64,000 nucleotides of DNA from a bacterium (lineage in GTDB: Bacteria > UBA8248): the NCBI GenBank assembly GCA_965203325.1, contig OZ241875.1, positions 2,336,001-2,400,000 of the forward strand, written 5' to 3'. Positions 1 to 64,000 of this stretch are shown one piece after another; the first letter of the stretch is position 1, and each line of letters starts with the position of its first letter. Under the pieces are notes generated by a model. The model had not been told where the DNA came from. It was given only the letters and a program-made list of their open reading frames with translations, and made no database searches. The position numbers and the translations under genes were made by a program.

Positions 1-663
1 ATGAGGGAAATCGCCGCCCTGAGCAAGAATCTCTCCCTGGTGGTGGGCTTCGTCGAGGAGTCGCGCAGGCACGGGTTCTTCAATTCGGCCGCCTATTTCG
101 AAAACGGCGAACTTCTCCACGTGCACCGCAAGGTCTATCTGCCGACGTACGGATTGTTCGATGAGAACCGTTACGTGGGCCGGGGAGACAAGGTGCGCGC
201 CTTCGATACCCGCTTCGGGCGCGCGGCCATCCTCATCTGCGAGGACGCCTGGCACCCGAGCCTGGCGGGGGTCGCCTCGCTCGACGGCGCGGATCTGCTC
301 ATCGTTCCCTCGGCGAGTCCCGCACGCGGCGTCAGCAAGGCGAACGGCGAGGGCGGCCTCGCGATACAGCGCGTCTGGCGGTCCCTCACGAGAACCTACG
401 CCGCGGCCTACAACCAGCATGTCGTCTTCAGCAACCGGGTGGGCTATGAGGACGGCATCAACTTCTGGGGGGGGTCCGAGATACTCGCGCCCAGCGGGGA
501 GCCGCTCGCCCAGGCCGAGCGTGCCAGGGAACAATTGCTCGTCACGGAAGTGGACACGGCGAACGTGCGCCGCGCGCGCATCGCATCCCCCACGCTCCGG
601 GATGAGGACCTGCACCTCACGCTGCGCGAACTCCGCCGCATCCAGCGCTCACGGGAGGCGTGA
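1..663 (+). CDS. Carbon-nitrogen hydrolase (nitrilase family), probable stand-alone glutaminase subunit of NAD synthetase; 5' end probably outside window
   Basis: HRKVYLPTYGLFDE and ICEDAWH motifs (catalytic K and C of the E-K-C triad); lies near NAD synthetase gene. Confidence 0.85.
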   Translation: MREIAALSKNLSLVVGFVEESRRHGFFNSAAYFENGELLHVHRKVYLPTYGLFDENRYVGRGDKVRAFDTRFGRAAILICEDAWHPSLAGVASLDGADLLIVPSASPARGVSKANGEGGLAIQRVWRSLTRTYAAAYNQHVVFSNRVGYEDGINFWGGSEILAPSGEPLAQAERAREQLLVTEVDTANVRRARIASPTLRDEDLHLTLRELRRIQRSREA

Positions 664-735
664 GTTTTTCTTGGAGCGATGACTTGCCTGACAGGCTTGC
701 CCCCGATTTTTGTGTTTGATCGTCTTTACGGTTTT

Positions 736-1093
736 GTAGGGGCGGACCCATGTGTCCGCCCAATCAGAATCGGGAGGACACGCGGGTCCTCCCCTACGGG
801 TGCTCTCGTCCCCTGCCCGGAGCAAAGGCGCTTCCCATCCGGCTGGACTCCACAAACCCTTTCTGCTCGGGGTTGACCACCGCCGTCATTCCGGCGAAAG
901 CCGGAATCCATTTTTACGCCTTTTGCCTTTCTTCAGGGTTCCCGCGCATCGGCGTGGAATGAAACGCCGCCGCGCCTTCACCCGCATCCGCAAATGGATT
1001 CCGGCTTTCGCCGGAATGACGAACAAAACCACACCAAAAGAGAGGTTTGCGCCTACGGTTCAAGGGTAGGGGCGGTTAGCGAACCGCCCCTAC
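736..1093. repeat. REP cluster: GTAG-type palindromes (736-797, 1066-1093) and an inverted pair of CGTCATTCCGGCGAAAGCCGGAATCCA (884-910, 995-1021)
   Basis: Palindromes read directly; same units recur elsewhere in window. Confidence 0.85.
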
Positions 1094-1104
1094 GGATTGA
1101 CCCC

Positions 1105-1884
1105 CTACACATCCCGCCATTCGGTCCTGGAGGGCAGCGCGCCGCCCCGGAAGTTGAACAGCACGGCGGGAGCGTCGCTCGCGTTGTGCACCGTGTGCCA
1201 CGCCCCGCCCGGCGTGTGGACGAGATCGCCCCCCGCCGCCTCGATGGTCTCGTCTTCGATGATGAAGTTCATGCGTCCTTCCAGCACGAGCGTCGCCTCA
1301 TCCATCGTCTCCTGATGCCGGTGGACGTGCGGCCTGCCGCCCGGAGGGAACGAGACGATCTGGCATTCGAGGTATTCGGTGGCGATGGCGCGCGCGAGGC
1401 CCTTTTCCTTCACTGAGCCTGCATCGAACGGCCCCGTGAGCCCGGCGACGTCGCCCTTGATGTAGGGAACGGGAGGCGCCAGGGGGTTTTCCACCGACTT
1501 GGGGTCGGGATTGGGGGGCGGGTCGCCTTCGGGCAGCAGAAAGCCGGAAGGCATCCGGCCGCCTCTGAAATTGAACTCTATCAACTCATCGCCGCTTATG
1601 TTCTTCATGTTGTGCATCGAACCGCGCGGGTTCAGGAGAACGTCGCCCTTCGCGACTTCGAAGGTCTGCCCGTTGTTGAGGATGAGCCCGCGACCGTTAT
1701 AGATGAGGTAGCCCTCGTCCATCTCCTTGTGGTGCGCGTGATAGGGGGGATAAGCGCCCGGCGGAAGGACGATGACCCGCACCTCCAGATTCGGCGTGTC
1801 GATGAGGATGGGCGAGCCTTTGCGCATCGCCTCCTCCTGGTCGTAGACCCATTTCAAGTCTTGGATGTTTCCCACGTAAGGCAT
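1105..1884 (-). CDS. Bicupin (two cupin_2 domains)
   Basis: Two copies of HxH...E...G-D...P-x-G-x-x-H (HAHHKEMDE/PRGSMH and HRHQETMDE/PGGAWH). Confidence 0.85.
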   Translation of the reverse strand: MPYVGNIQDLKWVYDQEEAMRKGSPILIDTPNLEVRVIVLPPGAYPPYHAHHKEMDEGYLIYNGRGLILNNGQTFEVAKGDVLLNPRGSMHNMKNISGDELIEFNFRGGRMPSGFLLPEGDPPPNPDPKSVENPLAPPVPYIKGDVAGLTGPFDAGSVKEKGLARAIATEYLECQIVSFPPGGRPHVHRHQETMDEATLVLEGRMNFIIEDETIEAAGGDLVHTPGGAWHTVHNASDAPAVLFNFRGGALPSRTEWRDV

Positions 1885-2061
1885 AAGGACTCCAGATAAT
1901 CAGTGGATGGGGGAAAGGTAGCCTCTGGCATCCGGCGCGGTCAATGGCGCAAGGCCGTTGCGGAGCGCGTGCGCGGGAGGCATGATAGGGGCGGAGCTTC
2001 ACTGGAGGATTTCTCGCAGCGGAGAATCGGTTTGCTGGACGAAGGAATCATAGAAGACGCG

Positions 2062-2883
2062 ATGACGGAACTCGAACTCGACGGCGAACTTGCCGCCGGC
2101 CTGCTGGCGGGCTTCATTCGCGATGAGGTCTCGAAAGTGGGCGTGGAAAAGCTCGTCCTGGGCCTTTCGGGCGGGATCGACAGCGCGCTCTCCGCCTTTC
2201 TGGCCGCACGCGCCATGGGGCCCGAGAACGTGACGGGCGTCATCATGCCCTACCGACTCTCGAACCCCCAGAGCGAGGCCGATGCGCGCGCGGTGGCCGA
2301 GAAGAGCAACATCCGTATCGAAGTGGTGGACATCTCTCCCCAGGTGGACGCCTATTACGAGCGCTTTCCCGATGCGGACAACCTGCGCCGGGGCAACAAG
2401 ATGGCGCGCGAGCGGATGACGATTCTCTATGATCATTCGGCCTTCCTCGGCGCGCTGGTGGTGGGCACGAGCAACAAGACCGAACTCCTGCTCGGCTACG
2501 GGACGCTCTTCGGCGACATGGCGAGCGCGGTGAACCCCATCGGCGATCTGTTCAAGACGCAGGTGCGCCAGCTCTCGCGCCACGTCGGCGTGCCCGCGCA
2601 GGTGGTGGAGAAGGCCCCGAGTGCTGATTTGTGGGTGGGCCAGACCGACGAGCAGGAACTCGGCTACACCTACGAGGTGGCCGACGCCGTCCTGTACCGG
2701 ATGATCGACTGCCGCTACACGCGCGAGGAACTGCTCGGCGAGGGCTTCCCGCCCGAGCTCGTGGACGGCATCCAGCGGCTCGTGCAGCGCAGCCAGTACA
2801 AGCGGCGCCTGCCGCTCATCGCCAAGCTCAGCCAGCGCACCATCGACCGCGATTTCCGCTACGCCCGCGACTGGGGGTTGTAA
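2062..2883 (+). CDS. nadE: NAD+ synthetase (synthetase domain only)
   Basis: [11 protein letters not shown]-pyrophosphatase loop, [30 protein letters not shown]; start placed at ATG 2062. Confidence 0.93.
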
Positions 2884-3022
2884 CGCCGACGGCGCTTGAA
2901 GTCTCCTCCGATCTGTGGCAGTATAATCATCCGAACGTCGATTACTCCTGCAATATCTCAAACATGCGGCTCAAGACGCGTGGTTTTTTTGAACTCTGGA
3001 ACTGCAACGACAGGGGGGCGAA

Positions 3023-3481
3023 ATGGCAGCGTTAAGAGAAGGAGCGAAAGCCCCCGCCTTCGCCTTGAGGGATGAGAACGGCAAGGTGCACCGGCTCTCG
3101 AAATACAAGGGCCAGAAGGTTGTGCTCTACTTCTACCCCAAGGACAACACGCCCGGATGCACGGCGGAGGCGCGGGACTTCAACAAGGAACTGGGGAAGA
3201 TTCACAAGAAGAACGCGACCGTAATCGGCGTCAGCCCGGACAACGAGGTCAGCCACAAGAAGTTCTCCGAGCAACTGGAGCTCGACTTCACCCTGCTGGC
3301 GGACCCCGATGGCCTCATCTCGTCCAAGTACGGGGCTTACGGCGAGAAGACGCTGTTCGGCGAGAAGTTCAACGGCATCTACCGCACCACCTACATCATC
3401 GACGAGACGGGCGTCATCGAGAAGGTGTTCAAGGATGTGAAGGTGGCCGGCCACACGAAAGCCGTGCTGAAGGCGCTTTAG
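3023..3481 (+). CDS. bcp: Thioredoxin-dependent peroxiredoxin BCP/PrxQ (single Cys)
   Basis: VVLYFYPKDNTPGCTAEA motif; no resolving Cys. Confidence 0.92.
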   Translation: MAALREGAKAPAFALRDENGKVHRLSKYKGQKVVLYFYPKDNTPGCTAEARDFNKELGKIHKKNATVIGVSPDNEVSHKKFSEQLELDFTLLADPDGLISSKYGAYGEKTLFGEKFNGIYRTTYIIDETGVIEKVFKDVKVAGHTKAVLKAL

Positions 3482-3498
3482 GAAACCCTGCATCCTCT

Positions 3499-3529
3499 CG
3501 CCCCGCTCCTCCCGAGCGGGGCGTTTTTT
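3499..3529 (+). terminator. Rho-independent terminator after bcp
   Basis: CGCCCCGCTC-ctccc-GAGCGGGGCG followed by T6. Confidence 0.85.
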
Positions 3530-3555
3530 CGTGGAACGGCCCTTGCCGGAGAATC

Positions 3556-3633
3556 GGGCACTTCACGAAGCGCCCCTACGACACCCTTCCGGAGAGGTCG
3601 CAGCACCGTCATTCCGGCGAAAGCCGGAATCCA
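3556..3633. repeat. GTAG-type REP plus CGTCATTCCGGCGAAAGCCGGAATCCA palindrome
   Basis: Second unit identical to 884-910. Confidence 0.8.
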
Positions 3634-4252
3634 TGCCGGGGGCGGCCGCTTCCGCCGCTACCAACCGTGCAGCCCAGAACGAGAGATGCCGATAGAACCA
3701 GAATGAAATGACGCACCATACCGAGATCCCGCCGTGTAAAATCAAAAAATGGTAAACCGACAATGAAATCGACAGCCGGAAAAGCTTGGACGAACCGCTC
3801 CGGCCTCCCCACCGGGTCTGTGCCGCAACTGCTATCATTGGTACGGAACATATGTTATTCATGGATATGTCGAGTTTCAACTCCATGCGCCGTGAGGCGC
3901 CGTGCCCGATCGATGAACAGGTCGGCGATGTCGGCCGCGCGCCGCATTTCCCCGCATTTGCGCGTATCGCGCGAGCCGGGCGTTTCGCTGCCCTGGCGCC
4001 CGAGGCTCTCCACCGGGCCGGGCATCCGGCTTGCGGGCGGAGGCGTTTCCGGGAAAGCGTCGAGACGGGAGCGGACGATGAGGCGCAGCGGCGTCGAACG
4101 AGGCTTTCCGGATGGGCTCCGCGCGCGAACGCGCTTTCGGAATTTCCGAAAAATTCGATAAAATCAGATAAATTCACGATGTTTTTCGATAAATAAGTGA
4201 AAATTTATGAATATCTAAGCAATTGAATTATATGTGGATAAGGGGTTTTTAG

Positions 4253-5917
4253 TTGAAAAAAGAGGCGAAAACAGACCTCGACGTTCTCATCGTCGGCGCG
4301 GGGGTCGCCGGGCTTTTCATGCTTTACCGGCTGCGCTCGCGCGGCTTTACGGCGCGCGTATACGAGGCGGGTGGCGACGTGGGCGGCACCTGGTACTGGA
4401 ACCGCTACCCGGGCGCGCGGTGCGACACGGAGAGCGTCCAGTATTCCTATCAGTTCTCCGAAGAACTCCAACAAGATTGGGAGTGGACGGAGCGCTACGC
4501 CGGCCAGCCCGAGATTCTGCGCTATGTCGAGCACGTGGCCGATCGCTTCGATTTGAGAAGGGACATCGTGTTCAACACGCGAATCGTCTCCGCCGTCTTC
4601 GATGAAGAGGCGAGTCACTGGGTCGTCGAGACAGACGGCGGCGAGCGAATCACGGCGAAGTTTTGCGTGATGGCCACGGGGTGTCTCTCCTCGCCCAATA
4701 TTCCCGCTTTCGAGGGCTTGGACGATTTTAACGGCCCCGTTTACCACACCGGTCTCTGGCCGCACGAGAAGGTGGATTTCTCGGGAAAGAGAGTGGGCGT
4801 TATCGGAACGGGTTCATCGGCGATGCAGTCCATCCCCATCATCGCGCGCGAGGCGGACGATGTTTTCGTTTTCCAGAGAACGGCGCACTACGCCGTGCCC
4901 GCGCACAACGGCCCCATCAGCGAGGAGCGGGTGCGCGAGGTGAAGGCGAATTACCCGGAGATCCGGGCGAGGGCCAAGAAGTCGGCCACGGGTTTCGATC
5001 AGACCTTTGGCGAGAAGGAGGCTTTGAAGGTCGGCGAAGAAGAACGCGAGCGCGAATTCGAGAAACGCTGGGCGCACGGGGGTCTGCCATTCCTCTCCGC
5101 CTTCACGGATTTGCGCTACAGCGAAGAGGCGAACCAGACGGCGGGCGAATTCGTGCGCAACAAGATTCGGGAAATCGTGAAGGATCCCGAAACAGCGGAG
5201 TTGCTTTGCCCCACAACCGTCATCGGCTGTAAGCGTCTTTGTGTGATAACGGAATATTTCGAAACCTTTAACCGCCCGAACGTACACCTGATCGACGTGA
5301 GTGAATCGCCCATCGAGAGGATAACGCCGGAAGGAGTGGTGACGGGGGGCCGAATGTATGACATCGACACCCTCATTCTGGCCACGGGGTTCGACGCCAT
5401 GACGGGGACCCTGCTCAGAATCGACATCCGTGGGCGCGGCGGACGCACCTTGCAGGATAAGTGGAAAGAAGGCCCCCGCACCTATCTCGGCCTCATGACG
5501 GCGGGTTTCCCGAACATGTTCACCATCACCGGTCCCGGAAGCCCCTCGGTGCTCACGAACATGCAGACTTCCATCGACCATCACGTCGAGTGGATAGGCG
5601 CGTGCCTCGTGTATTTGCGCGAAAACGAGAAGAAATCCATCGAAGCCACGGTGGAGGCGGAGGACGCCTGGGTGGCGCACAACAACGAGGAGACCGCCAA
5701 GACGATCCGCTACAAGTGCACCTCCTGGTATCTGGGCGCGAACATACCGGGCAAGCCGCGCGTGTTCATGCCCTACATCGCCGGGTTCGACGTCTATTCA
5801 AAAAAATGCGCAGAGATCGTGGCGGCGGGATACGAGGGGTTTCATCTGGTGCCTGAGCAGGAAGCCGTTCCTTACGGTTCGGGGCTGGCCGCACCCGAAG
5901 TGAGGGAGTCCGAATGA
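4253..5917 (+). CDS. Type I Baeyer-Villiger monooxygenase (cyclohexanone/phenylacetone monooxygenase family)
   Basis: GAGVAG, GGTWYWNRYPG, BVMO fingerprint FNGPVYHTGLWP, GTGSSA, ATGFDA; TTG start. Confidence 0.93.
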   Translation: MKKEAKTDLDVLIVGAGVAGLFMLYRLRSRGFTARVYEAGGDVGGTWYWNRYPGARCDTESVQYSYQFSEELQQDWEWTERYAGQPEILRYVEHVADRFDLRRDIVFNTRIVSAVFDEEASHWVVETDGGERITAKFCVMATGCLSSPNIPAFEGLDDFNGPVYHTGLWPHEKVDFSGKRVGVIGTGSSAMQSIPIIAREADDVFVFQRTAHYAVPAHNGPISEERVREVKANYPEIRARAKKSATGFDQTFGEKEALKVGEEEREREFEKRWAHGGLPFLSAFTDLRYSEEANQTAGEFVRNKIREIVKDPETAELLCPTTVIGCKRLCVITEYFETFNRPNVHLIDVSESPIERITPEGVVTGGRMYDIDTLILATGFDAMTGTLLRIDIRGRGGRTLQDKWKEGPRTYLGLMTAGFPNMFTITGPGSPSVLTNMQTSIDHHVEWIGACLVYLRENEKKSIEATVEAEDAWVAHNNEETAKTIRYKCTSWYLGANIPGKPRVFMPYIAGFDVYSKKCAEIVAAGYEGFHLVPEQEAVPYGSGLAAPEVRESE

Positions 5918-6816
5918 AGCTCAAAGGCATCATGGGAGCGCCTACGACGGCGTTCAAACCAGACGGCGGCGTCGATTATGACACCTTCGGAAGCCAGGTC
6001 GATTTCCTGATCAAGCAGGGCTTTCCCTTCATCGCCCATCCCATGCACATCGGCGAGTCCATCAATCTGAGTGAATACGAACGCAAGGAGTTGGCGCGTA
6101 TTCTGGTGGACACGGCCGCCGGCCGCGTTCCCGTATTCGTGAACGTGACCGCTTCGGGACCGGATAATTCCATCGACTTGGCGAGGCATTCCGAAGCTGT
6201 AGGCGCAACGGGAATCGTCGTGCTCTCGCCCTATCATTGGAGACCCGGGAACGAAGCCCATCTGGATTATTTCCACACCATGGGAAGGTGCGTGGAGGTC
6301 GCGATGATCGCCTACAACAACCCGAGTCTCCAGGTGACCATCTCCCACGACATGCTAGAAGAGATGCTCGAAAAACTCCCGAACTTACACGCCTTGAAAG
6401 ACGCCAGTTTCGACATGAACTATTTCACGGGCGCGTGCCGCATCGCCGCGGCCGCTCGATCAGATTTTTCCGTGTTTACCGGGATCGAATGGCTCCTTAC
6501 GTCGATTCCCGTCGGCGGCTCGGGGTCGTTCTCCAATTGCGGGGAAGTCGCTCCGAGGATGGTCCTCTCCCTGTTCGATGCCTGTATTTCCGGTGACTAC
6601 GAAAAGGCGCGCGCCCTGCAATACAAGATGGACATACTCTTGCACTTGCTGCAGACGAACTACCCGGCGACGGTGAAATACGCGCTGGAGCTCATGGGCC
6701 GGCCCGTCGGCGAGACGCGAAAACCCATCCTGCCCCTGGACGATGACGCCAAGATCCACACAAAAAAGACGCTCGAATCGCTCGGCGTTTTCGAGAACGA
6801 GCCGTCAGGCTGGTAG
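5914..6816 (+). CDS. DapA/N-acetylneuraminate lyase-family aldolase
   Basis: xxxGE loop (MHIGES), YNNP, Schiff-base Lys in LKDAS; overlaps the BVMO stop (ATGA). Confidence 0.85.
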   Translation: MKLKGIMGAPTTAFKPDGGVDYDTFGSQVDFLIKQGFPFIAHPMHIGESINLSEYERKELARILVDTAAGRVPVFVNVTASGPDNSIDLARHSEAVGATGIVVLSPYHWRPGNEAHLDYFHTMGRCVEVAMIAYNNPSLQVTISHDMLEEMLEKLPNLHALKDASFDMNYFTGACRIAAAARSDFSVFTGIEWLLTSIPVGGSGSFSNCGEVAPRMVLSLFDACISGDYEKARALQYKMDILLHLLQTNYPATVKYALELMGRPVGETRKPILPLDDDAKIHTKKTLESLGVFENEPSGW

Positions 6817-6929
6817 GCTGGGGCGTTCGCGTTTCCGGCGTCATCTAGTCTTTATCCTGCATCGCCGGTGGGCGTTTTTTCGTGATGCGCCGCTGATTAT
6901 ATCCCTTGCCATTTCCAAGGAGCCATGTT

Positions 6930-8717
6930 TTGACCCGCATGAATGGTGGCCAGATCATCGTCGATTATCTCATTCAGGAAGAAGTTCCCTACGTCTTCGG
7001 CCTGTGCGGTCACGGGAACATCAGTTTTCTGGACGCGCTCCATGAGCGCGCCGACGAGATCAAGACGCTCTCGGTGCGCCACGAGTCGCTCTCGGGCTTC
7101 ATGGCCGACGTATATTACAGGGTGGCGGGCAAGCCGGTGGCGACGTTCACCTCCTGCGGGCCGGGCTCGGCGAACATGCCGATTTCTCTCGCCAACGCCT
7201 TTTTCGACTCCGTCCCCTTTCTGGCCGTGACGGGCAACATCCCCACCAACCAGTTCAACCGGGGGGCGTTCCAGGAGACCTACCGCCACTACCAGGCGGA
7301 TTTTCCCTCGACCGTGCAGGCTTACTGCAAGCGGGTGTACCAGCCCACGCGGGCGGAGATGGTGCCGCAGTTCACCCGCCAGGCATGGAAGACGATGATG
7401 ACGGGCAGGCGCGGCCCCGTCGTGCTCGACGTGCCTTTCGACATCTTCAAGGAAGAGGCCGAGGTGGAGATGCCCCAGGCATCGGAGTGGAACGCGAACA
7501 TCTCCTGCCGCTGCGGGGCGGACCCCGAGGGTGTGAAAAGGGCTGTCGAAATGCTTTCCTCCGCCGAGCGGCCCGTGATTCTCGTGGGCCAGGGCGTGAA
7601 ATACGCGGGCGCAGCCGCGAAGATGGTGGCGCTCGCCGAGAAGCTGAAAATCCCGGTCGCGTGCTCATCAAGCGGGATGGGCGCCATCGACGCGAAACAT
7701 CCCCTTGCGCTGGGTCTCATCGCCAGAAACGGGACCTATCCGGCGAACCACGCCGCGCGCCAGGCGGACGTTCTGCTTGCGCTCGGCGTGCGCTTCGACG
7801 ATCGCACCTCGAGCAGCTGGCTGCCCGGCTATTCGTTCAACATCCCGCCGACCAGGCTGATTCACGTGGATATCGATCCCGAGGAGATCGCGCGGAACTA
7901 CCCGGTGGCCTTGGGATTGATGGCGGACGTGGACGTCTTTCTCGATCAGGTGAATGAGGCGCTCGGCGCGGAGGAGGACGCGGAAATTCCCGAAGCCCGG
8001 GAGGCTTGGCTCCGACGGATCGACGGCTGGCGGAACGAATGGGAGGAGTTCACGGCGCCCGGCTACCGCGAGGACACCGAGCCTATCCACCCCCAGCGGG
8101 CGGCTTATGAGATCGACAAGGCCTTACCCGATGACGCCGTTCTCATCAGCGACGTCGGCGTCCACCACAACTGGCTGATTCAGTGCTGCCGCCCCAAGGG
8201 GCCGCAATCGCTCATCGGCTCGATGGGTTTCGGCGCCATGGGCTTCGGCGTGGCGGGCGTACTCGGGGCCAAGCTGGCCGCACCGGAAAAACCCTGCGTT
8301 TCGGTATGCGGGGACGGCGCTTTCGCCATGCACCTGAGCGCCATCATGACAGCGGTGGAATACGACATCCCCGCCGTCTGGGTCGTCTGGAACAACTACG
8401 CATTCGCCTCCATACGTGGACTACAGCGCGGCTATCTGGGTGGCCGCGAACTCGCCACCGACTTTCAGGAACACGCCTCCGCTACGCCGTATAATCCCGA
8501 TTTCGCCGCCATGGCGGAATCGGCGGGCATCGCGGGCGTGCGGGTGGACAGGGCGGCCGATTTGAGCGAGGCCGTGGATGCGGCGGTAAAGGCCGGGCGC
8601 CCCTACGTGATCGACGCGAACATCCAGGGAGAGGAGAACCCCGGCGGCGCAGGCGCCTGGGAGTTGCCCGGCCTGGGGTATGGGGAGCCCGCCATCGGCG
8701 AGCGGACCATTTTATAG
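6930..8717 (+). CDS. Thiamine diphosphate-dependent enzyme (acetolactate synthase large subunit-like)
   Basis: VRHE, GPGSAN, RFDDR, GDG...NN motif; TTG start after AAGGAG (alternative ATG 6939). Confidence 0.9.
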   Translation: MTRMNGGQIIVDYLIQEEVPYVFGLCGHGNISFLDALHERADEIKTLSVRHESLSGFMADVYYRVAGKPVATFTSCGPGSANMPISLANAFFDSVPFLAVTGNIPTNQFNRGAFQETYRHYQADFPSTVQAYCKRVYQPTRAEMVPQFTRQAWKTMMTGRRGPVVLDVPFDIFKEEAEVEMPQASEWNANISCRCGADPEGVKRAVEMLSSAERPVILVGQGVKYAGAAAKMVALAEKLKIPVACSSSGMGAIDAKHPLALGLIARNGTYPANHAARQADVLLALGVRFDDRTSSSWLPGYSFNIPPTRLIHVDIDPEEIARNYPVALGLMADVDVFLDQVNEALGAEEDAEIPEAREAWLRRIDGWRNEWEEFTAPGYREDTEPIHPQRAAYEIDKALPDDAVLISDVGVHHNWLIQCCRPKGPQSLIGSMGFGAMGFGVAGVLGAKLAAPEKPCVSVCGDGAFAMHLSAIMTAVEYDIPAVWVVWNNYAFASIRGLQRGYLGGRELATDFQEHASATPYNPDFAAMAESAGIAGVRVDRAADLSEAVDAAVKAGRPYVIDANIQGEENPGGAGAWELPGLGYGEPAIGERTIL

Positions 8718-8774
8718 ACGAAGACAGGGCGAGGCGCGTTTATCGAGAGCGTTGATCGCCGGAGGAGACGAAAG

Positions 8775-9395
8775 ATGAGCGATGAAGCGAGGCTGCGCGC
8801 GGCGGCGGACAAGCTGGAGATGATGGAGGTCGCCATGTTTTCCCACGTCTGCCGGGATACGGGCGACTGGGACGGCCTGCTGGATTGCTTCCACCCGGAT
8901 GCGGACATCACCACCTCCTGGTTCATGGGCAACGCGCACGCGTTCATCACCGAATCGCGCGACATGATGGGTGGCCATCACCCAGACGACACCCAGAAAC
9001 ACATCGCGGGCAACGTGCGCGTCCGCGTGGATGGGGAGCGCGGCGTTTGCGAGTATTACCTCACCCTCCACCAGAGGCGGACGATGGACGGCTACGATTT
9101 CGACTTCTCGACCTGGAGCAGCGTGGTGGATCTGTTCGAGCGCAGGGAGGGACGCTGGCGCGTCATCAAGCGCACGATGATTTACGAGAAAGACAGGATG
9201 GACCCCCACAAGCCCGGCGAGGTGCCCGTGTCTTATTTCCAGGAGATGGACCTGACGCCTTATCCCAAGGCGCTGCGCTATCACTGCTGGCGCAACGAGA
9301 AATTCAGCGGCAGCCCTCCGTCAGCGAACCTGGTGATGGAAGGAACCGAAAAGTCGCGGGCGATCCGGGAAGAAGCGCGCCGGTGGGTACCTTGA
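8775..9395 (+). CDS. NTF2/SnoaL-like domain protein
   Basis: RDTGDWDGLLDCFHPDA, H-x-x-G-N, DLFERREGRWRV; GGAGGAG RBS. Confidence 0.8.
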   Translation: MSDEARLRAAADKLEMMEVAMFSHVCRDTGDWDGLLDCFHPDADITTSWFMGNAHAFITESRDMMGGHHPDDTQKHIAGNVRVRVDGERGVCEYYLTLHQRRTMDGYDFDFSTWSSVVDLFERREGRWRVIKRTMIYEKDRMDPHKPGEVPVSYFQEMDLTPYPKALRYHCWRNEKFSGSPPSANLVMEGTEKSRAIREEARRWVP

Positions 9396-9408
9396 TGCGG
9401 CGGGAAAT

Positions 9409-10563
9409 CTACATCAACTCCAGATAAATCCGCTTCATGTCTTCCGCATCTGCGGGCACGGGGTTCGTCGCCACTGTGGTGCTGGCGGCCGCCTCGTGCG
9501 CCATGCGATCGAGATACTCCTTCTCTGCGCCGATGGCCGCGAGCGATTCGGGGATGTCGATGTCGTCCGCCAGGGCGCGGACGCGCTCGACCGCGAGTTC
9601 CGCGTCGTGCCTATCGTCCGCTCCTTCGTCCGGGTTCGCCAGAAGCGGGGCCAGCCGGGCGTAGGTCTCGCGCATGGCGGGCAGGTTGAAGCGCATCACG
9701 GGGGCGAGGAGTATCCCGTTCGTGGTGCCGTGGTGTCCGCCGAAGAAGTTGAAGACCGGGTGCGTGAGTCCGTGCACGATGCCGAGCCCGGTGTTGGTGA
9801 AAGAAGCGCCCGCGAGGCAGGCCGCGAGCGCCAGGGGATCGGCGCTGCCGGGGTCTGCGGGATCGGCGACGAAGCGCCGCGCGTTCTGGCCGATCAGGCC
9901 GATTGCCTGGAAGCAGAGCGCCTGCGTCCAGGGGTTCGCGCGCGGGGAGCCGAGCGATTCCACAGCGTGGGTCAGGGCGTCCATGAGCGCGCCCGCGGCG
10001 AAGAATTTGGGCAAGGTCGCCAGAAGCGAAGAATCCACCACCGCCACGTCGGCGTAGAGCGCATCTGAGTGGATGCTCGATTTGGTGCCGCGTTCGATGT
10101 CGGTGATGATGGAGGCGCGCGTCACCTCGCTGCCCGTGCCCGCCGTGGTCGGAGCCGTGATGAAGGGCGGGATGGATTTCTCCACCGTGTCCGCGCCGTA
10201 GTAATCGCTAATCTTCCCGCCGTTCGCGAGGAGCGCCCCCATCGCCTTGGCGGTGTCGATGGCGCTCCCCCCGCCCACGGCGATTATCCCGGAACAATCG
10301 TTCGCCTCATAAAACGCCTGCGCGCGCGTGATGCTCGGGTCCGATGGGTTGGGCTCCACGTCTTCATACAAGCAGAATTCGACACCCGCCGCATCGAGGC
10401 CCTCCGTGACGGAATCGAGCACGCCGGCGCCGGAAAGTCCCGGGTCCGCGAGCAGCATGGGGCGTGTCATGTTCAGGCGCTTCGCTTCGGCGCCGACCGA
10501 GGCGGCCTCCCCTCTGCCGAAGCGCACGCGCGGCACGGCGGACATGCGGAAAGGATCGATCAT
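9409..10563 (-). CDS. Iron-containing alcohol dehydrogenase
   Basis: GGGSAID, PTTAGTGSE, DALTHAVE, H...HG metal ligands. Confidence 0.92.
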   Translation of the reverse strand: MIDPFRMSAVPRVRFGRGEAASVGAEAKRLNMTRPMLLADPGLSGAGVLDSVTEGLDAAGVEFCLYEDVEPNPSDPSITRAQAFYEANDCSGIIAVGGGSAIDTAKAMGALLANGGKISDYYGADTVEKSIPPFITAPTTAGTGSEVTRASIITDIERGTKSSIHSDALYADVAVVDSSLLATLPKFFAAGALMDALTHAVESLGSPRANPWTQALCFQAIGLIGQNARRFVADPADPGSADPLALAACLAGASFTNTGLGIVHGLTHPVFNFFGGHHGTTNGILLAPVMRFNLPAMRETYARLAPLLANPDEGADDRHDAELAVERVRALADDIDIPESLAAIGAEKEYLDRMAHEAAASTTVATNPVPADAEDMKRIYLELM

Positions 10564-10609
10564 GGCTGTTTTCTCCCTCTGGAAATTTTATTCAGGCCGG
10601 CTCTGCGAA

Positions 10610-10990
10610 TCATTCTCCAACCGCTTCGCTTGCGAGCGCCTCTCGCGGCGGCCAGTCTTCGGATCTGTTCTTGAAAGAAAGATAGACCAGAACGTCATCG
10701 CCCGGATTTTTGAGTTCATGCTCCACGCCCAGGGGGATGTGAACCACCTCGCCAGGACCTAAGGTTTTCTCCTCCTCCCCGACGCGGAACCAGCCGACGC
10801 CCTCCAGAATGTGGATGATTTGCTCGCAGCCGTGACTGTGCGGACGGGTCGCCTTGCCGGGCGGCTGCTCTTGGCGCGTCAGGGTGGTGAACGCGCCCAG
10901 GATCATGCTGCCCTCCGAATCCGTGGTGGAGACGATGTTGCGCTTTTTCATGTCGTCCCAGCGGTAGAAGGGCATGGGGCGAATCCTCAT
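10610..10990 (-). CDS. Cupin domain protein (start uncertain)
   Basis: PHSHGCEQ...IPLGVEH. Confidence 0.8.
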   Translation of the reverse strand: MRIRPMPFYRWDDMKKRNIVSTTDSEGSMILGAFTTLTRQEQPPGKATRPHSHGCEQIIHILEGVGWFRVGEEEKTLGPGEVVHIPLGVEHELKNPGDDVLVYLSFKNRSEDWPPREALASEAVGE

Positions 10991-11008
10991 ATTTAGGGCG
11001 TCAGGTGT

Positions 11009-12052
11009 TCAGCCCTGGACGGATTCGGCGATTCTCGCTTGGAGAAGCTCGTAGTTCGGGCGGCCCATCTCGATTTCGCCGTCGTCTATCATCCGCGCGA
11101 TCTCGGTTACCGCGTCGTTGTAGGGGGTGGGGATGCCGAGTTCTCTCGCCCTGCGCGAGACGAGGCCGTTGATGTATTCCATCTCGCTCTTGCGGCCCTT
11201 GATGTGGTCCTGAATCGGGGCGGTGCGTGAACGGGGCCCCACATGGCCGAGCAGCGTCTTCATGGCCGTGACGAGCACCTGATCGTCAGAACCCGCGAAA
11301 TCATCCGAAGAGAGGCCGAACACCGGCTCCACCCCGTAGCCCAGGGCTTCGCCCACCGCCATCGCCTCTTTGCCGAGCCCGACCGAAAGGTCGATGACGC
11401 CCGGCAGCTCCTTCGTCTCCGCGTTCTTGAGACCCAGCAGCCCGAAGGGCCCCATCGTCATGCAGTTGGCGATGAGCTTCGTCCACTTGGTGCCTTCGAT
11501 GTTCGTGCTCAGTTCGGTGACGGCGACGTGGGAGAAGATGTCGCGCACCTCCTCCGCGCGCGGGGTGACCGAGCCGTCCAGTTCCCCCACGGCGAACCAG
11601 GTGCCCTTGCGGGGCGTGTTCCGCTGGATGAGGCCGGGCGTGAAAATCTCCGCCGAGAGTTCCACGCAGCAGCCTACCACGCGCTCGCGCCCGATGACCG
11701 ACGCGATCACCTCGTTGTTCATGCTGTTCTGCGCCCCGACGAATATGCCGTCGCTCTTCAGGTAGGGCTTGATGAGTTCGCACATCCAGCGGGTGTCGTA
11801 GGATTTGACGATGAGGAGGACGATGTCGAAAGACGTCCGGAGCGAGGCCAGTTCGCACAGATGGTGTGCGCGCAGGGGCGGCGTTTTGAGGTCCAGGTCC
11901 GGCATCTGGACGTGCAGGCCCTTCTCGCGCATCACTTCCACGTGCTCGGGCCATTGGTCGATGACGGTGACGTCGAGGCCGGCGTCGGTCAGGTCGGCGG
12001 ACACGCTGCCGCCGATGGCGCCTGCGCCGAGTACGGCGATCTTCTTGTTCAT
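11009..12052 (-). CDS. Ketopantoate reductase-family (ApbA/PanE-like) oxidoreductase
   Basis: GAGAIG, VKSYD, QN, KWTKL, SEMEYING. Confidence 0.85.
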   Translation of the reverse strand: MNKKIAVLGAGAIGGSVSADLTDAGLDVTVIDQWPEHVEVMREKGLHVQMPDLDLKTPPLRAHHLCELASLRTSFDIVLLIVKSYDTRWMCELIKPYLKSDGIFVGAQNSMNNEVIASVIGRERVVGCCVELSAEIFTPGLIQRNTPRKGTWFAVGELDGSVTPRAEEVRDIFSHVAVTELSTNIEGTKWTKLIANCMTMGPFGLLGLKNAETKELPGVIDLSVGLGKEAMAVGEALGYGVEPVFGLSSDDFAGSDDQVLVTAMKTLLGHVGPRSRTAPIQDHIKGRKSEMEYINGLVSRRARELGIPTPYNDAVTEIARMIDDGEIEMGRPNYELLQARIAESVQG

Positions 12053-12123
12053 GCTGCACCTTGCCTTTCAGGGCTTGCGCCCCCAAGAGAATGGGAATGA
12101 CGATGCAAAATGGCGTTGCCCGG

Positions 12124-13299
12124 TTATAGATACTTCATGGCGCGGATCCGCTGCGCTTGGTTGGTGCCCGCCGAGTGGAGGAAGCTGATGACGTCGCGCA
12201 GGTATTTCTCCATCGGTGCGTCCGTCATGTAGCCCGTCCCGCCCCAGACTTCGAGCGCGCGCGTGGCGATGCGGAAACCGGCTTCTGAAGTATACGCCTT
12301 GGCCATGTAGCCGAGCTTGGGGTCGTAGTTATCGCGCATCGCCCGCCAGGCGGCGTAGTGGAGCATCCGGCGCGACGCTTCGTACTCGACGAAGCAGTCC
12401 GCCAGCATGAAGCCCACGCCCTGGTGTTCGATGATGGGTTTTCCGCCCTGGATTCTCGTCTTGGCGAATTCGAGCGCGTCTTCATAAGCGGCGCGGGCGG
12501 GGCCCAGGTTCGTGGCGGCGGATTCGATGACCGAACCGCGCGAAAAGGGACCCGAGCGGGCCGCCACGCCCCCGCCTATCGCCGTGACGCGGTATTCATC
12601 CGAAACGCGGCAGTTCTCGAAAATGAGTTCCGCATTCTGGGAGAGCTGCTGGCCCATCTTCTCGTGGATCTTGCCGATGGAAAAGCCATCCATGTCCGGC
12701 GTCACCATAAAGTAGGTGACGCCCTGCGATACGCCGACGGTGGGGTCCGTGCGGCAGACGAGCACGTAGAGCTTGGCGACCCCCCCGTTGCTGATGTAGT
12801 GCTTCTTACCGTTGATGATCCAGTCATCCCCGTCTCGCACCGCGCTCGTGCGCACACCGAGTTCGGGGCCTTCTTCGGGGATGAAGTTCTCGGAACCCAC
12901 CTCCGGCTCCGTCATCCCGACTGCGAGGTGGAAGCGGTGGTCCTCCAGAAACGCGGGCAGGAATTTCGCGCGCTGCGCATCGTTCCAGACGATGTCGAGG
13001 AAATGGATGATCTTCCAGGTCTGATCGAAGGTGACGGCCACGCCCAGATCCCCCCAGCCGATCTCCTCGCCCACGATGCAAAGCGTGAGTATGTCGGCCC
13101 CGCCGCCGCCTATTTCTTCGGGGATGGAAAGCGTCCTCAAGCCCAGCCTGCTCCCGGCCTCGAGAATATCCCAGGGGAACCGCTCGACGGGGTCGGTGAT
13201 CCGCTCGCGCTCGCGCACATGGGGCTTGAGTTCGTCTCTGGCGTAGTCGTGCGCCAGTTTCTGGAGTTCAAGCTGTCTTTCCGTGAGGGTGAAATCCAT
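12124..13299 (-). CDS. Acyl-CoA dehydrogenase-family flavoprotein
   Basis: MTEPEVGS, INGKKHYISNG, RIQGGKPIIEHQ, WGGTGY. Confidence 0.88.
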   Translation of the reverse strand: MDFTLTERQLELQKLAHDYARDELKPHVRERERITDPVERFPWDILEAGSRLGLRTLSIPEEIGGGGADILTLCIVGEEIGWGDLGVAVTFDQTWKIIHFLDIVWNDAQRAKFLPAFLEDHRFHLAVGMTEPEVGSENFIPEEGPELGVRTSAVRDGDDWIINGKKHYISNGGVAKLYVLVCRTDPTVGVSQGVTYFMVTPDMDGFSIGKIHEKMGQQLSQNAELIFENCRVSDEYRVTAIGGGVAARSGPFSRGSVIESAATNLGPARAAYEDALEFAKTRIQGGKPIIEHQGVGFMLADCFVEYEASRRMLHYAAWRAMRDNYDPKLGYMAKAYTSEAGFRIATRALEVWGGTGYMTDAPMEKYLRDVISFLHSAGTNQAQRIRAMKYL

Positions 13300-13329
13300 C
13301 GCTCGCCTTTAAGGTTTAAGTGAAACGGC

Positions 13330-14364
13330 TCAGTCCATCACGATCGCCGCGCGGCCCGTAATCGCGCCCGCTTCCAGGCGTTCGTGCACTTTTTCGGCCT
13401 CTTCGAGCCGGTAGGTTTCCGTGACGAGGGGCCAGACCTCTCCGCGCGCGCAGAGTTCGAGAGATTCGATGATCTCCTGCTTGGTGAACGAGCGGCTGCC
13501 CATGACTTCCAGTTCCCCGTTCAGGAGGCTCCCGGCGGAGAGGCGAAACGGCTTGGGCGTGAAGCCGCCCAGCGTCACCAGGCGGCCGCCCTTGTCGAGG
13601 GCTTCGGCGGCGGCTTCGAGCGTGGTGTCCTGGGAGACGAAATCAATCGCCACGTTCACGCCCAGGCCGCCCGTGAGTTCGAGCAGCGCCTCGGTCACGT
13701 CGTCCTTCGAGGCGTCGACGGTGGCTTCCGCCCCGAGTTCCTTGCATTGGGCCAGTTTTTGCTCGGAAATGTCCACGGCGATGACGCGCGCGTTCGCCCA
13801 CCGGGCGAGCATCACCATGTGAATCCCCACGCCCCCGCCCGCCCCGATGACGGCGACGGTCTCCATCGGCTCGATCCGCGCGCGGCGCACCACCTTATAA
13901 GGGGTGACGATGGCGTCGCAGATGACGGCCACCTCGGCGGGATGCGCCTTGTAGTCCAGCCCGTCGGGAATATGAACGTAGTTCCGCGCGGGGAGATTGA
14001 TGTATTCGGCATAGCCGCCGTCGCGGTGCCTGCCGATGAAGCCGGCCATGTTGTCGCAAATGGGTTCCCTGTTCACCCGGCACCAGCGGCAGTGACCGCA
14101 CGTGAGGTAGCAGTGGAAGGTGACGATGTCGCCCGCCTTCACGTTCGATACCCCGCCGCCCGTCTCGACGATCTCGCCCACCACCTCGTGGCCGATGATC
14201 ATGGGGTAGTCGATCTCCGCGCGGCCCGCGCGCGCATGGTGGATCGTGAGGCCCGAGCCGCAGGCGATGACGCGGGCCACGGCCTCGCCCTCTCCGGGCG
14301 CGGGGTCGGGCACGTCTTCAAAAGAAAAGGGCGCCCCCTTTTCCCTCAACACCATGGCCTTCAT
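13330..14364 (-). CDS. Zn-dependent alcohol dehydrogenase (MDR)
   Basis: GHE motif, structural Zn CGHCRWC...C, GAGGGVG. Confidence 0.9.
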   Translation of the reverse strand: MKAMVLREKGAPFSFEDVPDPAPGEGEAVARVIACGSGLTIHHARAGRAEIDYPMIIGHEVVGEIVETGGGVSNVKAGDIVTFHCYLTCGHCRWCRVNREPICDNMAGFIGRHRDGGYAEYINLPARNYVHIPDGLDYKAHPAEVAVICDAIVTPYKVVRRARIEPMETVAVIGAGGGVGIHMVMLARWANARVIAVDISEQKLAQCKELGAEATVDASKDDVTEALLELTGGLGVNVAIDFVSQDTTLEAAAEALDKGGRLVTLGGFTPKPFRLSAGSLLNGELEVMGSRSFTKQEIIESLELCARGEVWPLVTETYRLEEAEKVHERLEAGAITGRAAIVMD

Positions 14365-14628
14365 GAGAGTTTCCTCCCGGGAGAATCTCCGCGCGCGATG
14401 CGGAAACGCGAACATTTGTGATTGATGGCGGACAATATAGCGGGAATGTCGGGAAATGACTATAGGAAGGGGCTGGAATGACGAACGAAAGACGCAATCA
14501 CCGAATCCATCACCACGATTTCAAGCGGAGACATCGCATCGGGCGGGCACGGGGGCCCGCCCCTACGATAACGAAACCCGCAATCGCTCCTGCATTGGAC
14601 GAGTAAAATTCTCGCGAATCAGGGTTTT

Positions 14629-15567
14629 TCAACAATCTTCGATGGCGGCGAGGGATTTCGCCGCCCAGTCGCAGCCCACCTGGCTCGCCCACAGGTCCAT
14701 GAGGCGCTTGGTGACGGGGCCGGGCGCGCCGTTCGCCATCTTGGTTCCGTCGATAGAAGATACCGGGAGGATGCAGATGCTGTTCCCGGTATGGAAGGCC
14801 TCATCCGCGATCAGCAGGTCGTAGCGCGTCAGGTTGGTTTCGCGAACCGGGATGCCGAGTTCTTTCGCCATGTCGATGACGTGGGTGCGCGTGACGCCGA
14901 CCAGGCAGTTGTAATCCGTAGGCGTCAGGATTTCGCCGTCTCTCACGAAAAAGCAGTTGTAGCTCGACCCCTCGGCCACGAAGCCGCTCGTGTCGAGCAT
15001 GATGGGCCACGCGCCCGCTTCGGCGGCCTGGAAGTCGGCCTGCACGTGGTTCATCTTGTTGCCCACCTTGGCGCGCGGTTCGATGCACTCGGGCGGTATG
15101 CGGCGCACGCCGGTGACGACCGAGGGCACGCCCTCCCTGTAGCCGTGGGCGTAGCGCGTATAGTCCATCGGCAGGGTGAAGATGACCACCGTGTGCTCTC
15201 CGTGCGTGTGGGTGGCTGCGGAACTGACGCCGCCGCCGCGCGTTACCCAGTGGTTGATGCGGAATTCCTCCCCCTCGGCGTAAACGCCCCGGTTCCGCTC
15301 GATGAGGTCCATGGTGAGGGCTTCCATCTCGTCTGCGTTCATGCCGGGGTCGAGCCGCGCGTAGCGGCACGATAGATAGAGCCTGTCGATGTGCGCCCTC
15401 AGATGCCAGGGCTGGCCGCCGAAGGTGCGCGATGCGTCGTACACGCCGTCGCCGTAGAGGAAGCCGCGATCCAGAATGGACACGGTCGCTTCTGATTCCG
15501 GCACGAACCGGCCCTTTACGTAGGCGATTCTCTCAGTCAATTCCACATCCTCCATCGTTTTGTCCAT
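14629..15567 (-). CDS. PLP fold-type IV aminotransferase-family protein (IlvE/Dat-like)
   Basis: DRGFLYGDGVY, HIDRL, catalytic K in RAKVGN, EGSSYN, LVGVTR, ADEAF. Confidence 0.88.
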   Translation of the reverse strand: MDKTMEDVELTERIAYVKGRFVPESEATVSILDRGFLYGDGVYDASRTFGGQPWHLRAHIDRLYLSCRYARLDPGMNADEMEALTMDLIERNRGVYAEGEEFRINHWVTRGGGVSSAATHTHGEHTVVIFTLPMDYTRYAHGYREGVPSVVTGVRRIPPECIEPRAKVGNKMNHVQADFQAAEAGAWPIMLDTSGFVAEGSSYNCFFVRDGEILTPTDYNCLVGVTRTHVIDMAKELGIPVRETNLTRYDLLIADEAFHTGNSICILPVSSIDGTKMANGAPGPVTKRLMDLWASQVGCDWAAKSLAAIEDC

Positions 15568-15574
15568 GAGTCAT

Positions 15575-16723
15575 CTATAGCAGTCCCATCGCGGCGGAGC
15601 GCGCGGCATGGCTCATGCCAAACCCGTGGGAGAAAGCCACGAGGTCGCGCGTCAGCCGCTCCATCGGAGCTTCGGTCATGTAGCCTGCGCCTCCCCAGAC
15701 CTCCATCGAACGCCGCGCGACGCGCTCGCAAGATTCCGCCGCGAAGGCCTTTGCGAGAAAACTCCGCCAGGGTTCCGCGTCCTCGTCCTGCTCCGCCGCC
15801 CAGGCCGCCGCCTGCAGGCTTCTTCTGGCGGCGTCCAGTTCCATCAGGTTATCACAAAGCATGTAGCCCACCGTCTGATGCTCGATGATGGGTTTTCCCC
15901 CCTGTACGCGCTCGCGCGCGTGGTCGAGCGCATACTCATGTGATTTTCTCGACGTTCCGACCGCCGCAGCCGCCGGGAGGATGCGGACGGCGTGCGTAGC
16001 GTCGTTCCACTTCCCTTCCGCGCAATCGAGCGGATGGCCGAGCTTCACGTCTTCGAAGCGCAGGTCGACGTCCTGGCAGGAGCGCATTCCCATCGCGTCA
16101 TGGTAACGGGCGACCGTGATTCCTCCTCCCTCCCGGTTCTCCAGGAGAAATATACTTCGCTCGCTCTCATTCGTGGCGTCTGATTCGAGGAGAAAAATAC
16201 CGGCCGCCGCGCCGTTCTGCACGTGCCCTGCACCGCCATCAAGACGTAAGTCCTCGCCGTTTTTTTCGATGGATGCGTCCTGGCGCGCATCGGACGGATA
16301 CGGGCTTTTATCCTCGGTTGCAGCCGTTTCGCCGATTTTCAGGTGGGCCAGATGGAGCGGGCGATCTTGCGTGAAATTCTCCGCGAACGCCGCGAAGCCC
16401 GACTCGTCCCACAGCCGGGATACGGCGTTTGCGAGCGCCCAGTCCTGCGCGTAGATGACGCCGACGCCCAAATCCCCCCAGCCGATCTCCTCCGCCACGA
16501 AGCAGAGACTCAACAGGTCAGCACCCCCTCCGCCCTGGGCTTCCGGGATGGGGAGGGTACTCAGACCCAGGGTGCCGCCTTTTTCCAGAATGTCCGCGGG
16601 AAAGCGGTTTTCCGGGTTTTTTTCCTCATCGAGCGCATCCGTGCGCGGGGCGATTTCCTGCCGCGCGAAATCGCGCGCCAGACCCTGAAGCGCGAGAGTG
16701 GCCTCTGCGGGAGCGAAATCCAT
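15575..16723 (-). CDS. Divergent acyl-CoA dehydrogenase-family protein
   Basis: EEIGWGDLG and RVQGGKPIIEHQ shared with 12124-13299; middle domain lacks the TEP and NGxK motifs. Confidence 0.78.
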   Translation of the reverse strand: MDFAPAEATLALQGLARDFARQEIAPRTDALDEEKNPENRFPADILEKGGTLGLSTLPIPEAQGGGGADLLSLCFVAEEIGWGDLGVGVIYAQDWALANAVSRLWDESGFAAFAENFTQDRPLHLAHLKIGETAATEDKSPYPSDARQDASIEKNGEDLRLDGGAGHVQNGAAAGIFLLESDATNESERSIFLLENREGGGITVARYHDAMGMRSCQDVDLRFEDVKLGHPLDCAEGKWNDATHAVRILPAAAAVGTSRKSHEYALDHARERVQGGKPIIEHQTVGYMLCDNLMELDAARRSLQAAAWAAEQDEDAEPWRSFLAKAFAAESCERVARRSMEVWGGAGYMTEAPMERLTRDLVAFSHGFGMSHAARSAAMGLL

Positions 16724-16759
16724 GCGTCGAACCCTTATGAACGCGGGAAACGGCCCCGG

Positions 16760-17728
16760 CTAGTCGATGAGGCCCACGCTCTTCAAGTCCGAGGTCAGCT
16801 CCGCTTTCTCGTCCGCGCTCAGGGGGATCATCGGCGCGCGCGTGGGGCCGCCGTGCATACCCATCAGGTCCATCCAGTTCTTGAGCGCGGCGATGGGGAA
16901 CGCTCCCCGCGTCCAGGGCTCCCACAGCCACTTGTCGGCCACGCGGCGCATCGGGTTCATGGAGTCGCGCGCGGTCCAGGCTTCCTCGAGGTTCCCCTCG
17001 TCGATCAGGTCGGTGTATCTCTGCATGCCCAGGTTGCCGGTGCGCTGCATGAGGAACGGGTCGGGGCCGCTCATGAAGGTCTGCTGCTTGTGATAGGCCC
17101 GGCTGAAGAACCACTGGGTCTCCATCGGGTCGCTCACGACGATGTCCTCACCCACGGCTTCGCGCACCCCGTCGCAATGGGGTTTGGGCTGCGCGTTCTT
17201 GATGCAGCAGATGTTCTCGTTGTCGTCGACGATTTGCCGGACGAGGGCCGGCGTGAGGGAATAGCCCGTCGCCGCCGTGTTGAACAGGGACACGCCGATT
17301 TCCACGTTGCTGCAGAACTCCCGGAAGTACGCGCGGACGCGCTCGGGAATGCCCTGCGCGCCGAGATAGGGGTTCGCGAGAATCGCATAAGTCGCGCCCG
17401 CCTCAATCGCCGCGTTGGTCAGCTCGATGGCTTCTTTCGCCGAGGTGTGGCCGGTGTGCGCGATGATGGGCACGTCGCCCGCCTCGTCGCAGGCTATCTC
17501 CTGGCCGCGCAGGCGCTCTTCTTTCGTGAGGCACCAGAATTCGCCGATCAAGCCGCCGACGAAAAACCCCTTGATGTCGAGGTCGTCGATGTAATGGCGT
17601 ATGTCGGCCCGCAGGCCCGCCTCGTCGATGTTGTCGTTCTCATCGAAGGGGTAGGGAATGGCGGCCCAGATTCCCTGCATGTTCTCCTTGCAGTAGGCGC
17701 GTGCGTCCGATTTCTTGTATGCGGGCAT
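16760..17728 (-). CDS. DapA-family aldolase/hydratase-aldolase
   Basis: GLIGEF, IKN Schiff-base Lys, C-terminal GPTRAP. Confidence 0.85.
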   Translation of the reverse strand: MPAYKKSDARAYCKENMQGIWAAIPYPFDENDNIDEAGLRADIRHYIDDLDIKGFFVGGLIGEFWCLTKEERLRGQEIACDEAGDVPIIAHTGHTSAKEAIELTNAAIEAGATYAILANPYLGAQGIPERVRAYFREFCSNVEIGVSLFNTAATGYSLTPALVRQIVDDNENICCIKNAQPKPHCDGVREAVGEDIVVSDPMETQWFFSRAYHKQQTFMSGPDPFLMQRTGNLGMQRYTDLIDEGNLEEAWTARDSMNPMRRVADKWLWEPWTRGAFPIAALKNWMDLMGMHGGPTRAPMIPLSADEKAELTSDLKSVGLID

Positions 17729-17775
17729 TACAGTCTCCTTATCAGTTGTGTGACGAAAACCTCGTCAGCGTCAGT

Positions 17776-18954
17776 TTACCATTCATCCACGCCGGCGGGG
17801 GCGAGCAGCGGCGCGGCCTTGAGCTTGACCGCCTCGTTCGTACCGAAGCCGTGCAGGTAGCTCAGCACGTCGCGCCAGCATTTCTCGGGCGTCGGCCTGT
17901 CGTCGTGCCAGGTGGCGCCCGTCCTCCCCCAGATCTCCATCGCGGTGCGGCAGACCTTGATGCCGGCTTCAGAAGCGAACACTTTGGACATCAGGCGGCG
18001 CTTCGAATCGTCCGTCGGTTTTTCCGCATGCCACGCCGCAGAATACAGGTAGGTTCGCGCCGCCTCAATCAGCATATACATTTCCGTGAGCGCCATCTGC
18101 GCCCACTGCTCATTCGCCGCGCCGTTCTCCTGCGCCGCTGTCCGCGCGAGGTCGTAGGCCAAGCGCGAGGGGCCCATCACCGGGATGAGCGCGCCGCTCA
18201 CCATGCGCTTCAGGATAGAGAGGCCCCCGTTCCATTCGCCGAAGAGGTTGTGCGCGGGCACGCGGCAGTTTCTGAGGACGAGTTCGCCGTTTTGAAGAAG
18301 ACGCCTGCCGAGTTTCGAGTGCGCCTCCCCGATCTCGAAACCCTCGGTGTCGCGCGGCACGAGGAAACAGGTGAGTCCCTCGCTCATCTTCTTATCCGGT
18401 GCGGTGCGCGCGAAGATGAAGTAATACTTCGCCAGACCGCCGTTGCTTATGTAGTGCTTGGTGCCGTTCAGGATATAGAAATCGCCCTCCCGTTTCGCCG
18501 TCATTCGCGGGCCGGCGCCCGGTTCGTCGTGCATCAAGAAGGTGTCGGTCCCGCTCTGGGGTTCCGTGGTGGCGAGGGCGAGGAGCGCTCTCGGGTCGTT
18601 CATGAAGTCTTCGAGGTACAAGTCGCGCTGTTTTTGCGTGGTCTCGTTCGTGAGCAGTTGGGTGAACTTGTAGGTCTGATCCATCGAGACGGCGACGCCC
18701 AGGTCGCCGTAGGCGATCTCTTCGGCCACCATGGCCTGCACGAGATGGCGCGCGCCGAAGCCGCCGAACTTCTCGGGCACGGTGAGCGTTCGGAGTCCTG
18801 CAGCGTCGAGCTTGTCCGCGATATGCCAGGGGTAGGCCTCGCCGGGCGCGTAGTTCCTGTCCCTCGCCGCGGCGATGGGGAGTATGTCCTCACGCGCTAT
18901 TTGGCGCGCGCGGCGCACCATCTCTGATTCTTCAGAAGTCAGGTCCGGCATCAT
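17776..18954 (-). CDS. Acyl-CoA dehydrogenase-family flavoprotein
   Basis: TTEPQSGTD, LNGTKHYISNG, KVFASEA. Confidence 0.85.
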   Translation of the reverse strand: MMPDLTSEESEMVRRARQIAREDILPIAAARDRNYAPGEAYPWHIADKLDAAGLRTLTVPEKFGGFGARHLVQAMVAEEIAYGDLGVAVSMDQTYKFTQLLTNETTQKQRDLYLEDFMNDPRALLALATTEPQSGTDTFLMHDEPGAGPRMTAKREGDFYILNGTKHYISNGGLAKYYFIFARTAPDKKMSEGLTCFLVPRDTEGFEIGEAHSKLGRRLLQNGELVLRNCRVPAHNLFGEWNGGLSILKRMVSGALIPVMGPSRLAYDLARTAAQENGAANEQWAQMALTEMYMLIEAARTYLYSAAWHAEKPTDDSKRRLMSKVFASEAGIKVCRTAMEIWGRTGATWHDDRPTPEKCWRDVLSYLHGFGTNEAVKLKAAPLLAPAGVDEW

Positions 18955-19124
18955 GGCGGAGAAGGCATCCTTCTGGAAGCGAGGTAAGTCAACAGTGATT
19001 TGCCCGATCCCATAGGACTACTTGAGACGCTATGTTCTGTCAATCATATTGGGGTATACCGTGATGAGAGAAACCTAGAGTCCACAAGGCTTTAAGTTCT
19101 TATTAGATGATTGGGTGTGTGCGC

Positions 19125-20087
19125 ATGAAAATCGTGATTCCGGATGACTATGAGGGCAACTTCATGGACTCGCCCCACCTTGCGCGCTTGGAGAATCTGG
19201 GCGAGGTGGCCCATTTCACCGAGCGGCCACGAGATGAGGGGGAGATGGCGGAGCGCATCGCCGATGCGGAGGTCATCCTCACCGTGCGCTACCAGACGGA
19301 CTTCAAGAACACTGCATTACTCGACGTAGCGCGAAACTTAAATTTTATCTCAATCTGGGGCACGCGCCCCCGCGCGGTGGACATGAAGCGCGCGCATGAG
19401 CGGGGCGTATCCGTATCCGTGACGCCCGGCGCGGGGAGTCCCTCGGTGGCCGAGCACACGATGATGATGGTCTTGGGCCTCGCGAAGCGGCTCCCCTTCC
19501 AGGGAGCCGCCATGCGGTCGGGCGCGTGGGAGCGCGTGCGGGGCGTGGAGCTTCTGGGCAAGACGCTCTCCGTCATCGGCTTCGGGCACATCGGGAGCAA
19601 GGTCGTCCCCATGGCGCGGGGCTTCGGGATGGAGGTGCTCGCCTGGTCCAAGCACATGACGGCCGAGCGCGCCGCGAAAGAAGGAGCGCGCGCGGCCTCG
19701 CTCGATGATTGTATGCGCTGCGATTTCGTGACGATACAGCTTCACGTGACGCCCGAGACGAGGGGGCTCATCTCCCGCGAGCGCATCGCGGGGATGAAGT
19801 CCACGGCGTTTCTAATCAACACCTCGCGCGCGGCGCTCGTGGACATGGACGCCTTGCTCGAAGCGCTGCGGGAAAAAAGGATCGCCGGCGCGGGCCTCGA
19901 CGTGTTCGAGCCGGAGGAGCCTTTGCCGGGGGATTCGCCGTTCCGAACGCTCGACAACGTCATCCTCACCCCCCACGTCGCCGCGCATACCGAGGGAGCC
20001 GTGGAGCGCGAAGCGCGCATCGCGGTGGACAACGTGGAGGCTTATCTGCGGGGAAACCCGCAGAACCTGGTGTTCAAAGACGCCTAG
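19125..20087 (+). CDS. D-isomer-specific 2-hydroxyacid dehydrogenase
   Basis: GFGHIG, INTSR, LDVFEPEEP, TPHVA. Confidence 0.9.
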   Translation: MKIVIPDDYEGNFMDSPHLARLENLGEVAHFTERPRDEGEMAERIADAEVILTVRYQTDFKNTALLDVARNLNFISIWGTRPRAVDMKRAHERGVSVSVTPGAGSPSVAEHTMMMVLGLAKRLPFQGAAMRSGAWERVRGVELLGKTLSVIGFGHIGSKVVPMARGFGMEVLAWSKHMTAERAAKEGARAASLDDCMRCDFVTIQLHVTPETRGLISRERIAGMKSTAFLINTSRAALVDMDALLEALREKRIAGAGLDVFEPEEPLPGDSPFRTLDNVILTPHVAAHTEGAVEREARIAVDNVEAYLRGNPQNLVFKDA

Positions 20088-20191
20088 CTTTTCACGCGAG
20101 AGGCGCTTTCAGCCATACGCGGAAATTAGAATGACTTATCGTAACGTGAAGAAAACTTAAGGTTTCATGCTTTTATCCAAAGAGAGGGAAA

Positions 20192-20914
20192 ATGATGAGC
20201 TATCGAATCGAGACGACGCAGGTCCAGGGCAGCGAGATGGAGATTTTCCTGTATGAGCCCGAGGGCGCAGGCCCTCATCCAGGGCTGGTGCTCTGCCAGC
20301 ACATACCGGGGCATCAGGGGATCGAGGGCGACCCCTTCACGCTCAAAGCAGCGGAGCGCTACCGGGCGAACGGCTACGCGGTGTCGGTTCCGTTTCTCTA
20401 CCACTGGTGGTCGAAAGAAGACGACATGCAGATAAAGCGCGATGAGTTCAACGACGCGCAGACGGCGCTCGACTTGAAAGCGGGTTTCGACGCCCTGGCG
20501 GCGCTCGACAGCGTGGACGCGGGCCGGGTCGGCATCGTCGGCCACTGCTGGGGCGGGCGCGTGAGCTGGCTGGGCGCGTGCACGGATTCGCGCTACGCGG
20601 CGTGCGCGGTCTTCTACGGCGGCGGCGTGAAGGAGGTGCGAGGCGCGGGAAACCCGCCCGCCATCGAGTTGACGGGCGACATCGCGTGTCCGGTCATCGG
20701 CATATTCGGCAACGAGGATCAGAACCCCTCGCCCGAAGACGTGGACGACTACGAGGCGGCGCTCAAGAGCTCGGGCGCCGAATACGTCTTCCACCGCTAC
20801 GACGGTGCGGGCCACGCCTTTCAGTGGGAGGACAACCCCGAGCGCTTCCGCGCTGAGCAGAGCGAGGACTCTTGGGAGAAGACCCTCGCGTTTTTCGCCG
20901 AGAAGCTGGGGTGA
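20192..20914 (+). CDS. Dienelactone hydrolase-family protein
   Basis: GHCWGG nucleophile elbow, GNEDQNP, AGHAF. Confidence 0.9.
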   Translation: MMSYRIETTQVQGSEMEIFLYEPEGAGPHPGLVLCQHIPGHQGIEGDPFTLKAAERYRANGYAVSVPFLYHWWSKEDDMQIKRDEFNDAQTALDLKAGFDALAALDSVDAGRVGIVGHCWGGRVSWLGACTDSRYAACAVFYGGGVKEVRGAGNPPAIELTGDIACPVIGIFGNEDQNPSPEDVDDYEAALKSSGAEYVFHRYDGAGHAFQWEDNPERFRAEQSEDSWEKTLAFFAEKLG

Positions 20915-20989
20915 GAGGGGAGATTTACTTAAGAAAAGCGTATGGCGGGGGAGTCATATTTTGGTCATTTTCAATCCAGAATCGGTTTC

Positions 20990-21433
20990 TTAGGTGTGTC
21001 TTTGGGTGGATGGGCAGATTTCATGATTCGGATCCCACCATAGAATTTTCATGATGTTCGCTTCCTGTACACACCAGACTCGATTTTTGCCAGTCAGCCG
21101 AAAAGACATGAGTTCATCGGTATCATCTTTGTGGATCTTTTCGAGACGATCCCGCGCAGGTTTCACGATATTAGCAATCTGGATCGGGTGACTCCCGCTT
21201 TGTATGATTTGGCTCCAGTTTTTCTTTTCGAATTCCTGGAGTTTCTCCATCACATTCTTATAAAGGTTTGGGTCCGACAGATTCGTCCACGCCCAATCGC
21301 CGCCGTGGTCGCTTTCGCTGAATCTCCATGTGAGAGGAGCGCCGTGGACGGTAGGTTGCTGCGCTTTTGACTGCTTTTTTGGTTGAGGTTCTTGAGCAAG
21401 TTTTGATTTCTTTTGACTTGATTTCCTGGTCAA
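20990..21433 (-). CDS. Putative toxin (RelE-like RNase fold suspected) partnered with the Panacea antitoxin
   Basis: Begins 6 nt after antitoxin stop; LMSFRL...RVW...ILWWDPNH pattern; AT-richer than flanks. Confidence 0.6.
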   Translation of the reverse strand: MTRKSSQKKSKLAQEPQPKKQSKAQQPTVHGAPLTWRFSESDHGGDWAWTNLSDPNLYKNVMEKLQEFEKKNWSQIIQSGSHPIQIANIVKPARDRLEKIHKDDTDELMSFRLTGKNRVWCVQEANIMKILWWDPNHEICPSTQRHT

Positions 21434-21439
21434 CGGAAT

Positions 21440-21880
21440 TCAGAGGCTGGAGTAGTATTCAGCCATCGATGCGTTTGAAATACGCGCCTTTCCGCGTTGT
21501 CCGCTGAGAAGCCCTGCTTCTTCCCGGGCATCCCGCCAAGGGGCCTCCATATGGGTCAGCGCACTTAACCAATGAGATGTCTTGTCTCCATAAAAATCAA
21601 GAACGGCATCGACGGTTTCACGCTGCACGGCATCCAATTTTTCCGGGTCGCCGCCCGGAATACTCGACAAGAGGTATTGTCCCCGGTGCGCCTTGTAGAG
21701 ATTTCGAATGACCGGACCGTTCGCCCATGCCTCGATGCGATCGCGGAAGAGGGATTTGTCGTCCCAAACGAGAGACCAAGCCTGGGCGTAATACACCAGC
21801 TTCTGGAGTTTCATGGCCGGCATCTTGCCCTGCTTTCGCAGGATGTAAGCGGCCACGTCAACAGCGCGGACAGTCATCAT
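21440..21880 (-). CDS. Panacea-domain (DUF4065/GepA/SocA-like) antitoxin
   Basis: MKLQKLVYYAQ, IEAWANGPV, LSALTHMEAPW signature. Confidence 0.9.
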   Translation of the reverse strand: MMTVRAVDVAAYILRKQGKMPAMKLQKLVYYAQAWSLVWDDKSLFRDRIEAWANGPVIRNLYKAHRGQYLLSSIPGGDPEKLDAVQRETVDAVLDFYGDKTSHWLSALTHMEAPWRDAREEAGLLSGQRGKARISNASMAEYYSSL

Positions 21881-22057
21881 CAAAATCCATCCCTGTTTTG
21901 ATTCCAGGCGCGTTAAGCAGCACTTGCGTAGATAACTCGAAATTTTTGCATGGGTCGAAACGACTGCGGATAGCTTTACCTCGTAACAATCATTCTGGCA
22001 TAAAAATAACAAAAGTCAAACACGATCGAAATTCACTCAACGCTATAGAGGCTCCCT

Positions 22058-23380
22058 CTAAAAATCGGACTCCAGTATCCACACGCCGGCGCCGAGGCGT
22101 TCGCTGATGTAGGCCCTGCCGTCCGCCGCCATGTAGACGTCATCCACCTGGACCTGCAGGAGTTCGTAGTCTCTCCCCCACAGGGGGCGGATGGGGTCGC
22201 GTTTGGGCGTTTCGGGCACGTAGTGGGCGACTTCCTTAGGATTCAGCGGGTCTTCGATGTCGAACACGCGAAGGCCGCCGTTGAACCACGTCATGTAGAC
22301 TTTGGTGTGGTCGATGAGGGAATCCGGGCGGTTCTCGTGGAGGTTGTGCGGGCCGGAGCGTCCGCCGCGCTCGGCGTAATCGCCCTCGGGGTGCGGGAAG
22401 GTGGAGAGCACTTTCGGGTTTTTCTCATCCGAAATGTCCATCACGCGAATTTGTTTTTTGATGTCTTCCATGTCCTCCGCCGTGCATTCATCCGACACGA
22501 TGCAGATGTTTCTGTCCAAAAGGGGCAGCACCGAATGCGTGGCCGAACTCTCCCCGGGCGGCCACTGGGTGTGGCTGATGAGGGCGGGGTTCGTGATGTC
22601 CGAGATGTCCAGGATGATGAAGCCAGAATCCCACCACGCGCCGTAGCACCTCTCGCCTACGTTCATGGACATGTGCACGCAGGCGCGTTTTTTCTTCACG
22701 CCCTCGGGCACTTCTCCTCCGAGCGGGATGTATTCGCCCTTGCGGTTTTTCTTGAAGCGGAACTGGCCCATCTGGTACCAGTCGCGCTCCTCGTCGTTCC
22801 GCATCCCCGGCATCGCCCAGCGGCCCACCTCTTTGGGGCGGGTGGGGTCTTTCAGGTCGATGATCTTCAGGAACTGATCGATATATTCATCGTCCCCGGC
22901 CGTCAGGAAGGCGTAGCGGCCGTCGCCGAACCAGAACCGGTGCACACCGCGCCCGCCCGTGTGGAAATACCCCAGCGGGCGGAGTTCGGGCAGGTTCGAG
23001 ACGTCGTAGATGTCGACCCCCGCCTTGAAGGGCTCGAAATCGGGGCCGCGTCCGCCGAACTGCTCGTTATTGACGACCATGATGTCGCCCACGATCTGGA
23101 GCTTGTTGTTGTGCGTGTTGCGCGGGGCGGGAATCTGGTTCACGAGTTTGGGTTTCCGGGGGTTCGAGGCGTCGATGACGCTCGTACCCGCACCCGACAT
23201 GCCCACGTGGCCGCAGAGAATGAAATCGTCCTTCACGAGAAGCTGCATGACGTCGCCCTTGTTGCGGCCGCCGAAATCGCAGTGGCCCAGGAGCTTGAAG
23301 CCGTTCGCTTCCTCGGGGGTCATTTCCTTGCCCGGTTTTCCGCGTCCCGGCGGAAGAGCCGGATCCGGCGTGCATTCCAT
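22058..23380 (-). CDS. LVIVD-repeat beta-propeller protein
   Basis: Repeated SVIDASNP/IYDVSN/IIDLKDP/ILDISD/VMDISDE/VFDIEDP; AAGGAG RBS before ATG 23380. Confidence 0.8.
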   Translation of the reverse strand: MECTPDPALPPGRGKPGKEMTPEEANGFKLLGHCDFGGRNKGDVMQLLVKDDFILCGHVGMSGAGTSVIDASNPRKPKLVNQIPAPRNTHNNKLQIVGDIMVVNNEQFGGRGPDFEPFKAGVDIYDVSNLPELRPLGYFHTGGRGVHRFWFGDGRYAFLTAGDDEYIDQFLKIIDLKDPTRPKEVGRWAMPGMRNDEERDWYQMGQFRFKKNRKGEYIPLGGEVPEGVKKKRACVHMSMNVGERCYGAWWDSGFIILDISDITNPALISHTQWPPGESSATHSVLPLLDRNICIVSDECTAEDMEDIKKQIRVMDISDEKNPKVLSTFPHPEGDYAERGGRSGPHNLHENRPDSLIDHTKVYMTWFNGGLRVFDIEDPLNPKEVAHYVPETPKRDPIRPLWGRDYELLQVQVDDVYMAADGRAYISERLGAGVWILESDF

Positions 23381-23475
23381 ATCGGACTCCTTGTTCGATG
23401 AGATGGCGGGATTATAGCCGCACGGGGGGCGAATCGAACAGCGGCGGGCCATTTCTTTTCGCAGGCTCTTCATGT

Positions 23476-23696
23476 GGGGTTGTTGGAAAAGGCCTGATTT
23501 CTAAATTCATCGCAAGAAGCCGGACAGGGCTATCTTCCTGAAAGTGCAGCCAACCGTAGGGGCGGTTCGCGAACCGCCCCTACAGCGGGCGCGGTATTCG
23601 CTCGTCATGACGGCGTTGCATAGCCGTAGGGACAGGTCGCGACCTGTCCCTACAAAACCAGCAACTCTCCCTCGTTGGACTTCTTCAACAATCCCC
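23476..23696. mobile_element. MITE-like element with IS1182-like ends enclosing two GTAG REPs (23556-23583, 23626-23653)
   Basis: Left GGGGTTGTTGGAAAAGGCC and right GGACTTCTTCAACAATCCCC are imperfect inverted repeats resembling the IS ends at 27513/29036. Confidence 0.55.
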
Positions 23697-23789
23697 TCAA
23701 GGAAAAGTCATTTCAAAAGCCTGTGTCGAATGAGAAATCCATTTCTGCTTGCGGGTGACTTTATCAACGGCCCCATGTAGGCTTCATTC

Positions 23790-24068
23790 ATGCCGAAATT
23801 ATCCCTGAACCGCTTGATCCACGACATCCAGCCTTTGGAGAAACGCGAGGCGTTCCTGTCGGATCCGCTCGAATTCGCGCGGGGATATGACGTCACGGAT
23901 GCGGAGCTTGCGGCGGTTCGTGATTCCGACGTGCGCGCGCTGTGGAGCTTCGGCGCGAACCCCTACCTGCTTCGGGTGCTGCAGTTTCGCGCAGGCATTT
24001 CGGATGAAGATTTCCGGGCGGCGCTGGCGGGTTTCTCCTATCCGCGCCCCGATGAGGGGGAGATATAG
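23790..24068 (+). CDS. LigA-like small subunit of aromatic ring-cleavage dioxygenase
   Basis: REAFLSDP...Y.VTDAE..AV...D...L...GANPYLL pattern; directly upstream of LigB-like gene. Confidence 0.75.
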   Translation: MPKLSLNRLIHDIQPLEKREAFLSDPLEFARGYDVTDAELAAVRDSDVRALWSFGANPYLLRVLQFRAGISDEDFRAALAGFSYPRPDEGEI

Positions 24069-24069
24069 C

Positions 24070-24897
24070 GTGGCGGAGATCGTCGGGGCCTTCGCGGCCA
24101 GTCACACGCCTCTTTTTATTCTGAGGCACGATGCGCCCGCAGAAGACGTGAGGGAAGAGGTGTTCTCCTCTTACCGCCGGATGGCCCGAGAGATTGTCGA
24201 AAGAGGAGCCGAGGCGATGGTCCTGCTGGGAAACGATCACTTGCACGCCTTCTCCATGGACAGATACCCCGCCCTGGCTATCGGCGCGGGTCCCCGCTTC
24301 GGCCCGGTGGAGACCGAGCCTTTTCTGCCGTCTGACATATACGAGGGCGCCGAGGGGCTGGCCTCTCACATTACGCGCGGGCTGCTGGCGAACGGCTACG
24401 ACCCCTTGTTGTGCAGGGAACTCGCGCTCGATCATTCCTTCGTATCGCCCCTGGCGCTCATGGGCGATACGGGTCTGCCCATCGTGCCGATCCTGCAAAA
24501 TACGGTGGCCCCGCCCCTGCCGCCCGCCGCGCGCTCATACGAACTCGGCCTCTCGCTGAGGCGATTGCTGGAGGATTATGCCGGCTGCGAGCGCGTGGCC
24601 GTCGTGGCGACGGGCGCGCCCTCGCACTGGATCGGGACTCCCGAGCAGGGTGATATCGACGAGGCGTGGGACCGCGAGGTCATCGAGGTGCTATGCCGCG
24701 CCGACGCGAAGGGCCTCGCCGCGTGGCCGCAGGCCAAAATTGATGAGGGCGGAAACGGGGGCAACGAGATCAGGACCTGGATTTCCGCCGCGGCTCTCAG
24801 CGGAGACACCGAGGCGAATCTGTGGACTTACCGGATAGAGCCCCTGTGGTTTCTGGGGGTGACGGTCATCGAGTGGCCCGTCGGCCCGGCCCTCTAG
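24070..24897 (+). CDS. LigB-like class III extradiol ring-cleavage dioxygenase
   Basis: AASHTP, NDH, LDHS, PSH, NEIRTW; GTG start. Confidence 0.88.
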   Translation: MAEIVGAFAASHTPLFILRHDAPAEDVREEVFSSYRRMAREIVERGAEAMVLLGNDHLHAFSMDRYPALAIGAGPRFGPVETEPFLPSDIYEGAEGLASHITRGLLANGYDPLLCRELALDHSFVSPLALMGDTGLPIVPILQNTVAPPLPPAARSYELGLSLRRLLEDYAGCERVAVVATGAPSHWIGTPEQGDIDEAWDREVIEVLCRADAKGLAAWPQAKIDEGGNGGNEIRTWISAAALSGDTEANLWTYRIEPLWFLGVTVIEWPVGPAL

Positions 24898-24921
24898 AAG
24901 AAACCCTGGGAGGATGTAGGT

Positions 24922-25911
24922 ATGCCGAAAGCCGTTTTATTCGACGAATTGGGCGGTGCGGACGTGCTCCGCGTGGCGGAGGTCCCCGACCTCGAGGCGG
25001 GGGAGGGCGAGGTGCGCATCGAGGTCGAAGCGCTCGGGATCAACCGGGCGGAGATCATGTTCCGCGAGGGCGTCTACCACGTACAGCCGGAGTTCCCCTC
25101 CCGAATCGGCTATGAAGCGGCCGGGACGATTGACGCGGTAGGCCCCGGCGTGGAGGGCCTCGCGGTCGGGGATCGCGTGAGCACGATCCCGTGTTTCTCG
25201 ATGATAGAGCACGGGGTGTGCGGTGAGCAGGCGGTCGTGCCGGCGTTCGCCGCGGCCCGCTACCCGGATAGCCTCACGCCGGTCAAGGCTGCGGCCGTCT
25301 GGATGCAGTACATGACCGCGTACGGAGCGATCGTCGAATACGGGCGGGTGAAAAAAGGCGACAACGTCCTGATCACCGCGGCGAGCAGCAGTGTCGGCAT
25401 CGCGGCGATCCAGATTGTGAGATCGCTGGGTGCGCGGCCCATCGCCGCTACGCGCGGAGCGGGGAAGAAGGATTTTCTCCTGAACATCGGCGCTGCTCGC
25501 GTCGTCGTGACGGACGAGGAGGATTTGGCGGAGTCGGTGCTGGAGATTACGGACGGCGCGGGTGCGAACGTCATCTTCGACCCCGTCGTCGGGTCTTATC
25601 TCGCGAAGCTCGCCGAGGCGGCCGCCTACCACGGCATGATTTTCTGTTACGGCCACCTCTCGCCCGATGATTCGGTGATCCCCCTCTACCCGGCCATCCG
25701 GAAAGGCCTGACCTTCCGGGGCTACACGATCATGGAAATCTCCAGAGACCCAGGGTTGAGAGAGGAAGCGAAAAGGTTCATCTATGACGGCCTGGAATCG
25801 GGCGCGTTCAAGCCCGTCATCGCCAGGACGTTCCCGCTCGACGACATCGTGGGGGCGTACGAATACATGGAATCGAACGAGCAGATGGGTAAAATCGTCG
25901 TCGAGGTGTAG
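24922..25911 (+). CDS. NADPH:quinone reductase-like MDR oxidoreductase (copy 1)
   Basis: GYEAAG, AASSSVG, ESNEQMGKIVV. Confidence 0.88.
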   Translation: MPKAVLFDELGGADVLRVAEVPDLEAGEGEVRIEVEALGINRAEIMFREGVYHVQPEFPSRIGYEAAGTIDAVGPGVEGLAVGDRVSTIPCFSMIEHGVCGEQAVVPAFAAARYPDSLTPVKAAAVWMQYMTAYGAIVEYGRVKKGDNVLITAASSSVGIAAIQIVRSLGARPIAATRGAGKKDFLLNIGAARVVVTDEEDLAESVLEITDGAGANVIFDPVVGSYLAKLAEAAAYHGMIFCYGHLSPDDSVIPLYPAIRKGLTFRGYTIMEISRDPGLREEAKRFIYDGLESGAFKPVIARTFPLDDIVGAYEYMESNEQMGKIVVEV

Positions 25912-25937
25912 GCGGGTCTGTATGAGCGGATGTGGCC

Positions 25938-26088
25938 AGGGCTTGTTGAAAAAGTCTCTCTCCTCAGGGGATATAGGCAACCCCCCCTACCCCCCCTTGA
26001 CAGGGGGGTATGAAAAGGCGACGCCCGCCACCGGTAGAGGGGTTTTTGTTTTTTCTTGCCCCCCTGTCAAGGGGGGGTAGGGGGGGTT
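25938..26088. repeat. IS1182-like end joined to a CCCCCCTACCCCCCTTG inverted-repeat doublet
   Basis: Near-identical arrangement at 40345-40525. Confidence 0.7.
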
Positions 26089-26221
26089 GGTTTTCAAGGC
26101 GAGAGCCTGCGCCTCCGCCCGGTTTCGGGTTTTGGCCGGAATGACGGCGGTGGTGAATTCCGGGCAGGAATGTTCTGCAAGGGTTCGTTCCAATTCATAG
26201 ACAAGGATGGAGGATGAGGGA

Positions 26222-27211
26222 ATGCCGAAAGCGGTTTTGTTCGACGAGTTGGGCGGCGCGGACGTGCTCCGCGTGGCGGAAGTTCCTGATCTGGAGCCGG
26301 GTGAGGGCGAGGTGCGGGTCGCCGTGGAGACGATGGGGCTCAACCGGGCGGAGATTCTCTTCCGGGAGGGCCGCTACCACGACAAGCCGGTGTTCCCCTC
26401 CCGCATCGGTTACGAGGCCTGCGGGGCGATAGACGCCGTGGGGCCTGGCGTGGAGGGCCTCGCGGTCGGCGATCGCGTAAGCACGATTCCCTGCTTCTCG
26501 ATGGTGGAGCACGGCGTGTGCGGCGAGCAGGCGGTCGTGCCGGCGTTCGCCGCCGCCCGCTATCCCGATAACCTCTCGCCCGCCGAGGGCGCTTCCATCT
26601 GGATGCCGTATTTCACCGCATACGGCGCGCTCATCGAATTCGGGGGCGTGAAGGAGGGAGACACCGTCCTGCTCACGGCGGCGAGCAGCAGCGTCGGCGT
26701 CGCGGCTGTTCAGATTGCGAAATCAGTGGGCGCGCGGGTCATCGCCACGACGCGCGGGGCGGGCAAGAAGGATTTCATCCTCGGTACGGGCGCGGACCAC
26801 GTCGTCGTGACGGACGATGAGGATCTGGCCGGGCGGGTGATGGATATCACGGACGGCGCGGGCGCCGACGTCGTCTTCGACCCCGTCGTCGGGTCGACGC
26901 TGCCGAAACTCGCCGACGCGACCGCGTACCAGGGCTCGATTTTCCTCTATGGCCGCCTCTCGCCCGAGGCTGCGGAGATACCCCTGTTCCCGGCTCTCCG
27001 GAAAGGGCTGACCTTCCGGTGCTATACGATCATGGAGATCACGAAGTTCCCTGAAAAAAGGGAGCGGGGGAAGAAATTCATCTACGAGGGCCTCGAATCA
27101 GGCGCGCTCAGGCCTATCGTCGCCAGGACGTTCCCGCTCGACGACATGGTAGAGGCGCACAAGTACATGGAGTCGAACCAGCAGATGGGCAAAATCGTCG
27201 TCGAGACGTAA
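26222..27211 (+). CDS. NADPH:quinone reductase-like MDR oxidoreductase (copy 2, tandem paralog)
   Basis: Same length (329 aa) and long identical stretches with 24922-25911. Confidence 0.88.
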   Translation: MPKAVLFDELGGADVLRVAEVPDLEPGEGEVRVAVETMGLNRAEILFREGRYHDKPVFPSRIGYEACGAIDAVGPGVEGLAVGDRVSTIPCFSMVEHGVCGEQAVVPAFAAARYPDNLSPAEGASIWMPYFTAYGALIEFGGVKEGDTVLLTAASSSVGVAAVQIAKSVGARVIATTRGAGKKDFILGTGADHVVVTDDEDLAGRVMDITDGAGADVVFDPVVGSTLPKLADATAYQGSIFLYGRLSPEAAEIPLFPALRKGLTFRCYTIMEITKFPEKRERGKKFIYEGLESGALRPIVARTFPLDDMVEAHKYMESNQQMGKIVVET

Positions 27212-27512
27212 GCCGCGGGCCCTTGAAAAACCCCGCGCCGGGGGCATCGTTTTACCCCCCTCGTCAGGAGGGCTTTCTTTTTTCTCCCTCGTCGGTCGGT
27301 TTTGATCTCCCACCGGCGCGGCTGCGGACTTCGCCCTGAAACTGCATTTCTAACCGATGAGAGAGAAGAGAACCACTCCCCCCTTGAGGGGGAGTCGCAG
27401 AAGCCGAGCGTTTTGTGCGAAGGCTGATGCGGTGGGGGGACATGCCACAGAAAAAACTCCCCCCACCGATTCGCTTGCGGGCTTGCGCCCTTAGCTCATC
27501 GACTCCCCCTCA

Positions 27513-29036
27513 AGGGCCTGTTGAAAAACCCCTGGTTTTGTGATCGTATGGAGTTATCCCGACTCGCCCGAGATGGGAGTTCCCTCGATGCTGGATCGCA
27601 AGAGGCGCGAGCAGATGGACTTGTTCGTGGCCGGCCCGCTGGAGAAGTTGATTCCCGAAGATCACATATTGCGGCAGGTGGACCGCGTACTGGATTTGAG
27701 CTGGCTTCGCGAGGAAGTGGCGGAGTGCTATTGCGCGGACAATGGCCGTCCGGGCCTGGACCCCGAAGTGGTGGTTCGGTTGATGCTGGCGGGCCTGCTG
27801 CTGGGCTACGCCCACGACCGGCGTCTGTTGCGCGAGGCGCAGGCGCACCTGGCGATCCGGTGGTTCATCGGGTACAGGCTGGACGAGGAGTTGCCGGACC
27901 ATTCGAGCCTGACGCGGATTCGCCAGCGCTGGGGGGAGGAGCGCTTCAAGGAGGTATTGCGCCGCACGGTTCAGGCTTGCGTGGAGGCGAAGGTGGCGAC
28001 GGGAGAGGTGGTTCACATGGACGCCTCTTTGATACGTGCGGACGTGAGCTGGGAGAGTCTGGCGGAGCGCCACGCGGAGAAGGTGGTGCGGGAGAACGAT
28101 TCGGAGGATGAGACGGAGAAGAAGGGCAAAGGCCGGGGCGGGGGTTCGGGGTCTGTGAGCCGAACGGACCCGGACGCTCGCCTGGCGCGCAAGAGCGCTC
28201 GGGCGGGGTTCGAGCCGAGCTACAAGCACCACGCGGTGGTGGACGATGAGCGGGGCGTTGTCCTCGACGTTGCGGTGACGGAGGGGACGTTGAACGAGCG
28301 GGAGATGATGGAGCCGCAGTTGGATGCGGTTTGCGAGCTCACGGGGCGCGCGCCCGGGGTGGTGACGGCGGATTCGGGCTATGCGTACTCGAAGGTGTAC
28401 GGCGCATTGGAGCGTCGGGGGGTGGACGCGGTGATACCGGCGAAGAAGGAGCCTTCCCAGAGCCGGGTGCCGTTGCAGCTGTTCCGCTACGATGAGCGTC
28501 ACAAGGTGGTGAAGTGTCCGGGGGGCAAGACGCTGCGCCCCCGGAAGGAGACGGAGCGGGGTCGCTACTATGTATCGAGGACGCGCGATTGCGCGGGCTG
28601 CGCGCTCAAGGCCGATTGTCTGTCGAAGTCCCGCACGAGCAGGACGGTGCTGGTTCCGCATGAGTATCCGGCGCTGTTACGCGCGCGCCGTCGCCACACG
28701 CGCCGTGGGGAGGAGGAGGGTCGGCTGTGGCGCCGGCACATGGGTCGCTCGGAGGGCTATCACGGCGAGGCGAAGAGTTGGCACGGCCTGGCGCGGGCGG
28801 TGCGCCGGGGTCTTGCGAACATAAGGATCCAGGCCTACCTGACGGCGACTGCGGTGAACCTCAAGCGGCTCGCCGCCGCTGTTGCGGCGCGTTTATTCGC
28901 TCTGTGGAGGGCCTGCGCCGCCTTGAGACGCCGAATGCGCGTTCCTGGCGGCCTCACGCACCTCGCGGGCTTCCTCTCCGCCGCTGCGTGAGACGCCATA
29001 CCTCCCGCTTCAAAACGGGGTTTTTCAACAGCCCCT
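27513..29036 (+). mobile_element. IS1182-family insertion sequence, 1524 bp, 4-bp target duplication CTCA
   Basis: TIRs AGGGCCTGTTGAAAAACCCC / GGGGTTTTTCAACAGCCCCT (1 mismatch); CTCA at 27509-27512 and 29037-29040. Confidence 0.9.
27588..28991 (+). CDS. IS1182-family DDE transposase
   Basis: IPEDHILR, GRPGLDP, LPDHSSLTR, DAS, ADSGY, C-rich insertion, R..RSEGYHGEAK. Confidence 0.92.
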   Translation: MLDRKRREQMDLFVAGPLEKLIPEDHILRQVDRVLDLSWLREEVAECYCADNGRPGLDPEVVVRLMLAGLLLGYAHDRRLLREAQAHLAIRWFIGYRLDEELPDHSSLTRIRQRWGEERFKEVLRRTVQACVEAKVATGEVVHMDASLIRADVSWESLAERHAEKVVRENDSEDETEKKGKGRGGGSGSVSRTDPDARLARKSARAGFEPSYKHHAVVDDERGVVLDVAVTEGTLNEREMMEPQLDAVCELTGRAPGVVTADSGYAYSKVYGALERRGVDAVIPAKKEPSQSRVPLQLFRYDERHKVVKCPGGKTLRPRKETERGRYYVSRTRDCAGCALKADCLSKSRTSRTVLVPHEYPALLRARRRHTRRGEEEGRLWRRHMGRSEGYHGEAKSWHGLARAVRRGLANIRIQAYLTATAVNLKRLAAAVAARLFALWRACAALRRRMRVPGGLTHLAGFLSAAA

Positions 29037-29183
29037 CTCAAGGGGGGAGTTGATTTGAAATTCTCGCCGGTCGGTTACTTACGACAAATCCAGAGTTCCG
29101 GGCTTTTTCAACAACCCCCTCAAGGGGGGGGTGAAATCCGATATGCTCCTTCTGTAGGCTTTTTCAACGCGCGCCGCGCCGGT

Positions 29184-30839
29184 CTAGCCGAACGGGCGGG
29201 CGTGGGAGTAGCCCATCTCCTCGCTCGTGATGAACTCGAGCAGCGCGGGCGTACCTTCTTCGGTCTTTCTTCTGGCTTCGAGGAAGGCCGCGCCGACTTC
29301 CGCCGGGTTCTCCACGCGCTTCGCCCAGCCGCCCAGCGCTCTGGCGATGTCGGCGTATTCGCCGCCCACGTCGCGCGTGCCGTATTTTTCGTGGGAGAGC
29401 GCCATGTGGTTGGTCTCCACCGCCATGGTGGAGTTCTTGAGCACCACCGTGCAGATGGGCAGGTTCTCGCGCACGGCGGTCTCGAAATCGAGCCCCGTCA
29501 TGCCGAACGCCGCATCGCCCATGAAGTTCACGCAGAATTTATCGGGCGCGGCGAGTTTCGCGCCCATCGCGAGGCCGAGCCCCGTGCCGAGCTGGTGCGA
29601 TTTCCCCCAGCCGAGATAAGACCTGGGCGTGTCGCAAAGGTACATGGGCAGCATCTCGTACCGCGGGTTTCCCGAATCGTGGGTGGCGATGGCCTCCGCC
29701 GCAGGGACGTTCCGCATCAGCTCCCCGATGACGCGGTAGGGGTTGATGGGTTTTTCATCCGAAGTGAGCTTGGGCGCCCATTCGTCCAGCCATGCCTTCC
29801 TCGCGTCCGCCACCTGCGCCTGCACCCCCTCGCGCCCGCTTCTGTCCACGCTCTTCATCCGCTCGGCGCAGCAGTCGATGAACTGGCGCAGCACGAGCTT
29901 CGCATCTCCGAGCACGGGGTGGTCGGCGGCGTAATTCTTGTTGATGTCGACCGGATCGTTCGTCGCGTGGATGATGGTCTTGCCGCCGGGGACGCGCGTG
30001 GCGAGGCCGTGGTCGGTGAGGCTCGTGCCGACGGCGAAGACTAGACCTGCGTCTCTTAAGAAATGATAGGCGGGGCCGCTCATGACGCTCGAGCCGACGC
30101 CCAAGGCGAGGGGATGGTTCGCTTCCGAGATCGCGCTCTTGCCCTCCATGGTGGTCAGGACGGGAATCTGGAGGAGTTCCGCCAGTTCTCGCAACTCATC
30201 GGTCGCCTCCGCGTAGAGAACGCCCGCGCCCGCGAGTATTACCGGACTTTCTGCTGCCAGCAGCGCTTCTGCGGCGCTCTCCACGTCCTTCGGGTCCGCC
30301 TGGGCGCGCGTTCGCTTCACGGGCGTGTAGCCCGCGAGCATATCCTCACTGACTTCCGCCCCCGCCACGTCTTCGGGCAACTCCACGAGCACGGGGCCGG
30401 GGCGTCCGTTCCGCATCGCGTGAAAGGCGCGGCGCATGGCGTCCGCCGCCCGTTCGGGCACGTTTATCTGCTCGGCCGATTTCGTCACCGAGGCGTAGGA
30501 GTCGACGGAACTGAACATGGGGAACACGCGGTCGCGCCCCCTGGCGTGGCCGAGAGGGAGCAGCAGCATGGGCGTGGAATCCGAATATGCGGTCGAGATG
30601 CCCGGAAAGGCGTTTTCCGCCCCCGGCCCGTACTGCATGGTGAAAACAGAAGGTGCTGCGCCGTTGGTGACGCGGGCGAAGCCGTCCGCGATGCCCACCC
30701 CCACGCGCTCCTGGCGGCAGACGATGGGCCGGATGCCGATAGCGGCGGCCGCTTCGATCTGGACGGTGGTGGGATAACACTTTAAGTGCCTCACCCCTTC
30801 GCGCTTCAGGATTCCGGCAATGACGTCGACGACGCGCAT
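29184..30839 (-). CDS. Thiamine diphosphate-dependent enzyme
   Basis: CRQERVG, GPGAEN, GRPGPV, GDAAFG...N. Confidence 0.9.
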   Translation of the reverse strand: MRVVDVIAGILKREGVRHLKCYPTTVQIEAAAAIGIRPIVCRQERVGVGIADGFARVTNGAAPSVFTMQYGPGAENAFPGISTAYSDSTPMLLLPLGHARGRDRVFPMFSSVDSYASVTKSAEQINVPERAADAMRRAFHAMRNGRPGPVLVELPEDVAGAEVSEDMLAGYTPVKRTRAQADPKDVESAAEALLAAESPVILAGAGVLYAEATDELRELAELLQIPVLTTMEGKSAISEANHPLALGVGSSVMSGPAYHFLRDAGLVFAVGTSLTDHGLATRVPGGKTIIHATNDPVDINKNYAADHPVLGDAKLVLRQFIDCCAERMKSVDRSGREGVQAQVADARKAWLDEWAPKLTSDEKPINPYRVIGELMRNVPAAEAIATHDSGNPRYEMLPMYLCDTPRSYLGWGKSHQLGTGLGLAMGAKLAAPDKFCVNFMGDAAFGMTGLDFETAVRENLPICTVVLKNSTMAVETNHMALSHEKYGTRDVGGEYADIARALGGWAKRVENPAEVGAAFLEARRKTEEGTPALLEFITSEEMGYSHARPFG

Positions 30840-31031
30840 GTGGCTTCTCCTATCGGTTCGGTGGATGTGCTTTTCGCGATGGAGGGAGTTTCTCACAAGT
30901 TTCGGTGTAAGGAAATTTCCGCGCACGGGAGCGCGCTCGGGCGCTTTTCGCTACAATGCGCGACCATCTTGAGAGAATTCATGGGGCGGGAGGCGTCGCT
31001 CCCGCATCTTTTCAGAAAAGGAAGCCCGGCC

Positions 31032-31799
31032 ATGACGAATCGAGAAGCAACCACGTATGAAGTCAAGAACCATGTCGCGTATCTCACCCTGAACCGGCCC
31101 GAGAAGAAAAACGCCATCAACTACGCCATGCGCAAGGAGGTGCAGGACGCCTACGTCGACATCAAGCACAACCCGGACGTCTGGGTGGCCGTCATCACGG
31201 CGGCGGGGGACGTTTTCTGCTCGGGCAAGGACATCGTGGAGAAGATGCCCGAGGATGACGGGCAGGTGATGTCGAACGACGAGCTTTATCTGTATCTCCG
31301 CTATCTCTACAAGCCCGTCATCTGCGCCATCAACGGCCCCTGCCTCGCCCAGGGGGCGGGCTTTGCGCTGAACTCGGACATACTGATTTTCTCCGAGCGC
31401 GGCTCCATGGGCTGGCCGCAGGTGCTCCGGGGGATATCCTCGGTGAGCGGCCCCGCCATGTGCGCGCACGCGATTCCCTGGACCCAGGCGATGAGCTACC
31501 TGATGCGCGGCAAGTTCATCCCCGCCGAGGAGTGCCTGCGTTTGGGGATAGCCACAGAGGTGGTGCCGCACGAGGAACTGCTGCCGACGGCTGTGCGCTA
31601 CGCGCACGAAATCCTCGAAGCCGCACCCATGGCGGTCTGCGCCATCAAGGAGGCGGCGCGCCGAGGCGAGGACCTGGGCTACCGGGACAGGGTCTACATG
31701 TCGCGCGACGTGGCGGACCGCATCCTGCACACCGAAGATTCCAAGGAGGGGATCCTCGCCTTCCGTGAGAAGAGAAAGCCCGAGTGGCGGGGCAGGTAG
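31032..31799 (+). CDS. Enoyl-CoA hydratase/isomerase (crotonase) family protein
   Basis: LTLNRPEKKNA, FCSGKD, KPVICAING, AFREKRKP. Confidence 0.9.
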   Translation: MTNREATTYEVKNHVAYLTLNRPEKKNAINYAMRKEVQDAYVDIKHNPDVWVAVITAAGDVFCSGKDIVEKMPEDDGQVMSNDELYLYLRYLYKPVICAINGPCLAQGAGFALNSDILIFSERGSMGWPQVLRGISSVSGPAMCAHAIPWTQAMSYLMRGKFIPAEECLRLGIATEVVPHEELLPTAVRYAHEILEAAPMAVCAIKEAARRGEDLGYRDRVYMSRDVADRILHTEDSKEGILAFREKRKPEWRGR

Positions 31800-31862
31800 G
31801 CTGTAATTTCCCTTGTTTTCCTCAATACATACCAGGAACGAATGAAATGGAGATGAAAGCGA

Positions 31863-32870
31863 ATGAGCGATAAACCCGTCGTCTGGGTGGGGACCCCCTT
31901 TATCCTGAATTTCGATGACCCGATGGAGATGTTCCGGCCCCTTGTGGAAGCGGGGCTCGAGGTGCGCCTCGACGAGTGCCGGGGCTACATGCCCGAGGAA
32001 GACGTCATCGCGGCCCTGCCGGGCGTCACCGCCGTCATCGCGGGGGCGGAGCCTTATACGGCGGGCGTGATGGATGGCGCGCCCGGGGTGAAAATCATCG
32101 TGCGCGCCGGCGTGGGCCTGAACAACGTCGACATACCGGCGGCCACGGAACGCGGCATACTCGTGGCGAACTCGGCGGGGCAGAACTCACAATCCGTGGC
32201 GGAGCATCTGTTCGGCATGCTGCTCTGCGCCGTCCGGCGCATCGGCTGGCTGGACACAGAAATCAGAAAGGGTCTCTGGCGGGAGATTCAACCGCCCATG
32301 CGCCCCCTGAACGGGATGACGATGGGGATACTGGGGTTCGGGAACATCGGCAAGCAGGTGGCGAAACGGGCCGTTGCCTTCGACATGAAGGTGATCGCCC
32401 ACGACATCGTGCAAGACGAGGAGACGGCGGCAGAACTCGGGGTGCGCTTCGTGAGCCTGGAAGAGCTGGCGAGGGAGTCGGACTACCTCACCTGCCACGT
32501 GCCGCTGACGCCCGAGACGACGCACATCATAGGCCGCGAGGTTTTAAGCCTCATGAAGCCGGACGCCTACGTCTTCAACACCTCGCGGGGTCCCGTGTTC
32601 GATCTCGACGCAGTTACGGAGGCTCTTGAGAATGGCGTCATCCGCGGCGCGGGGATCGACGTGTTCCCCGAGGAGCCGCCCGATTATTCGCATCCCGTCT
32701 TCACGCTTGATAACGCCGTGCTCGCCCCCCATCTGGGCGGCAGGGGCGAGGATGCGATTCGCAACACGCTCCGCCACACGACCGAGTGCGTCCTCGCCTA
32801 CTTCCGGGGCGAGCGGCCTTCCACCCTCGTGAACCCCGAAGCCTATGAGGTCCTGGCAAGGGGGAGGTGA
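31863..32870 (+). CDS. D-2-hydroxyacid (phosphoglycerate dehydrogenase-like) dehydrogenase
   Basis: RAGVG, GFGNIG, NTSRG, DVFPEEP, PHLG. Confidence 0.9.
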   Translation: MSDKPVVWVGTPFILNFDDPMEMFRPLVEAGLEVRLDECRGYMPEEDVIAALPGVTAVIAGAEPYTAGVMDGAPGVKIIVRAGVGLNNVDIPAATERGILVANSAGQNSQSVAEHLFGMLLCAVRRIGWLDTEIRKGLWREIQPPMRPLNGMTMGILGFGNIGKQVAKRAVAFDMKVIAHDIVQDEETAAELGVRFVSLEELARESDYLTCHVPLTPETTHIIGREVLSLMKPDAYVFNTSRGPVFDLDAVTEALENGVIRGAGIDVFPEEPPDYSHPVFTLDNAVLAPHLGGRGEDAIRNTLRHTTECVLAYFRGERPSTLVNPEAYEVLARGR

Positions 32871-32980
32871 GGTAGCCTGTGAAACCCCGGTGTGTTCTTG
32901 TGCAAGTCGTTCCCGACCGAATATAGAAGTAATTCGCTCCCCCTTTGAGGGTTATCGCCGCGCAGGGAGAAAGAATATCA

Positions 32981-33129
32981 ACTCCCCCCTTGAGGGGGAG
33001 TCGCAGAAGCCAAGCGGTTTGTGCGAAGGCTGATGCGGTGGGGGGACATGCCACAGAAAAAATATCCCCCCACCAGTTCGCTTGCGGGCTTGCGCCCTTA
33101 GCTCACTGACTCCCCCTCAAGGGGGGAGT
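32981..33129. repeat. ~150-bp palindromic element, intact copy
   Basis: Aligns with copies at 27375, 37248 and 42539. Confidence 0.88.
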
Positions 33130-33269
33130 TGATTTCTTCTTTCGTCGGTTGGCAAAGGCTTTCAATAGGGGAGTGATTTCGGAACATGTTGGTTCCGTAG
33201 GGGCGCTTCGTGTAGTGCCCATTCCCTAACGAAGCCTATGGAGTATGCAGGCGGGGGAGGTGAGGCCCC

Positions 33270-33728
33270 CTACAGCGTCCCGTTGATGGCGTAGTTGAGG
33301 ATCCGCACCACCTGCTCGGGTTCCTCGGCCACGGCCATGGCGGCGGCGTCGACTTCCTTGAGGGCGTGTGTGTGGCCCGGGTCGTGCAGGGTGATGAGGG
33401 CTTTCCCCAGAGCCGCCGCGTAGCCCGCGTCGAAGGCAGCGTTCCACTGCCTGTATTTCTCCCCGAAGCGCACGACCACCACGTCCGCCTTCTCGATGAG
33501 CGTGCGCGTCCTGATGGCGTTCACGCCCGCGCCCTTGCGGTCTTTCCAGAACGGCTTTTCCTCACCGCCCAGGATGGAAACGCCGCAATCGTCGCTCGCA
33601 TCGTGGTCCGTGACGGGGGCGAGGAAGGTGATCGGCAGGCCCGCCCTCTCCGCGCCCTCGGTAATCCGCTCGCGCCAGTCGGTGTGCACTTCTCCGGATA
33701 GATAGACCGTCCAACTCGTCTGCGGCAT
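33270..33728 (-). CDS. ytoQ: YtoQ-family protein (nucleoside deoxyribosyltransferase-like fold)
   Basis: VYLSGEVHTDWR, HDASDDCG, RFGEKYRQWNAAFDAG, HALKEVD. Confidence 0.85.
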   Translation of the reverse strand: MPQTSWTVYLSGEVHTDWRERITEGAERAGLPITFLAPVTDHDASDDCGVSILGGEEKPFWKDRKGAGVNAIRTRTLIEKADVVVVRFGEKYRQWNAAFDAGYAAALGKALITLHDPGHTHALKEVDAAAMAVAEEPEQVVRILNYAINGTL

Positions 33729-33796
33729 CGAATCCTGCTCCTTATGCTTTGAGGATAAATTGCGTGAAAGATGAAAGTTTTCATATGGCGCGACGT

Positions 33797-33830
33797 GAAA
33801 AACCCCGGCCCTCGTGGACCGGGGTCTTTC
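33797..33830 (-). terminator. Rho-independent terminator between the small ORF unit and ytoQ
   Basis: Minus strand ACCCCGGTCC-acga-GGGCCGGGGT followed by a T run. Confidence 0.75.
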
Positions 33831-33902
33831 ATCGTTCGGTGACCTGGTGGGGATTCGCCTGGGCGAAGATAAACCCGTGGGAATCTCCCGAGGGCATCTC
33901 CC

Positions 33903-33941
33903 CTAGGCGCCGGTCACCTCGTCCCTACAGTGTATTTTCAT
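33903..33941 (-). CDS. Putative 12-aa small ORF MKIHCRDEVTGA preceded by an extended Shine-Dalgarno
   Basis: AGAAAGGAGGTGATCC-TAAT-ATG...TAG on the minus strand. Confidence 0.5.
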   Translation of the reverse strand: MKIHCRDEVTGA

Positions 33942-33973
33942 ATTAGGATCACCTCCTTTCTGACGTACCTGGA

Positions 33974-34002
33974 ATCATCGGGAAAGCGAGGCGAAAAGTC
34001 AA
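33974..34002 (-). promoter_or_regulatory. Sigma70-type promoter for the small transcript
   Basis: TTGACT-17 nt-GATGAT on the minus strand, 12 nt upstream of the extended SD. Confidence 0.5.
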
Positions 34003-34101
34003 GGCGCAATATGCAGGGCGGACTGACAGCACGGCGCCCTCCGTGATATACAAACCCCCGCATGGCCTGCGCCCAGGCTGAGGCGATGGCCCCACTCCCG
34101 C

Positions 34102-34194
34102 GGAGAGGTGTCCGAGAGGCCGAAGGAGTACGACTGGAAATCGTATAGGTGCCCACAAGGTGCCTCGAGGGTTCGAATCCCTCCCTCTCCGCCA
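34102..34194 (+). tRNA. tRNA-Ser (anticodon GGA)
   Basis: GGAGAGG/CCTCTCC acceptor stem, TACGA-CTGGAAA-TCGTA anticodon arm, long variable arm, GGTTCGAATCC, G discriminator plus CCA. Confidence 0.97.
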
Positions 34195-34320
34195 CCCACG
34201 AATACCGGAAGGCCGGATAGAAACCCGGGCTTGTCGCAGCCTTATATATCCATATATCCGCAACCCTGGTTCCAGATTCCGCAGCCCCTCCTTTCTCAGT
34301 CGGGTCTGACCCCGGGATCA

Positions 34321-34350
34321 TTGACAGCCGAACAAATTCCCGTCTATAAC
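34321..34350 (+). promoter_or_regulatory. Sigma70-type promoter upstream of the selenoprotein gene
   Basis: TTGACA-18 nt-TATAAC. Confidence 0.55.
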
Positions 34351-34435
34351 TGATCCATCTAAGCATACTGGAAGACCGCGGCTGAACCCCATGGCGCGGA
34401 GTGCGTGTTCCCCTTGGATTGGAGGGAGTTTGTCT

Positions 34436-36046
34436 ATGGGCGAGAACGGTCGAATCGAAATCATCAACCCCATCGCCGCCGTGGCGGATGAGGGAGGTTC
34501 CGGCGAAGGCGCCGTAGTCCAGGGCCTGGACGGGCTCCGCATCGCTTTACTTGATAACTCCATGCCCCACGCGGGCGATTTCCTGAACCACGTCGGCGAA
34601 GCCTTCGCCGAGCGGCACGACGCGAAGCTCCTCGTGCGCAAGAAGGGCTGGGCCGCGCAGGGCGCCGGCCAGGAGACGCTCGACGAGATAGCGTCCAACT
34701 GCGACGTGGCGGTGACCGGCTTCGGGGTCTGAGGGGGCTGCACGTCGTGGAGTGTCCACGACTCGGCAGAGCTTGAAAAACGCGGCGTCCCCACCGTCGT
34801 GGTGGTGGGCACCGGGTTCGAGACGGCGGCGCGCAGCTTCGCCAAGGCCTACAAATCCCCCCATCTCCGCCTTCTCCTCGTCGATGATACCGTGGCCCAC
34901 CAGGGCGGCGACGCCCTGATGCGCATGGCGAAAAACGGCGTCGATACGGTGGCCGCCGAGTGGATGAACACGGCGAACGGGGGAGAGGCCGAAGCCGTCG
35001 CCGATGACCCCATCGAGCGGGTGCTCACGATAGCGGGCGACCCCATAGGTGCGAACGGCGCGCTATTCGATCTGGGGGCGACCGACGGGATGCCCGTCAT
35101 CCCCCCCACCCTGGATATGGTGGAGCGGTTCGTGGCGGCCTCGGGCAGAAAGGGCGATGAGGTAATCGCGCGCCTCATGCCGAGGCTGGCGGATATCACC
35201 GTGGAGCGGATCGCGGCCAACGCCATCATGGCGGGCTGTACGCCCGGCGTCATGCCCATCCTCGTGACGGCGGTGCAGGCCATGGGGGCGGAGGAGTACC
35301 ACGTCAACCACGTCATCACCACGGCGCACACGCTGTTCCCCATCGTCGTGGTGAGCGGCCCCATCGCCCGGGAGGTCGGGATGAGCGACGGGCGCGACTT
35401 GAGCGCAGCGGGCTGGGGGGTGAACGCCTCGGTCGGCCGCGCGATCAAGCTCATCATGTTCAACTGCATCGGCGACCTCGAAAACCGGGGCGCCACTTGC
35501 CAGGGCCATTTCGCCAAGTATTTCGACGCCATCACCGAGAACGTCGAACAGAGCCCTTGGGAGCCGCTCCACGTGGAGAAGGGCTTCGCCGAGTCCGACA
35601 GCGTGGTGACGGTGTTCACCGCCGAACCCCTCCACATGGTGGACGACCACAGCGCGCTCACCGCGCAGGGCATCCTGGGCACCTTCGGCACGGTGGCCGC
35701 CTGCTCCGGCACGCGGCCGCAGTTCGGCCGCTGCGAGATCATGCTCATCTTCGGCCCCACCCACGCGAACAAGGTCGCGGAAGCGGGGTTCGACAAGAAG
35801 CTCGTGCGCGATTACCTCTGCGAGGTCCACCGGATTCCGGTCAACACCTATCCTCCCGAATCGCGCGAGCGCTGGAGCGACTGGAAGCAGATGCTCTACG
35901 GGGTGAACACGATGGAGAACGCGACCCTGCCCATCGTCGAGGAGAGGGAGGACATCACCATCCTGGTGCACGGCGGCGCGGGGCCGAACTCGCTCATGGC
36001 GCCCGGCGCGCTGAACCACCGATCCATAACGCGGAAGATCGGCTAG
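34436..36046 (+). CDS. Predicted selenoprotein (536 aa, Sec99): UGSC/GrdB-like UxxC domain fused to an uncharacterised 'DGxPxIPPT' domain
   Basis: GGAGGGAG RBS; in-frame TGA 34730-34732 reads GV-U-GGCTSWSVHDSAELEKRGVPTV and joins ORF 34799-36046 in the same frame; SECIS-like hairpin follows. Confidence 0.85.
34738..34769 (+). promoter_or_regulatory. Bacterial SECIS-like hairpin
   Basis: GTCGTGGA-GTG-TCCACGAC perfect stem starting 11 nt after the TGA; G-first apical loop; lower CTGC/GCAG pairing. Confidence 0.75.
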
Positions 36047-36049
36047 GCC

Positions 36050-37084
36050 ATGCCCGGGGCGCTTCTGAGCGAACTCTCGCCGGGTGCGGAGGCCGCGCTC
36101 GAAGCCGCGATGGAGAACGGGCCGGGCGACGGCCTTCCTCTCATCCCGCCGACCTGGAGAGCGGTGGACGCCATGCTCGCCTCCACCCAGGAGGGTTCCG
36201 GCCACGTTCTGGGGATGATGGCGCCCGGCATGGTGGACGTGACGGTCGGGGATGCGGCCGTCTGCGCGGTCTTGGCAGGTTGCAAGCCGGCGCACTTCCC
36301 GGTGGTCCTGGCGGCGCTCGAAGCCGTCATGGAGCCCGAGTTCAATTTCCTGGCCATCCAGGCGACCACCGAGCTCGCCTCGCCCCTGGTCATCGTCCAC
36401 GGTCCCGTCGCCGAACGGTTGGGCGTGCACTCGGGCAGCGGGTGCCTGGGGCCGGGCTTCCGGGCGAACGCCACCATCGGCCGCGCCGTCCGCCTGGCCG
36501 CCGTGCGGCTGGGGATGGCGGTGCCCGGCGAGACCGACATGGCCACCTTCGGCCACGGGGGCAAGTTCTCTGCCTGTTTCGCCGAGGCGGCCTGCGGCTG
36601 GGAGCCGCTCCACGCGACGCGGGGGTTCCGCGCGGAGCAAAGCGCGGTGACGGTGGTGGCTGCGGACGCGCCGGTGAACGTGAACGATTACGCGAGCGGA
36701 AGTGCGGAGAGCGTGCTTCGCATGATAACCGCTACGATGTCCTATCCGGGTTCCAACAACGCGCAGGGCGGCGGGGAGGTGTTGGTCGTCATCAGCCCCC
36801 AGCACCTGGGGCTCCTCGCCTCGGGCGGCATGGGCCGTGAGGACGCCCAGCGCGCGCTTTTCGAGGGTGCGCGTGTGCCGCTGACGAGTTTTTCGCCCGA
36901 GATCGCCGAGCGCGTGCGGGGCAGACGGCCGGGGCTTTTCGAGGACTCAAGCCCCGATGCCGTTCCGGTGGCGGACGGGCCGGAGAGCATTCTCATCGCC
37001 GTGGCCGGGGGGCCGGGGAGCCACACGCTTTTCTTCCCGACCTACGGCGAGACCCGGGCGGTGACGAAGGCGGTTCGGGGTTAG
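36050..37084 (+). CDS. Uncharacterised protein paralogous to the selenoprotein C-terminal domain
   Basis: DGLPLIPPT, AGCKP, GPVA, NATIGRA, WEPLH..RGF, GGPG shared with 34436-36046; starts 3 nt after its stop. Confidence 0.85.
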   Translation: MPGALLSELSPGAEAALEAAMENGPGDGLPLIPPTWRAVDAMLASTQEGSGHVLGMMAPGMVDVTVGDAAVCAVLAGCKPAHFPVVLAALEAVMEPEFNFLAIQATTELASPLVIVHGPVAERLGVHSGSGCLGPGFRANATIGRAVRLAAVRLGMAVPGETDMATFGHGGKFSACFAEAACGWEPLHATRGFRAEQSAVTVVAADAPVNVNDYASGSAESVLRMITATMSYPGSNNAQGGGEVLVVISPQHLGLLASGGMGREDAQRALFEGARVPLTSFSPEIAERVRGRRPGLFEDSSPDAVPVADGPESILIAVAGGPGSHTLFFPTYGETRAVTKAVRG

Positions 37085-37247
37085 ATGAACGATACGGGGG
37101 AGATTCACGGTTTTGTAGGGACAGGCCTCCGTGCCTGTCCGACGTTCTGACAAAGGCAACCCCGTCGGGCGGGACAACCCCGAGGGGGGTTGTTGAAAAA
37201 GTTTCGATGAATGGGGGTTTGACGCGACTGGGGAAAGAGCAAGATAA

Positions 37248-37395
37248 ACTCCCCCCTTGAGGGGGAGTCGAAGAGGCCGAGCCCTTGGGCGAAGGCCGAT
37301 TCGGTGGGGGGACATGCCACAGAAGAAATCTCCCCCCACCAGCTCGCTTGCGGGCTTTCGCCCTTACCTCGCTGACTCCCCCTCAAGGGGGGAGT
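37248..37395. repeat. ~150-bp palindromic element flanked by IS1182-like ends (near 37184 and 37447)
   Basis: Direct sequence comparison. Confidence 0.85.
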
Positions 37396-37607
37396 TGATT
37401 TGAAATTCTCCTCGGTGGGGAGCGTCTTCGTAGGGATCGTATAGCGGCTTTTTCAACGCCCCCCTCAAGGGGGGAGTGGTTGTCGGGTGCTCTCAAGAGG
37501 GGCGTGAAAACCCCAAGCCGCAGAGAGTGGTTATGGAGCAGGACTGATGAACTGACCGGCCAAAAGGTCGTCAACCGAAGCATATCATTCCAGAAAAGGA
37601 GACGCCC

Positions 37608-38993
37608 ATGGCGGACAGGAGCAACGTCGACGTTCTCGTAGTCGGAGCCGGCATGGCCGGTGTGTGCGCTGCCATCGCAGCGGCGCGGGGCGGCGCGCGG
37701 ACGGTCCTCACGGACCGCTACGCCTTCCTGGGGGGCAACGCGACCGCGGGCCTTCTCGGCAACTTCCTCACCTTCCACAACATGAAGGGGGAGCAAATCT
37801 GCGACGGCATCCCCCAGGAGATCGTGGACGAACTCATCAAGCTGGGCGGCGCCTTTCCCGAGGGCCATCTCCACAACGCCTACGGCAACTCCTACTCCGT
37901 GACGCCACAGGACGGCGAAGTGCTCAAGCTCGTGAACCAGAAGCTCTGCCTGGAGGCGGGCGTGGACCTGGTGCTGAACACCTACACCATCGGACCCGTC
38001 ATGGACGGCGACCGGGTGGCCGGCGCGCGCATCGTGAACAAGAGCGGGGAGAGCGAGATACGCGCGAAGGTCGTCATCGACGCGAGCGGCGACGCGGACA
38101 TCGCCGCGCAGGCGGGCGCGCCCTTCCACCTGGGTGACGAGGAGGGGAAGATGATGTCCATCAGCCTCTTCTCGCGTATGGGGAACGTGGACTTAGAGCG
38201 CCACCTCCGGCACGTGAAGGAGAACCCGACGAACTTCATGCTCGGCGAGGACCCCTACATCGGCAAGTCGCGCGAGGAGATAGCCGCAGGCCTTCGCACC
38301 CACAAGGATTACCCCCTCGTGACCGGCTATTACGAGTCGGTCAAGCTCGCCCAGTCGCGCGGCGAGTTCCACCCGAACCGCCAGCGCGTGGTGTTTTCCG
38401 TCACCACCACGCCCGGGGTGGTCACCATCAACTCGACGAGCATGCTCGGCTACAGCGGCGTCGACAACGACGACCTGAACCAGGTCGCCATCGAGGGCCG
38501 CGAGCAGATATTCAAGGTGCGCGATTTCTACCGCAAATACGCCCCCGGTTTCGAGGAGTGCTACGTGATCGATTCGGCCTCGGCCATCGGGGTGCGCGAG
38601 ACGCGCCGCATCATCGGGGAGGAAACCCTCACCGACGATGACTGCATCGATGCGCGCAAGGGGCCGCGCGACATCGGCCAGGGGGCCTACTGCCTCGACG
38701 TCCACCAGCCCACCGGGGTCATCGAGCACAAACACGTCAGGGACGGGGAGGCCTACGGCATCCCCTACGGCGTCATGCTCCCGCAGAAGATAGAGAACTG
38801 CCTCGTGGCGGGCCGGCCCGTCTCGAGCGACCGCTTCGCGAACGGCTCCGTGCGCAACCAGGCCCACATCATGACCATCGGCCAGGCGGCGGGTACGGCG
38901 GCGGCCATGTGCGTGGAGCGCAGGACGACCCCGCGTGAACTGCCGGTGGAGCCGCTCAGGGAAAAACTACGACAGGACGGGGCGGTGGTATGA
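37608..38993 (+). CDS. FAD-dependent oxidoreductase (FAD_oxidored-type)
   Basis: VVGAGMAG, LGGNAT, IDASGDAD, GVRETRRI, YGIPYG, VAGR, GQAAG. Confidence 0.88.
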   Translation: MADRSNVDVLVVGAGMAGVCAAIAAARGGARTVLTDRYAFLGGNATAGLLGNFLTFHNMKGEQICDGIPQEIVDELIKLGGAFPEGHLHNAYGNSYSVTPQDGEVLKLVNQKLCLEAGVDLVLNTYTIGPVMDGDRVAGARIVNKSGESEIRAKVVIDASGDADIAAQAGAPFHLGDEEGKMMSISLFSRMGNVDLERHLRHVKENPTNFMLGEDPYIGKSREEIAAGLRTHKDYPLVTGYYESVKLAQSRGEFHPNRQRVVFSVTTTPGVVTINSTSMLGYSGVDNDDLNQVAIEGREQIFKVRDFYRKYAPGFEECYVIDSASAIGVRETRRIIGEETLTDDDCIDARKGPRDIGQGAYCLDVHQPTGVIEHKHVRDGEAYGIPYGVMLPQKIENCLVAGRPVSSDRFANGSVRNQAHIMTIGQAAGTAAAMCVERRTTPRELPVEPLREKLRQDGAVV

Positions 38994-39045
38994 CCGCTCC
39001 CTGGAATTTGCATCTTCCGATCACCCAGAAAAAGGAGGAGAAACG

Positions 39046-40317
39046 ATGAAACGTACCGGACGCCGGCTATTCAGCATTATCGCCGTGGCCGCCTTTGTGG
39101 CGGGGCTCGCGCTGCCCGCAGCGGCGGCCAAGAATGTCACCCTCCTCATCCACCCGACCCTGTTCAAGGCGGCGGGGGGTCCCAAGGGCGTGGTGGCTGA
39201 CCTCGAGAAGGAAAAGGGCATCAAGGTGACCGTGGTGACCACCCCCTACGGGAAGATCAAGGACAAGGCGGTGCTCTCCTTCGCAGCCGGAGGCGGGCAG
39301 TTCGACGTGGTGTCCTGGGTGGACGCGTGGGTCAACCCCGAGACCATCGGTTTCCTGGAGCCGCTGGACAACTACATCAAGAACGCGCCCAAGGGCTACG
39401 ACTACGGGGACCTCATCCCCGCCCTCTCGGGCACGACCCGCTTCCCCAAGCCGAAAGGGCCCGCCTACGGCGTTCCCTACCGGACGGGAACCGGAATCGT
39501 CTACTACCGCAAGGACCTCTTCGCGGCGGCCAAGGTCGCGATTCCCAAGACCTGGGACGAGTTCCTCGCCGCGGCCGAGAAGCTGAACCAGCCGGGCAAG
39601 GTCTACGGCGTCGTGCAGCGCGGAAAACCGGGCGTCCACGTGGAGCAGGACTTCCTGCGCTATCTCCACAGTTCGGGCCACGGCGTGCTCTCCGCCGACA
39701 ACAAGACCTGCCTGCTCGACCGCGCCGACTCGATCAAGCTGCTCGAGGTGTTCGGCAAGCCCTTCCGCAGCGGCTGGTCCCCGCCCGACATGCTGGCCTG
39801 GGGACGCGACGAATACCGGAACGCCATGATGCAGGGCCGCGCAGCGATGGGGGTGTACTTCTCCCCCTACTGGGGCCTGATGACCAACCCCAAGAAATCC
39901 AAGACGGCCGACAAGCTGGGCTACTTCCTCGTCCCCACGCTGGACGGCAAGAACCGCGGCGCCACGCTGAACGGCGGCTGGCACCTCGTCATGGACAAGA
40001 AGAGCAAGAACAAGGCGGCGGCGTGGGAGCTCATGATGGCGCTCTCCAACAAGAAGAACCAGCTTCGGGGCGCCCTCAACTGGGCGAACGGCCCCGTGCG
40101 CAGTTCGGTCTACAACAACGCGGAATATCTCAAGAAGTTCCCGGTGGCGAAGGCGTGGCTGACCGCCATCAGCCGGGGCAGCGGCGCGGCGCAGCATCCG
40201 CGCGCGTCCGAGATAAGCGACGTCACCTCGAAGGAGGTCATCAACTACCTGCAGAAGAAGAAGAGCGCGAAGCAGGCCATGGGGGACGCCTGCAAGCAGA
40301 TCAACGCGGTACTGTAG
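39046..40317 (+). CDS. Carbohydrate-type (CUT1) ABC transporter substrate-binding protein
   Basis: Signal peptide; YYRKDLF, IPKTWDE, GGWHL, KNKAAAW; AAGGAGG RBS. Confidence 0.88.
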   Translation: MKRTGRRLFSIIAVAAFVAGLALPAAAAKNVTLLIHPTLFKAAGGPKGVVADLEKEKGIKVTVVTTPYGKIKDKAVLSFAAGGGQFDVVSWVDAWVNPETIGFLEPLDNYIKNAPKGYDYGDLIPALSGTTRFPKPKGPAYGVPYRTGTGIVYYRKDLFAAAKVAIPKTWDEFLAAAEKLNQPGKVYGVVQRGKPGVHVEQDFLRYLHSSGHGVLSADNKTCLLDRADSIKLLEVFGKPFRSGWSPPDMLAWGRDEYRNAMMQGRAAMGVYFSPYWGLMTNPKKSKTADKLGYFLVPTLDGKNRGATLNGGWHLVMDKKSKNKAAAWELMMALSNKKNQLRGALNWANGPVRSSVYNNAEYLKKFPVAKAWLTAISRGSGAAQHPRASEISDVTSKEVINYLQKKKSAKQAMGDACKQINAVL

Positions 40318-40344
40318 CAGCGGGACGAAAACAAAGGCGTACCG

Positions 40345-40612
40345 GGGGGTGTTGGAAAAGTCCTCTCCTCAGGGGATAAAAGCAACCCCCCTACCCCCCT
40401 TGTCAGGGGTCAAACGCGAGTGATGAACGAGCGTTTGCATAAGCCATTGACGAGAAACACATCGTCTTGCAAAACCTCCCTCTTCGGTCGGTTTTGACCC
40501 CTGACAAGGGGGGTAGGGGGGTTGCTTTTGTTTCCTGCAAGAGGGGTTGTAGGGGCCGCATATATGCGGCCCTCCTCCTCGGTATGCGGGTCGCATATAT
40601 GCGACCCCTACA
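40345..40612. repeat. IS1182-like end, CCCCCCTACCCCCCTTG doublet and GTAG REP pair
   Basis: Matches 25938-26088; GTAGGGGCCGCATATATGCGGCCC and its inverted partner. Confidence 0.7.
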
Positions 40613-40711
40613 ATTGGGGCGGCGATGATGCCGCCCCAGACGCGAAGGCGTACCCCGGAGGAGAGGCGGATTGGGGGCGCGTCCGGCGCGGACGCAAGCA
40701 CGGAGAAGATC

Positions 40712-41641
40712 GTGAATACCGGAGCCGTTCAGGATACGGCGCGGCGGGGCGGCCGCGGCTGGCTCACCCCCGCGCGCAAACAGGCGATGGCGCCCTACCT
40801 GCTCATGGCGCCCGCCTTCATCATCCTGGGCGCGATACTGGTCTATCCCTCCATCTACAACATCTATCTCTCGCTGTGGAAATGGCGGCTCACGACGCCC
40901 CATCTCTCCACCTTCGTCGGCTTCGCGAACTACGTCCACCTGCTCTGGGTCGACCCCGACTTCTGGGAGGTGACCCGCTTCAGCCTGGGCTTCACCGTGG
41001 CCACCATCGCCCTGGAATTCATCATCGGGGTGGCGAGCGCGCTGCTGCTCTACGGCCTCGTGCGCGGCAGGCGGCTCATGACGTCCTTTCTCCTCACCCC
41101 CTACATGGTCGCCCCCATCGCGGTGGGCCTCGGCTGGCGGCTCATGTGGGACCGCGACATCGGCATCGTGAACCTCCTCATCACCCTCGTGGGCGTCGCC
41201 AAGGTGAACTGGCTCGCGGAGACCGGCCCCGCCTTCTGGGCCATCGTGATCTGCGAGGTCTGGCGCTCGACGCCCTTCGTCACCATGATCCTCCTGGCGG
41301 GCATCACGGCGCTCCCCAACGAGGTGTTCGAGGCCGCCCACGTGGACGGCGCGAACCGGGTGCAGGTGTTCCGGCGGATCACCTTCCCGCTCATCCTGCC
41401 CCCGCTGGTGGTGGCGCTGCTCTTCCAGACCATCTTCAAGCTGCGGGTGTTCGACATCCCCTACATACTCACAGAAGGAGGCCCCGGCACGTCCACCATG
41501 CCATACGGCCTGTTCATCCAGCGCATTTATTTTCGCTATTTCGACGTGGGCAACGCGGCGGCCACCTCGGTCATCCTCCTCGTGCTGGGCGCGGGGATCG
41601 CGTTTGCCTATCTGCGGCTCATCCAGGACAGGGACGGCTAG
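40712..41641 (+). CDS. CUT1 ABC transporter permease (start uncertain)
   Basis: FVGFANY; EAA loop EAAHVDGA; hydrophobic helices. Confidence 0.9.
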   Translation: MNTGAVQDTARRGGRGWLTPARKQAMAPYLLMAPAFIILGAILVYPSIYNIYLSLWKWRLTTPHLSTFVGFANYVHLLWVDPDFWEVTRFSLGFTVATIALEFIIGVASALLLYGLVRGRRLMTSFLLTPYMVAPIAVGLGWRLMWDRDIGIVNLLITLVGVAKVNWLAETGPAFWAIVICEVWRSTPFVTMILLAGITALPNEVFEAAHVDGANRVQVFRRITFPLILPPLVVALLFQTIFKLRVFDIPYILTEGGPGTSTMPYGLFIQRIYFRYFDVGNAAATSVILLVLGAGIAFAYLRLIQDRDG

Positions 41642-41644
41642 GCC

Positions 41645-42493
41645 ATGGCGCGCGGCGAAGAGCAGATCGGGCCGGGGATTCCCTCCTTCCCGGCGGCGCG
41701 CGGGGCGATGATGGTCCTGCTCGCGTTCAGCCTGTTCCCGATCGTCTGGATCATGCTCACCTCGGTGAAGAACGAGACCGCCATCTTCTCCATCCCGCCC
41801 AAGGTCTTCGTCACCCCGGATTTCTCCTCCTACTGGAAGTTCCTGGGCTTCGGAAACGAATCCGCACTCCGGTTCATCTGGAACAGCACCTTCATCGCGG
41901 TGGTGACGACCTTTCTGACGCTCCTGGTCTCCTCCCTGGCCGCCTACGCGTTCTCGCGCTACCGCTTCCGGGCGTCGAACTACCTGCTCTTCTTCATGCT
42001 GGCGACGCGGCTGCTGCCGCCCGTCACGGCGGTGGTTCCGCTCTATCTTCTGTTCCGCTATCTCCAGATACTCGATACGCGCTTCATCCTGATCCTCATC
42101 TACACCGCCTTGAACATCCCGTTCGGCACCTGGCTGATGAAGGCGTTTTTCGACGGCATCCCGAAAGAACTCGAAGAGGCCGCGGCTTTGGACGGCTGCG
42201 GCGCGCTGCGCACGCTGGCGCGGGTGACCTTCCCCCTCGCGTCATCGGGCATCGCGGCGACCTCCATCTTCGTCTTCCTGCTGGCCTGGAACGAGTTCAT
42301 GTTCGCGTTCATGCTGACGAACGTGTACGCGCGCACCATCCCCGTCCGGCTGGCGGAGACGATGGGCGAGATGCAGGTCTTCTGGCAGGACATGTCCACC
42401 CTGGCGACGCTGATCATGCTGCCCGCCCTGCTGGTGGGCTTTTTCATGCAGCGCTATCTCATCCGCGCCCTGACGGCCGGAGCGGTGAAGTGA
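41645..42493 (+). CDS. CUT1 ABC transporter permease
   Basis: IPKELEEAAALDG, AWNEF, GAVK C-terminus. Confidence 0.92.
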   Translation: MARGEEQIGPGIPSFPAARGAMMVLLAFSLFPIVWIMLTSVKNETAIFSIPPKVFVTPDFSSYWKFLGFGNESALRFIWNSTFIAVVTTFLTLLVSSLAAYAFSRYRFRASNYLLFFMLATRLLPPVTAVVPLYLLFRYLQILDTRFILILIYTALNIPFGTWLMKAFFDGIPKELEEAAALDGCGALRTLARVTFPLASSGIAATSIFVFLLAWNEFMFAFMLTNVYARTIPVRLAETMGEMQVFWQDMSTLATLIMLPALLVGFFMQRYLIRALTAGAVK

Positions 42494-42538
42494 TGGATGT
42501 GTTGGGGGTCGAACGCGACCGGGGAGGGAGAATACTTC

Positions 42539-42708
42539 ACTTCCCCCTTGAGGGTCTGGCTTCCCGAGGGGAAAGCCAGACGATGAAGCCGAGCGGTTTG
42601 TGCGAAGGCTGAATCGGTGGGGGGAGATTTATTCTGTGACATGTCCCCCCACCGAATCGCTTGCGGGCTTACGCCCTTAGCTCTTCGACTCCCCCTCAAG
42701 GGGGGAGT
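42539..42708. repeat. ~150-bp palindromic element variant with an inverted central loop
   Basis: Flanks in the same orientation as other copies; loop 42626-42643 is the reverse complement. Confidence 0.8.
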
Positions 42709-42868
42709 GAAATTCAACGCGCTCCCTCAGGGGACTTTTTCAACAACCCCTTCAAGGGGGGGAGTGGTTGCCGGGCGCTCTGCATGGGAGAAGTAATCCC
42801 GCCCGGCCTGCAAGGCGTTTTTCACCAGCCGCGTTCGGGGCGCGGCACGCGATGATGGAGGAGTCGGT

Positions 42869-43945
42869 TTGGGCACGGTGAGTCTCGAGAACCTGAGCAA
42901 GCACTTCGGCAGCGTGCGCGCCGTGGACGGCATCGACCTCGAAGTCGCCGAGGGGGAGTTCCTCGTCTTGGTGGGGCCGTCGGGCTGCGGGAAGACGACG
43001 ACGCTGCGCATGGTGGCCGGCTTGGAGTTTCCCACCGACGGGGAGATCCGCGTCTCGGGCGAGCGCGTGAACGAGATTCCCGCCAAGGACCGCAACATGG
43101 CCATGGTGTTCCAGAACTACGCCCTCTACCCCCACATGACGGTCTACGAGAACATGGCCTTCGGCCTGCGCGTGCGGCGGTTTTCCGCGGGCGACATCGA
43201 CCGCCGCGTCAAGGAGGCCGCCGCCCTCATGGGGCTCGAAGACCTCCTCCACCGCAAGCCCCGCCAGCTCTCCGGCGGCCAGCGCCAGCGCGTGGCGGTC
43301 TGCCGGGCCATCGTGCGCGACCCGGTCGCTTTTCTTTTCGACGAGCCGCTCAGCAACCTGGACGCCAAGCTCCGCGTCACCGCCCGGGCGGAGATACGCA
43401 AGCTCCAGCGCCGCCTGGGCACGACCTCGGTCTACGTCACCCACGACCAGACCGAGGCGATGACGATGGGAGACCGCATCGTCGTCATGGACTTGGGAAA
43501 AATCCTGCAGGTGGGGCCGCCCATCGATCTCTACGACCGGCCCGTCAACCGCTTCGTGGCGGGGTTTCTGGGCAGCCCGGCCATGAACTTCATCGAGGGC
43601 CGCGCGCAGCGGGCGGAGGGCGGCCTCGAACTCGAAGCGGGCGCCCTGCGCTTCCCGCTGCCTCGGGCGTGCCGGGAGGGAGAGGCCTATGTTCTCGGCT
43701 TCCGCCCCGAGCACCTGGGCTTTCAGGACGCAGGCGCGCGCCCCGTCTCCGCCGAGGGCCGGGTGGAGCTCGTCGAGCCGCTGGGTTCGGACACCTTCGT
43801 CGCCCTCGATATCGACGGAATCGTCCTCACCGTGAAGGAAGAGGGCCATTTCCGCGCCCGGGTGGGCGAGAACATCCGGGTGTTCTTCGACATGGAAAAC
43901 GTCCACCCCTTCGACGGCGCTACCGGCGCGCGTGTGGAGGGGTGA
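42869..43945 (+). CDS. MalK/UgpC-type ABC transporter ATP-binding protein
   Basis: GPSGCGKT, LSGGQRQR, DEPLSNLD, THDQ, TOBE domain; TTG start after GGAGGAG. Confidence 0.93.
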   Translation: MGTVSLENLSKHFGSVRAVDGIDLEVAEGEFLVLVGPSGCGKTTTLRMVAGLEFPTDGEIRVSGERVNEIPAKDRNMAMVFQNYALYPHMTVYENMAFGLRVRRFSAGDIDRRVKEAAALMGLEDLLHRKPRQLSGGQRQRVAVCRAIVRDPVAFLFDEPLSNLDAKLRVTARAEIRKLQRRLGTTSVYVTHDQTEAMTMGDRIVVMDLGKILQVGPPIDLYDRPVNRFVAGFLGSPAMNFIEGRAQRAEGGLELEAGALRFPLPRACREGEAYVLGFRPEHLGFQDAGARPVSAEGRVELVEPLGSDTFVALDIDGIVLTVKEEGHFRARVGENIRVFFDMENVHPFDGATGARVEG

Positions 43946-44000
43946 GGGGGGGACGAATTTCCCTCGTTCCACACCTTTCCCTCATAACAATCCCTCTTCA

Positions 44001-44108
44001 CTCTGAGTAGTCCTGAGCTTGTCGAAGGACGTATCGAAGGGCGCTCCCCGGATCTTGATGCGGCTCCCTCGATACGGCGCGGGGGCGCGCCTACTCGGGA
44101 TGAGGGAG
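44001..44108. repeat. GTCCTGAGCTTGTCGAAGGAC-type palindromic element
   Basis: Nested inverted segments GAGTAG/CTACTC and CGTATCGA/TCGATACG. Confidence 0.55.
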
Positions 44109-44350
44109 ATTTCCGCACGCGCACCCTCGCCGACGAATTTCTGAAAAATATGATTAATCATTGTCATGAACCCGGTGTCGGCGCGATAGTATGATTGGCT
44201 CCGTTTGTCTACGATAACATGTTGTTTATAATATTATATTTCTGTTATTCCGTACCCAGCTACCCCTTCCGTTTTCGCCAAATATCTGCTTGAATAGCCC
44301 CCGGTATGATGCCGCGCGTATGCGATTTGATTACAGATTCGGGAGGCGGG

Positions 44351-45319
44351 ATGCCGAAGCGAAGCGATCTGAAACTCACGAAGCGCACCGTCGACGCCCT
44401 GGAAGTGGATTCTAAAAACGCTCTTTTCTGGGACCGGGAGCTGGCGGGCTTCGGGGTGCGCGTCCACGCCACGGGCCGGAAGACCTGGGTGGTGCAGTCC
44501 CGGGGTCCCGGGGGTCCCAAGCGTCTGACGCTCGGCCGTCACGGGGAGTTGCCCGTCGACGAGGCCAGGAAACAGGCCGCCCACATCATCGCTCGCATCA
44601 AGGCGGGCGAGGAGGCGGTGCCCGAACCGATGAAGCCTGCGGGAGGCCCCACGGTAAATGAGGTGTGCGCGCGCTATCTCACGGAATACGTCTCCGTGCG
44701 GTGCAAGCCGGGCACCGCCGCGCTCTACCGCTCGGTGATCGACCGCCACGTCCTGCCCGCCCTGGGCAAGCTGCCGCTGGCTGCGCTCTCGCGCGCACAG
44801 GTGGCAGAATTCCATGAGAGTCTTTATGAGACGCCCGCGGTGGCGGCCATCCGGCTTCTGGCGCTTACCGGGTGCCGCAGGAGCGAGGTGCTCGGGCTGC
44901 GCCGCGAGGACGTGGCGCTCGAAGCGGCCGAACTCAGGCTGCCCGATTCCAAGACGGGCGCGCGGGCGGTCCCGCTCCCGCCGCAGGCGGTCGAGCTTCT
45001 CAGAAGTCTCCTGAGGGCCCACGACGGCCCCTGGGTCATGCCGGGCAGGAAGCCGGGGACGCGCTTAAGGAACATCGACGAGGCATGGCGAATGATAAGG
45101 GAGCACGCGGGCCTGGAGGACGTAAGGCTGCACGACCTGCGCCATTCCTGGACCTCGCGGGCGCTTGCGCTCGGCGAGGCGCTGCCCGTGATCGGGAAGC
45201 TCCTGGGCCACAGCAAGATGGAGACGACGGCGCGCTACGCGCACCTCGCGCGCGATTCGGCGCAGGAGGCGGCCGAGCGGGTCGCGCAGAGCATCGAGGC
45301 GGACATGCTGCAAGGATAG
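44351..45319 (+). CDS. Tyrosine integrase with arm-binding domain; probable internal in-frame deletion
   Basis: WDRELAGFGVRV arm-binding domain; TGCRRSE, KTG, HDLRHS, LGHS, RYAH; only 322 aa. Confidence 0.85.
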   Translation: MPKRSDLKLTKRTVDALEVDSKNALFWDRELAGFGVRVHATGRKTWVVQSRGPGGPKRLTLGRHGELPVDEARKQAAHIIARIKAGEEAVPEPMKPAGGPTVNEVCARYLTEYVSVRCKPGTAALYRSVIDRHVLPALGKLPLAALSRAQVAEFHESLYETPAVAAIRLLALTGCRRSEVLGLRREDVALEAAELRLPDSKTGARAVPLPPQAVELLRSLLRAHDGPWVMPGRKPGTRLRNIDEAWRMIREHAGLEDVRLHDLRHSWTSRALALGEALPVIGKLLGHSKMETTARYAHLARDSAQEAAERVAQSIEADMLQG

Positions 45320-45719
45320 CGGGAGCGCAGCGAGCAGGCGGCGGAATACCGGCCACGCGGCCGCCTGCGTCGTGGTCGAGCGACTCCCGGCGTTTTTGTT
45401 CATGCACCTCTCCTCTTGTCCCGCTCGCCCGTCCTGCGTCATGCAGGCGGGAATCCGCACCGTACCTCCGACCAACTGTGCGGGACACGCATAACCGATG
45501 GGATGGACGCGCCCGATTGTTCGGCTTTCCAAACCTTCACCAACTCGCCGGAATACGCCTCGCCTTCCAAATCCGTAAAAGCATCCGGGGCTCACACGCA
45601 CACATTCCCCACGTCATCGACATCGAAGGTTCGGCCATCGGAGGGTCCGTTTCTATCGGAATGAAAACCGGAGTGCGTTCTGGTGGAGGTCCTGGTTTCA
45701 CCTCGAGCCTTCAGGGCGT

Positions 45720-46874
45720 TCAGAAGACACCCTCCCGGGTTTCGGCGAGCACCATATCCACCACGGAGCGCATGGCCTCTTCGCGGCTGTCGCCATTCAG
45801 GCGGCAAAGACGGAAATGATCGGCTTGCCGGTCCGCGCTGCTGCCCTCCCGGATGATGGTGAGCACGTGGCGCATTTCATCCTCGCACGCCAGCGCCCGG
45901 GCGTCGGGGGAGAGTTTCCCGATCAGCTCCGTTGCGTAGTCCTCGATGTCCACCCGCCCTCCGAGGTCCATGTCGCCCAGAAAGGCCAGCACGCCGTATC
46001 GCTGGGCGAGCCAGCGGTTCTCGGCGATAATCTCCGTGGGCGGCTCGGGCGGGAGGCGGCCCTCGCGGTCCAGGCGCGCCAGCCACCGGATCAGGGAGGC
46101 GTAGAGGGCGATGATGCTCGCTGCGTCCTCGAGGCGCGGGCAGGTATCGCATATGCGAAGCTCCAGCGTCGGGTGAGCGTGGGAGGGGCGGATGTCCCAC
46201 CACACTTCGCTGCCGTCCCTGATGACCTCGATGCGCCGGTAGTCTTCCACGATGCGGTCGTACTCCGCCCGGGTGCGCAACGGGCCGGGAATGCTGGTGC
46301 GCGGAAGCACGCCGAGGAGGTTCAGCCGCCAGGATTTCAAGCCGGTCTCGCCCCCGCCGTAGAACGGCGAGGACGTCGACAGCGCGTGGAAAAGGGGAAG
46401 GTATCTCCGCAGCGACGTCATGACCCGGATGCGCGATTCCGGGTCGCCGAAGCCGGCGTGGACGTGCATGGCGGTCAGGCAGATCCGGCGGAAGCTCTCC
46501 TGATAGGTGGCCGCGAACCGCTCGTAGCGCTCCTTCGGCGTGACCAGCTGCGTTCGCCATTGCGCGAAAGGATGCGTGGAGGCGGCCATCACGGCTGCGC
46601 CGTGCTCCTCGGCCGCCTCGATAACGACCCGCCGGGTCTCGCGCAGCGCCTCGCACGCCTCGGCCACCGAGCCGCAGACGCGTGTGTTGGTTTCGAGTTG
46701 GGCGCGAAGGAATTCGGGCACCACCTTGTGAGGGCCGCGCCTCCTCTCGCAGGCCGCGAGGATGCCCGGGTCGGGTTCGGCCAGAAGGTCGCGGGTGTCG
46801 GGGTCGACGAGAAACAGCTCCTCCTCCACCCCAAGAGTAATCTCCGGAACTTCCCGGTGCGCTGAGCCACTCAC
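45720..46874 (-). CDS. Carboxylate-amine ligase (YbdK/GCS2 glutamate--cysteine ligase family)
   Basis: LGVEEELFLVD, HVH, SSPF, WWDIRP, TLELRICD, ENRWLAQRYG. Confidence 0.9.
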   Translation of the reverse strand: MSGSAHREVPEITLGVEEELFLVDPDTRDLLAEPDPGILAACERRRGPHKVVPEFLRAQLETNTRVCGSVAEACEALRETRRVVIEAAEEHGAAVMAASTHPFAQWRTQLVTPKERYERFAATYQESFRRICLTAMHVHAGFGDPESRIRVMTSLRRYLPLFHALSTSSPFYGGGETGLKSWRLNLLGVLPRTSIPGPLRTRAEYDRIVEDYRRIEVIRDGSEVWWDIRPSHAHPTLELRICDTCPRLEDAASIIALYASLIRWLARLDREGRLPPEPPTEIIAENRWLAQRYGVLAFLGDMDLGGRVDIEDYATELIGKLSPDARALACEDEMRHVLTIIREGSSADRQADHFRLCRLNGDSREEAMRSVVDMVLAETREGVF

Positions 46875-47013
46875 GATTCGCCGCCTCCATTCAGTGCGCA
46901 ATGCCGCCTTTCGGTGAATCTGGATATAGAAGAGCGAGTTGAAGACTCATGATACCTGGCAGGGCAGTGCTTGTCATGCCATGGCGCATCATAGCCGGCC
47001 ACTTCTGGGACGC

Positions 47014-47608
47014 GCCCCTCTCCGCTCACGCGGTAGCGCTCCAGCGTCTTGGGCGAGAGGCCGAGCCAGGCGGCCGCCTCCCGTGTGTCCAGGTGGCTCT
47101 CCTCCGCGCGCTCATCGACGTCTCCCGCGGCGCCGGGTTCCCCGGCGGCGTCCCACGTCCCGTCGAACGGATCGGAGAGGTCCGCGAGCCTCTCGCGTAT
47201 GGCGCGGATCTCCTCTCGGGTCGCGCCCGCCGCCATCCAGGCGCGCACCCGGTCGAAGGTCTTGAGATACGGCGAGACGCCCCGGCGCAGCCGCCCCACG
47301 AAGGAGGGGTTCCCCACGGTCTCCTCGCCCAGGATCGAGACCTTGGTCCCGCTCACCGCGAGAAACGCCTCGACCTCGGCCCGCAGGAGCGGTCTCAGGG
47401 GCGGGTACCCCATGAACGCGAGCACCCGGTCCGCCGTGTCGACCCGCAGGGGCCGCCCCCGGGCGTGCAGTCCCACGAAGCCGGGAACCCCCAGCGCGCC
47501 CACCCCGAAGCGCCTCGCGCTCATCCCGCGGCGCGCGCGCCAGAGCGCAATGCTCCGGCGCAGCCGCTCGTCCAGCGGGGTGCCGGTATCGTCGTCGAAC
47601 GCGGTCAT
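47014..47608 (-). pseudogene. Twin XRE-like domains plus truncated excisionase/HTH_17 domain
   Basis: Two similar ~50-aa units (FG..ALG.PGFV...G.PL...ADRV..FM), then LDTREAAAWLGLSPKTLERYRVSGEG, after which similarity stops. Confidence 0.6.
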
Positions 47609-48556
47609 GGCGCGCGAACATAAGGAAAGAACGAGCGCCCGTTCAATCGTTGTTTCTAGTGCGGAAGGTACACCCGGGAAGAGTCCGCGCCTGCGTCCGT
47701 GCGCGGATCGCTCATCGGTTCAGCCTGAAATCAAGGGGGTTTTCAAAGAAGCAAGGACGTAAAATGATACAGAAACAAACGCTACGGAAAAAAGGAACAA
47801 TGGCGCTCACACCGCAGTGGGCTGTTTCGCGAGTCGTCCCTGCGAATGACCGGCGATTGGCGGTGAACGGTATCTCGAACTGCCGCAGTTCGGGAACTGC
47901 TGTTACGGCTTGGCTGAATGATTGGCCCGAGCGCTCGTAATCGTTCAACCAAACCGTGACGGATTAGGTCTCAGAGCCAAACAGAGACGAGTTGACGGTG
48001 ACCTCTACGAGAAGAAAGTCGATGTCGGAATGCAGTCCATGCACCAAAGTTGCCTGAATGTTCTGCCGATTCGGGTGGTGGCAAAAATATTAGGCCGGGC
48101 AGTCACGTTTGGACAACCACCGAACCACCGCTGCCTGGATGCTTCCATCACGGCCTGCTTGAACGGTTACGCACGATGCTCCGGCAGGCACGCCCCGGGA
48201 TGCGCAGAGGCTTGATTCCCCTCATTTCCGTTTTGATTACTTGCTGCGAATGGTGGATTCCGAACGAGACCCGGGGGAAATGAATGCTTCTCAATGATAT
48301 CAACGGGATCAGGAGATTTTACAGCCGCTGAAAACCCCCCACTGCCTGAAAGCGGGCGCAATATTCAACTTAGATTTGAAAGCTCATCAAACTGTGTTCA
48401 CAAGTTTCTGCTCTATACATTCAAGACGCTACTTTGACTTCCACCACCTAACCCATGGAACTTGCGTGTGGCTTCTGAATCTTTGGCGATTATCCCCTTG
48501 ATAAACCCTTAATGCTATAGCAATGTCTTCTCTGCAATTTCCAGGAAGGAGATATT

Positions 48557-49112
48557 GTGAATATTGGAGAAGAAAATTGCGGTGAATATCTGCGCTGGTT
48601 CAAGGGCTGTGATTTCGTTCAATGCAATACAAAGCTTATAGATGCGCAAGGGGAAATAGATGTTGTAGGCATCAATCTTGCCGACAGAATTGTCTGCGCT
48701 TGCGAGGTCGCGACCCATTTGGTTCTCGGATTGCAATACGTCAAGAACAAAAGGCCGGATAATGTGGATCGGCTGACGAGAAAATTCGAGAAAGATTTTG
48801 ATTATCTGGAAAAATTATTTCCTGACTACGAAAAAACCATGATGCTATGGTCTCCCATCGTAAAAAACCAAAAGCCGGGTTCAAAATATAATCAGTGCGC
48901 TGATGTTCGAAGAATTGCCGACCGGGTCAAGAAAAGTAAGGGAGTTGCCGTACAAATTGTTCATAAACGAATCCTGCCAGGAAGTCCTGATGAAGCTCCG
49001 AGAAATAGCCGGCGGAGAAACGAAAGAACTCGGATCATTCATGCGCTACATGCAGATTGAAGAGTATCTAAAAAGGCATGTAGCAAGAATAAGCAAATCA
49101 GGGAGAAGATAG
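48557..49112 (+). pseudogene. Frameshifted hypothetical protein, PD-(D/E)xK-like nuclease fold suspected
   Basis: AAGGAG RBS plus GTG; GEIDVVG...CEV; coding-like sequence continues in another frame (INES...ETKEL) after ~48960; AT-rich. Confidence 0.55.
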
Positions 49113-49346
49113 AAGTTATTTCTTGCCTGGCGGGCTTTTCTGATCAGACTTCTTTTCCGGTTTCGCTTGCATGAGCGCACCAACGAGAGAAGGAAAAGGC
49201 TTGTTGCCTATCTTTTGGGGAAGGGGAATTGTTTTGAACAGGGAGCAAGGCCCCAACCAACTCTAGAAAATAAAAGATGACCGGCATGAACCGGATCGCG
49301 TTGTAATTAAGTATAATTCCCTTTTCCGAAGCGTTCGGTGCCCGGG

Positions 49347-50357
49347 CTACTGGCGTTTCGCGCCGAAGGCCCCCACGATACCGTTCCTCCGGAATTCGCC
49401 ACCCACTTCCTGATGCCTGGGGCCGGTGAACATCCCGGTGATGTACTCGTTCCCGTCTCTCTCTCCAGTAAGTCCGCCGAACAAGCCGTCGTCCTGTATG
49501 CGAAGGTTCTCCCAACTCACGTCATCATGAGGGGTTCCCTCGGTGACGTTATGGATATTGGTGAATGAAACATCGACATCGGGAGCCGCGAGATCGTCGA
49601 TCGTGATCCGCGCGTCGCCGAGAAACACATCCGGCCCGCTCCGTAACAAAGCCAGGGCCCTGTCGGAGCCGGCTTCCGGGGATTCCATCCCGACCATGAC
49701 GCCCGCCCATGTGGCTGACCCCACGCCCGTGGGCGTCGTTCCGGAGTAACTGCCCGCCATGAAGCCGAAGGCAATTCCGTTTTCGTAGTCCGGAGCCGTT
49801 CCCGAACACCCTGCCACGCCGACCGAACACCAGCGGGAGACGGAAACGCGGAATTCCGTGTGATCGAGCCAACCGCCGTAGGTTAGAACATCCAAGAGAG
49901 TTGTCCGAGCTGTCTCCCCGGCTTCGAGCACCGGCAGGTTTCGGGTGATGCGGGCCTTGTATTCAGCGACAGGAACATCGTTGTGGTCCAGCACTGGAGC
50001 GAATTGCCGAGTGTTGTCCGGAGGCGGCTCCAGGTCGCACTCGCCGGGCGAGCATGGGTCAGTCTCTACCTGGACGGCCGATGCGGGGTTTGCGCCGATA
50101 CTGACAGGCCCCAGGATCACTCGGTGGGTAGACTTCCTCGTGGCCGCCCTCCAGGCCGTGGACACTTGTGCGCTTGTCATGCGAAGCGTTGGGTTGCCGT
50201 CTGCGAAGCGTTTCCACTTGTCCGATAGCGACATCTTGCTGTCATCGCCGTTGGGGCCGCCCATGGAAACCGTGCCGCCACCGCCGCATCCGGAGAGCGC
50301 CAACGCAAGCGCCACCACTATAGCGAGCGAAGAAACGCCTGGCCGCCGGGAATGCAA
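49347..50357 (-). CDS. Putative surface lipoprotein with TbpB-like C-terminal beta-barrel
   Basis: Lipobox LSGC-GGGG; SATWAG...GDARITI...GMFTGPRHQEVGGEF...GAFGAKR. Confidence 0.7.
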   Translation of the reverse strand: MHSRRPGVSSLAIVVALALALSGCGGGGTVSMGGPNGDDSKMSLSDKWKRFADGNPTLRMTSAQVSTAWRAATRKSTHRVILGPVSIGANPASAVQVETDPCSPGECDLEPPPDNTRQFAPVLDHNDVPVAEYKARITRNLPVLEAGETARTTLLDVLTYGGWLDHTEFRVSVSRWCSVGVAGCSGTAPDYENGIAFGFMAGSYSGTTPTGVGSATWAGVMVGMESPEAGSDRALALLRSGPDVFLGDARITIDDLAAPDVDVSFTNIHNVTEGTPHDDVSWENLRIQDDGLFGGLTGERDGNEYITGMFTGPRHQEVGGEFRRNGIVGAFGAKRQ

Positions 50358-50526
50358 TTCCGAAACCCTCCTCGCACTTGCCGTAAAGAAGCCGCCTGAG
50401 GTCTTGCCGCCAACTTACTATCCCGCCGCGAACGCTGCAAGCAAATATCCGGCGGTATCGGGAACCTCTGTCGTGGTATGCGGGCACTCGCGATTGCTTC
50501 GCGCATCCCTCCGAATCAGCACCGGA

Positions 50527-50619
50527 CAGCTTGCGTTTGACGGCCCCTGCCACCCGCTCTGCCGCGTCTCTCGGCATCGCGTCGTCGAGATGGACGTAGC
50601 GGATAGTGGTGGAGGCGCG
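50527..50619 (-). pseudogene. C-terminal remnant of a second tyrosine integrase
   Basis: RASTTIRYVHLDDAMPRDAAERVAGAV resembles the ETTARYAHLARDSAQEAAERVA end of 44351-45319. Confidence 0.6.
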
Positions 50620-50986
50620 CCCTTCCGGGAACATCACACTATGGCGAGATGACAACGTTTACCCGTGTCCGATTATTTTATACGTCTCCAAAGTCCGGCC
50701 CGCAACGACATGCGTCTGACCGATGCGAAGGCGGCGGCCGCACGAACATGGCCGCCCATCCTCCGCCTCCGGCCGGCAGATTCGCAAGTGCGGGCGCGCG
50801 CAAAGGCGTGAGCCTGTCGACGGGGACGGTGCGCGGCGGCGCGCCCGCCGATGAGGTTCTGGCGTATCTGCGCGCGGTGACGACCAACAAGCCGGCCAAT
50901 ACGGTCGGGTTCGGGACGCTTCGCGACCAGCCGGGGGACCGGAGTGCTGCCGCGCAACTGGCCGAGCGAGCTTGCCTGCTTTCGAT

Positions 50987-53296
50987 TCATCGAACACTCG
51001 GGGCCTTTTCGGGAACCCGGGCACGGACCGCGGTCCGCTCCGGGACGGCACGCCGGCATGGGCGGGAGCACGCTTCTCCGCGCCCTTCGAACAGGGCCGG
51101 CCCTCGCCCCAAATCCTCCAGCAACTCCACGATCCGGGCGGCGGCGGGCTCGGCGAACATGGATCCGTGTCCGCCCTCCACGGCGAGGACCTCCGCGCCT
51201 CTGGATTCGAGGAAAGCGACCTCCTCGCCGGTCAGCCGGCCGATCGCCTGATCCATCGTGCCGTAGGCGTAGATGACCTTCGAGAGGTCCTTACTCGCAA
51301 GAAGACGGGTGTAGCGGTGTTTCCCGAGCGCACCCTGGAACGCCGCCTGCATCCGGAGCCACCTCGGCAGCATGCCGTTCCTGAGGGGCGCGTCCGGATC
51401 GTCTGCCAGATCGAGCCGGGTGAGCGTCGTGCCGCCCTCGTAGTAATAGGCGACGGTGCTCCCGTCGTGAAGCTTGCTCAGCCGGTTCTCGTACATCTTG
51501 CGCTCGATGTCGAGCCGGCCCGCCATGATCACGTAGCGGTCCGCCGCGCCCGGTCCCTTGAGCGCCAGATAGCGCGGCACGATGAAGGACCCGAAGGAGT
51601 GGCTGAACACCACCACCCGCTTGCCCCGGGCCTTGAAGTGCCGAATCACCCGGTCGAGGATCTCGACGCTGACGTCCATCTCCGCCTGGACCCGCGCGAC
51701 GCTGTCGAGCCTCGCGTCGTCGATCAGCCCGGGGTTCAGGGTCTGCACCTGGTGCACGTTGACCAGGATCCGCTTCTCGTGGCCGGGGAACTCCGTCAGG
51801 TCCGATCCGGAGTCCAGCTCGGTGACGGGGCCTCCCTGCGAGAACAGCCAGACGGTGTCCGCGTCGGGGTCGCCGCCCGTCACCGTATCGTAGAGCCGCG
51901 TCACGTCCTCGGGAAGCGAGGTGAGCGGAACGAGCCTCGGGACGGCGGCCTGCCGTACCGCGACGATCTTCTCGCGCTCGACGAGGGCGAGGAGGTCGGG
52001 CTTCCCCTCCCCGGCGCAACGCCCGGCCGCCGCCCCGAGGCGGAAGGTCAGGCCGAGACGCGCCGCCGTCTCGCCGCGGCGGGTGTCGCGCTCGATGTCG
52101 AGCCCGAGCCGTGCGCAGCCGAGCCGGTAGCTTGCACCGACCGCCAACCGCCAGCCGTTCCCGGCGCCGGAGCCCTCGCCTCGCCAACCGCCGCGGCCGG
52201 TCTCGCGGAATGCCCTTCCACTCAGCGTCCATCGGTCGTCGAGGGCCAGGCGGTAGCGCAGTTCGGGGCCGCCCACGGCGTATTCGGTCAGCCGCGCCTG
52301 GCCGGACTCCCACCCGCGCCGCCCGGTAAGGGGGATGTAGTAGTTGGCCCCGATCCGGCTTCTTCCGATCTGGTAGTCCGCGCCGAGGCTCGCCTGCCGG
52401 TGCGTCCTGTCGCGGCCGGAGCCGGAGATCCGGTTCAGGTCGTGGAACGCGTTGAGCCCGACGATGCCGCCGCCGGCCTCGAACCGGAATACGATCCCGA
52501 GCGAGGCGCCGTGGAGGGCGCGCCCGTCCGGCCCTTGCGAGAGCACCGCACCGGGCTGGAGGAACAGTGCGCTGTTGCGCCGGCTCTCCAGCCCAATCGG
52601 GAATGCCGCGTCGAACTCGATTCGGCCGGCGCCGCCGCGCTCCCGCGTTTCGCCGTCGGCCGCGATCTCGTAATACGACCGTTTTCCCCCGTCCGCCGCC
52701 CGGACCGCTTCGCCGGCAGAGGCGACGGCGACGGCGAAAAGCGCCATAGAGGTGTCTGGTATGTTGAACTCCACGTCGTGACGGGCGCCGGCTTCGCTGA
52801 GCCGCCTGACTCGCGCGGCGTTCACGTCCGCGGCCGCGATAACGTGGCCGAGCGCAGTGGACGGATTGCTCGGAGCGGTATCGACGATATCGTTCAAACC
52901 ACCCCGGATGGTATAGAGCGCGTTCGGGTCGAAGCTGCCACCGCCTGCGGCGAGGTGCATTTCGATCTGCTCCGTCAACGTCGGCGCGGCATCCTGGTTG
53001 CAGGAGGTGGCCGGGTTCATGCACGCCCCGGCGAAGGCGTAGTTCGTCCCGCCCGCGAGCGAGTACGCGCCCGATGCGCCATAAGCCTCTGCGACGATCT
53101 CAGCCCGGACGGGGTCCGGGTTCGTGGTGAAGCCGGTGCCGGGGGGAAGCGGAAGCCCTGGTCCTGCGGCCGCGTTGCCCGAATCGTCCAGGCTGTCGCC
53201 GAACACGACGACATTGCTGAAACTCTGCGCCCATGCGCTCCCGGCGAGTCCCAGTACGAGAAGAAAGACGCCAATCAGACGAAGATGACGAAGCAT
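50987..53296 (-). CDS. Chimeric secreted protein: partial SGNH/GDSL esterase + inverse-autotransporter-like beta domain + alpha/beta hydrolase
   Basis: Signal peptide; VFGDSLDDSGN and GTNYAFAGA; GLNAFHD...QASLGAD...ANYYIPL; QGGP, SHSFG, GGH. Confidence 0.65.
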   Translation of the reverse strand: MLRHLRLIGVFLLVLGLAGSAWAQSFSNVVVFGDSLDDSGNAAAGPGLPLPPGTGFTTNPDPVRAEIVAEAYGASGAYSLAGGTNYAFAGACMNPATSCNQDAAPTLTEQIEMHLAAGGGSFDPNALYTIRGGLNDIVDTAPSNPSTALGHVIAAADVNAARVRRLSEAGARHDVEFNIPDTSMALFAVAVASAGEAVRAADGGKRSYYEIAADGETRERGGAGRIEFDAAFPIGLESRRNSALFLQPGAVLSQGPDGRALHGASLGIVFRFEAGGGIVGLNAFHDLNRISGSGRDRTHRQASLGADYQIGRSRIGANYYIPLTGRRGWESGQARLTEYAVGGPELRYRLALDDRWTLSGRAFRETGRGGWRGEGSGAGNGWRLAVGASYRLGCARLGLDIERDTRRGETAARLGLTFRLGAAAGRCAGEGKPDLLALVEREKIVAVRQAAVPRLVPLTSLPEDVTRLYDTVTGGDPDADTVWLFSQGGPVTELDSGSDLTEFPGHEKRILVNVHQVQTLNPGLIDDARLDSVARVQAEMDVSVEILDRVIRHFKARGKRVVVFSHSFGSFIVPRYLALKGPGAADRYVIMAGRLDIERKMYENRLSKLHDGSTVAYYYEGGTTLTRLDLADDPDAPLRNGMLPRWLRMQAAFQGALGKHRYTRLLASKDLSKVIYAYGTMDQAIGRLTGEEVAFLESRGAEVLAVEGGHGSMFAEPAAARIVELLEDLGRGPALFEGRGEACSRPCRRAVPERTAVRARVPEKAPSVR

Positions 53297-53316
53297 GGAG
53301 AGGATTCCTTTATATG

Positions 53317-53370
53317 ACGAACCCCATCGAGTCGACCTTCGCCCCGATCCGGCTGCGAACGGCGAAGACG
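53317..53370 (+). pseudogene. Short IS256-family transposase remnant
   Basis: TNPIESTFAPIRLRTAKT matches the conserved IS256 C-terminal E motif. Confidence 0.5.
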
Positions 53371-53394
53371 GACCGTGGCGAAGGACGCCCCGGG

Positions 53395-53487
53395 TTCCGT
53401 TTCTCCCTGCGAGCGGCAACCCGGCAGACCCTGTACCCGCACGCTGCAACCTTCCCCGGAACAGTGAAGAACGATCTCGTACTTCAT
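53395..53487 (-). pseudogene. Truncated HicB-like antitoxin
   Basis: MKYEIVLH.S.EG.SV.V.GLPGC.SQGETE, then similarity is lost; GGAAGGAGG upstream. Confidence 0.6.
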
Positions 53488-53607
53488 GGTGCGCGCCTCC
53501 TTCCCTGGACCCCTGGGGTACCGGGCCGCCGGGCATTCGACCTTTCCTGGTCCGGTTTTTCAAAGATGGCTTCAAGAACAAGAATCCGGGCATGGCGCGT
53601 CGACGGC

Positions 53608-56040
53608 TCAGAACGCCCGCCGCCAGCCGGCGAGAAAGGTGAGCCTCGGTCCGGCGGCGCCGCTGTGGCCGGGGTTCCGGCTCCAGACGACGCCGAGGCG
53701 GAGCCGCCCTTCTGCCAGCGGCCTCTCCCAGGTGGCGGCCAGATCGATCTGGCGCTCATCGGGCGCGAGGGGCGAGGCGAGCGATGCGTGCAGCACCCTG
53801 CCGTACCTGGTTCGCGCCACCGGAAGCGTCAGCGACGCCCGGCCGTCCTCGACGCGCAGCGGCTGCGCCAGGGAGAAGCGCACGGTGTCCTTATCGGTAA
53901 CGGCGGCGCGCGCGTGCAGGGCGAACGCGCTGGTCGTCATCGGCGAGACCTCCTTGATGAGCCCGCCCCGCGCTTTCGGACGGGCGCGCCCCCATTCCGC
54001 GCCTGCCCCGAGCCGCCACGCGCCGAGCTTCACGTCTCCCTCGAGGCGGATGAAGGCGGTATCCGCCGCCAGGGCTCCGAAAGCGCCCCGGCCTTCGCCT
54101 CCGAGAATGGTCTCATCCTCTCCAATCCAGCCGAGGCGAAGTCCGAGAGGAGAACCTTCAGGCCGCCAGCCCAGCGCGCCGCCCACCGCGTCGTAATCCT
54201 GGTGGGAGCCAAAAACGGAGGCGGAAAAACCCGCCTGGTTCGTGAAGGTCGCCATCATCCCGCCTTCGGCAAGTGAGAGGTGTCCCCCGTCCACTTCCGA
54301 GGAAGTCTCGCGGACCCACACCCCGGGCTTTCGGGATCCGCCGAGGGGATCCGCCAGGAAGCCCCGTACCCTCGTGTCCACTCCCGGACCCTTCGCCGTC
54401 GCCACGAGATCGCCCAGCATGTACCAGAACGGCGCGCCCAGCTCGTCCAGTGCCATGATTTCACGGTTCGCGACAGAGCGCGCGAGTCCGTCCCCGAGCG
54501 GGGCCCCGAGACGCAGGCGCGTCGCGTGCAGGCTGTTCCCGGCCCGGTTCGTGTTCGTGCCGAGGGGAACATCCAGGACGCCCACCGGGTGCGTGGCGGC
54601 GGCGAGGTCGAGCTTGCCCCGGCCGTAGACGGCTCTGTCCGAGTAGACGCCGGTATCGTCGGCGGTCTCGAAGAGGCGGGTGACCAGTTCGGTGTTCGAG
54701 AGCTGATCCCGGAAGAGTTGTTTCATGATCGCGAGCCCGCCGGCCACGAACGGCGCGGCGACGGACGTGCCGCTTTCGTTCGGGACGATGCCTCGAACCG
54801 TCCTGGTGTCGTCGTCGGGGTCGGGCCCGAAATAGGCGCCGCGAACGTCCTGGCCTGGCGCCGCAATGCAATAGTCCGCCGCGATGCCGCAGCGGTTGGA
54901 AAAATCGGCGATCCTCTCATCGCCGGGTCCCAGCGCCACGACGGCGACGGTATGTCCCCTGAGTTCCGCGATGCGCGCGGCAAGGCCCGGAAAGACCTCG
55001 ACCGAAACCGCGTCGATCCCGTCGCTGTGGCAATCGGGGGTCGGCGGTTCGCAGACGGCGGCGCCCTGGCCGTGGGCGTTGCCCGCCGCCCAGACGAGGA
55101 TGGTCTTTTCGCCGGCGCCCGCCTGCGCCATGGCGGCGATGGCGCTGTCGAAGTTCTGGCGGAGCTGCTGCTCGGTGTAGTCGTCGATGATGCCGTTGGC
55201 GCCGAAGCTGAGGTTCAGGATGTCAACTTTCCGGGCGCCGTCCCGCCAACCCAGAACGGTGTCGAGATACAACGCCATTCGATCGTCGTAGCCGTCCAGT
55301 TCGGCGAGGGACACCGGGATGTAGCCGTCACCGACGGCAGGAAACGGGATGGCGAACATGGCGATGCCGGCGCCCGGCGCAACGCCCTGCGGGGAGGTGG
55401 AATCGGAGGGCGCGTGAACGCCGGCGGCGACGCTCGCGACGGCCGTGCCGTGGGAATACCCTGCAGCACCCGTCTCGTCCGCCGCGCCGCTCAGGAACAC
55501 TTCGGTAACCGTCTTGCCCGCGAACATCGGATGTGACGTGTCGATGCCGCTGTCCATGAAGCCGATGGTCACTCCGGCGCCGGGCTCGACGTTTTCACCT
55601 TTGAGCAGGTTCACGTGGGCGTAGGCCGAATCCGCGCCGATGGTCCCCAGACCCCACTGGTTCCTGAAGGGACCCTCCAGGCGGTATCCCCCGGCGAGCC
55701 GCTGCGCCTCGATATTGAAATCACCGATTGAGGCGCAAGTCCCGTCGTGAAGCGGGATGCATCCCTGCGTAGGCTGAGGCGGCGGTGCGGTGCAGTTCGG
55801 AGGCGTCCCGACCTGCCCGATCGGACAGGCCAGCGGCTGAGGCGGCGGTGCGGTGCAGTTCGGGGGTGTCCCGACCTGCCCGAGCGGACAGGCCAGCGGC
55901 TGCAATCTGGCCCTTCCGCCCCCGCCGCCGCAGTTCGTGAGGACGAACGTCATGCAAATGACAATCGCGCAAATCAGGGCCCGGTTCGGCGTGAACGCGG
56001 CTTTGGAGCCGTTTGCGCTCCCGGTTCGGTCGCACATCAC
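53608..56040 (-). CDS. S8 subtilase, lipoprotein-like N-terminus, C-terminal beta domain (autotransporter-like)
   Basis: LTNC-GGGG; DSG, HGTAVA and GTSVAAP triad; YGRGKLD; terminal aromatic residue. Confidence 0.88.
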   Translation of the reverse strand: MMCDRTGSANGSKAAFTPNRALICAIVICMTFVLTNCGGGGGRARLQPLACPLGQVGTPPNCTAPPPQPLACPIGQVGTPPNCTAPPPQPTQGCIPLHDGTCASIGDFNIEAQRLAGGYRLEGPFRNQWGLGTIGADSAYAHVNLLKGENVEPGAGVTIGFMDSGIDTSHPMFAGKTVTEVFLSGAADETGAAGYSHGTAVASVAAGVHAPSDSTSPQGVAPGAGIAMFAIPFPAVGDGYIPVSLAELDGYDDRMALYLDTVLGWRDGARKVDILNLSFGANGIIDDYTEQQLRQNFDSAIAAMAQAGAGEKTILVWAAGNAHGQGAAVCEPPTPDCHSDGIDAVSVEVFPGLAARIAELRGHTVAVVALGPGDERIADFSNRCGIAADYCIAAPGQDVRGAYFGPDPDDDTRTVRGIVPNESGTSVAAPFVAGGLAIMKQLFRDQLSNTELVTRLFETADDTGVYSDRAVYGRGKLDLAAATHPVGVLDVPLGTNTNRAGNSLHATRLRLGAPLGDGLARSVANREIMALDELGAPFWYMLGDLVATAKGPGVDTRVRGFLADPLGGSRKPGVWVRETSSEVDGGHLSLAEGGMMATFTNQAGFSASVFGSHQDYDAVGGALGWRPEGSPLGLRLGWIGEDETILGGEGRGAFGALAADTAFIRLEGDVKLGAWRLGAGAEWGRARPKARGGLIKEVSPMTTSAFALHARAAVTDKDTVRFSLAQPLRVEDGRASLTLPVARTRYGRVLHASLASPLAPDERQIDLAATWERPLAEGRLRLGVVWSRNPGHSGAAGPRLTFLAGWRRAF
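55772..55902 (-). repeat. 63-bp tandem repeat (2 copies) encoding QPLACP(L/I)GQVGTPPNCTAPPP
   Basis: Direct comparison of 55772 and 55835. Confidence 0.9.
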
Positions 56041-56532
56041 GGATTCGCCAAAAGCTTATTGCGTCCTGCCATTGCCATGCCCCCTTCTGGAAGGCTCAAC
56101 CATTCCTCCGGTCATCGTTCCGGCGGACTTCCCGCAACAGCAAAATTTTGTAGTGAAAACCTGGGAAGGATAACGCCGAATTGCGATAAACCCGGGGCGG
56201 GCTCCGCCTGGTGCGCCGGACGGCGCTGCGCGCTCTTGCCAGCCTCTTCGGATGACGGAATGTAGCGGATTCCGCCCACAGGCTGCAAGAGCCTGGGGGC
56301 TCTCTCCACGCGATTTCTCATTCGTGTTCCTCCCCTTCCTCTCCGGTGGCCGAAAAAAAGCGGGCAATAAGTCCGCCTGGTCCGCCGCCTTTCCGGGCAA
56401 TGCAAATCCACTCATTGGATACAGATTCATTATACAGAATCTGTATACCCTATGCGCATCTATTGCCTTCAGTATCATGTACATATTGTGTTTTATGGAA
56501 TTGTTGCCGTATTTTCCGGTCCGGGGGGAGCG

Positions 56533-56847
56533 ATGAACGGAAGCGACGAGGCGGGGCGCATCTCGCGTCTGTTCGCGGCGCTCGGGCGGATCACCGCAAG
56601 TCTGGAGCCTGAGACCGTGCTCACCGAGGTGGTCGAGGGCGCCCGCGCGCGCTCGGTGAATGCCGGGCGTGTGGTGACCCGCGACGCGCTGCTGCGCCGG
56701 GTCTGGTCTAGGCGCGAGGACGCCACCGTGCAGGCGGTGCGCAACTTCGTCAAGAAACTCCACCGGAAGCTCGGCGACGACCCCGCACAACCGGCCTTCA
56801 TCCACAACGTGCGCGGCGTCGGCTACAAAATGCCGAAAACCCGGTGA
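56533..56847 (+). pseudogene. Internally deleted regulator: GAF-sensor N-terminus fused to OmpR-type winged helix
   Basis: RITASLEPETVLTEVVEGARA joined to NAGRVVTRDALLRRVW...KLGDD...IHNVRGVGY. Confidence 0.65.
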
Positions 56848-57210
56848 GGCGTAGCGCGCCACGCCGGAGCGGCCCCGGTCTTCGACGACTCGCGCCCCCT
56901 GGGATGCTCTGGGGTTGTAATGAGTCCGCTTGCGGCTTGATTACATTTATTTCAATAAATTTATAACTAGCTTGAAAACAATAATTTAATTTTTATATTC
57001 TGGATATTTCGATAAAATTGGATAAATACCGATAAATTAACGGGGTATTTCTGTAAATTGTTTTCCCGAAAACGCCCCCGCCGCGGGCGCACTTACTCCC
57101 GCGACCAGGATGATTCGGAGTATAGGGGGTTTCCGGCGAAAGCCGCGACGGCAAATGCGCGCAGTTGCGGGCAGATGCGCGGGTCGTTCCACGGGGAACA
57201 CTCAGGAAGG

Positions 57211-58239
57211 CTATCCGAAGAACAGTTCCGCGGAATCGAAGAAGTCCTCCCTGAGCGTGTTCACCTTGCCGAGCACGTCCTCGAGCGGCACCGGGTTGAT
57301 GTCGCGCCCCTGCAGCGCGGCCATCACGCCCCAGGTTCCCTCGTGCGCGAGTTCGCTCGCCCGCACGCCCAGGCGCGTCGCCAGCACGCGATCGTATGGC
57401 ACGGGGGAGCCGCCGCGCTGGATGTGCCCCAGGATGACGGCGCGCGTATCCACGTTCATCCGGTCGCCGATCTCCTTGGCGAGGTATTCGCCGACGCCGC
57501 CGAGCTGCACGTGCCCGAACTCGTCCACCGTCTGGCTGCGTGTGATGTAGTCCTCGATGCCCTTGGGCTTTGCGCCCTCGGCCACGACCACGTTGGCGAA
57601 GTTGCGCCCGCGCGCGAATCGCGCCTTGAGCACCTCGACGACCTCTTCGATGTTGAAGGGCCGCTCGGGCACGAGGATGAGGTCCGCCCCCCCGGCGATG
57701 CCCGCGTAGGTGGCGAGCCAGCCCGAGTGGCGCCCCATGACTTCGAGGATGATGACGCGGTCGTGCGCCTCCGCCGTGGTGCGCAGGCGGTCGATGGCGT
57801 CGGTGATGACGCCGACGGCGGTGTGGAAGCCGAAGGAGTAGTCCGTGAGGCCGATGTCGTTGTCGATGGTCTTGGGCACGCTGATGACGTTGTAGCCCTC
57901 TTTGCTCAGGTAGGCGGCCACGCTCAGCGTGTCGTCCCCCCCGATGGCGATGAGGCCGTCGATTCGCGAGGCGCGCCAGTTCTCCTTGAATTTCTCGAGC
58001 ACGGCGGGGTCCTTCGTGGGGTTCGTCCGCGAGGAGCCCAGAATGGTGCCCCCCTTGTCGAGGATGCCGGAGATCATCGGGCCCGTGATCTCCACGAAAT
58101 CGCCGTCCACCAGGCCGCGCCAGCCCCGGCGGATTCCCAGCGTATGGCTGCCGCGATGGAAATTCGAGGCCGTCACCGCGCGGATGACCGCGTTCAGGCC
58201 GGGGCAGTCTCCGCCCCCCGTCAATACGCCTAGCTTCAT
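57211..58239 (-). CDS. pfkA: 6-phosphofructokinase (PfkA family)
   Basis: GGDCPGLN, GTILGSSR, IGGDDT, PKTIDND, EVMGR, LGHIQRGG. Confidence 0.95.
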   Translation of the reverse strand: MKLGVLTGGGDCPGLNAVIRAVTASNFHRGSHTLGIRRGWRGLVDGDFVEITGPMISGILDKGGTILGSSRTNPTKDPAVLEKFKENWRASRIDGLIAIGGDDTLSVAAYLSKEGYNVISVPKTIDNDIGLTDYSFGFHTAVGVITDAIDRLRTTAEAHDRVIILEVMGRHSGWLATYAGIAGGADLILVPERPFNIEEVVEVLKARFARGRNFANVVVAEGAKPKGIEDYITRSQTVDEFGHVQLGGVGEYLAKEIGDRMNVDTRAVILGHIQRGGSPVPYDRVLATRLGVRASELAHEGTWGVMAALQGRDINPVPLEDVLGKVNTLREDFFDSAELFFG

Positions 58240-58589
58240 ATCTTATACTTCCTTCTGCTGAGGTGGGGTTCATCTGTTTTTCGCACTGAAACCATTTTAT
58301 CACAGCCGGATTACGATTGGGTGTTGCGCGCGTTACGGTTGGATGAACGGCCCCGGCCGGTTCCCCTGATAACGCGATTCTACACGGATTCGCCGCGCGC
58401 GAAAGACGGATCTCCGGGCGGGGCCCGCGAAACAAAATTTGGCGGCTTGCGTCTTTCGTGCTAGGATTACCGTCAGTCGAAAAATGAAAATGTGTTGGAA
58501 GATTCTGGGTGGATTTTGCGCCAGAAGGGCCGTAGTCGGCCACTGATTGATACCGAGTGGTCGTTTCATCTCAACCGGAGGAGAGCATC

Positions 58590-59735
58590 ATGTCCAAGAA
58601 AGAGCTTCATGAGCATCCCGAAATCATCGTTCCCGAATCATCCGATCTCTCGCGCAGGAGCTTCATCCAGACCCTTGGGGTCGCCGGCGTCGCGGCCGCG
58701 GCGCCGATGGTGCTCACGACCAGAAAGGCGGACGCCGCGAAATGGCCCGCCCGCCCGATCACGGGGGTGGTGATGTACGCCGCCGGCGGCGGCACGGACA
58801 CCGTCATCCGCACCCTGTGCGGCGAGATGGCGCGCACCACCGGCTGGCCCGTCAACGTCATCAACCGTCCCGGCTCCGTGGGAGGCGTGGCCACCCGCTA
58901 CGTGCTCAACAAGGCGGCCGACGGCTATACCTGGCTGGGCGCCGGGAACTACAACAAGTTCGTCCGGCCGATGGGATACACGGATTCGGCGGCGTGGGTG
59001 GACTGGCAGCACTTCGCGGCGGCGGCTTCGCTCGCGAGCTGGTCGGTGCGGCCCGACTCGCCTTTCAAGACCTTCAACGACGTGGTCGCCGCGGCCAAGA
59101 AGAAATCCGGCAAGCTCACCATCTCGACTTCGGGCGTGGGCAGCATCTGGCACGAGGTGGGCGCCACCGTCGCGGACGCAGCGGGCATCGAATTGCGCTT
59201 CGTGCCGTATAAGGGCGGAAAACCCGCGACCGTCGCGGGCCTTCAGGGCGAGGTGGACATCGCAGGCGGCGGCGTGCACGAGCACGTCGAGTTCCTGCGC
59301 GCCGGCAAGCTGAGAAACCTCATGCACACGGGGCCGAAGGATCTGGACATTTCCAACTACGGGAAGGCTTACACCATCGCCAACTTCATACCCGCGCTCA
59401 AGGCCCTGTTGCCGATGGGCGGGATGTACAGCATCGCCCTGAGGCGGGAGACGCCCGTCGACGTGCTCAACAAGATCAAGCCGGTATGGGTCGCGGCCGC
59501 GAAATCGGATGCCTTCGGGAAGATCGCGACGCGCAAGTACTTCCAGATCGACGTCCGCGTGGGAGAAGCGGCCGATCGCCGGGCCGCGCAGCTCGAGTGC
59601 CTGAGCGCAGCGACGCTGCTCAAGCTGCAGAAGCATATCGGCAAAAAGGTGCGCGGACCCAAGGAACTCGGGCTTCCCGAACCGAAGGATTTCGACGCCT
59701 GGTGGCCGCCGAAGGGCTACAAGCCTCGCATTTGA
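58590..59735 (+). CDS. Tripartite tricarboxylate transporter substrate-binding protein (TctC/Bug) with Tat signal
   Basis: SRRSFI twin-arginine motif; YAAGGGTD, DGYT, VPYKGG. Confidence 0.9.
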   Translation: MSKKELHEHPEIIVPESSDLSRRSFIQTLGVAGVAAAAPMVLTTRKADAAKWPARPITGVVMYAAGGGTDTVIRTLCGEMARTTGWPVNVINRPGSVGGVATRYVLNKAADGYTWLGAGNYNKFVRPMGYTDSAAWVDWQHFAAAASLASWSVRPDSPFKTFNDVVAAAKKKSGKLTISTSGVGSIWHEVGATVADAAGIELRFVPYKGGKPATVAGLQGEVDIAGGGVHEHVEFLRAGKLRNLMHTGPKDLDISNYGKAYTIANFIPALKALLPMGGMYSIALRRETPVDVLNKIKPVWVAAAKSDAFGKIATRKYFQIDVRVGEAADRRAAQLECLSAATLLKLQKHIGKKVRGPKELGLPEPKDFDAWWPPKGYKPRI

Positions 59736-59845
59736 GCCAAACGGCTCATCGCGCAATGCCTGCCTCGAGCGGGCCGCCTTGGAGACGAAGCGGCCTGCTC
59801 GGGGAGGCCGTATTCATTGATTTTGTTCTATGCAGAGAGAGTTGC

Positions 59846-60478
59846 ATGGTTTCCTCGAACGACGATGACCGCAAGGCGCATTCGCCCGCGGATGAACCCG
59901 AAGACTCCGCCGCCTCGCAACTGCTTTCCGAGGAGGGGGGGGACGCCGCCACGCCGGGCAGGGATCTCGCGGCGGCGAGCGTCGTGGGCGTCGTCGCTAT
60001 CCTCGCCGTCATCCTCGGGCTGCTCATGCCCAACCCCGAGAAGAACATCTTCACCGCGCCGGGCTTCATGCCCATTCTCACGGGCCTGAGCCTGCTGGCC
60101 ATGGCCATCGGACTGGGAGCGGGCGCGCTCAAACGGGGCGGCGGTTCGGAGCTGAACCTCTCGCCCGCTGAATTGCTGGGCAGATATTTCGCCGACTATG
60201 AGAACCAGTGGGCGCTCATCCTGATGGGCCTGGTGGTTGTATATATAGTGCTCCTCGACTGGGTGACCTTCGTCATCACGGTTCCGCTGGTGATAGGAGG
60301 CTTCCGGCTCGGCTTCAGCAGCTTCGAGGCCGTCACCATACCCATGCTGGCCATCGCCCTGCGCATCTTCTGGCCGAAGTCCTTTCTGCAGTGTCTCGTC
60401 GTCTCCGCGATTTCAACGCTCGTTCTGGCCGCCGCGTTTCGCTACGGCTTCCGCATTCCGCTGCCGGGTTCGGGGTAG
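59846..60478 (+). CDS. TTT small membrane subunit (TctB-like)
   Basis: Hydrophobic helices, APGFMP, FRIPLP end; between TctC- and TctA-like genes. Confidence 0.8.
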   Translation: MVSSNDDDRKAHSPADEPEDSAASQLLSEEGGDAATPGRDLAAASVVGVVAILAVILGLLMPNPEKNIFTAPGFMPILTGLSLLAMAIGLGAGALKRGGGSELNLSPAELLGRYFADYENQWALILMGLVVVYIVLLDWVTFVITVPLVIGGFRLGFSSFEAVTIPMLAIALRIFWPKSFLQCLVVSAISTLVLAAAFRYGFRIPLPGSG

Positions 60479-60481
60479 GCC

Positions 60482-61963
60482 ATGTTTTTCCTGGAACAAC
60501 TCATCCACGCCATGAACCCGTATCTGGTGTTCGTCTGCATCCTGGGCACCATCCTGGGACTCCTGTGGGGTTCGATGCCGGGCATCTCGACGACCATGTC
60601 CATGGTGCTGCTCATCGGACTCTCCACCCAGATGAGCCAGGACGTGGCCATCATGTTCCTGCTGGGCGTCTATACGGCGAGCGTGTTCGGCGGTTCGATT
60701 ACCGCGGTGCTCATCAACATCCCCGGTACGCCCGCCGCCGTTCCCACCATGATCGAGGGCTACCAACTCGCCCAGAGAGGAGAGGGAGGACAGGCGCTCG
60801 GCACCGCCCTGGTGGCGTCTTTTCTCGGAAACTGGGTGGGCATCCTGATCCTGGTGGCGTTCATACCCCTCATCCTGCTCATCGCCCTGCAGTTCCGCTC
60901 CTGGGAGATGTTCCTGCTGGCGCTTTGGGGGATAGCCATCTGCGGCACCCTCACCTCGGGCGAGGCGCCCATCAAGGGCTGGATATCCGGCTGGCTGGGG
61001 CTTCTCATCGCCTACGTGGGACTCGACAACATCTTCGGCGTTCCGCGCTTCACCTTCGGGAGTTTTCTCCTCGAAGACGGCATCAGCTATATTCCGGTCA
61101 TCATCGGCTTCTTCGGACTCACCGAGGTGCTCTGGGTGCTGCCCCAGAAAGAGCCGCCCGTGATCCCCGAAAAAGTGGACCGGGTGGTGCCCCCCTTCAG
61201 TATGTTGTGGCGCTATGCGCGCGCCTCGGTGCGCTCCGGCATCATCGGCACGGTGATAGGCGCCATCCCCGGGGCGGGAGGCAACATCGCCGCCTTCGTC
61301 GCCTACGACGTGGGAAAGCGCCGCGCCAAGCCCGAGGAGCGCGAGAAATTCGGCAAGGGGAGCTATGAGGGCATCGTGTGCGGCGAGGTGGCGAACAACG
61401 CGTGCATCGGCGGGACCATTCTCCCCACGCTCACGCTCGGGATACCGGGCAGTCCGCCCGCCGCCGCCTTCATGGCCGCGCTGGAACTCAAGCACGTGGT
61501 GATGGGGCCCACCATCGACGTCGAAAACCCGGGGCTTGTCTATTTCATCTACGGGGCGCTCATCGTGGCGAACTTCCTGATGTACGTTTTCGGCCTCCTG
61601 CTGGTGAAGCCCGCCGTCAAGCTCTACAGCCTGCCGCGCACCCTGCTGATGCCCATCATCATCCCGATCTGCATCCTGGGGGCGTACGCGGTGCGCCTGA
61701 GCATGTTCGACGTCTACGTCATGCTGGCCGCCGGCTTCGTCGGCTACGCGCTCAGGTGCCTCGGCCTCCCGCTGGCGCCCATGGTTCTGGCCGTCATCCT
61801 GGGGTCGCTGGCCGATGAGAACCTGCGCCGCGCGCTCATCACCTTCGAGAACAAGCCGTTCTGGTATTTCCTCACGAGCCCCGTCGGCACGATCCTGATG
61901 ATCGTTTCGGTGTTCACCTTCTACGACGGCATCTTCCGCAGAGGGCGCGGGAAGAAGACCTGA
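60482..61963 (+). CDS. TTT large membrane subunit (TctA-like)
   Basis: GSMPGI, LINIPGTP, EVANNA, TLGIPG. Confidence 0.92.
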   Translation: MFFLEQLIHAMNPYLVFVCILGTILGLLWGSMPGISTTMSMVLLIGLSTQMSQDVAIMFLLGVYTASVFGGSITAVLINIPGTPAAVPTMIEGYQLAQRGEGGQALGTALVASFLGNWVGILILVAFIPLILLIALQFRSWEMFLLALWGIAICGTLTSGEAPIKGWISGWLGLLIAYVGLDNIFGVPRFTFGSFLLEDGISYIPVIIGFFGLTEVLWVLPQKEPPVIPEKVDRVVPPFSMLWRYARASVRSGIIGTVIGAIPGAGGNIAAFVAYDVGKRRAKPEEREKFGKGSYEGIVCGEVANNACIGGTILPTLTLGIPGSPPAAAFMAALELKHVVMGPTIDVENPGLVYFIYGALIVANFLMYVFGLLLVKPAVKLYSLPRTLLMPIIIPICILGAYAVRLSMFDVYVMLAAGFVGYALRCLGLPLAPMVLAVILGSLADENLRRALITFENKPFWYFLTSPVGTILMIVSVFTFYDGIFRRGRGKKT

Positions 61964-62103
61964 GGAAGGAAACACCCTCCACGCCTCGGACATGCCCGCG
62001 CGATTGACATTAGCGGAACAAGCGCATAGCATCTCCTTATATCATTCAATTTCATACACGGCTTTTTCATCTCGTGCGGGACAAGTGTTCGGGGAGACGG
62101 GGA

Positions 62104-62451
62104 TTGGGCGACCGAGAAGCCTGTCTGATAAGGCCCGAAAACCAGAAGCACAAGGTGCTCGACGGCGGCGCGCAGGCCTGGCGGATGACTTCGCAGGAGG
62201 ACCACGGCTGGAACGTCGACGCCTGGCTCACGGTCTTCCGCCCCGGCGAGACGCACGAGTGGCACGATCACGAAGAGGATGAACTCATCTACATCATCGA
62301 GGGCGAAGGTCGATACGAACTTGAGGACAGGAGCATCGAGTTTCGAGGCGGAGACTGCATTTTCCTGCCCCGGAAGACGATGCACCGCAGCATGACGGGA
62401 GGAGAGAAAGACGTAAAGCTGCTGGCCATATTTCACCCGGCGAGAGAGTAA
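62104..62451 (+). CDS. Cupin domain protein (start uncertain)
   Basis: HEWHDHEEDELIY...GDCIFLP...H. Confidence 0.8.
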   Translation: MGDREACLIRPENQKHKVLDGGAQAWRMTSQEDHGWNVDAWLTVFRPGETHEWHDHEEDELIYIIEGEGRYELEDRSIEFRGGDCIFLPRKTMHRSMTGGEKDVKLLAIFHPARE

Positions 62452-62536
62452 TAGGCCCTCTTGCCGGTTCCGATCGTTTTATCTCTGTTTGACGTAGTAG
62501 AGGCAACGGGTTCTCTCAATCGTGGAGGAAGATAAG

Positions 62537-63532
62537 ATGAAAAGGTTCGGCCTGATTTTGATCGCAACGTTCGTCGTATTGGGTATGGCCTCGAACGCGC
62601 TGGCTGCGAAAGGCGTCGTCAAGTTAATTCACGACAACACCTCGCACGCCGCCATCCCCTACATCGCTGAAAAGAAAGGCTTCTACAAGGCCGAGGGCGT
62701 GGAAGTGCAACGGCGGGTCACGAGCCCCCGTGCGCTGATCGACGCGCTCATCGGCGGCACCGCCGACATCATCAGCACGCGCGGCTCCCGCGTGGGCCAG
62801 ATTGCGGCGCGCGGCCTGGACGTGGTGGGTATCGCGCTCAACCGCTACGGGAACCAGAACATGGTTCTCGTGCCCATGAAGGACACGACCACCAAGTCGG
62901 TCAAGGACTTGAAGGGCAAGACCGTCGGCGCGCAGATGGGCACCGGCACCTGGGCCACCTGGATGACGTATCTCTCGCGCATCGGCATGTCGGACAAGGA
63001 CTTCAAGATCCGCAATACCAAGACGGGTTCGCTTCCGGCCGCTTTCGAGCGCGGCGCTCTGGATGCGGGTCTGACCTGGGAGCCGTGGGGCTCGATTATC
63101 GTCGGCAAGGGCCTGGGCCGGATGGTCATGGGGCCGAAGGACTATGACGACCTGCTCGGCTACACCTCCCCGGTGTTCCTGACGACTTCGTGGTCCTACA
63201 TCAAGAAGAAAAACCCCGACGGCGCGCAGCGCTTCATCAACGCGCACGTTCGCGCGATGCGTTTCCTGAACCGCAACCGCGACGAGTCCGCGAAGCTGAT
63301 GCACGAGTTCTGGAAGAGCCAGGGCTTCAAGTTCAGCGTGGCGAAGGTGAAGACCGACCTGTACAAGTTCATGCGCTGGGACCGCGCGATGATCACGCAC
63401 AGGGACATCAAGGAAGTGCAGGACGGCGTGGACGTGAGCGTCAAGAAGGGCAAGCTGCCCAAGCGCATCGACGTCACCAAGCACATCGACATCACGTTGG
63501 TGGAAAACGCTTACTTCAATTTGATGAAGTAA
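62537..63532 (+). CDS. ABC transporter substrate-binding protein (SsuA/TauA/THI5-like)
   Basis: Signal peptide; YIAEKKGFY, DLKGKTVG, TWEP. Confidence 0.85.
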   Translation: MKRFGLILIATFVVLGMASNALAAKGVVKLIHDNTSHAAIPYIAEKKGFYKAEGVEVQRRVTSPRALIDALIGGTADIISTRGSRVGQIAARGLDVVGIALNRYGNQNMVLVPMKDTTTKSVKDLKGKTVGAQMGTGTWATWMTYLSRIGMSDKDFKIRNTKTGSLPAAFERGALDAGLTWEPWGSIIVGKGLGRMVMGPKDYDDLLGYTSPVFLTTSWSYIKKKNPDGAQRFINAHVRAMRFLNRNRDESAKLMHEFWKSQGFKFSVAKVKTDLYKFMRWDRAMITHRDIKEVQDGVDVSVKKGKLPKRIDVTKHIDITLVENAYFNLMK

Positions 63533-63562
63533 GACGGCAGATATAATTCCGAACCGTATTTT

Positions 63563-63599
63563 ACCCCTCCGGGGGGCGTATGCAGCCTTCCGGAGGGGT
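63563..63599. terminator. GC-rich intergenic hairpin
   Basis: ACCCCTCCGG...CCGGAGGGGT; no clear + strand U-tract. Confidence 0.4.
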
Positions 63600-63649
63600 G
63601 AGATTGTATTCGTATGCTTGTGAAGTGCGTTTGAGGAGAATCGCGAATC

Positions 63650-64000
63650 ATGGATGAGCTTCAAAAGAAAGTCGTCGACGCGGTGGATGAGGATTTCCTC
63701 GTAAAAACCACGATGGAACTCGTGGACATACCCAGCCCCACCGGCTACGAGGAGGAGGCGGCCCGCTACATGCACGCGAAGTACGAAGAGGCCGGTTTCG
63801 AATCGCATCTGCAAAAAGTGGCCGAGGGCCGCTACAACGCGGTCGGCATCTCACCGGGCACGGGCGGCGGCTATTCGGTGATGTTCAACGGCCACCTGGA
63901 CACCTCCTATTCCGGCGAAGAGCCCGAACTCACCCAGCCGGGCTACAAGAACAAGGCGATTCGCGAGGGGGACTGGATCATCGGAAACGGCGCGGCCAAC
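63650..64000 (+). CDS. M20-family metallopeptidase/deacylase (ArgE/DapE-like), 3' truncated by window; not in ORF track
   Basis: GAGGAG RBS; LVDIPSPTGYE, MFNGHLDT, GDWIIGNG. Confidence 0.85.
   Translation, partial: MDELQKKVVDAVDEDFLVKTTMELVDIPSPTGYEEEAARYMHAKYEEAGFESHLQKVAEGRYNAVGISPGTGGGYSVMFNGHLDTSYSGEEPELTQPGYKNKAIREGDWIIGNGAAN

Follow-up and report, generated by a model that had tools for sequence, protein, structure and literature searches.

The element located at 33797-34002 on the minus strand of the window, i.e. of the whole 64,000-nt stretch of DNA analysed, is probably an independent gene coding for a structured and translated RNA of about 171 nt, which would capture ribosomes and be opened by translation, and which is related to the Ms_IGR-5 RNAs and resembles the rre RNAs in kind. 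The initial annotation had described a small transcription unit with a 16-nt complement of the 16S 3' tail and a short ORF, with a leader or attenuator of the co-directional ytoQ gene among the explanations offered; the separate transcription unit, the extraordinary SD and a real short ORF for ribosome engagement were borne out, while the leader part was not. All the features listed in it lie on the minus strand where it had placed them. The element and its surroundings consist of the following parts:

34102..34194, plus strand: tRNA-Ser(GGA) gene, divergent from the element.
33974..34002, minus strand: promoter-like site consisting of TTGACT (34002-33997), a 17-nt spacer and GATGAT (33979-33974).
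33946..33961, minus strand: SD1, AGAAAGGAGGTGATCC, complementary without mismatch over 16 nt to the entire single-stranded 16S 3' tail of this genome.
33922..33948, minus strand: probable helix P0, four predicted pairs between the SD1 tail UCCU (33948-33945) and GGGA (33925-33922).
33903..33941, minus strand: short ORF MKIHCRDEVTGA, ATG followed by 11 codons and TAG (33905-33903), with the ATG 4 nt past SD1.
33912..33920, minus strand: SD2, an internal SD-like sequence GAGGUGACC that forms the Glu-Val-Thr codons and the 5' arm of helix P1, predicted to be fully paired.
33857..33908, minus strand: long hairpin P2-P4, with the base GCCU/AGGC including the first base of the stop codon (folding and covariation).
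33845..33856, minus strand: conserved unpaired strand GAAUCCCCACCA, adjoining the YCACC arm on its 5' side, with a family consensus of approximately AAUCC-N3-4-CAG.
33838..33844, minus strand: 3' arm of P1, GGUCACC, which resembles the segment GGAUCACC of the 16S tail (covariation with SD2).
33798..33829, minus strand: terminator hairpin, 14 bp, G+C-rich, with the loop ACGA, then UUUUU (folding and conservation).
33270..33728, minus strand: ytoQ (PF11071, E = 9.8e-66), the next gene downstream, given for context only.

The promoter-like site is the only one found by the promoter scan between 33200 and 34500, with 0.5 sites expected, and its TTGAC is invariant in 24/24 aligned relatives. In the alignment of the 24 relatives the sequence conservation of the element starts at about 33966, and the 5' end of the RNA is predicted near 33967. 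The terminator helix (helix 3) is 96.6% paired in the relatives' alignment, with two pairs changed on both sides. The consensus terminator scan did not list the hairpin 33829-33798 on the minus strand and listed the same palindrome on the plus strand only (33810-33824), so the terminator call is based on folding and on the conservation of helix 3. With the U tract after this hairpin as the predicted 3' end, the RNA would extend from about 33967 to 33797 on the minus strand, the conserved promoter-like site and the conserved terminator hairpin thus delimiting a predicted self-contained transcript of 171 nt. A 179-nt stretch of the locus folds at -78.4 kcal/mol (z = -4.15), and 0/200 shuffles were as stable.

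Parts of the stretch are contained in Logan metatranscriptome contigs (shares 0.04-0.11), from which the ends and the strand are not readable. With a likeness of at least 90%, contigs from relatives, of 184 nt (X2 record 10) and 177 nt (X4 record 25), cover 33778-33954 and 33773-33947, respectively, a 298-nt contig (X1 record 2) covers 33660-33954 and runs into ytoQ, and another (X4 record 26) covers 33921-34065, across the predicted start; DNA carry-over is possible for each of them.

The complement in SD1 is exact and ends at 16 nt, because the 16S rRNA of this genome itself ends in ...CTGGATCACCTCCTTTCT; the pairing originally proposed from the typical bacterial 16S 3' end was confirmed against the genome's own tail, with 16/16 nt matching and the match stopping exactly at 16. 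SD1 is followed by TAAT and then by the ATG at 33941-33939. On both strands of the 4.39-Mb genome there are 1086 maximal exact matches to the 16-mer with a length of 8 nt, 272 of 9 nt, 76 of 10 nt, 11 of 11 nt, five of 12 nt, none of 13-15 nt and two of 16 nt, one being this element and the other the end of the 16S gene read in antisense; the next-longest match is 12 nt. The 16-nt match of SD1 exceeds chance. The computed energy of the SD1:16S duplex is -28.4 kcal/mol compared to -8.7 for GGAGG, and according to the predicted pair probabilities the six bases at the 5' end of SD1 are mostly unpaired (0.77-1.0) while the last UCC is paired. SD1 reads GGUGAUCC throughout the genus, and complementarity of about the tail length, 13-16 bp, is present in 62/62 members (15-16 bp in 61), with the tail of this genome used as a stand-in for all.

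The ORF shows an equally strict geometry. A start codon (ATG, TTG, GTG or CTG) is located in frame 5-14 nt past GGAGGTG in 61/62 members, the one exception, L163, being a script miscall; the ORF is 11-14 codons long in 61/62 members and has 12 codons in 48 of them, and the stop codon lies exactly three codons past GAGGTG in 62/62. When a stop-agnostic pattern was used, 80 loci were drawn, 39 of which have the stop in that position, with about 4% expected by chance. Insertions and deletions in the ORF keep the frame, as in family f4 with its two separate 3-nt insertions (MKKSSCSDREVAEV, TTG start, TGA stop). Within the phylum the peptides are alike (MK-x-x-C-[RS]-D-E-V-[TA]-x-x) and some of the changes are synonymous (ATA/ATT, GAC/GAT, GTC/GTT and AAA/AAG). 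Across phyla, E-V-[AT] alone is kept, which is the translation of the structural GAGGUGRC, with peptides elsewhere reading xxxxRTREVAxR in Actinomycetota and MSSNHSEVAxx in Pyrinomonadaceae records; that the peptide is not kept beyond the residues set by the internal GAGGUGRC speaks against a peptide-only role. In the genus, 15 consecutive ORF bases as well as the ATG-AAA-A start are invariant at every codon position in 24 sequences that are otherwise 78-100% identical, which fits a constraint at the RNA level. Ribosome footprints on MS_IGR-5 homologues are reported for two mycobacteria in PMC4974804.

In the folding, GGTGACC at 33918-33912 pairs with GGTCACC at 33844-33838, and the resulting helix 1 (P1) is 96.4% paired across 63 sequences, with the GAGGTG of SD2 invariant in all the members aligned. 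It had been suggested that the downstream GGTCACC could alternatively pair with the SD, but this pairing has no conserved support, since GGTCACC covaries with the internal GAGGUGAC and not with the SD: the pair 56-131 of alignment A1 is A-U in 15 sequences, G-C in six and G-U in two, while the SD of the genus is unchanged. From the end of the GAGGTG in SD2 it is 6 nt to the last sense codon and 9 nt to the stop. The base helix of the long hairpin has changes on both sides in 5/5 pairs across phyla, and the upper part of the hairpin varies in length and sequence. In the unpaired strand, AAUCC and CAG/CGG are shared by this phylum, Actinomycetota and the phylum of genome G064.

Helix P0 probably exists, judging by the predicted pairs. 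Arm pairs matching it in other lineages include GUCG/CGAC, GGUCC/GGACU, AUCCGAA/UUCGGAU, UCGGGU/ACCCGG and UGAUCC/GGAUCA; the statistics are modest, the mean best stem being 5.3 within a sequence and 4.58 for cross-combined arms. P0 falls out of register across phyla in the model-based alignment, and a stem count of arm against arm was used instead. For the genus, 41 pairs are 94.9% paired, compared to at most 60.7% with the partners slid. In the joint alignment A6 (63 sequences from several phyla), 13 pairs are 94.0% paired, eight of them changed on both sides, and the covariation score is 0.344, while shuffles give 0.163 and slid partners no more than 0.056, these cross-phylum scores and pair counts leaning towards the structure because the alignments were fitted to a model and the loci other than our own were first drawn by a pattern with GGAGGTGRTC and GAGGTGRC.

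The element is present in 22/22 genomes of the genus with 81-100% identity, and model R1 found it in 43/51 genomes of the phylum (the same 51 genomes as in the class set), with one full-length copy in each. The cross-phylum model found one copy in 73/151, 55/151 and 28/151 genomes of three other phyla. The architecture does not vary among the 62/62 members examined: a tail-length anti-SD complement, a short ORF and a GAGGUG paired to a look-alike of the 16S tail. Two loci were left out as uncertain or as non-members, namely the cyanobacterial MAG locus L175, which has the stop geometry and was not found by model R2, and L176 from Planctomycetota, which scores 19.2 bits with R2 and has no ORF.

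The element is a diverged relative of Ms_IGR-5 (RF02471), which is described in Rfam as an "Actinobacteria sRNA" first found in Mycobacterium smegmatis. At the gathering thresholds, the Rfam search over the window gave tRNA only. The RF02471 score of the element is 19.9 bits, below the 45-bit gathering cut-off (E = 0.0074 for 211 nt and 0.036 for the whole genome), and the element, aligned to model positions 1-184, is exactly the one hit at E <= 1 in the 4.39-Mb genome. For L067, a member belonging to the same bacterial family, the score rises to 33.9 bits (E = 1.7e-4). In the other direction, model R2, for which sequences of this phylum alone were used, recovers 39/80 pattern loci, including those above the RF02471 cut-off, and A6 includes loci scored 41.8-176.5 bits by RF02471, with identical ORF geometry. 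RF02471 gave nothing at E <= 1 in Bacillus subtilis or Corynebacterium glutamicum.

The two share, in the same order, the 5' sequence (G)GAAAGGAGGUGRUCC, the start codon, a short ORF ending in E-V-x-x-x-stop, P1 (GAGGUGRC with YCACC), the unpaired AAUCC...CAG and the terminal hairpin, and both are single-copy with no fixed neighbours. The element differs from Ms_IGR-5 in having Cys-Arg-Asp where actinobacteria have Arg-Thr-Arg, as well as in its A-U-rich start region and classic intrinsic terminator. Homologues of Ms_IGR-5 are reported as discrete expressed sRNAs in Streptomyces (PMC8079986, PMC8780764) and were seen in M. smegmatis RNA-seq (PMC10454040). No description of the ORF geometry or of the 16S-tail look-alikes was found in the literature searched on Ms_IGR-5/RF02471, which covered later papers than the original one of 2013.

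The closest studied system, by analogy, is rreB/rreR of alpha-proteobacteria, described by Hahn et al. in 2016 (PMC5711450) as small mRNAs with SDs of 16-17 nt. The RNA rreB, 165 nt long and with a 17-nt complement, is found with 30S on sedimentation and shows weak translation; its binding drops when the complement is shortened, removal of the start codon stabilises it, and its overexpression left growth unchanged, with the function not found. The rre transcripts, of about 165 nt, have a promoter and a terminator of their own, and for the element a self-contained RNA of 171 nt is predicted. The likeness extends to the 16-17-nt perfect complement of the 16S 3' end, to the short ORF (14 or 18 codons in rre), to the folding, in which the first bases of the complement alone are predicted to be free and the remainder lies in a conserved hairpin, and to a gene which adjoins a tRNA gene and whose context is unconserved outside the family. 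In the element the rre-type features take the form of a 16/16-nt match to the 16S tail of the same genome, an ATG 4 nt further on and a 12-codon ORF.

There are also differences: the rre complement runs into the GTG start whereas the element has a 4-nt spacer and ATG, the alpha-proteobacterial loci L222-L224 have ORFs of 19-24 codons without the arrangement of GAGGUG, three codons and stop, and 30S binding, which was shown for rreB, is a prediction for the element, with a computed duplex energy of -28.4 kcal/mol. The authors reported such genes in alpha-proteobacteria only, and the terms Actinobacteria, Firmicutes, Rfam and CC2171 are absent from the text of PMC5711450. The likeness is one in kind, and the bodies of the RNAs were compared via CC2171.

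The Caulobacter sRNA CC2171 (RF01867) has the 5' sequence GAAAGGAGGUGAUCC followed directly by a short ORF also reading ..H-C.., with a hairpin domain and a terminator behind it and an overall length of about 160 nt, and from the shared 5' end it is likely that CC2171 represents the Caulobacterales rre genes of Hahn et al. Its expression was confirmed by Northern blot in Methylorubrum (bioRxiv 10.1101/2022.01.24.477521). The element scores 22.2 bits with RF01867 (cut-off 75), the match being mainly in the SD and the terminator, and is alone at E <= 1 in this genome, but the body differs. Homology to CC2171 was considered and rejected, with L222-L224 sharing only the 5' SD, the ORF start and the terminator, and L225 (32 bits) lacking such a 5' end.

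Another type of sequence with affinity for the 16S tail differs from the element in its setting. The STAB-SD 5' mRNA stabilisers of Bacillus also bind the 16S tail through an SD-like sequence near the 5' end, but they are found within long mRNAs and are not known to require a start codon, whereas the element is a self-contained gene with a conserved ORF, dedicated helices and a terminator.

Taken as a mechanism, this architecture might work as follows. The free 5' part of SD1 (AGAAAGG) would serve as a toehold for the 16S 3' tail, and the pairing would zip through GAGGUGAUCC (16 bp, about -28 kcal/mol), displace P0 and hold the 30S subunit over the start codon. Such 30S capture is suggested by analogy with rreB, the analogy covering binding and not the role. 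Translating the 12 codons would require melting of P1, i.e. of SD2 with the 16S-tail look-alike, and of the P2 base, and once the stop codon occupied the A site, SD2 would lie 6 nt upstream of the P-site codon. As this spacing is initiation-like, the ribosomal anti-SD could re-pair at SD2; from the spacing alone, we infer that on reaching the stop codon the anti-SD would pass from SD1 to SD2.

The RNA would accordingly switch between a closed state, with internal copies of the 16S tail covering the SD elements, and a ribosome-opened state, with the conserved 3' strand (GCGAAUCC...CAG-YCACC) single-stranded. We read translation-gated opening, and not the peptide, as the working principle; the output could be a strand acting in trans, decay that depends on ribosomes, or a signal reporting on free or intact 30S tails.

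Other explanations have to be weighed against a translation-gated RNA. A pure 30S-parking or sequestering RNA, which would act solely by occupying the 16S tail, either as a sponge or to protect idle subunits, with the ORF and the 3' domain needed for stability only, agrees with the 16-bp duplex (-28.4 kcal/mol), with its preservation at 13-16 bp in 62/62 members and with the presence of rreB mainly in the ribosomal fraction and on 30S (PMC5711450). It is nevertheless rather unlikely, leaving unexplained the fixed ORF length and stop position, the helix of SD2 with its look-alike and the unpaired AAUCC...CAG; besides, the gene is single-copy, and for rreB, whose overexpression had no effect on growth, the authors argued that ribosomes far outnumber the RNA (PMC5711450). 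An ordinary tiny protein-coding gene, in which the 12-residue peptide is the product and the strong SD drives or tunes its synthesis, is unlikely: frame, start and stop are conserved, the peptides of the phylum are similar with some synonymous changes, and RreB and RreR are conserved within their own clades, but E-V-[AT] as the sole residues persisting across phyla are dictated by GAGGUGRC, the invariance of the genus ORF at all codon positions fits an RNA-level constraint, and the synthetic RreB and RreR peptides were unstructured (both rre statements from PMC5711450).

A cis-acting leader or attenuator controlling ytoQ via the terminator, as put forward originally, appears very improbable. 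The element is co-directional with ytoQ and lies 70 nt upstream of it, and the scan found no second promoter-like site between them, but the element is kept across the phylum while the gene downstream varies, being ytoQ in the genus of the window and URO-D, amidase, LexA, glyoxalase or HTH-cupin protein genes in other genera, with six or more distinct genes in this place across six of the phylum's genera or families and further differences in other phyla. No conserved gene neighbourhood was found in this phylum, in Actinomycetota or in the phyla of G062 and G064. Moreover, the MFE and centroid folds, the only ones inspected, contain no alternative anti-terminator pairing, and the ORF has no run of regulatory codons. 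Since no separate ytoQ promoter was found in this genus, read-through into ytoQ may still add a local cis effect. On the other side, a divergent tRNA gene flanks the element in 18/24 loci (Ser-GGA in 12, Cys-GCA in six), the six loci without it being five f4 loci and one at a contig start.

An SD-like match by coincidence or a stray piece of the rRNA operon, finally, has nothing in its favour but the 16-nt identity itself and is considered refuted: in the comparison with 9 kb around the rRNA operon nothing beyond the 16-mer stood out, the next-best match being 11 nt, the match ends exactly at 16 nt with the neighbouring bases differing from the 16S neighbours on both sides, so that the flanks, which the initial annotation had named as a possible rRNA operon or ITS match, are unlike the operon, and the element is conserved across phyla with covariation.

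Beyond this locus, it may be tentatively proposed, though we hold it to be doubtful, that the Ms_IGR-5-type RNAs, and perhaps the rre/CC2171 ones, form one ancient cross-phylum class of single-copy, ribosome-probing RNAs, in which SD1 would pair with the 16S tail to its last nucleotide, two tail look-alikes (GGAY... and ...YCACC) would mask the SD1 tail and the second SD, and an ORF of fixed length would hand the anti-SD to SD2 at the stop. Such a device, if it exists, could read the pool of free 30S or the integrity of the 3' tail (mature as opposed to unprocessed, trimmed or occluded), and the reading would be turned into a regulatory signal by the conserved 3' strand, once released, or by decay that depends on ribosomes. 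Experiments had described small mRNAs with a 16-17-nt SD in alpha-proteobacteria only, and these were left without a function, as was Ms_IGR-5, filed under its actinobacterial label. The present evidence assigns one architecture, with a complement of the 16S tail length, a stop codon in a strict position and mimicry of the SD:anti-SD helix within the RNA, to a GC-rich bacterium from a small phylum, to Actinomycetota, to the phylum of a genome labelled Ignavibacteria and to one further phylum. Being single-copy, widespread and shaped around the 16S 3' tail, such an RNA may well serve a housekeeping function at the ribosome that has been overlooked, and its conserved geometry offers precise mutants in the length of SD1, the start codon, SD2, the tail look-alike and the position of the stop.

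The candidate small RNA gene occupies about 171 nt of the minus strand (~33967-33797), with ytoQ as the next gene downstream. Direct reading of the strand found all the parts listed in the initial annotation in place:

34002-33997, minus strand, -35-like TTGACT (strand read directly)
33979-33974, minus strand, -10-like GATGAT, separated from TTGACT by a 17-nt spacer
33961-33946, minus strand, 16-nt complement of the 16S tail, AGAAAGGAGGTGATCC (SD1), followed by TAAT and the ATG at 33941
33941-33903, minus strand, short ORF MKIHCRDEVTGA with ATG at 33941 and stop TAG at 33905-33903 (strand read directly)
33918-33912 and 33844-33838, minus strand, GGTGACC paired with GGTCACC (helix P1), enclosing the long nested hairpin
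33908-33857, minus strand, long nested hairpin inside P1 (helices P2-P4)
33829-33798, minus strand, 14-bp G+C-rich hairpin running into UUUUU (by folding)

The TTGACT/GATGAT pair was the only promoter-like site found by the promoter scan in 33200-34500. The -35 TTGAC is unchanged in 24/24 aligned sequences, and conservation of the element sets in at ~33966, where a start 7 nt past the -10 box is expected. The terminator scan did not list the minus-strand hairpin at 33829-33798, only its plus-strand palindromic image being listed, so the terminator assignment rests on folding and conservation.

The 16S gene of this genome, found in a single copy, has the 3′ end ...CTGGATCACCTCCTTTCT, so SD1 is exactly complementary to the tail of this very organism; the perfect 16-nt match claimed initially is borne out and ends at 16 nt on both sides. 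Maximal exact matches to the 16-mer over the whole genome, both strands, number 1086 at 8 nt, 272 at 9 nt, 76 at 10 nt, 11 at 11 nt, five at 12 nt, none at 13-15 nt and two at 16 nt, the last two being the 16S end itself and the SD1 site. Ordinary SD sequences here therefore reach 12 nt at most and the SD1 site stands alone. The computed energy of the 16-bp duplex between SD1 and the 16S tail is -28.4 kcal/mol versus -8.7 for GGAGG. With G-U pairs allowed, the 5′ region pairs contiguously with the tail over 13-16 nt in 25/25 members of the window's phylum and over 15-16 nt in 37/37 members outside it, all scored approximately, the tail of this genome's 16S being taken as a proxy for every member.

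An rRNA fragment, considered initially as a source of the flanks (rRNA operon or ITS), was ruled out: the 9 kb surrounding the rRNA operon has the 16-nt match in common with the element and nothing beyond it. The 4.39-Mb single-contig genome G000 carries a single 16S rRNA gene (C1:3115719-3117270; L027) and a single antisense copy of its 3′ end; the lone gene reflects either a single rRNA operon or the collapse or withholding of further copies.

A DNA search found the 221-nt region in 22/22 genomes of the genus, with 81-100% identity, which is high for an intergenic stretch, and also in a second genus of the family. R1, the covariance model built from the genus alignment, detected one full-length copy in 43/51 genomes of the class, a sample representing the whole phylum in the collection; leaving the window's genome aside, matches fell in 37/41, 5/7, 0/1 and 0/1 genomes of families f1, f4, f2 and f3, respectively. 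The suggestion that the element is a leader or attenuator of ytoQ draws on the co-directional arrangement and on the absence of promoter-like sites from the terminator to the start of ytoQ (33729-33797, promoter scan), ytoQ possibly depending on read-through or on a promoter type outside the scan's coverage. It is rejected since the downstream same-strand gene changes between lineages of the phylum: YtoQ (PF11071) in the window's genus, uroporphyrinogen decarboxylase in genus g2, amidase in g22, LexA in f4, a glyoxalase-family protein in g17 and an HTH-cupin protein in g20. These comparisons indicate that the element is a gene of its own rather than a ytoQ leader, and we consider it very probably an independent small RNA homologous to Ms_IGR-5.

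A divergent upstream tRNA is kept in f1: among 24 loci scanned it is tRNA-Ser(GGA) in 12 and tRNA-Cys(GCA) in six, and no such tRNA flanks the five f4 loci or a locus situated at the start of a contig. In g22 the divergent tRNA is followed by SRP RNA and dnaX; at L067-L069 (~1190-1405) tRNA-Ser(GGA), SRP RNA (RF00169, 70.3 bits) and dnaX adjoin the element back to back, making up a cluster of stable-RNA genes. In g2 a phage-integrase-like ORF (Phage_int_SAM_5; L053 4-735, L055 1967-3133) adjoins the tRNA-Cys next to the sRNA gene, a sign that a mobile element may have integrated there.

Two Rfam models, run in E-value mode, aligned with the element end to end, Ms_IGR-5 (RF02471) at 19.9 bits against a cut-off of 45 and CC2171 (RF01867) at 22.2 bits against 75, and for each the element was the only match at E <= 1 in the whole genome. 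The Ms_IGR-5 consensus has in common with it GGAAGGAGGUGGUCC, the start codon, GAGGUG, the stop three codons later, GGCGAAUxCC..CAG.CACC and the terminal hairpin. Scanning the species-genome collection for the pattern GGAGGTGRTC, 20-36 nt, GAGGTGRC gave at least 120 stretches at no fewer than 80 loci. Although the pattern did not ask for a stop position, 39 of the 80 loci listed have an ORF stop exactly three codons past GAGGTG, against about 4% by chance. R2, the model built from the phylum only, recovered 39 of these 80 at E <= 0.01, 38 of them among the 39 with that stop, and did not recover the other 41. The loci listed are labelled mostly Actinomycetota, the others being Acidimicrobiia, two Pyrinomonadaceae, one Ignavibacteria and one MAG labelled Heliobacteriaceae.

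RF02471 scored 10/13 submitted loci above its cut-off (48.8-176.5 bits), leaving L123 (41.8), L163 (32.1) and L172 (28.2 bits) below; L067, from the window's own family, reached 33.9 bits (E = 1.7e-4). The cross-phylum model R3 had a match in 73/151 genomes sampled from the phylum of the Mycobacterium-titled record (67/145 without the six unpublished-flagged genomes G217, G234, G264, G298, G304 and G336), in 55/151 of that of the Ignavibacteria-titled record and in 28/151 of that of the 'Heliobacteriaceae' MAG, in single copy with two exceptions across the three phyla, where no conserved gene neighbours were found. In the Ignavibacteria-titled phylum 4/6 loci checked exceed the RF02471 cut-off, so the Rfam family already extends past its name, and the window's lineage is a diverged branch missed by RF02471.

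Within the phylum the ORF frame is kept through two independent 3-nt insertions, a start change to TTG and a stop change to TGA, giving MKIHCRDEVTGA in the window's genus, MKIDCSDEVTAV in g2, MKIHCIDEVAAD in g22 and MKKSSCSDREVAEV in f4. The ATG-AAA-A start and 15 consecutive ORF bases are invariant at all codon positions in 24 genus-level sequences, hence the RNA sequence itself is constrained as well. The rules for the family rest on 62 members, of which 25 belong to the window's phylum and 37 lie outside it; L176, having no ORF, was left out. Start codons are ATG (37), TTG (20), GTG (4) and CTG (1); the distance from GGAGGTG to the start is 5-14 nt in 61/62 and 8-9 nt in 44/62; ORFs have 11, 12, 13 and 14 codons in 3, 48, 4 and 6 members, the scripted call of 6 codons for L163 being wrong, with a probable CTG start; stops are TAG (48), TGA (8) and TAA (6). 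The stop lies three codons past GAGGTG in 62/62. The peptide is not conserved across phyla, E-V-[A/T], the translation of GAGGUGRC, alone being kept. Translation of the predicted ORF is likely.

The helices proposed for the genus (P1, P2-P4 and terminator) comprise 41 pairs that are 94.9% paired, versus 33.8-60.7% with slid partners, with both-side changes in five, as in GGUGACC/GGUCACC becoming GGUGGCC/GGCCACC. The alternative pairing of GGTCACC with the SD, proposed initially, is not a conserved feature, since the GGUCACC arm covaries with the internal GAGGUGRC and not with the SD. With more distant members RNAalifold retained P1 and the P2 base (13 pairs, five compensatory). In the 63-sequence cross-phylum alignment, whose fitting to the model favours the structure, these 13 pairs are 94.0% paired, with both-side changes in eight and a covariation score of 0.344 versus 0.163 for shuffles (0/500 reach it) and <= 0.056 for slid partners. 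A further probable helix, P0, is predicted in the genus between the SD tail UCCU and GGGA just 5′ of the internal GAGGUG, enclosing the start codon; other lineages have P0-like arms (GUCG/CGAC, GGUCC/GGACU, AUCCGAA/UUCGGAU, UCGGGU/ACCCGG, UGAUCC/GGAUCA), and the arm-swap statistic (5.3 vs 4.58) is modestly in favour. Ensemble prediction leaves the first six bases of SD1 largely unpaired (0.77-1.0), with its last UCC in a helix and every base of the internal GAGGUG paired.

Expression of Ms_IGR-5 as an sRNA has been reported for Streptomyces lividans and S. avermitilis (PMC8079986, PMC8780764); M. smegmatis RNA-seq shows it as ncMSMEG15794c (PMC10454040), and footprints of ribosomes on it are reported for M. 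abscessus and M. smegmatis (PMC4974804); CC2171 is described as an expressed alpha-proteobacterial sRNA (bioRxiv 10.1101/2022.01.24.477521). Among studied systems rreB of Bradyrhizobium comes closest; PMC5711450 presents it as a 165-nt small mRNA adjoining a tRNA gene, with a 14-codon ORF and a 17-nt complement of the 16S tail, of which the first bases alone are predicted free. It co-sediments with 30S, is weakly translated and is stabilised when its start codon is removed; its function is called 'elusive', and analogues (rreR and others) were found by the authors in alpha-proteobacteria only. Their text makes no mention of Rfam, CC2171, Actinobacteria or Firmicutes. The alpha-proteobacterial CC2171-type loci fetched share the 5′ end of the element (GAAAGGAGGTGATCCA-GTG...) but have ORFs of 19-24 codons without the GAGGUG-three-codons-stop device, so they are grouped with it by kind and not by homology. 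A search of the main texts in one literature library found no description of the cross-phylum architecture with its fixed stop and 16S-tail look-alikes. The element is a diverged variant of a known, functionally uncharacterised kind, that of Ms_IGR-5 sRNA and rre-type small mRNAs.

The finding is real and not ordinary. A conserved unit, predicted to be self-contained, has a complement that equals the 16S tail in length and whose 5′ toehold is predicted to be free, and a fixed-length ORF containing an SD-like GAGGUG, which is paired to a 16S-tail look-alike (GGUCACC vs GGAUCACC) adjoined by an unpaired conserved strand. The initial idea of an RNA engaging the ribosome is kept. By analogy with rreB, there is good reason to expect genuine 30S capture through SD1, in which the 30S tail would nucleate on AGAAAGG and zip to 16 bp (computed -28.4 kcal/mol), displacing P0 and fixing the subunit at the ATG. 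Elongation would then have to open P1 and the P2 base. Once the stop codon occupies the A site, GAGGUG would lie 6 nt before the P-site codon, a spacing comparable to that at initiation (GGAGGUG 8 nt before ATG), so the anti-SD could re-pair at GAGGUG, and a ribosome on the ORF would leave the conserved 3′ strand single-stranded. That such translation-gated opening is the working principle is a tentative proposal, to which we give slightly less than even weight; its downstream role could lie in a strand acting in trans, in decay that depends on ribosomes, or in reading out 30S tails that are free or intact.

Pure 30S occupancy would draw on the same complement, and the fixed-length ORF and the conserved P1 are to be set against it. 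A functional micropeptide agrees with the frame kept within the phylum and is at odds with the divergence of the peptide across phyla. A local leader of ytoQ would be confined to the neighbourhood of one genus, and chance is refuted by the isolated 16-nt match, by flanks unlike the rRNA operon and by the conservation across phyla with covariation. Translation-gated opening remains our working reading.

Several minor observations were made. Both strands of 34318-37084 carry numerous long ORFs that overlap one another (175-580 aa); for five that were tested, Pfam gave no family at E <= 0.001. In an Acidimicrobiales MAG (L125, 401-991) three tandem pattern matches 273 nt apart each lie in an open frame beginning VMEVAAS..., apparently a coding unit repeated in tandem that has no connection with the sRNA family. 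Upstream of the element at L238-L243 (phylum of G064) there are T-rich/TTG and TAnnTTG-like boxes, not TTGACA/TATAAT, which we take to resemble the Bacteroidota promoter type.
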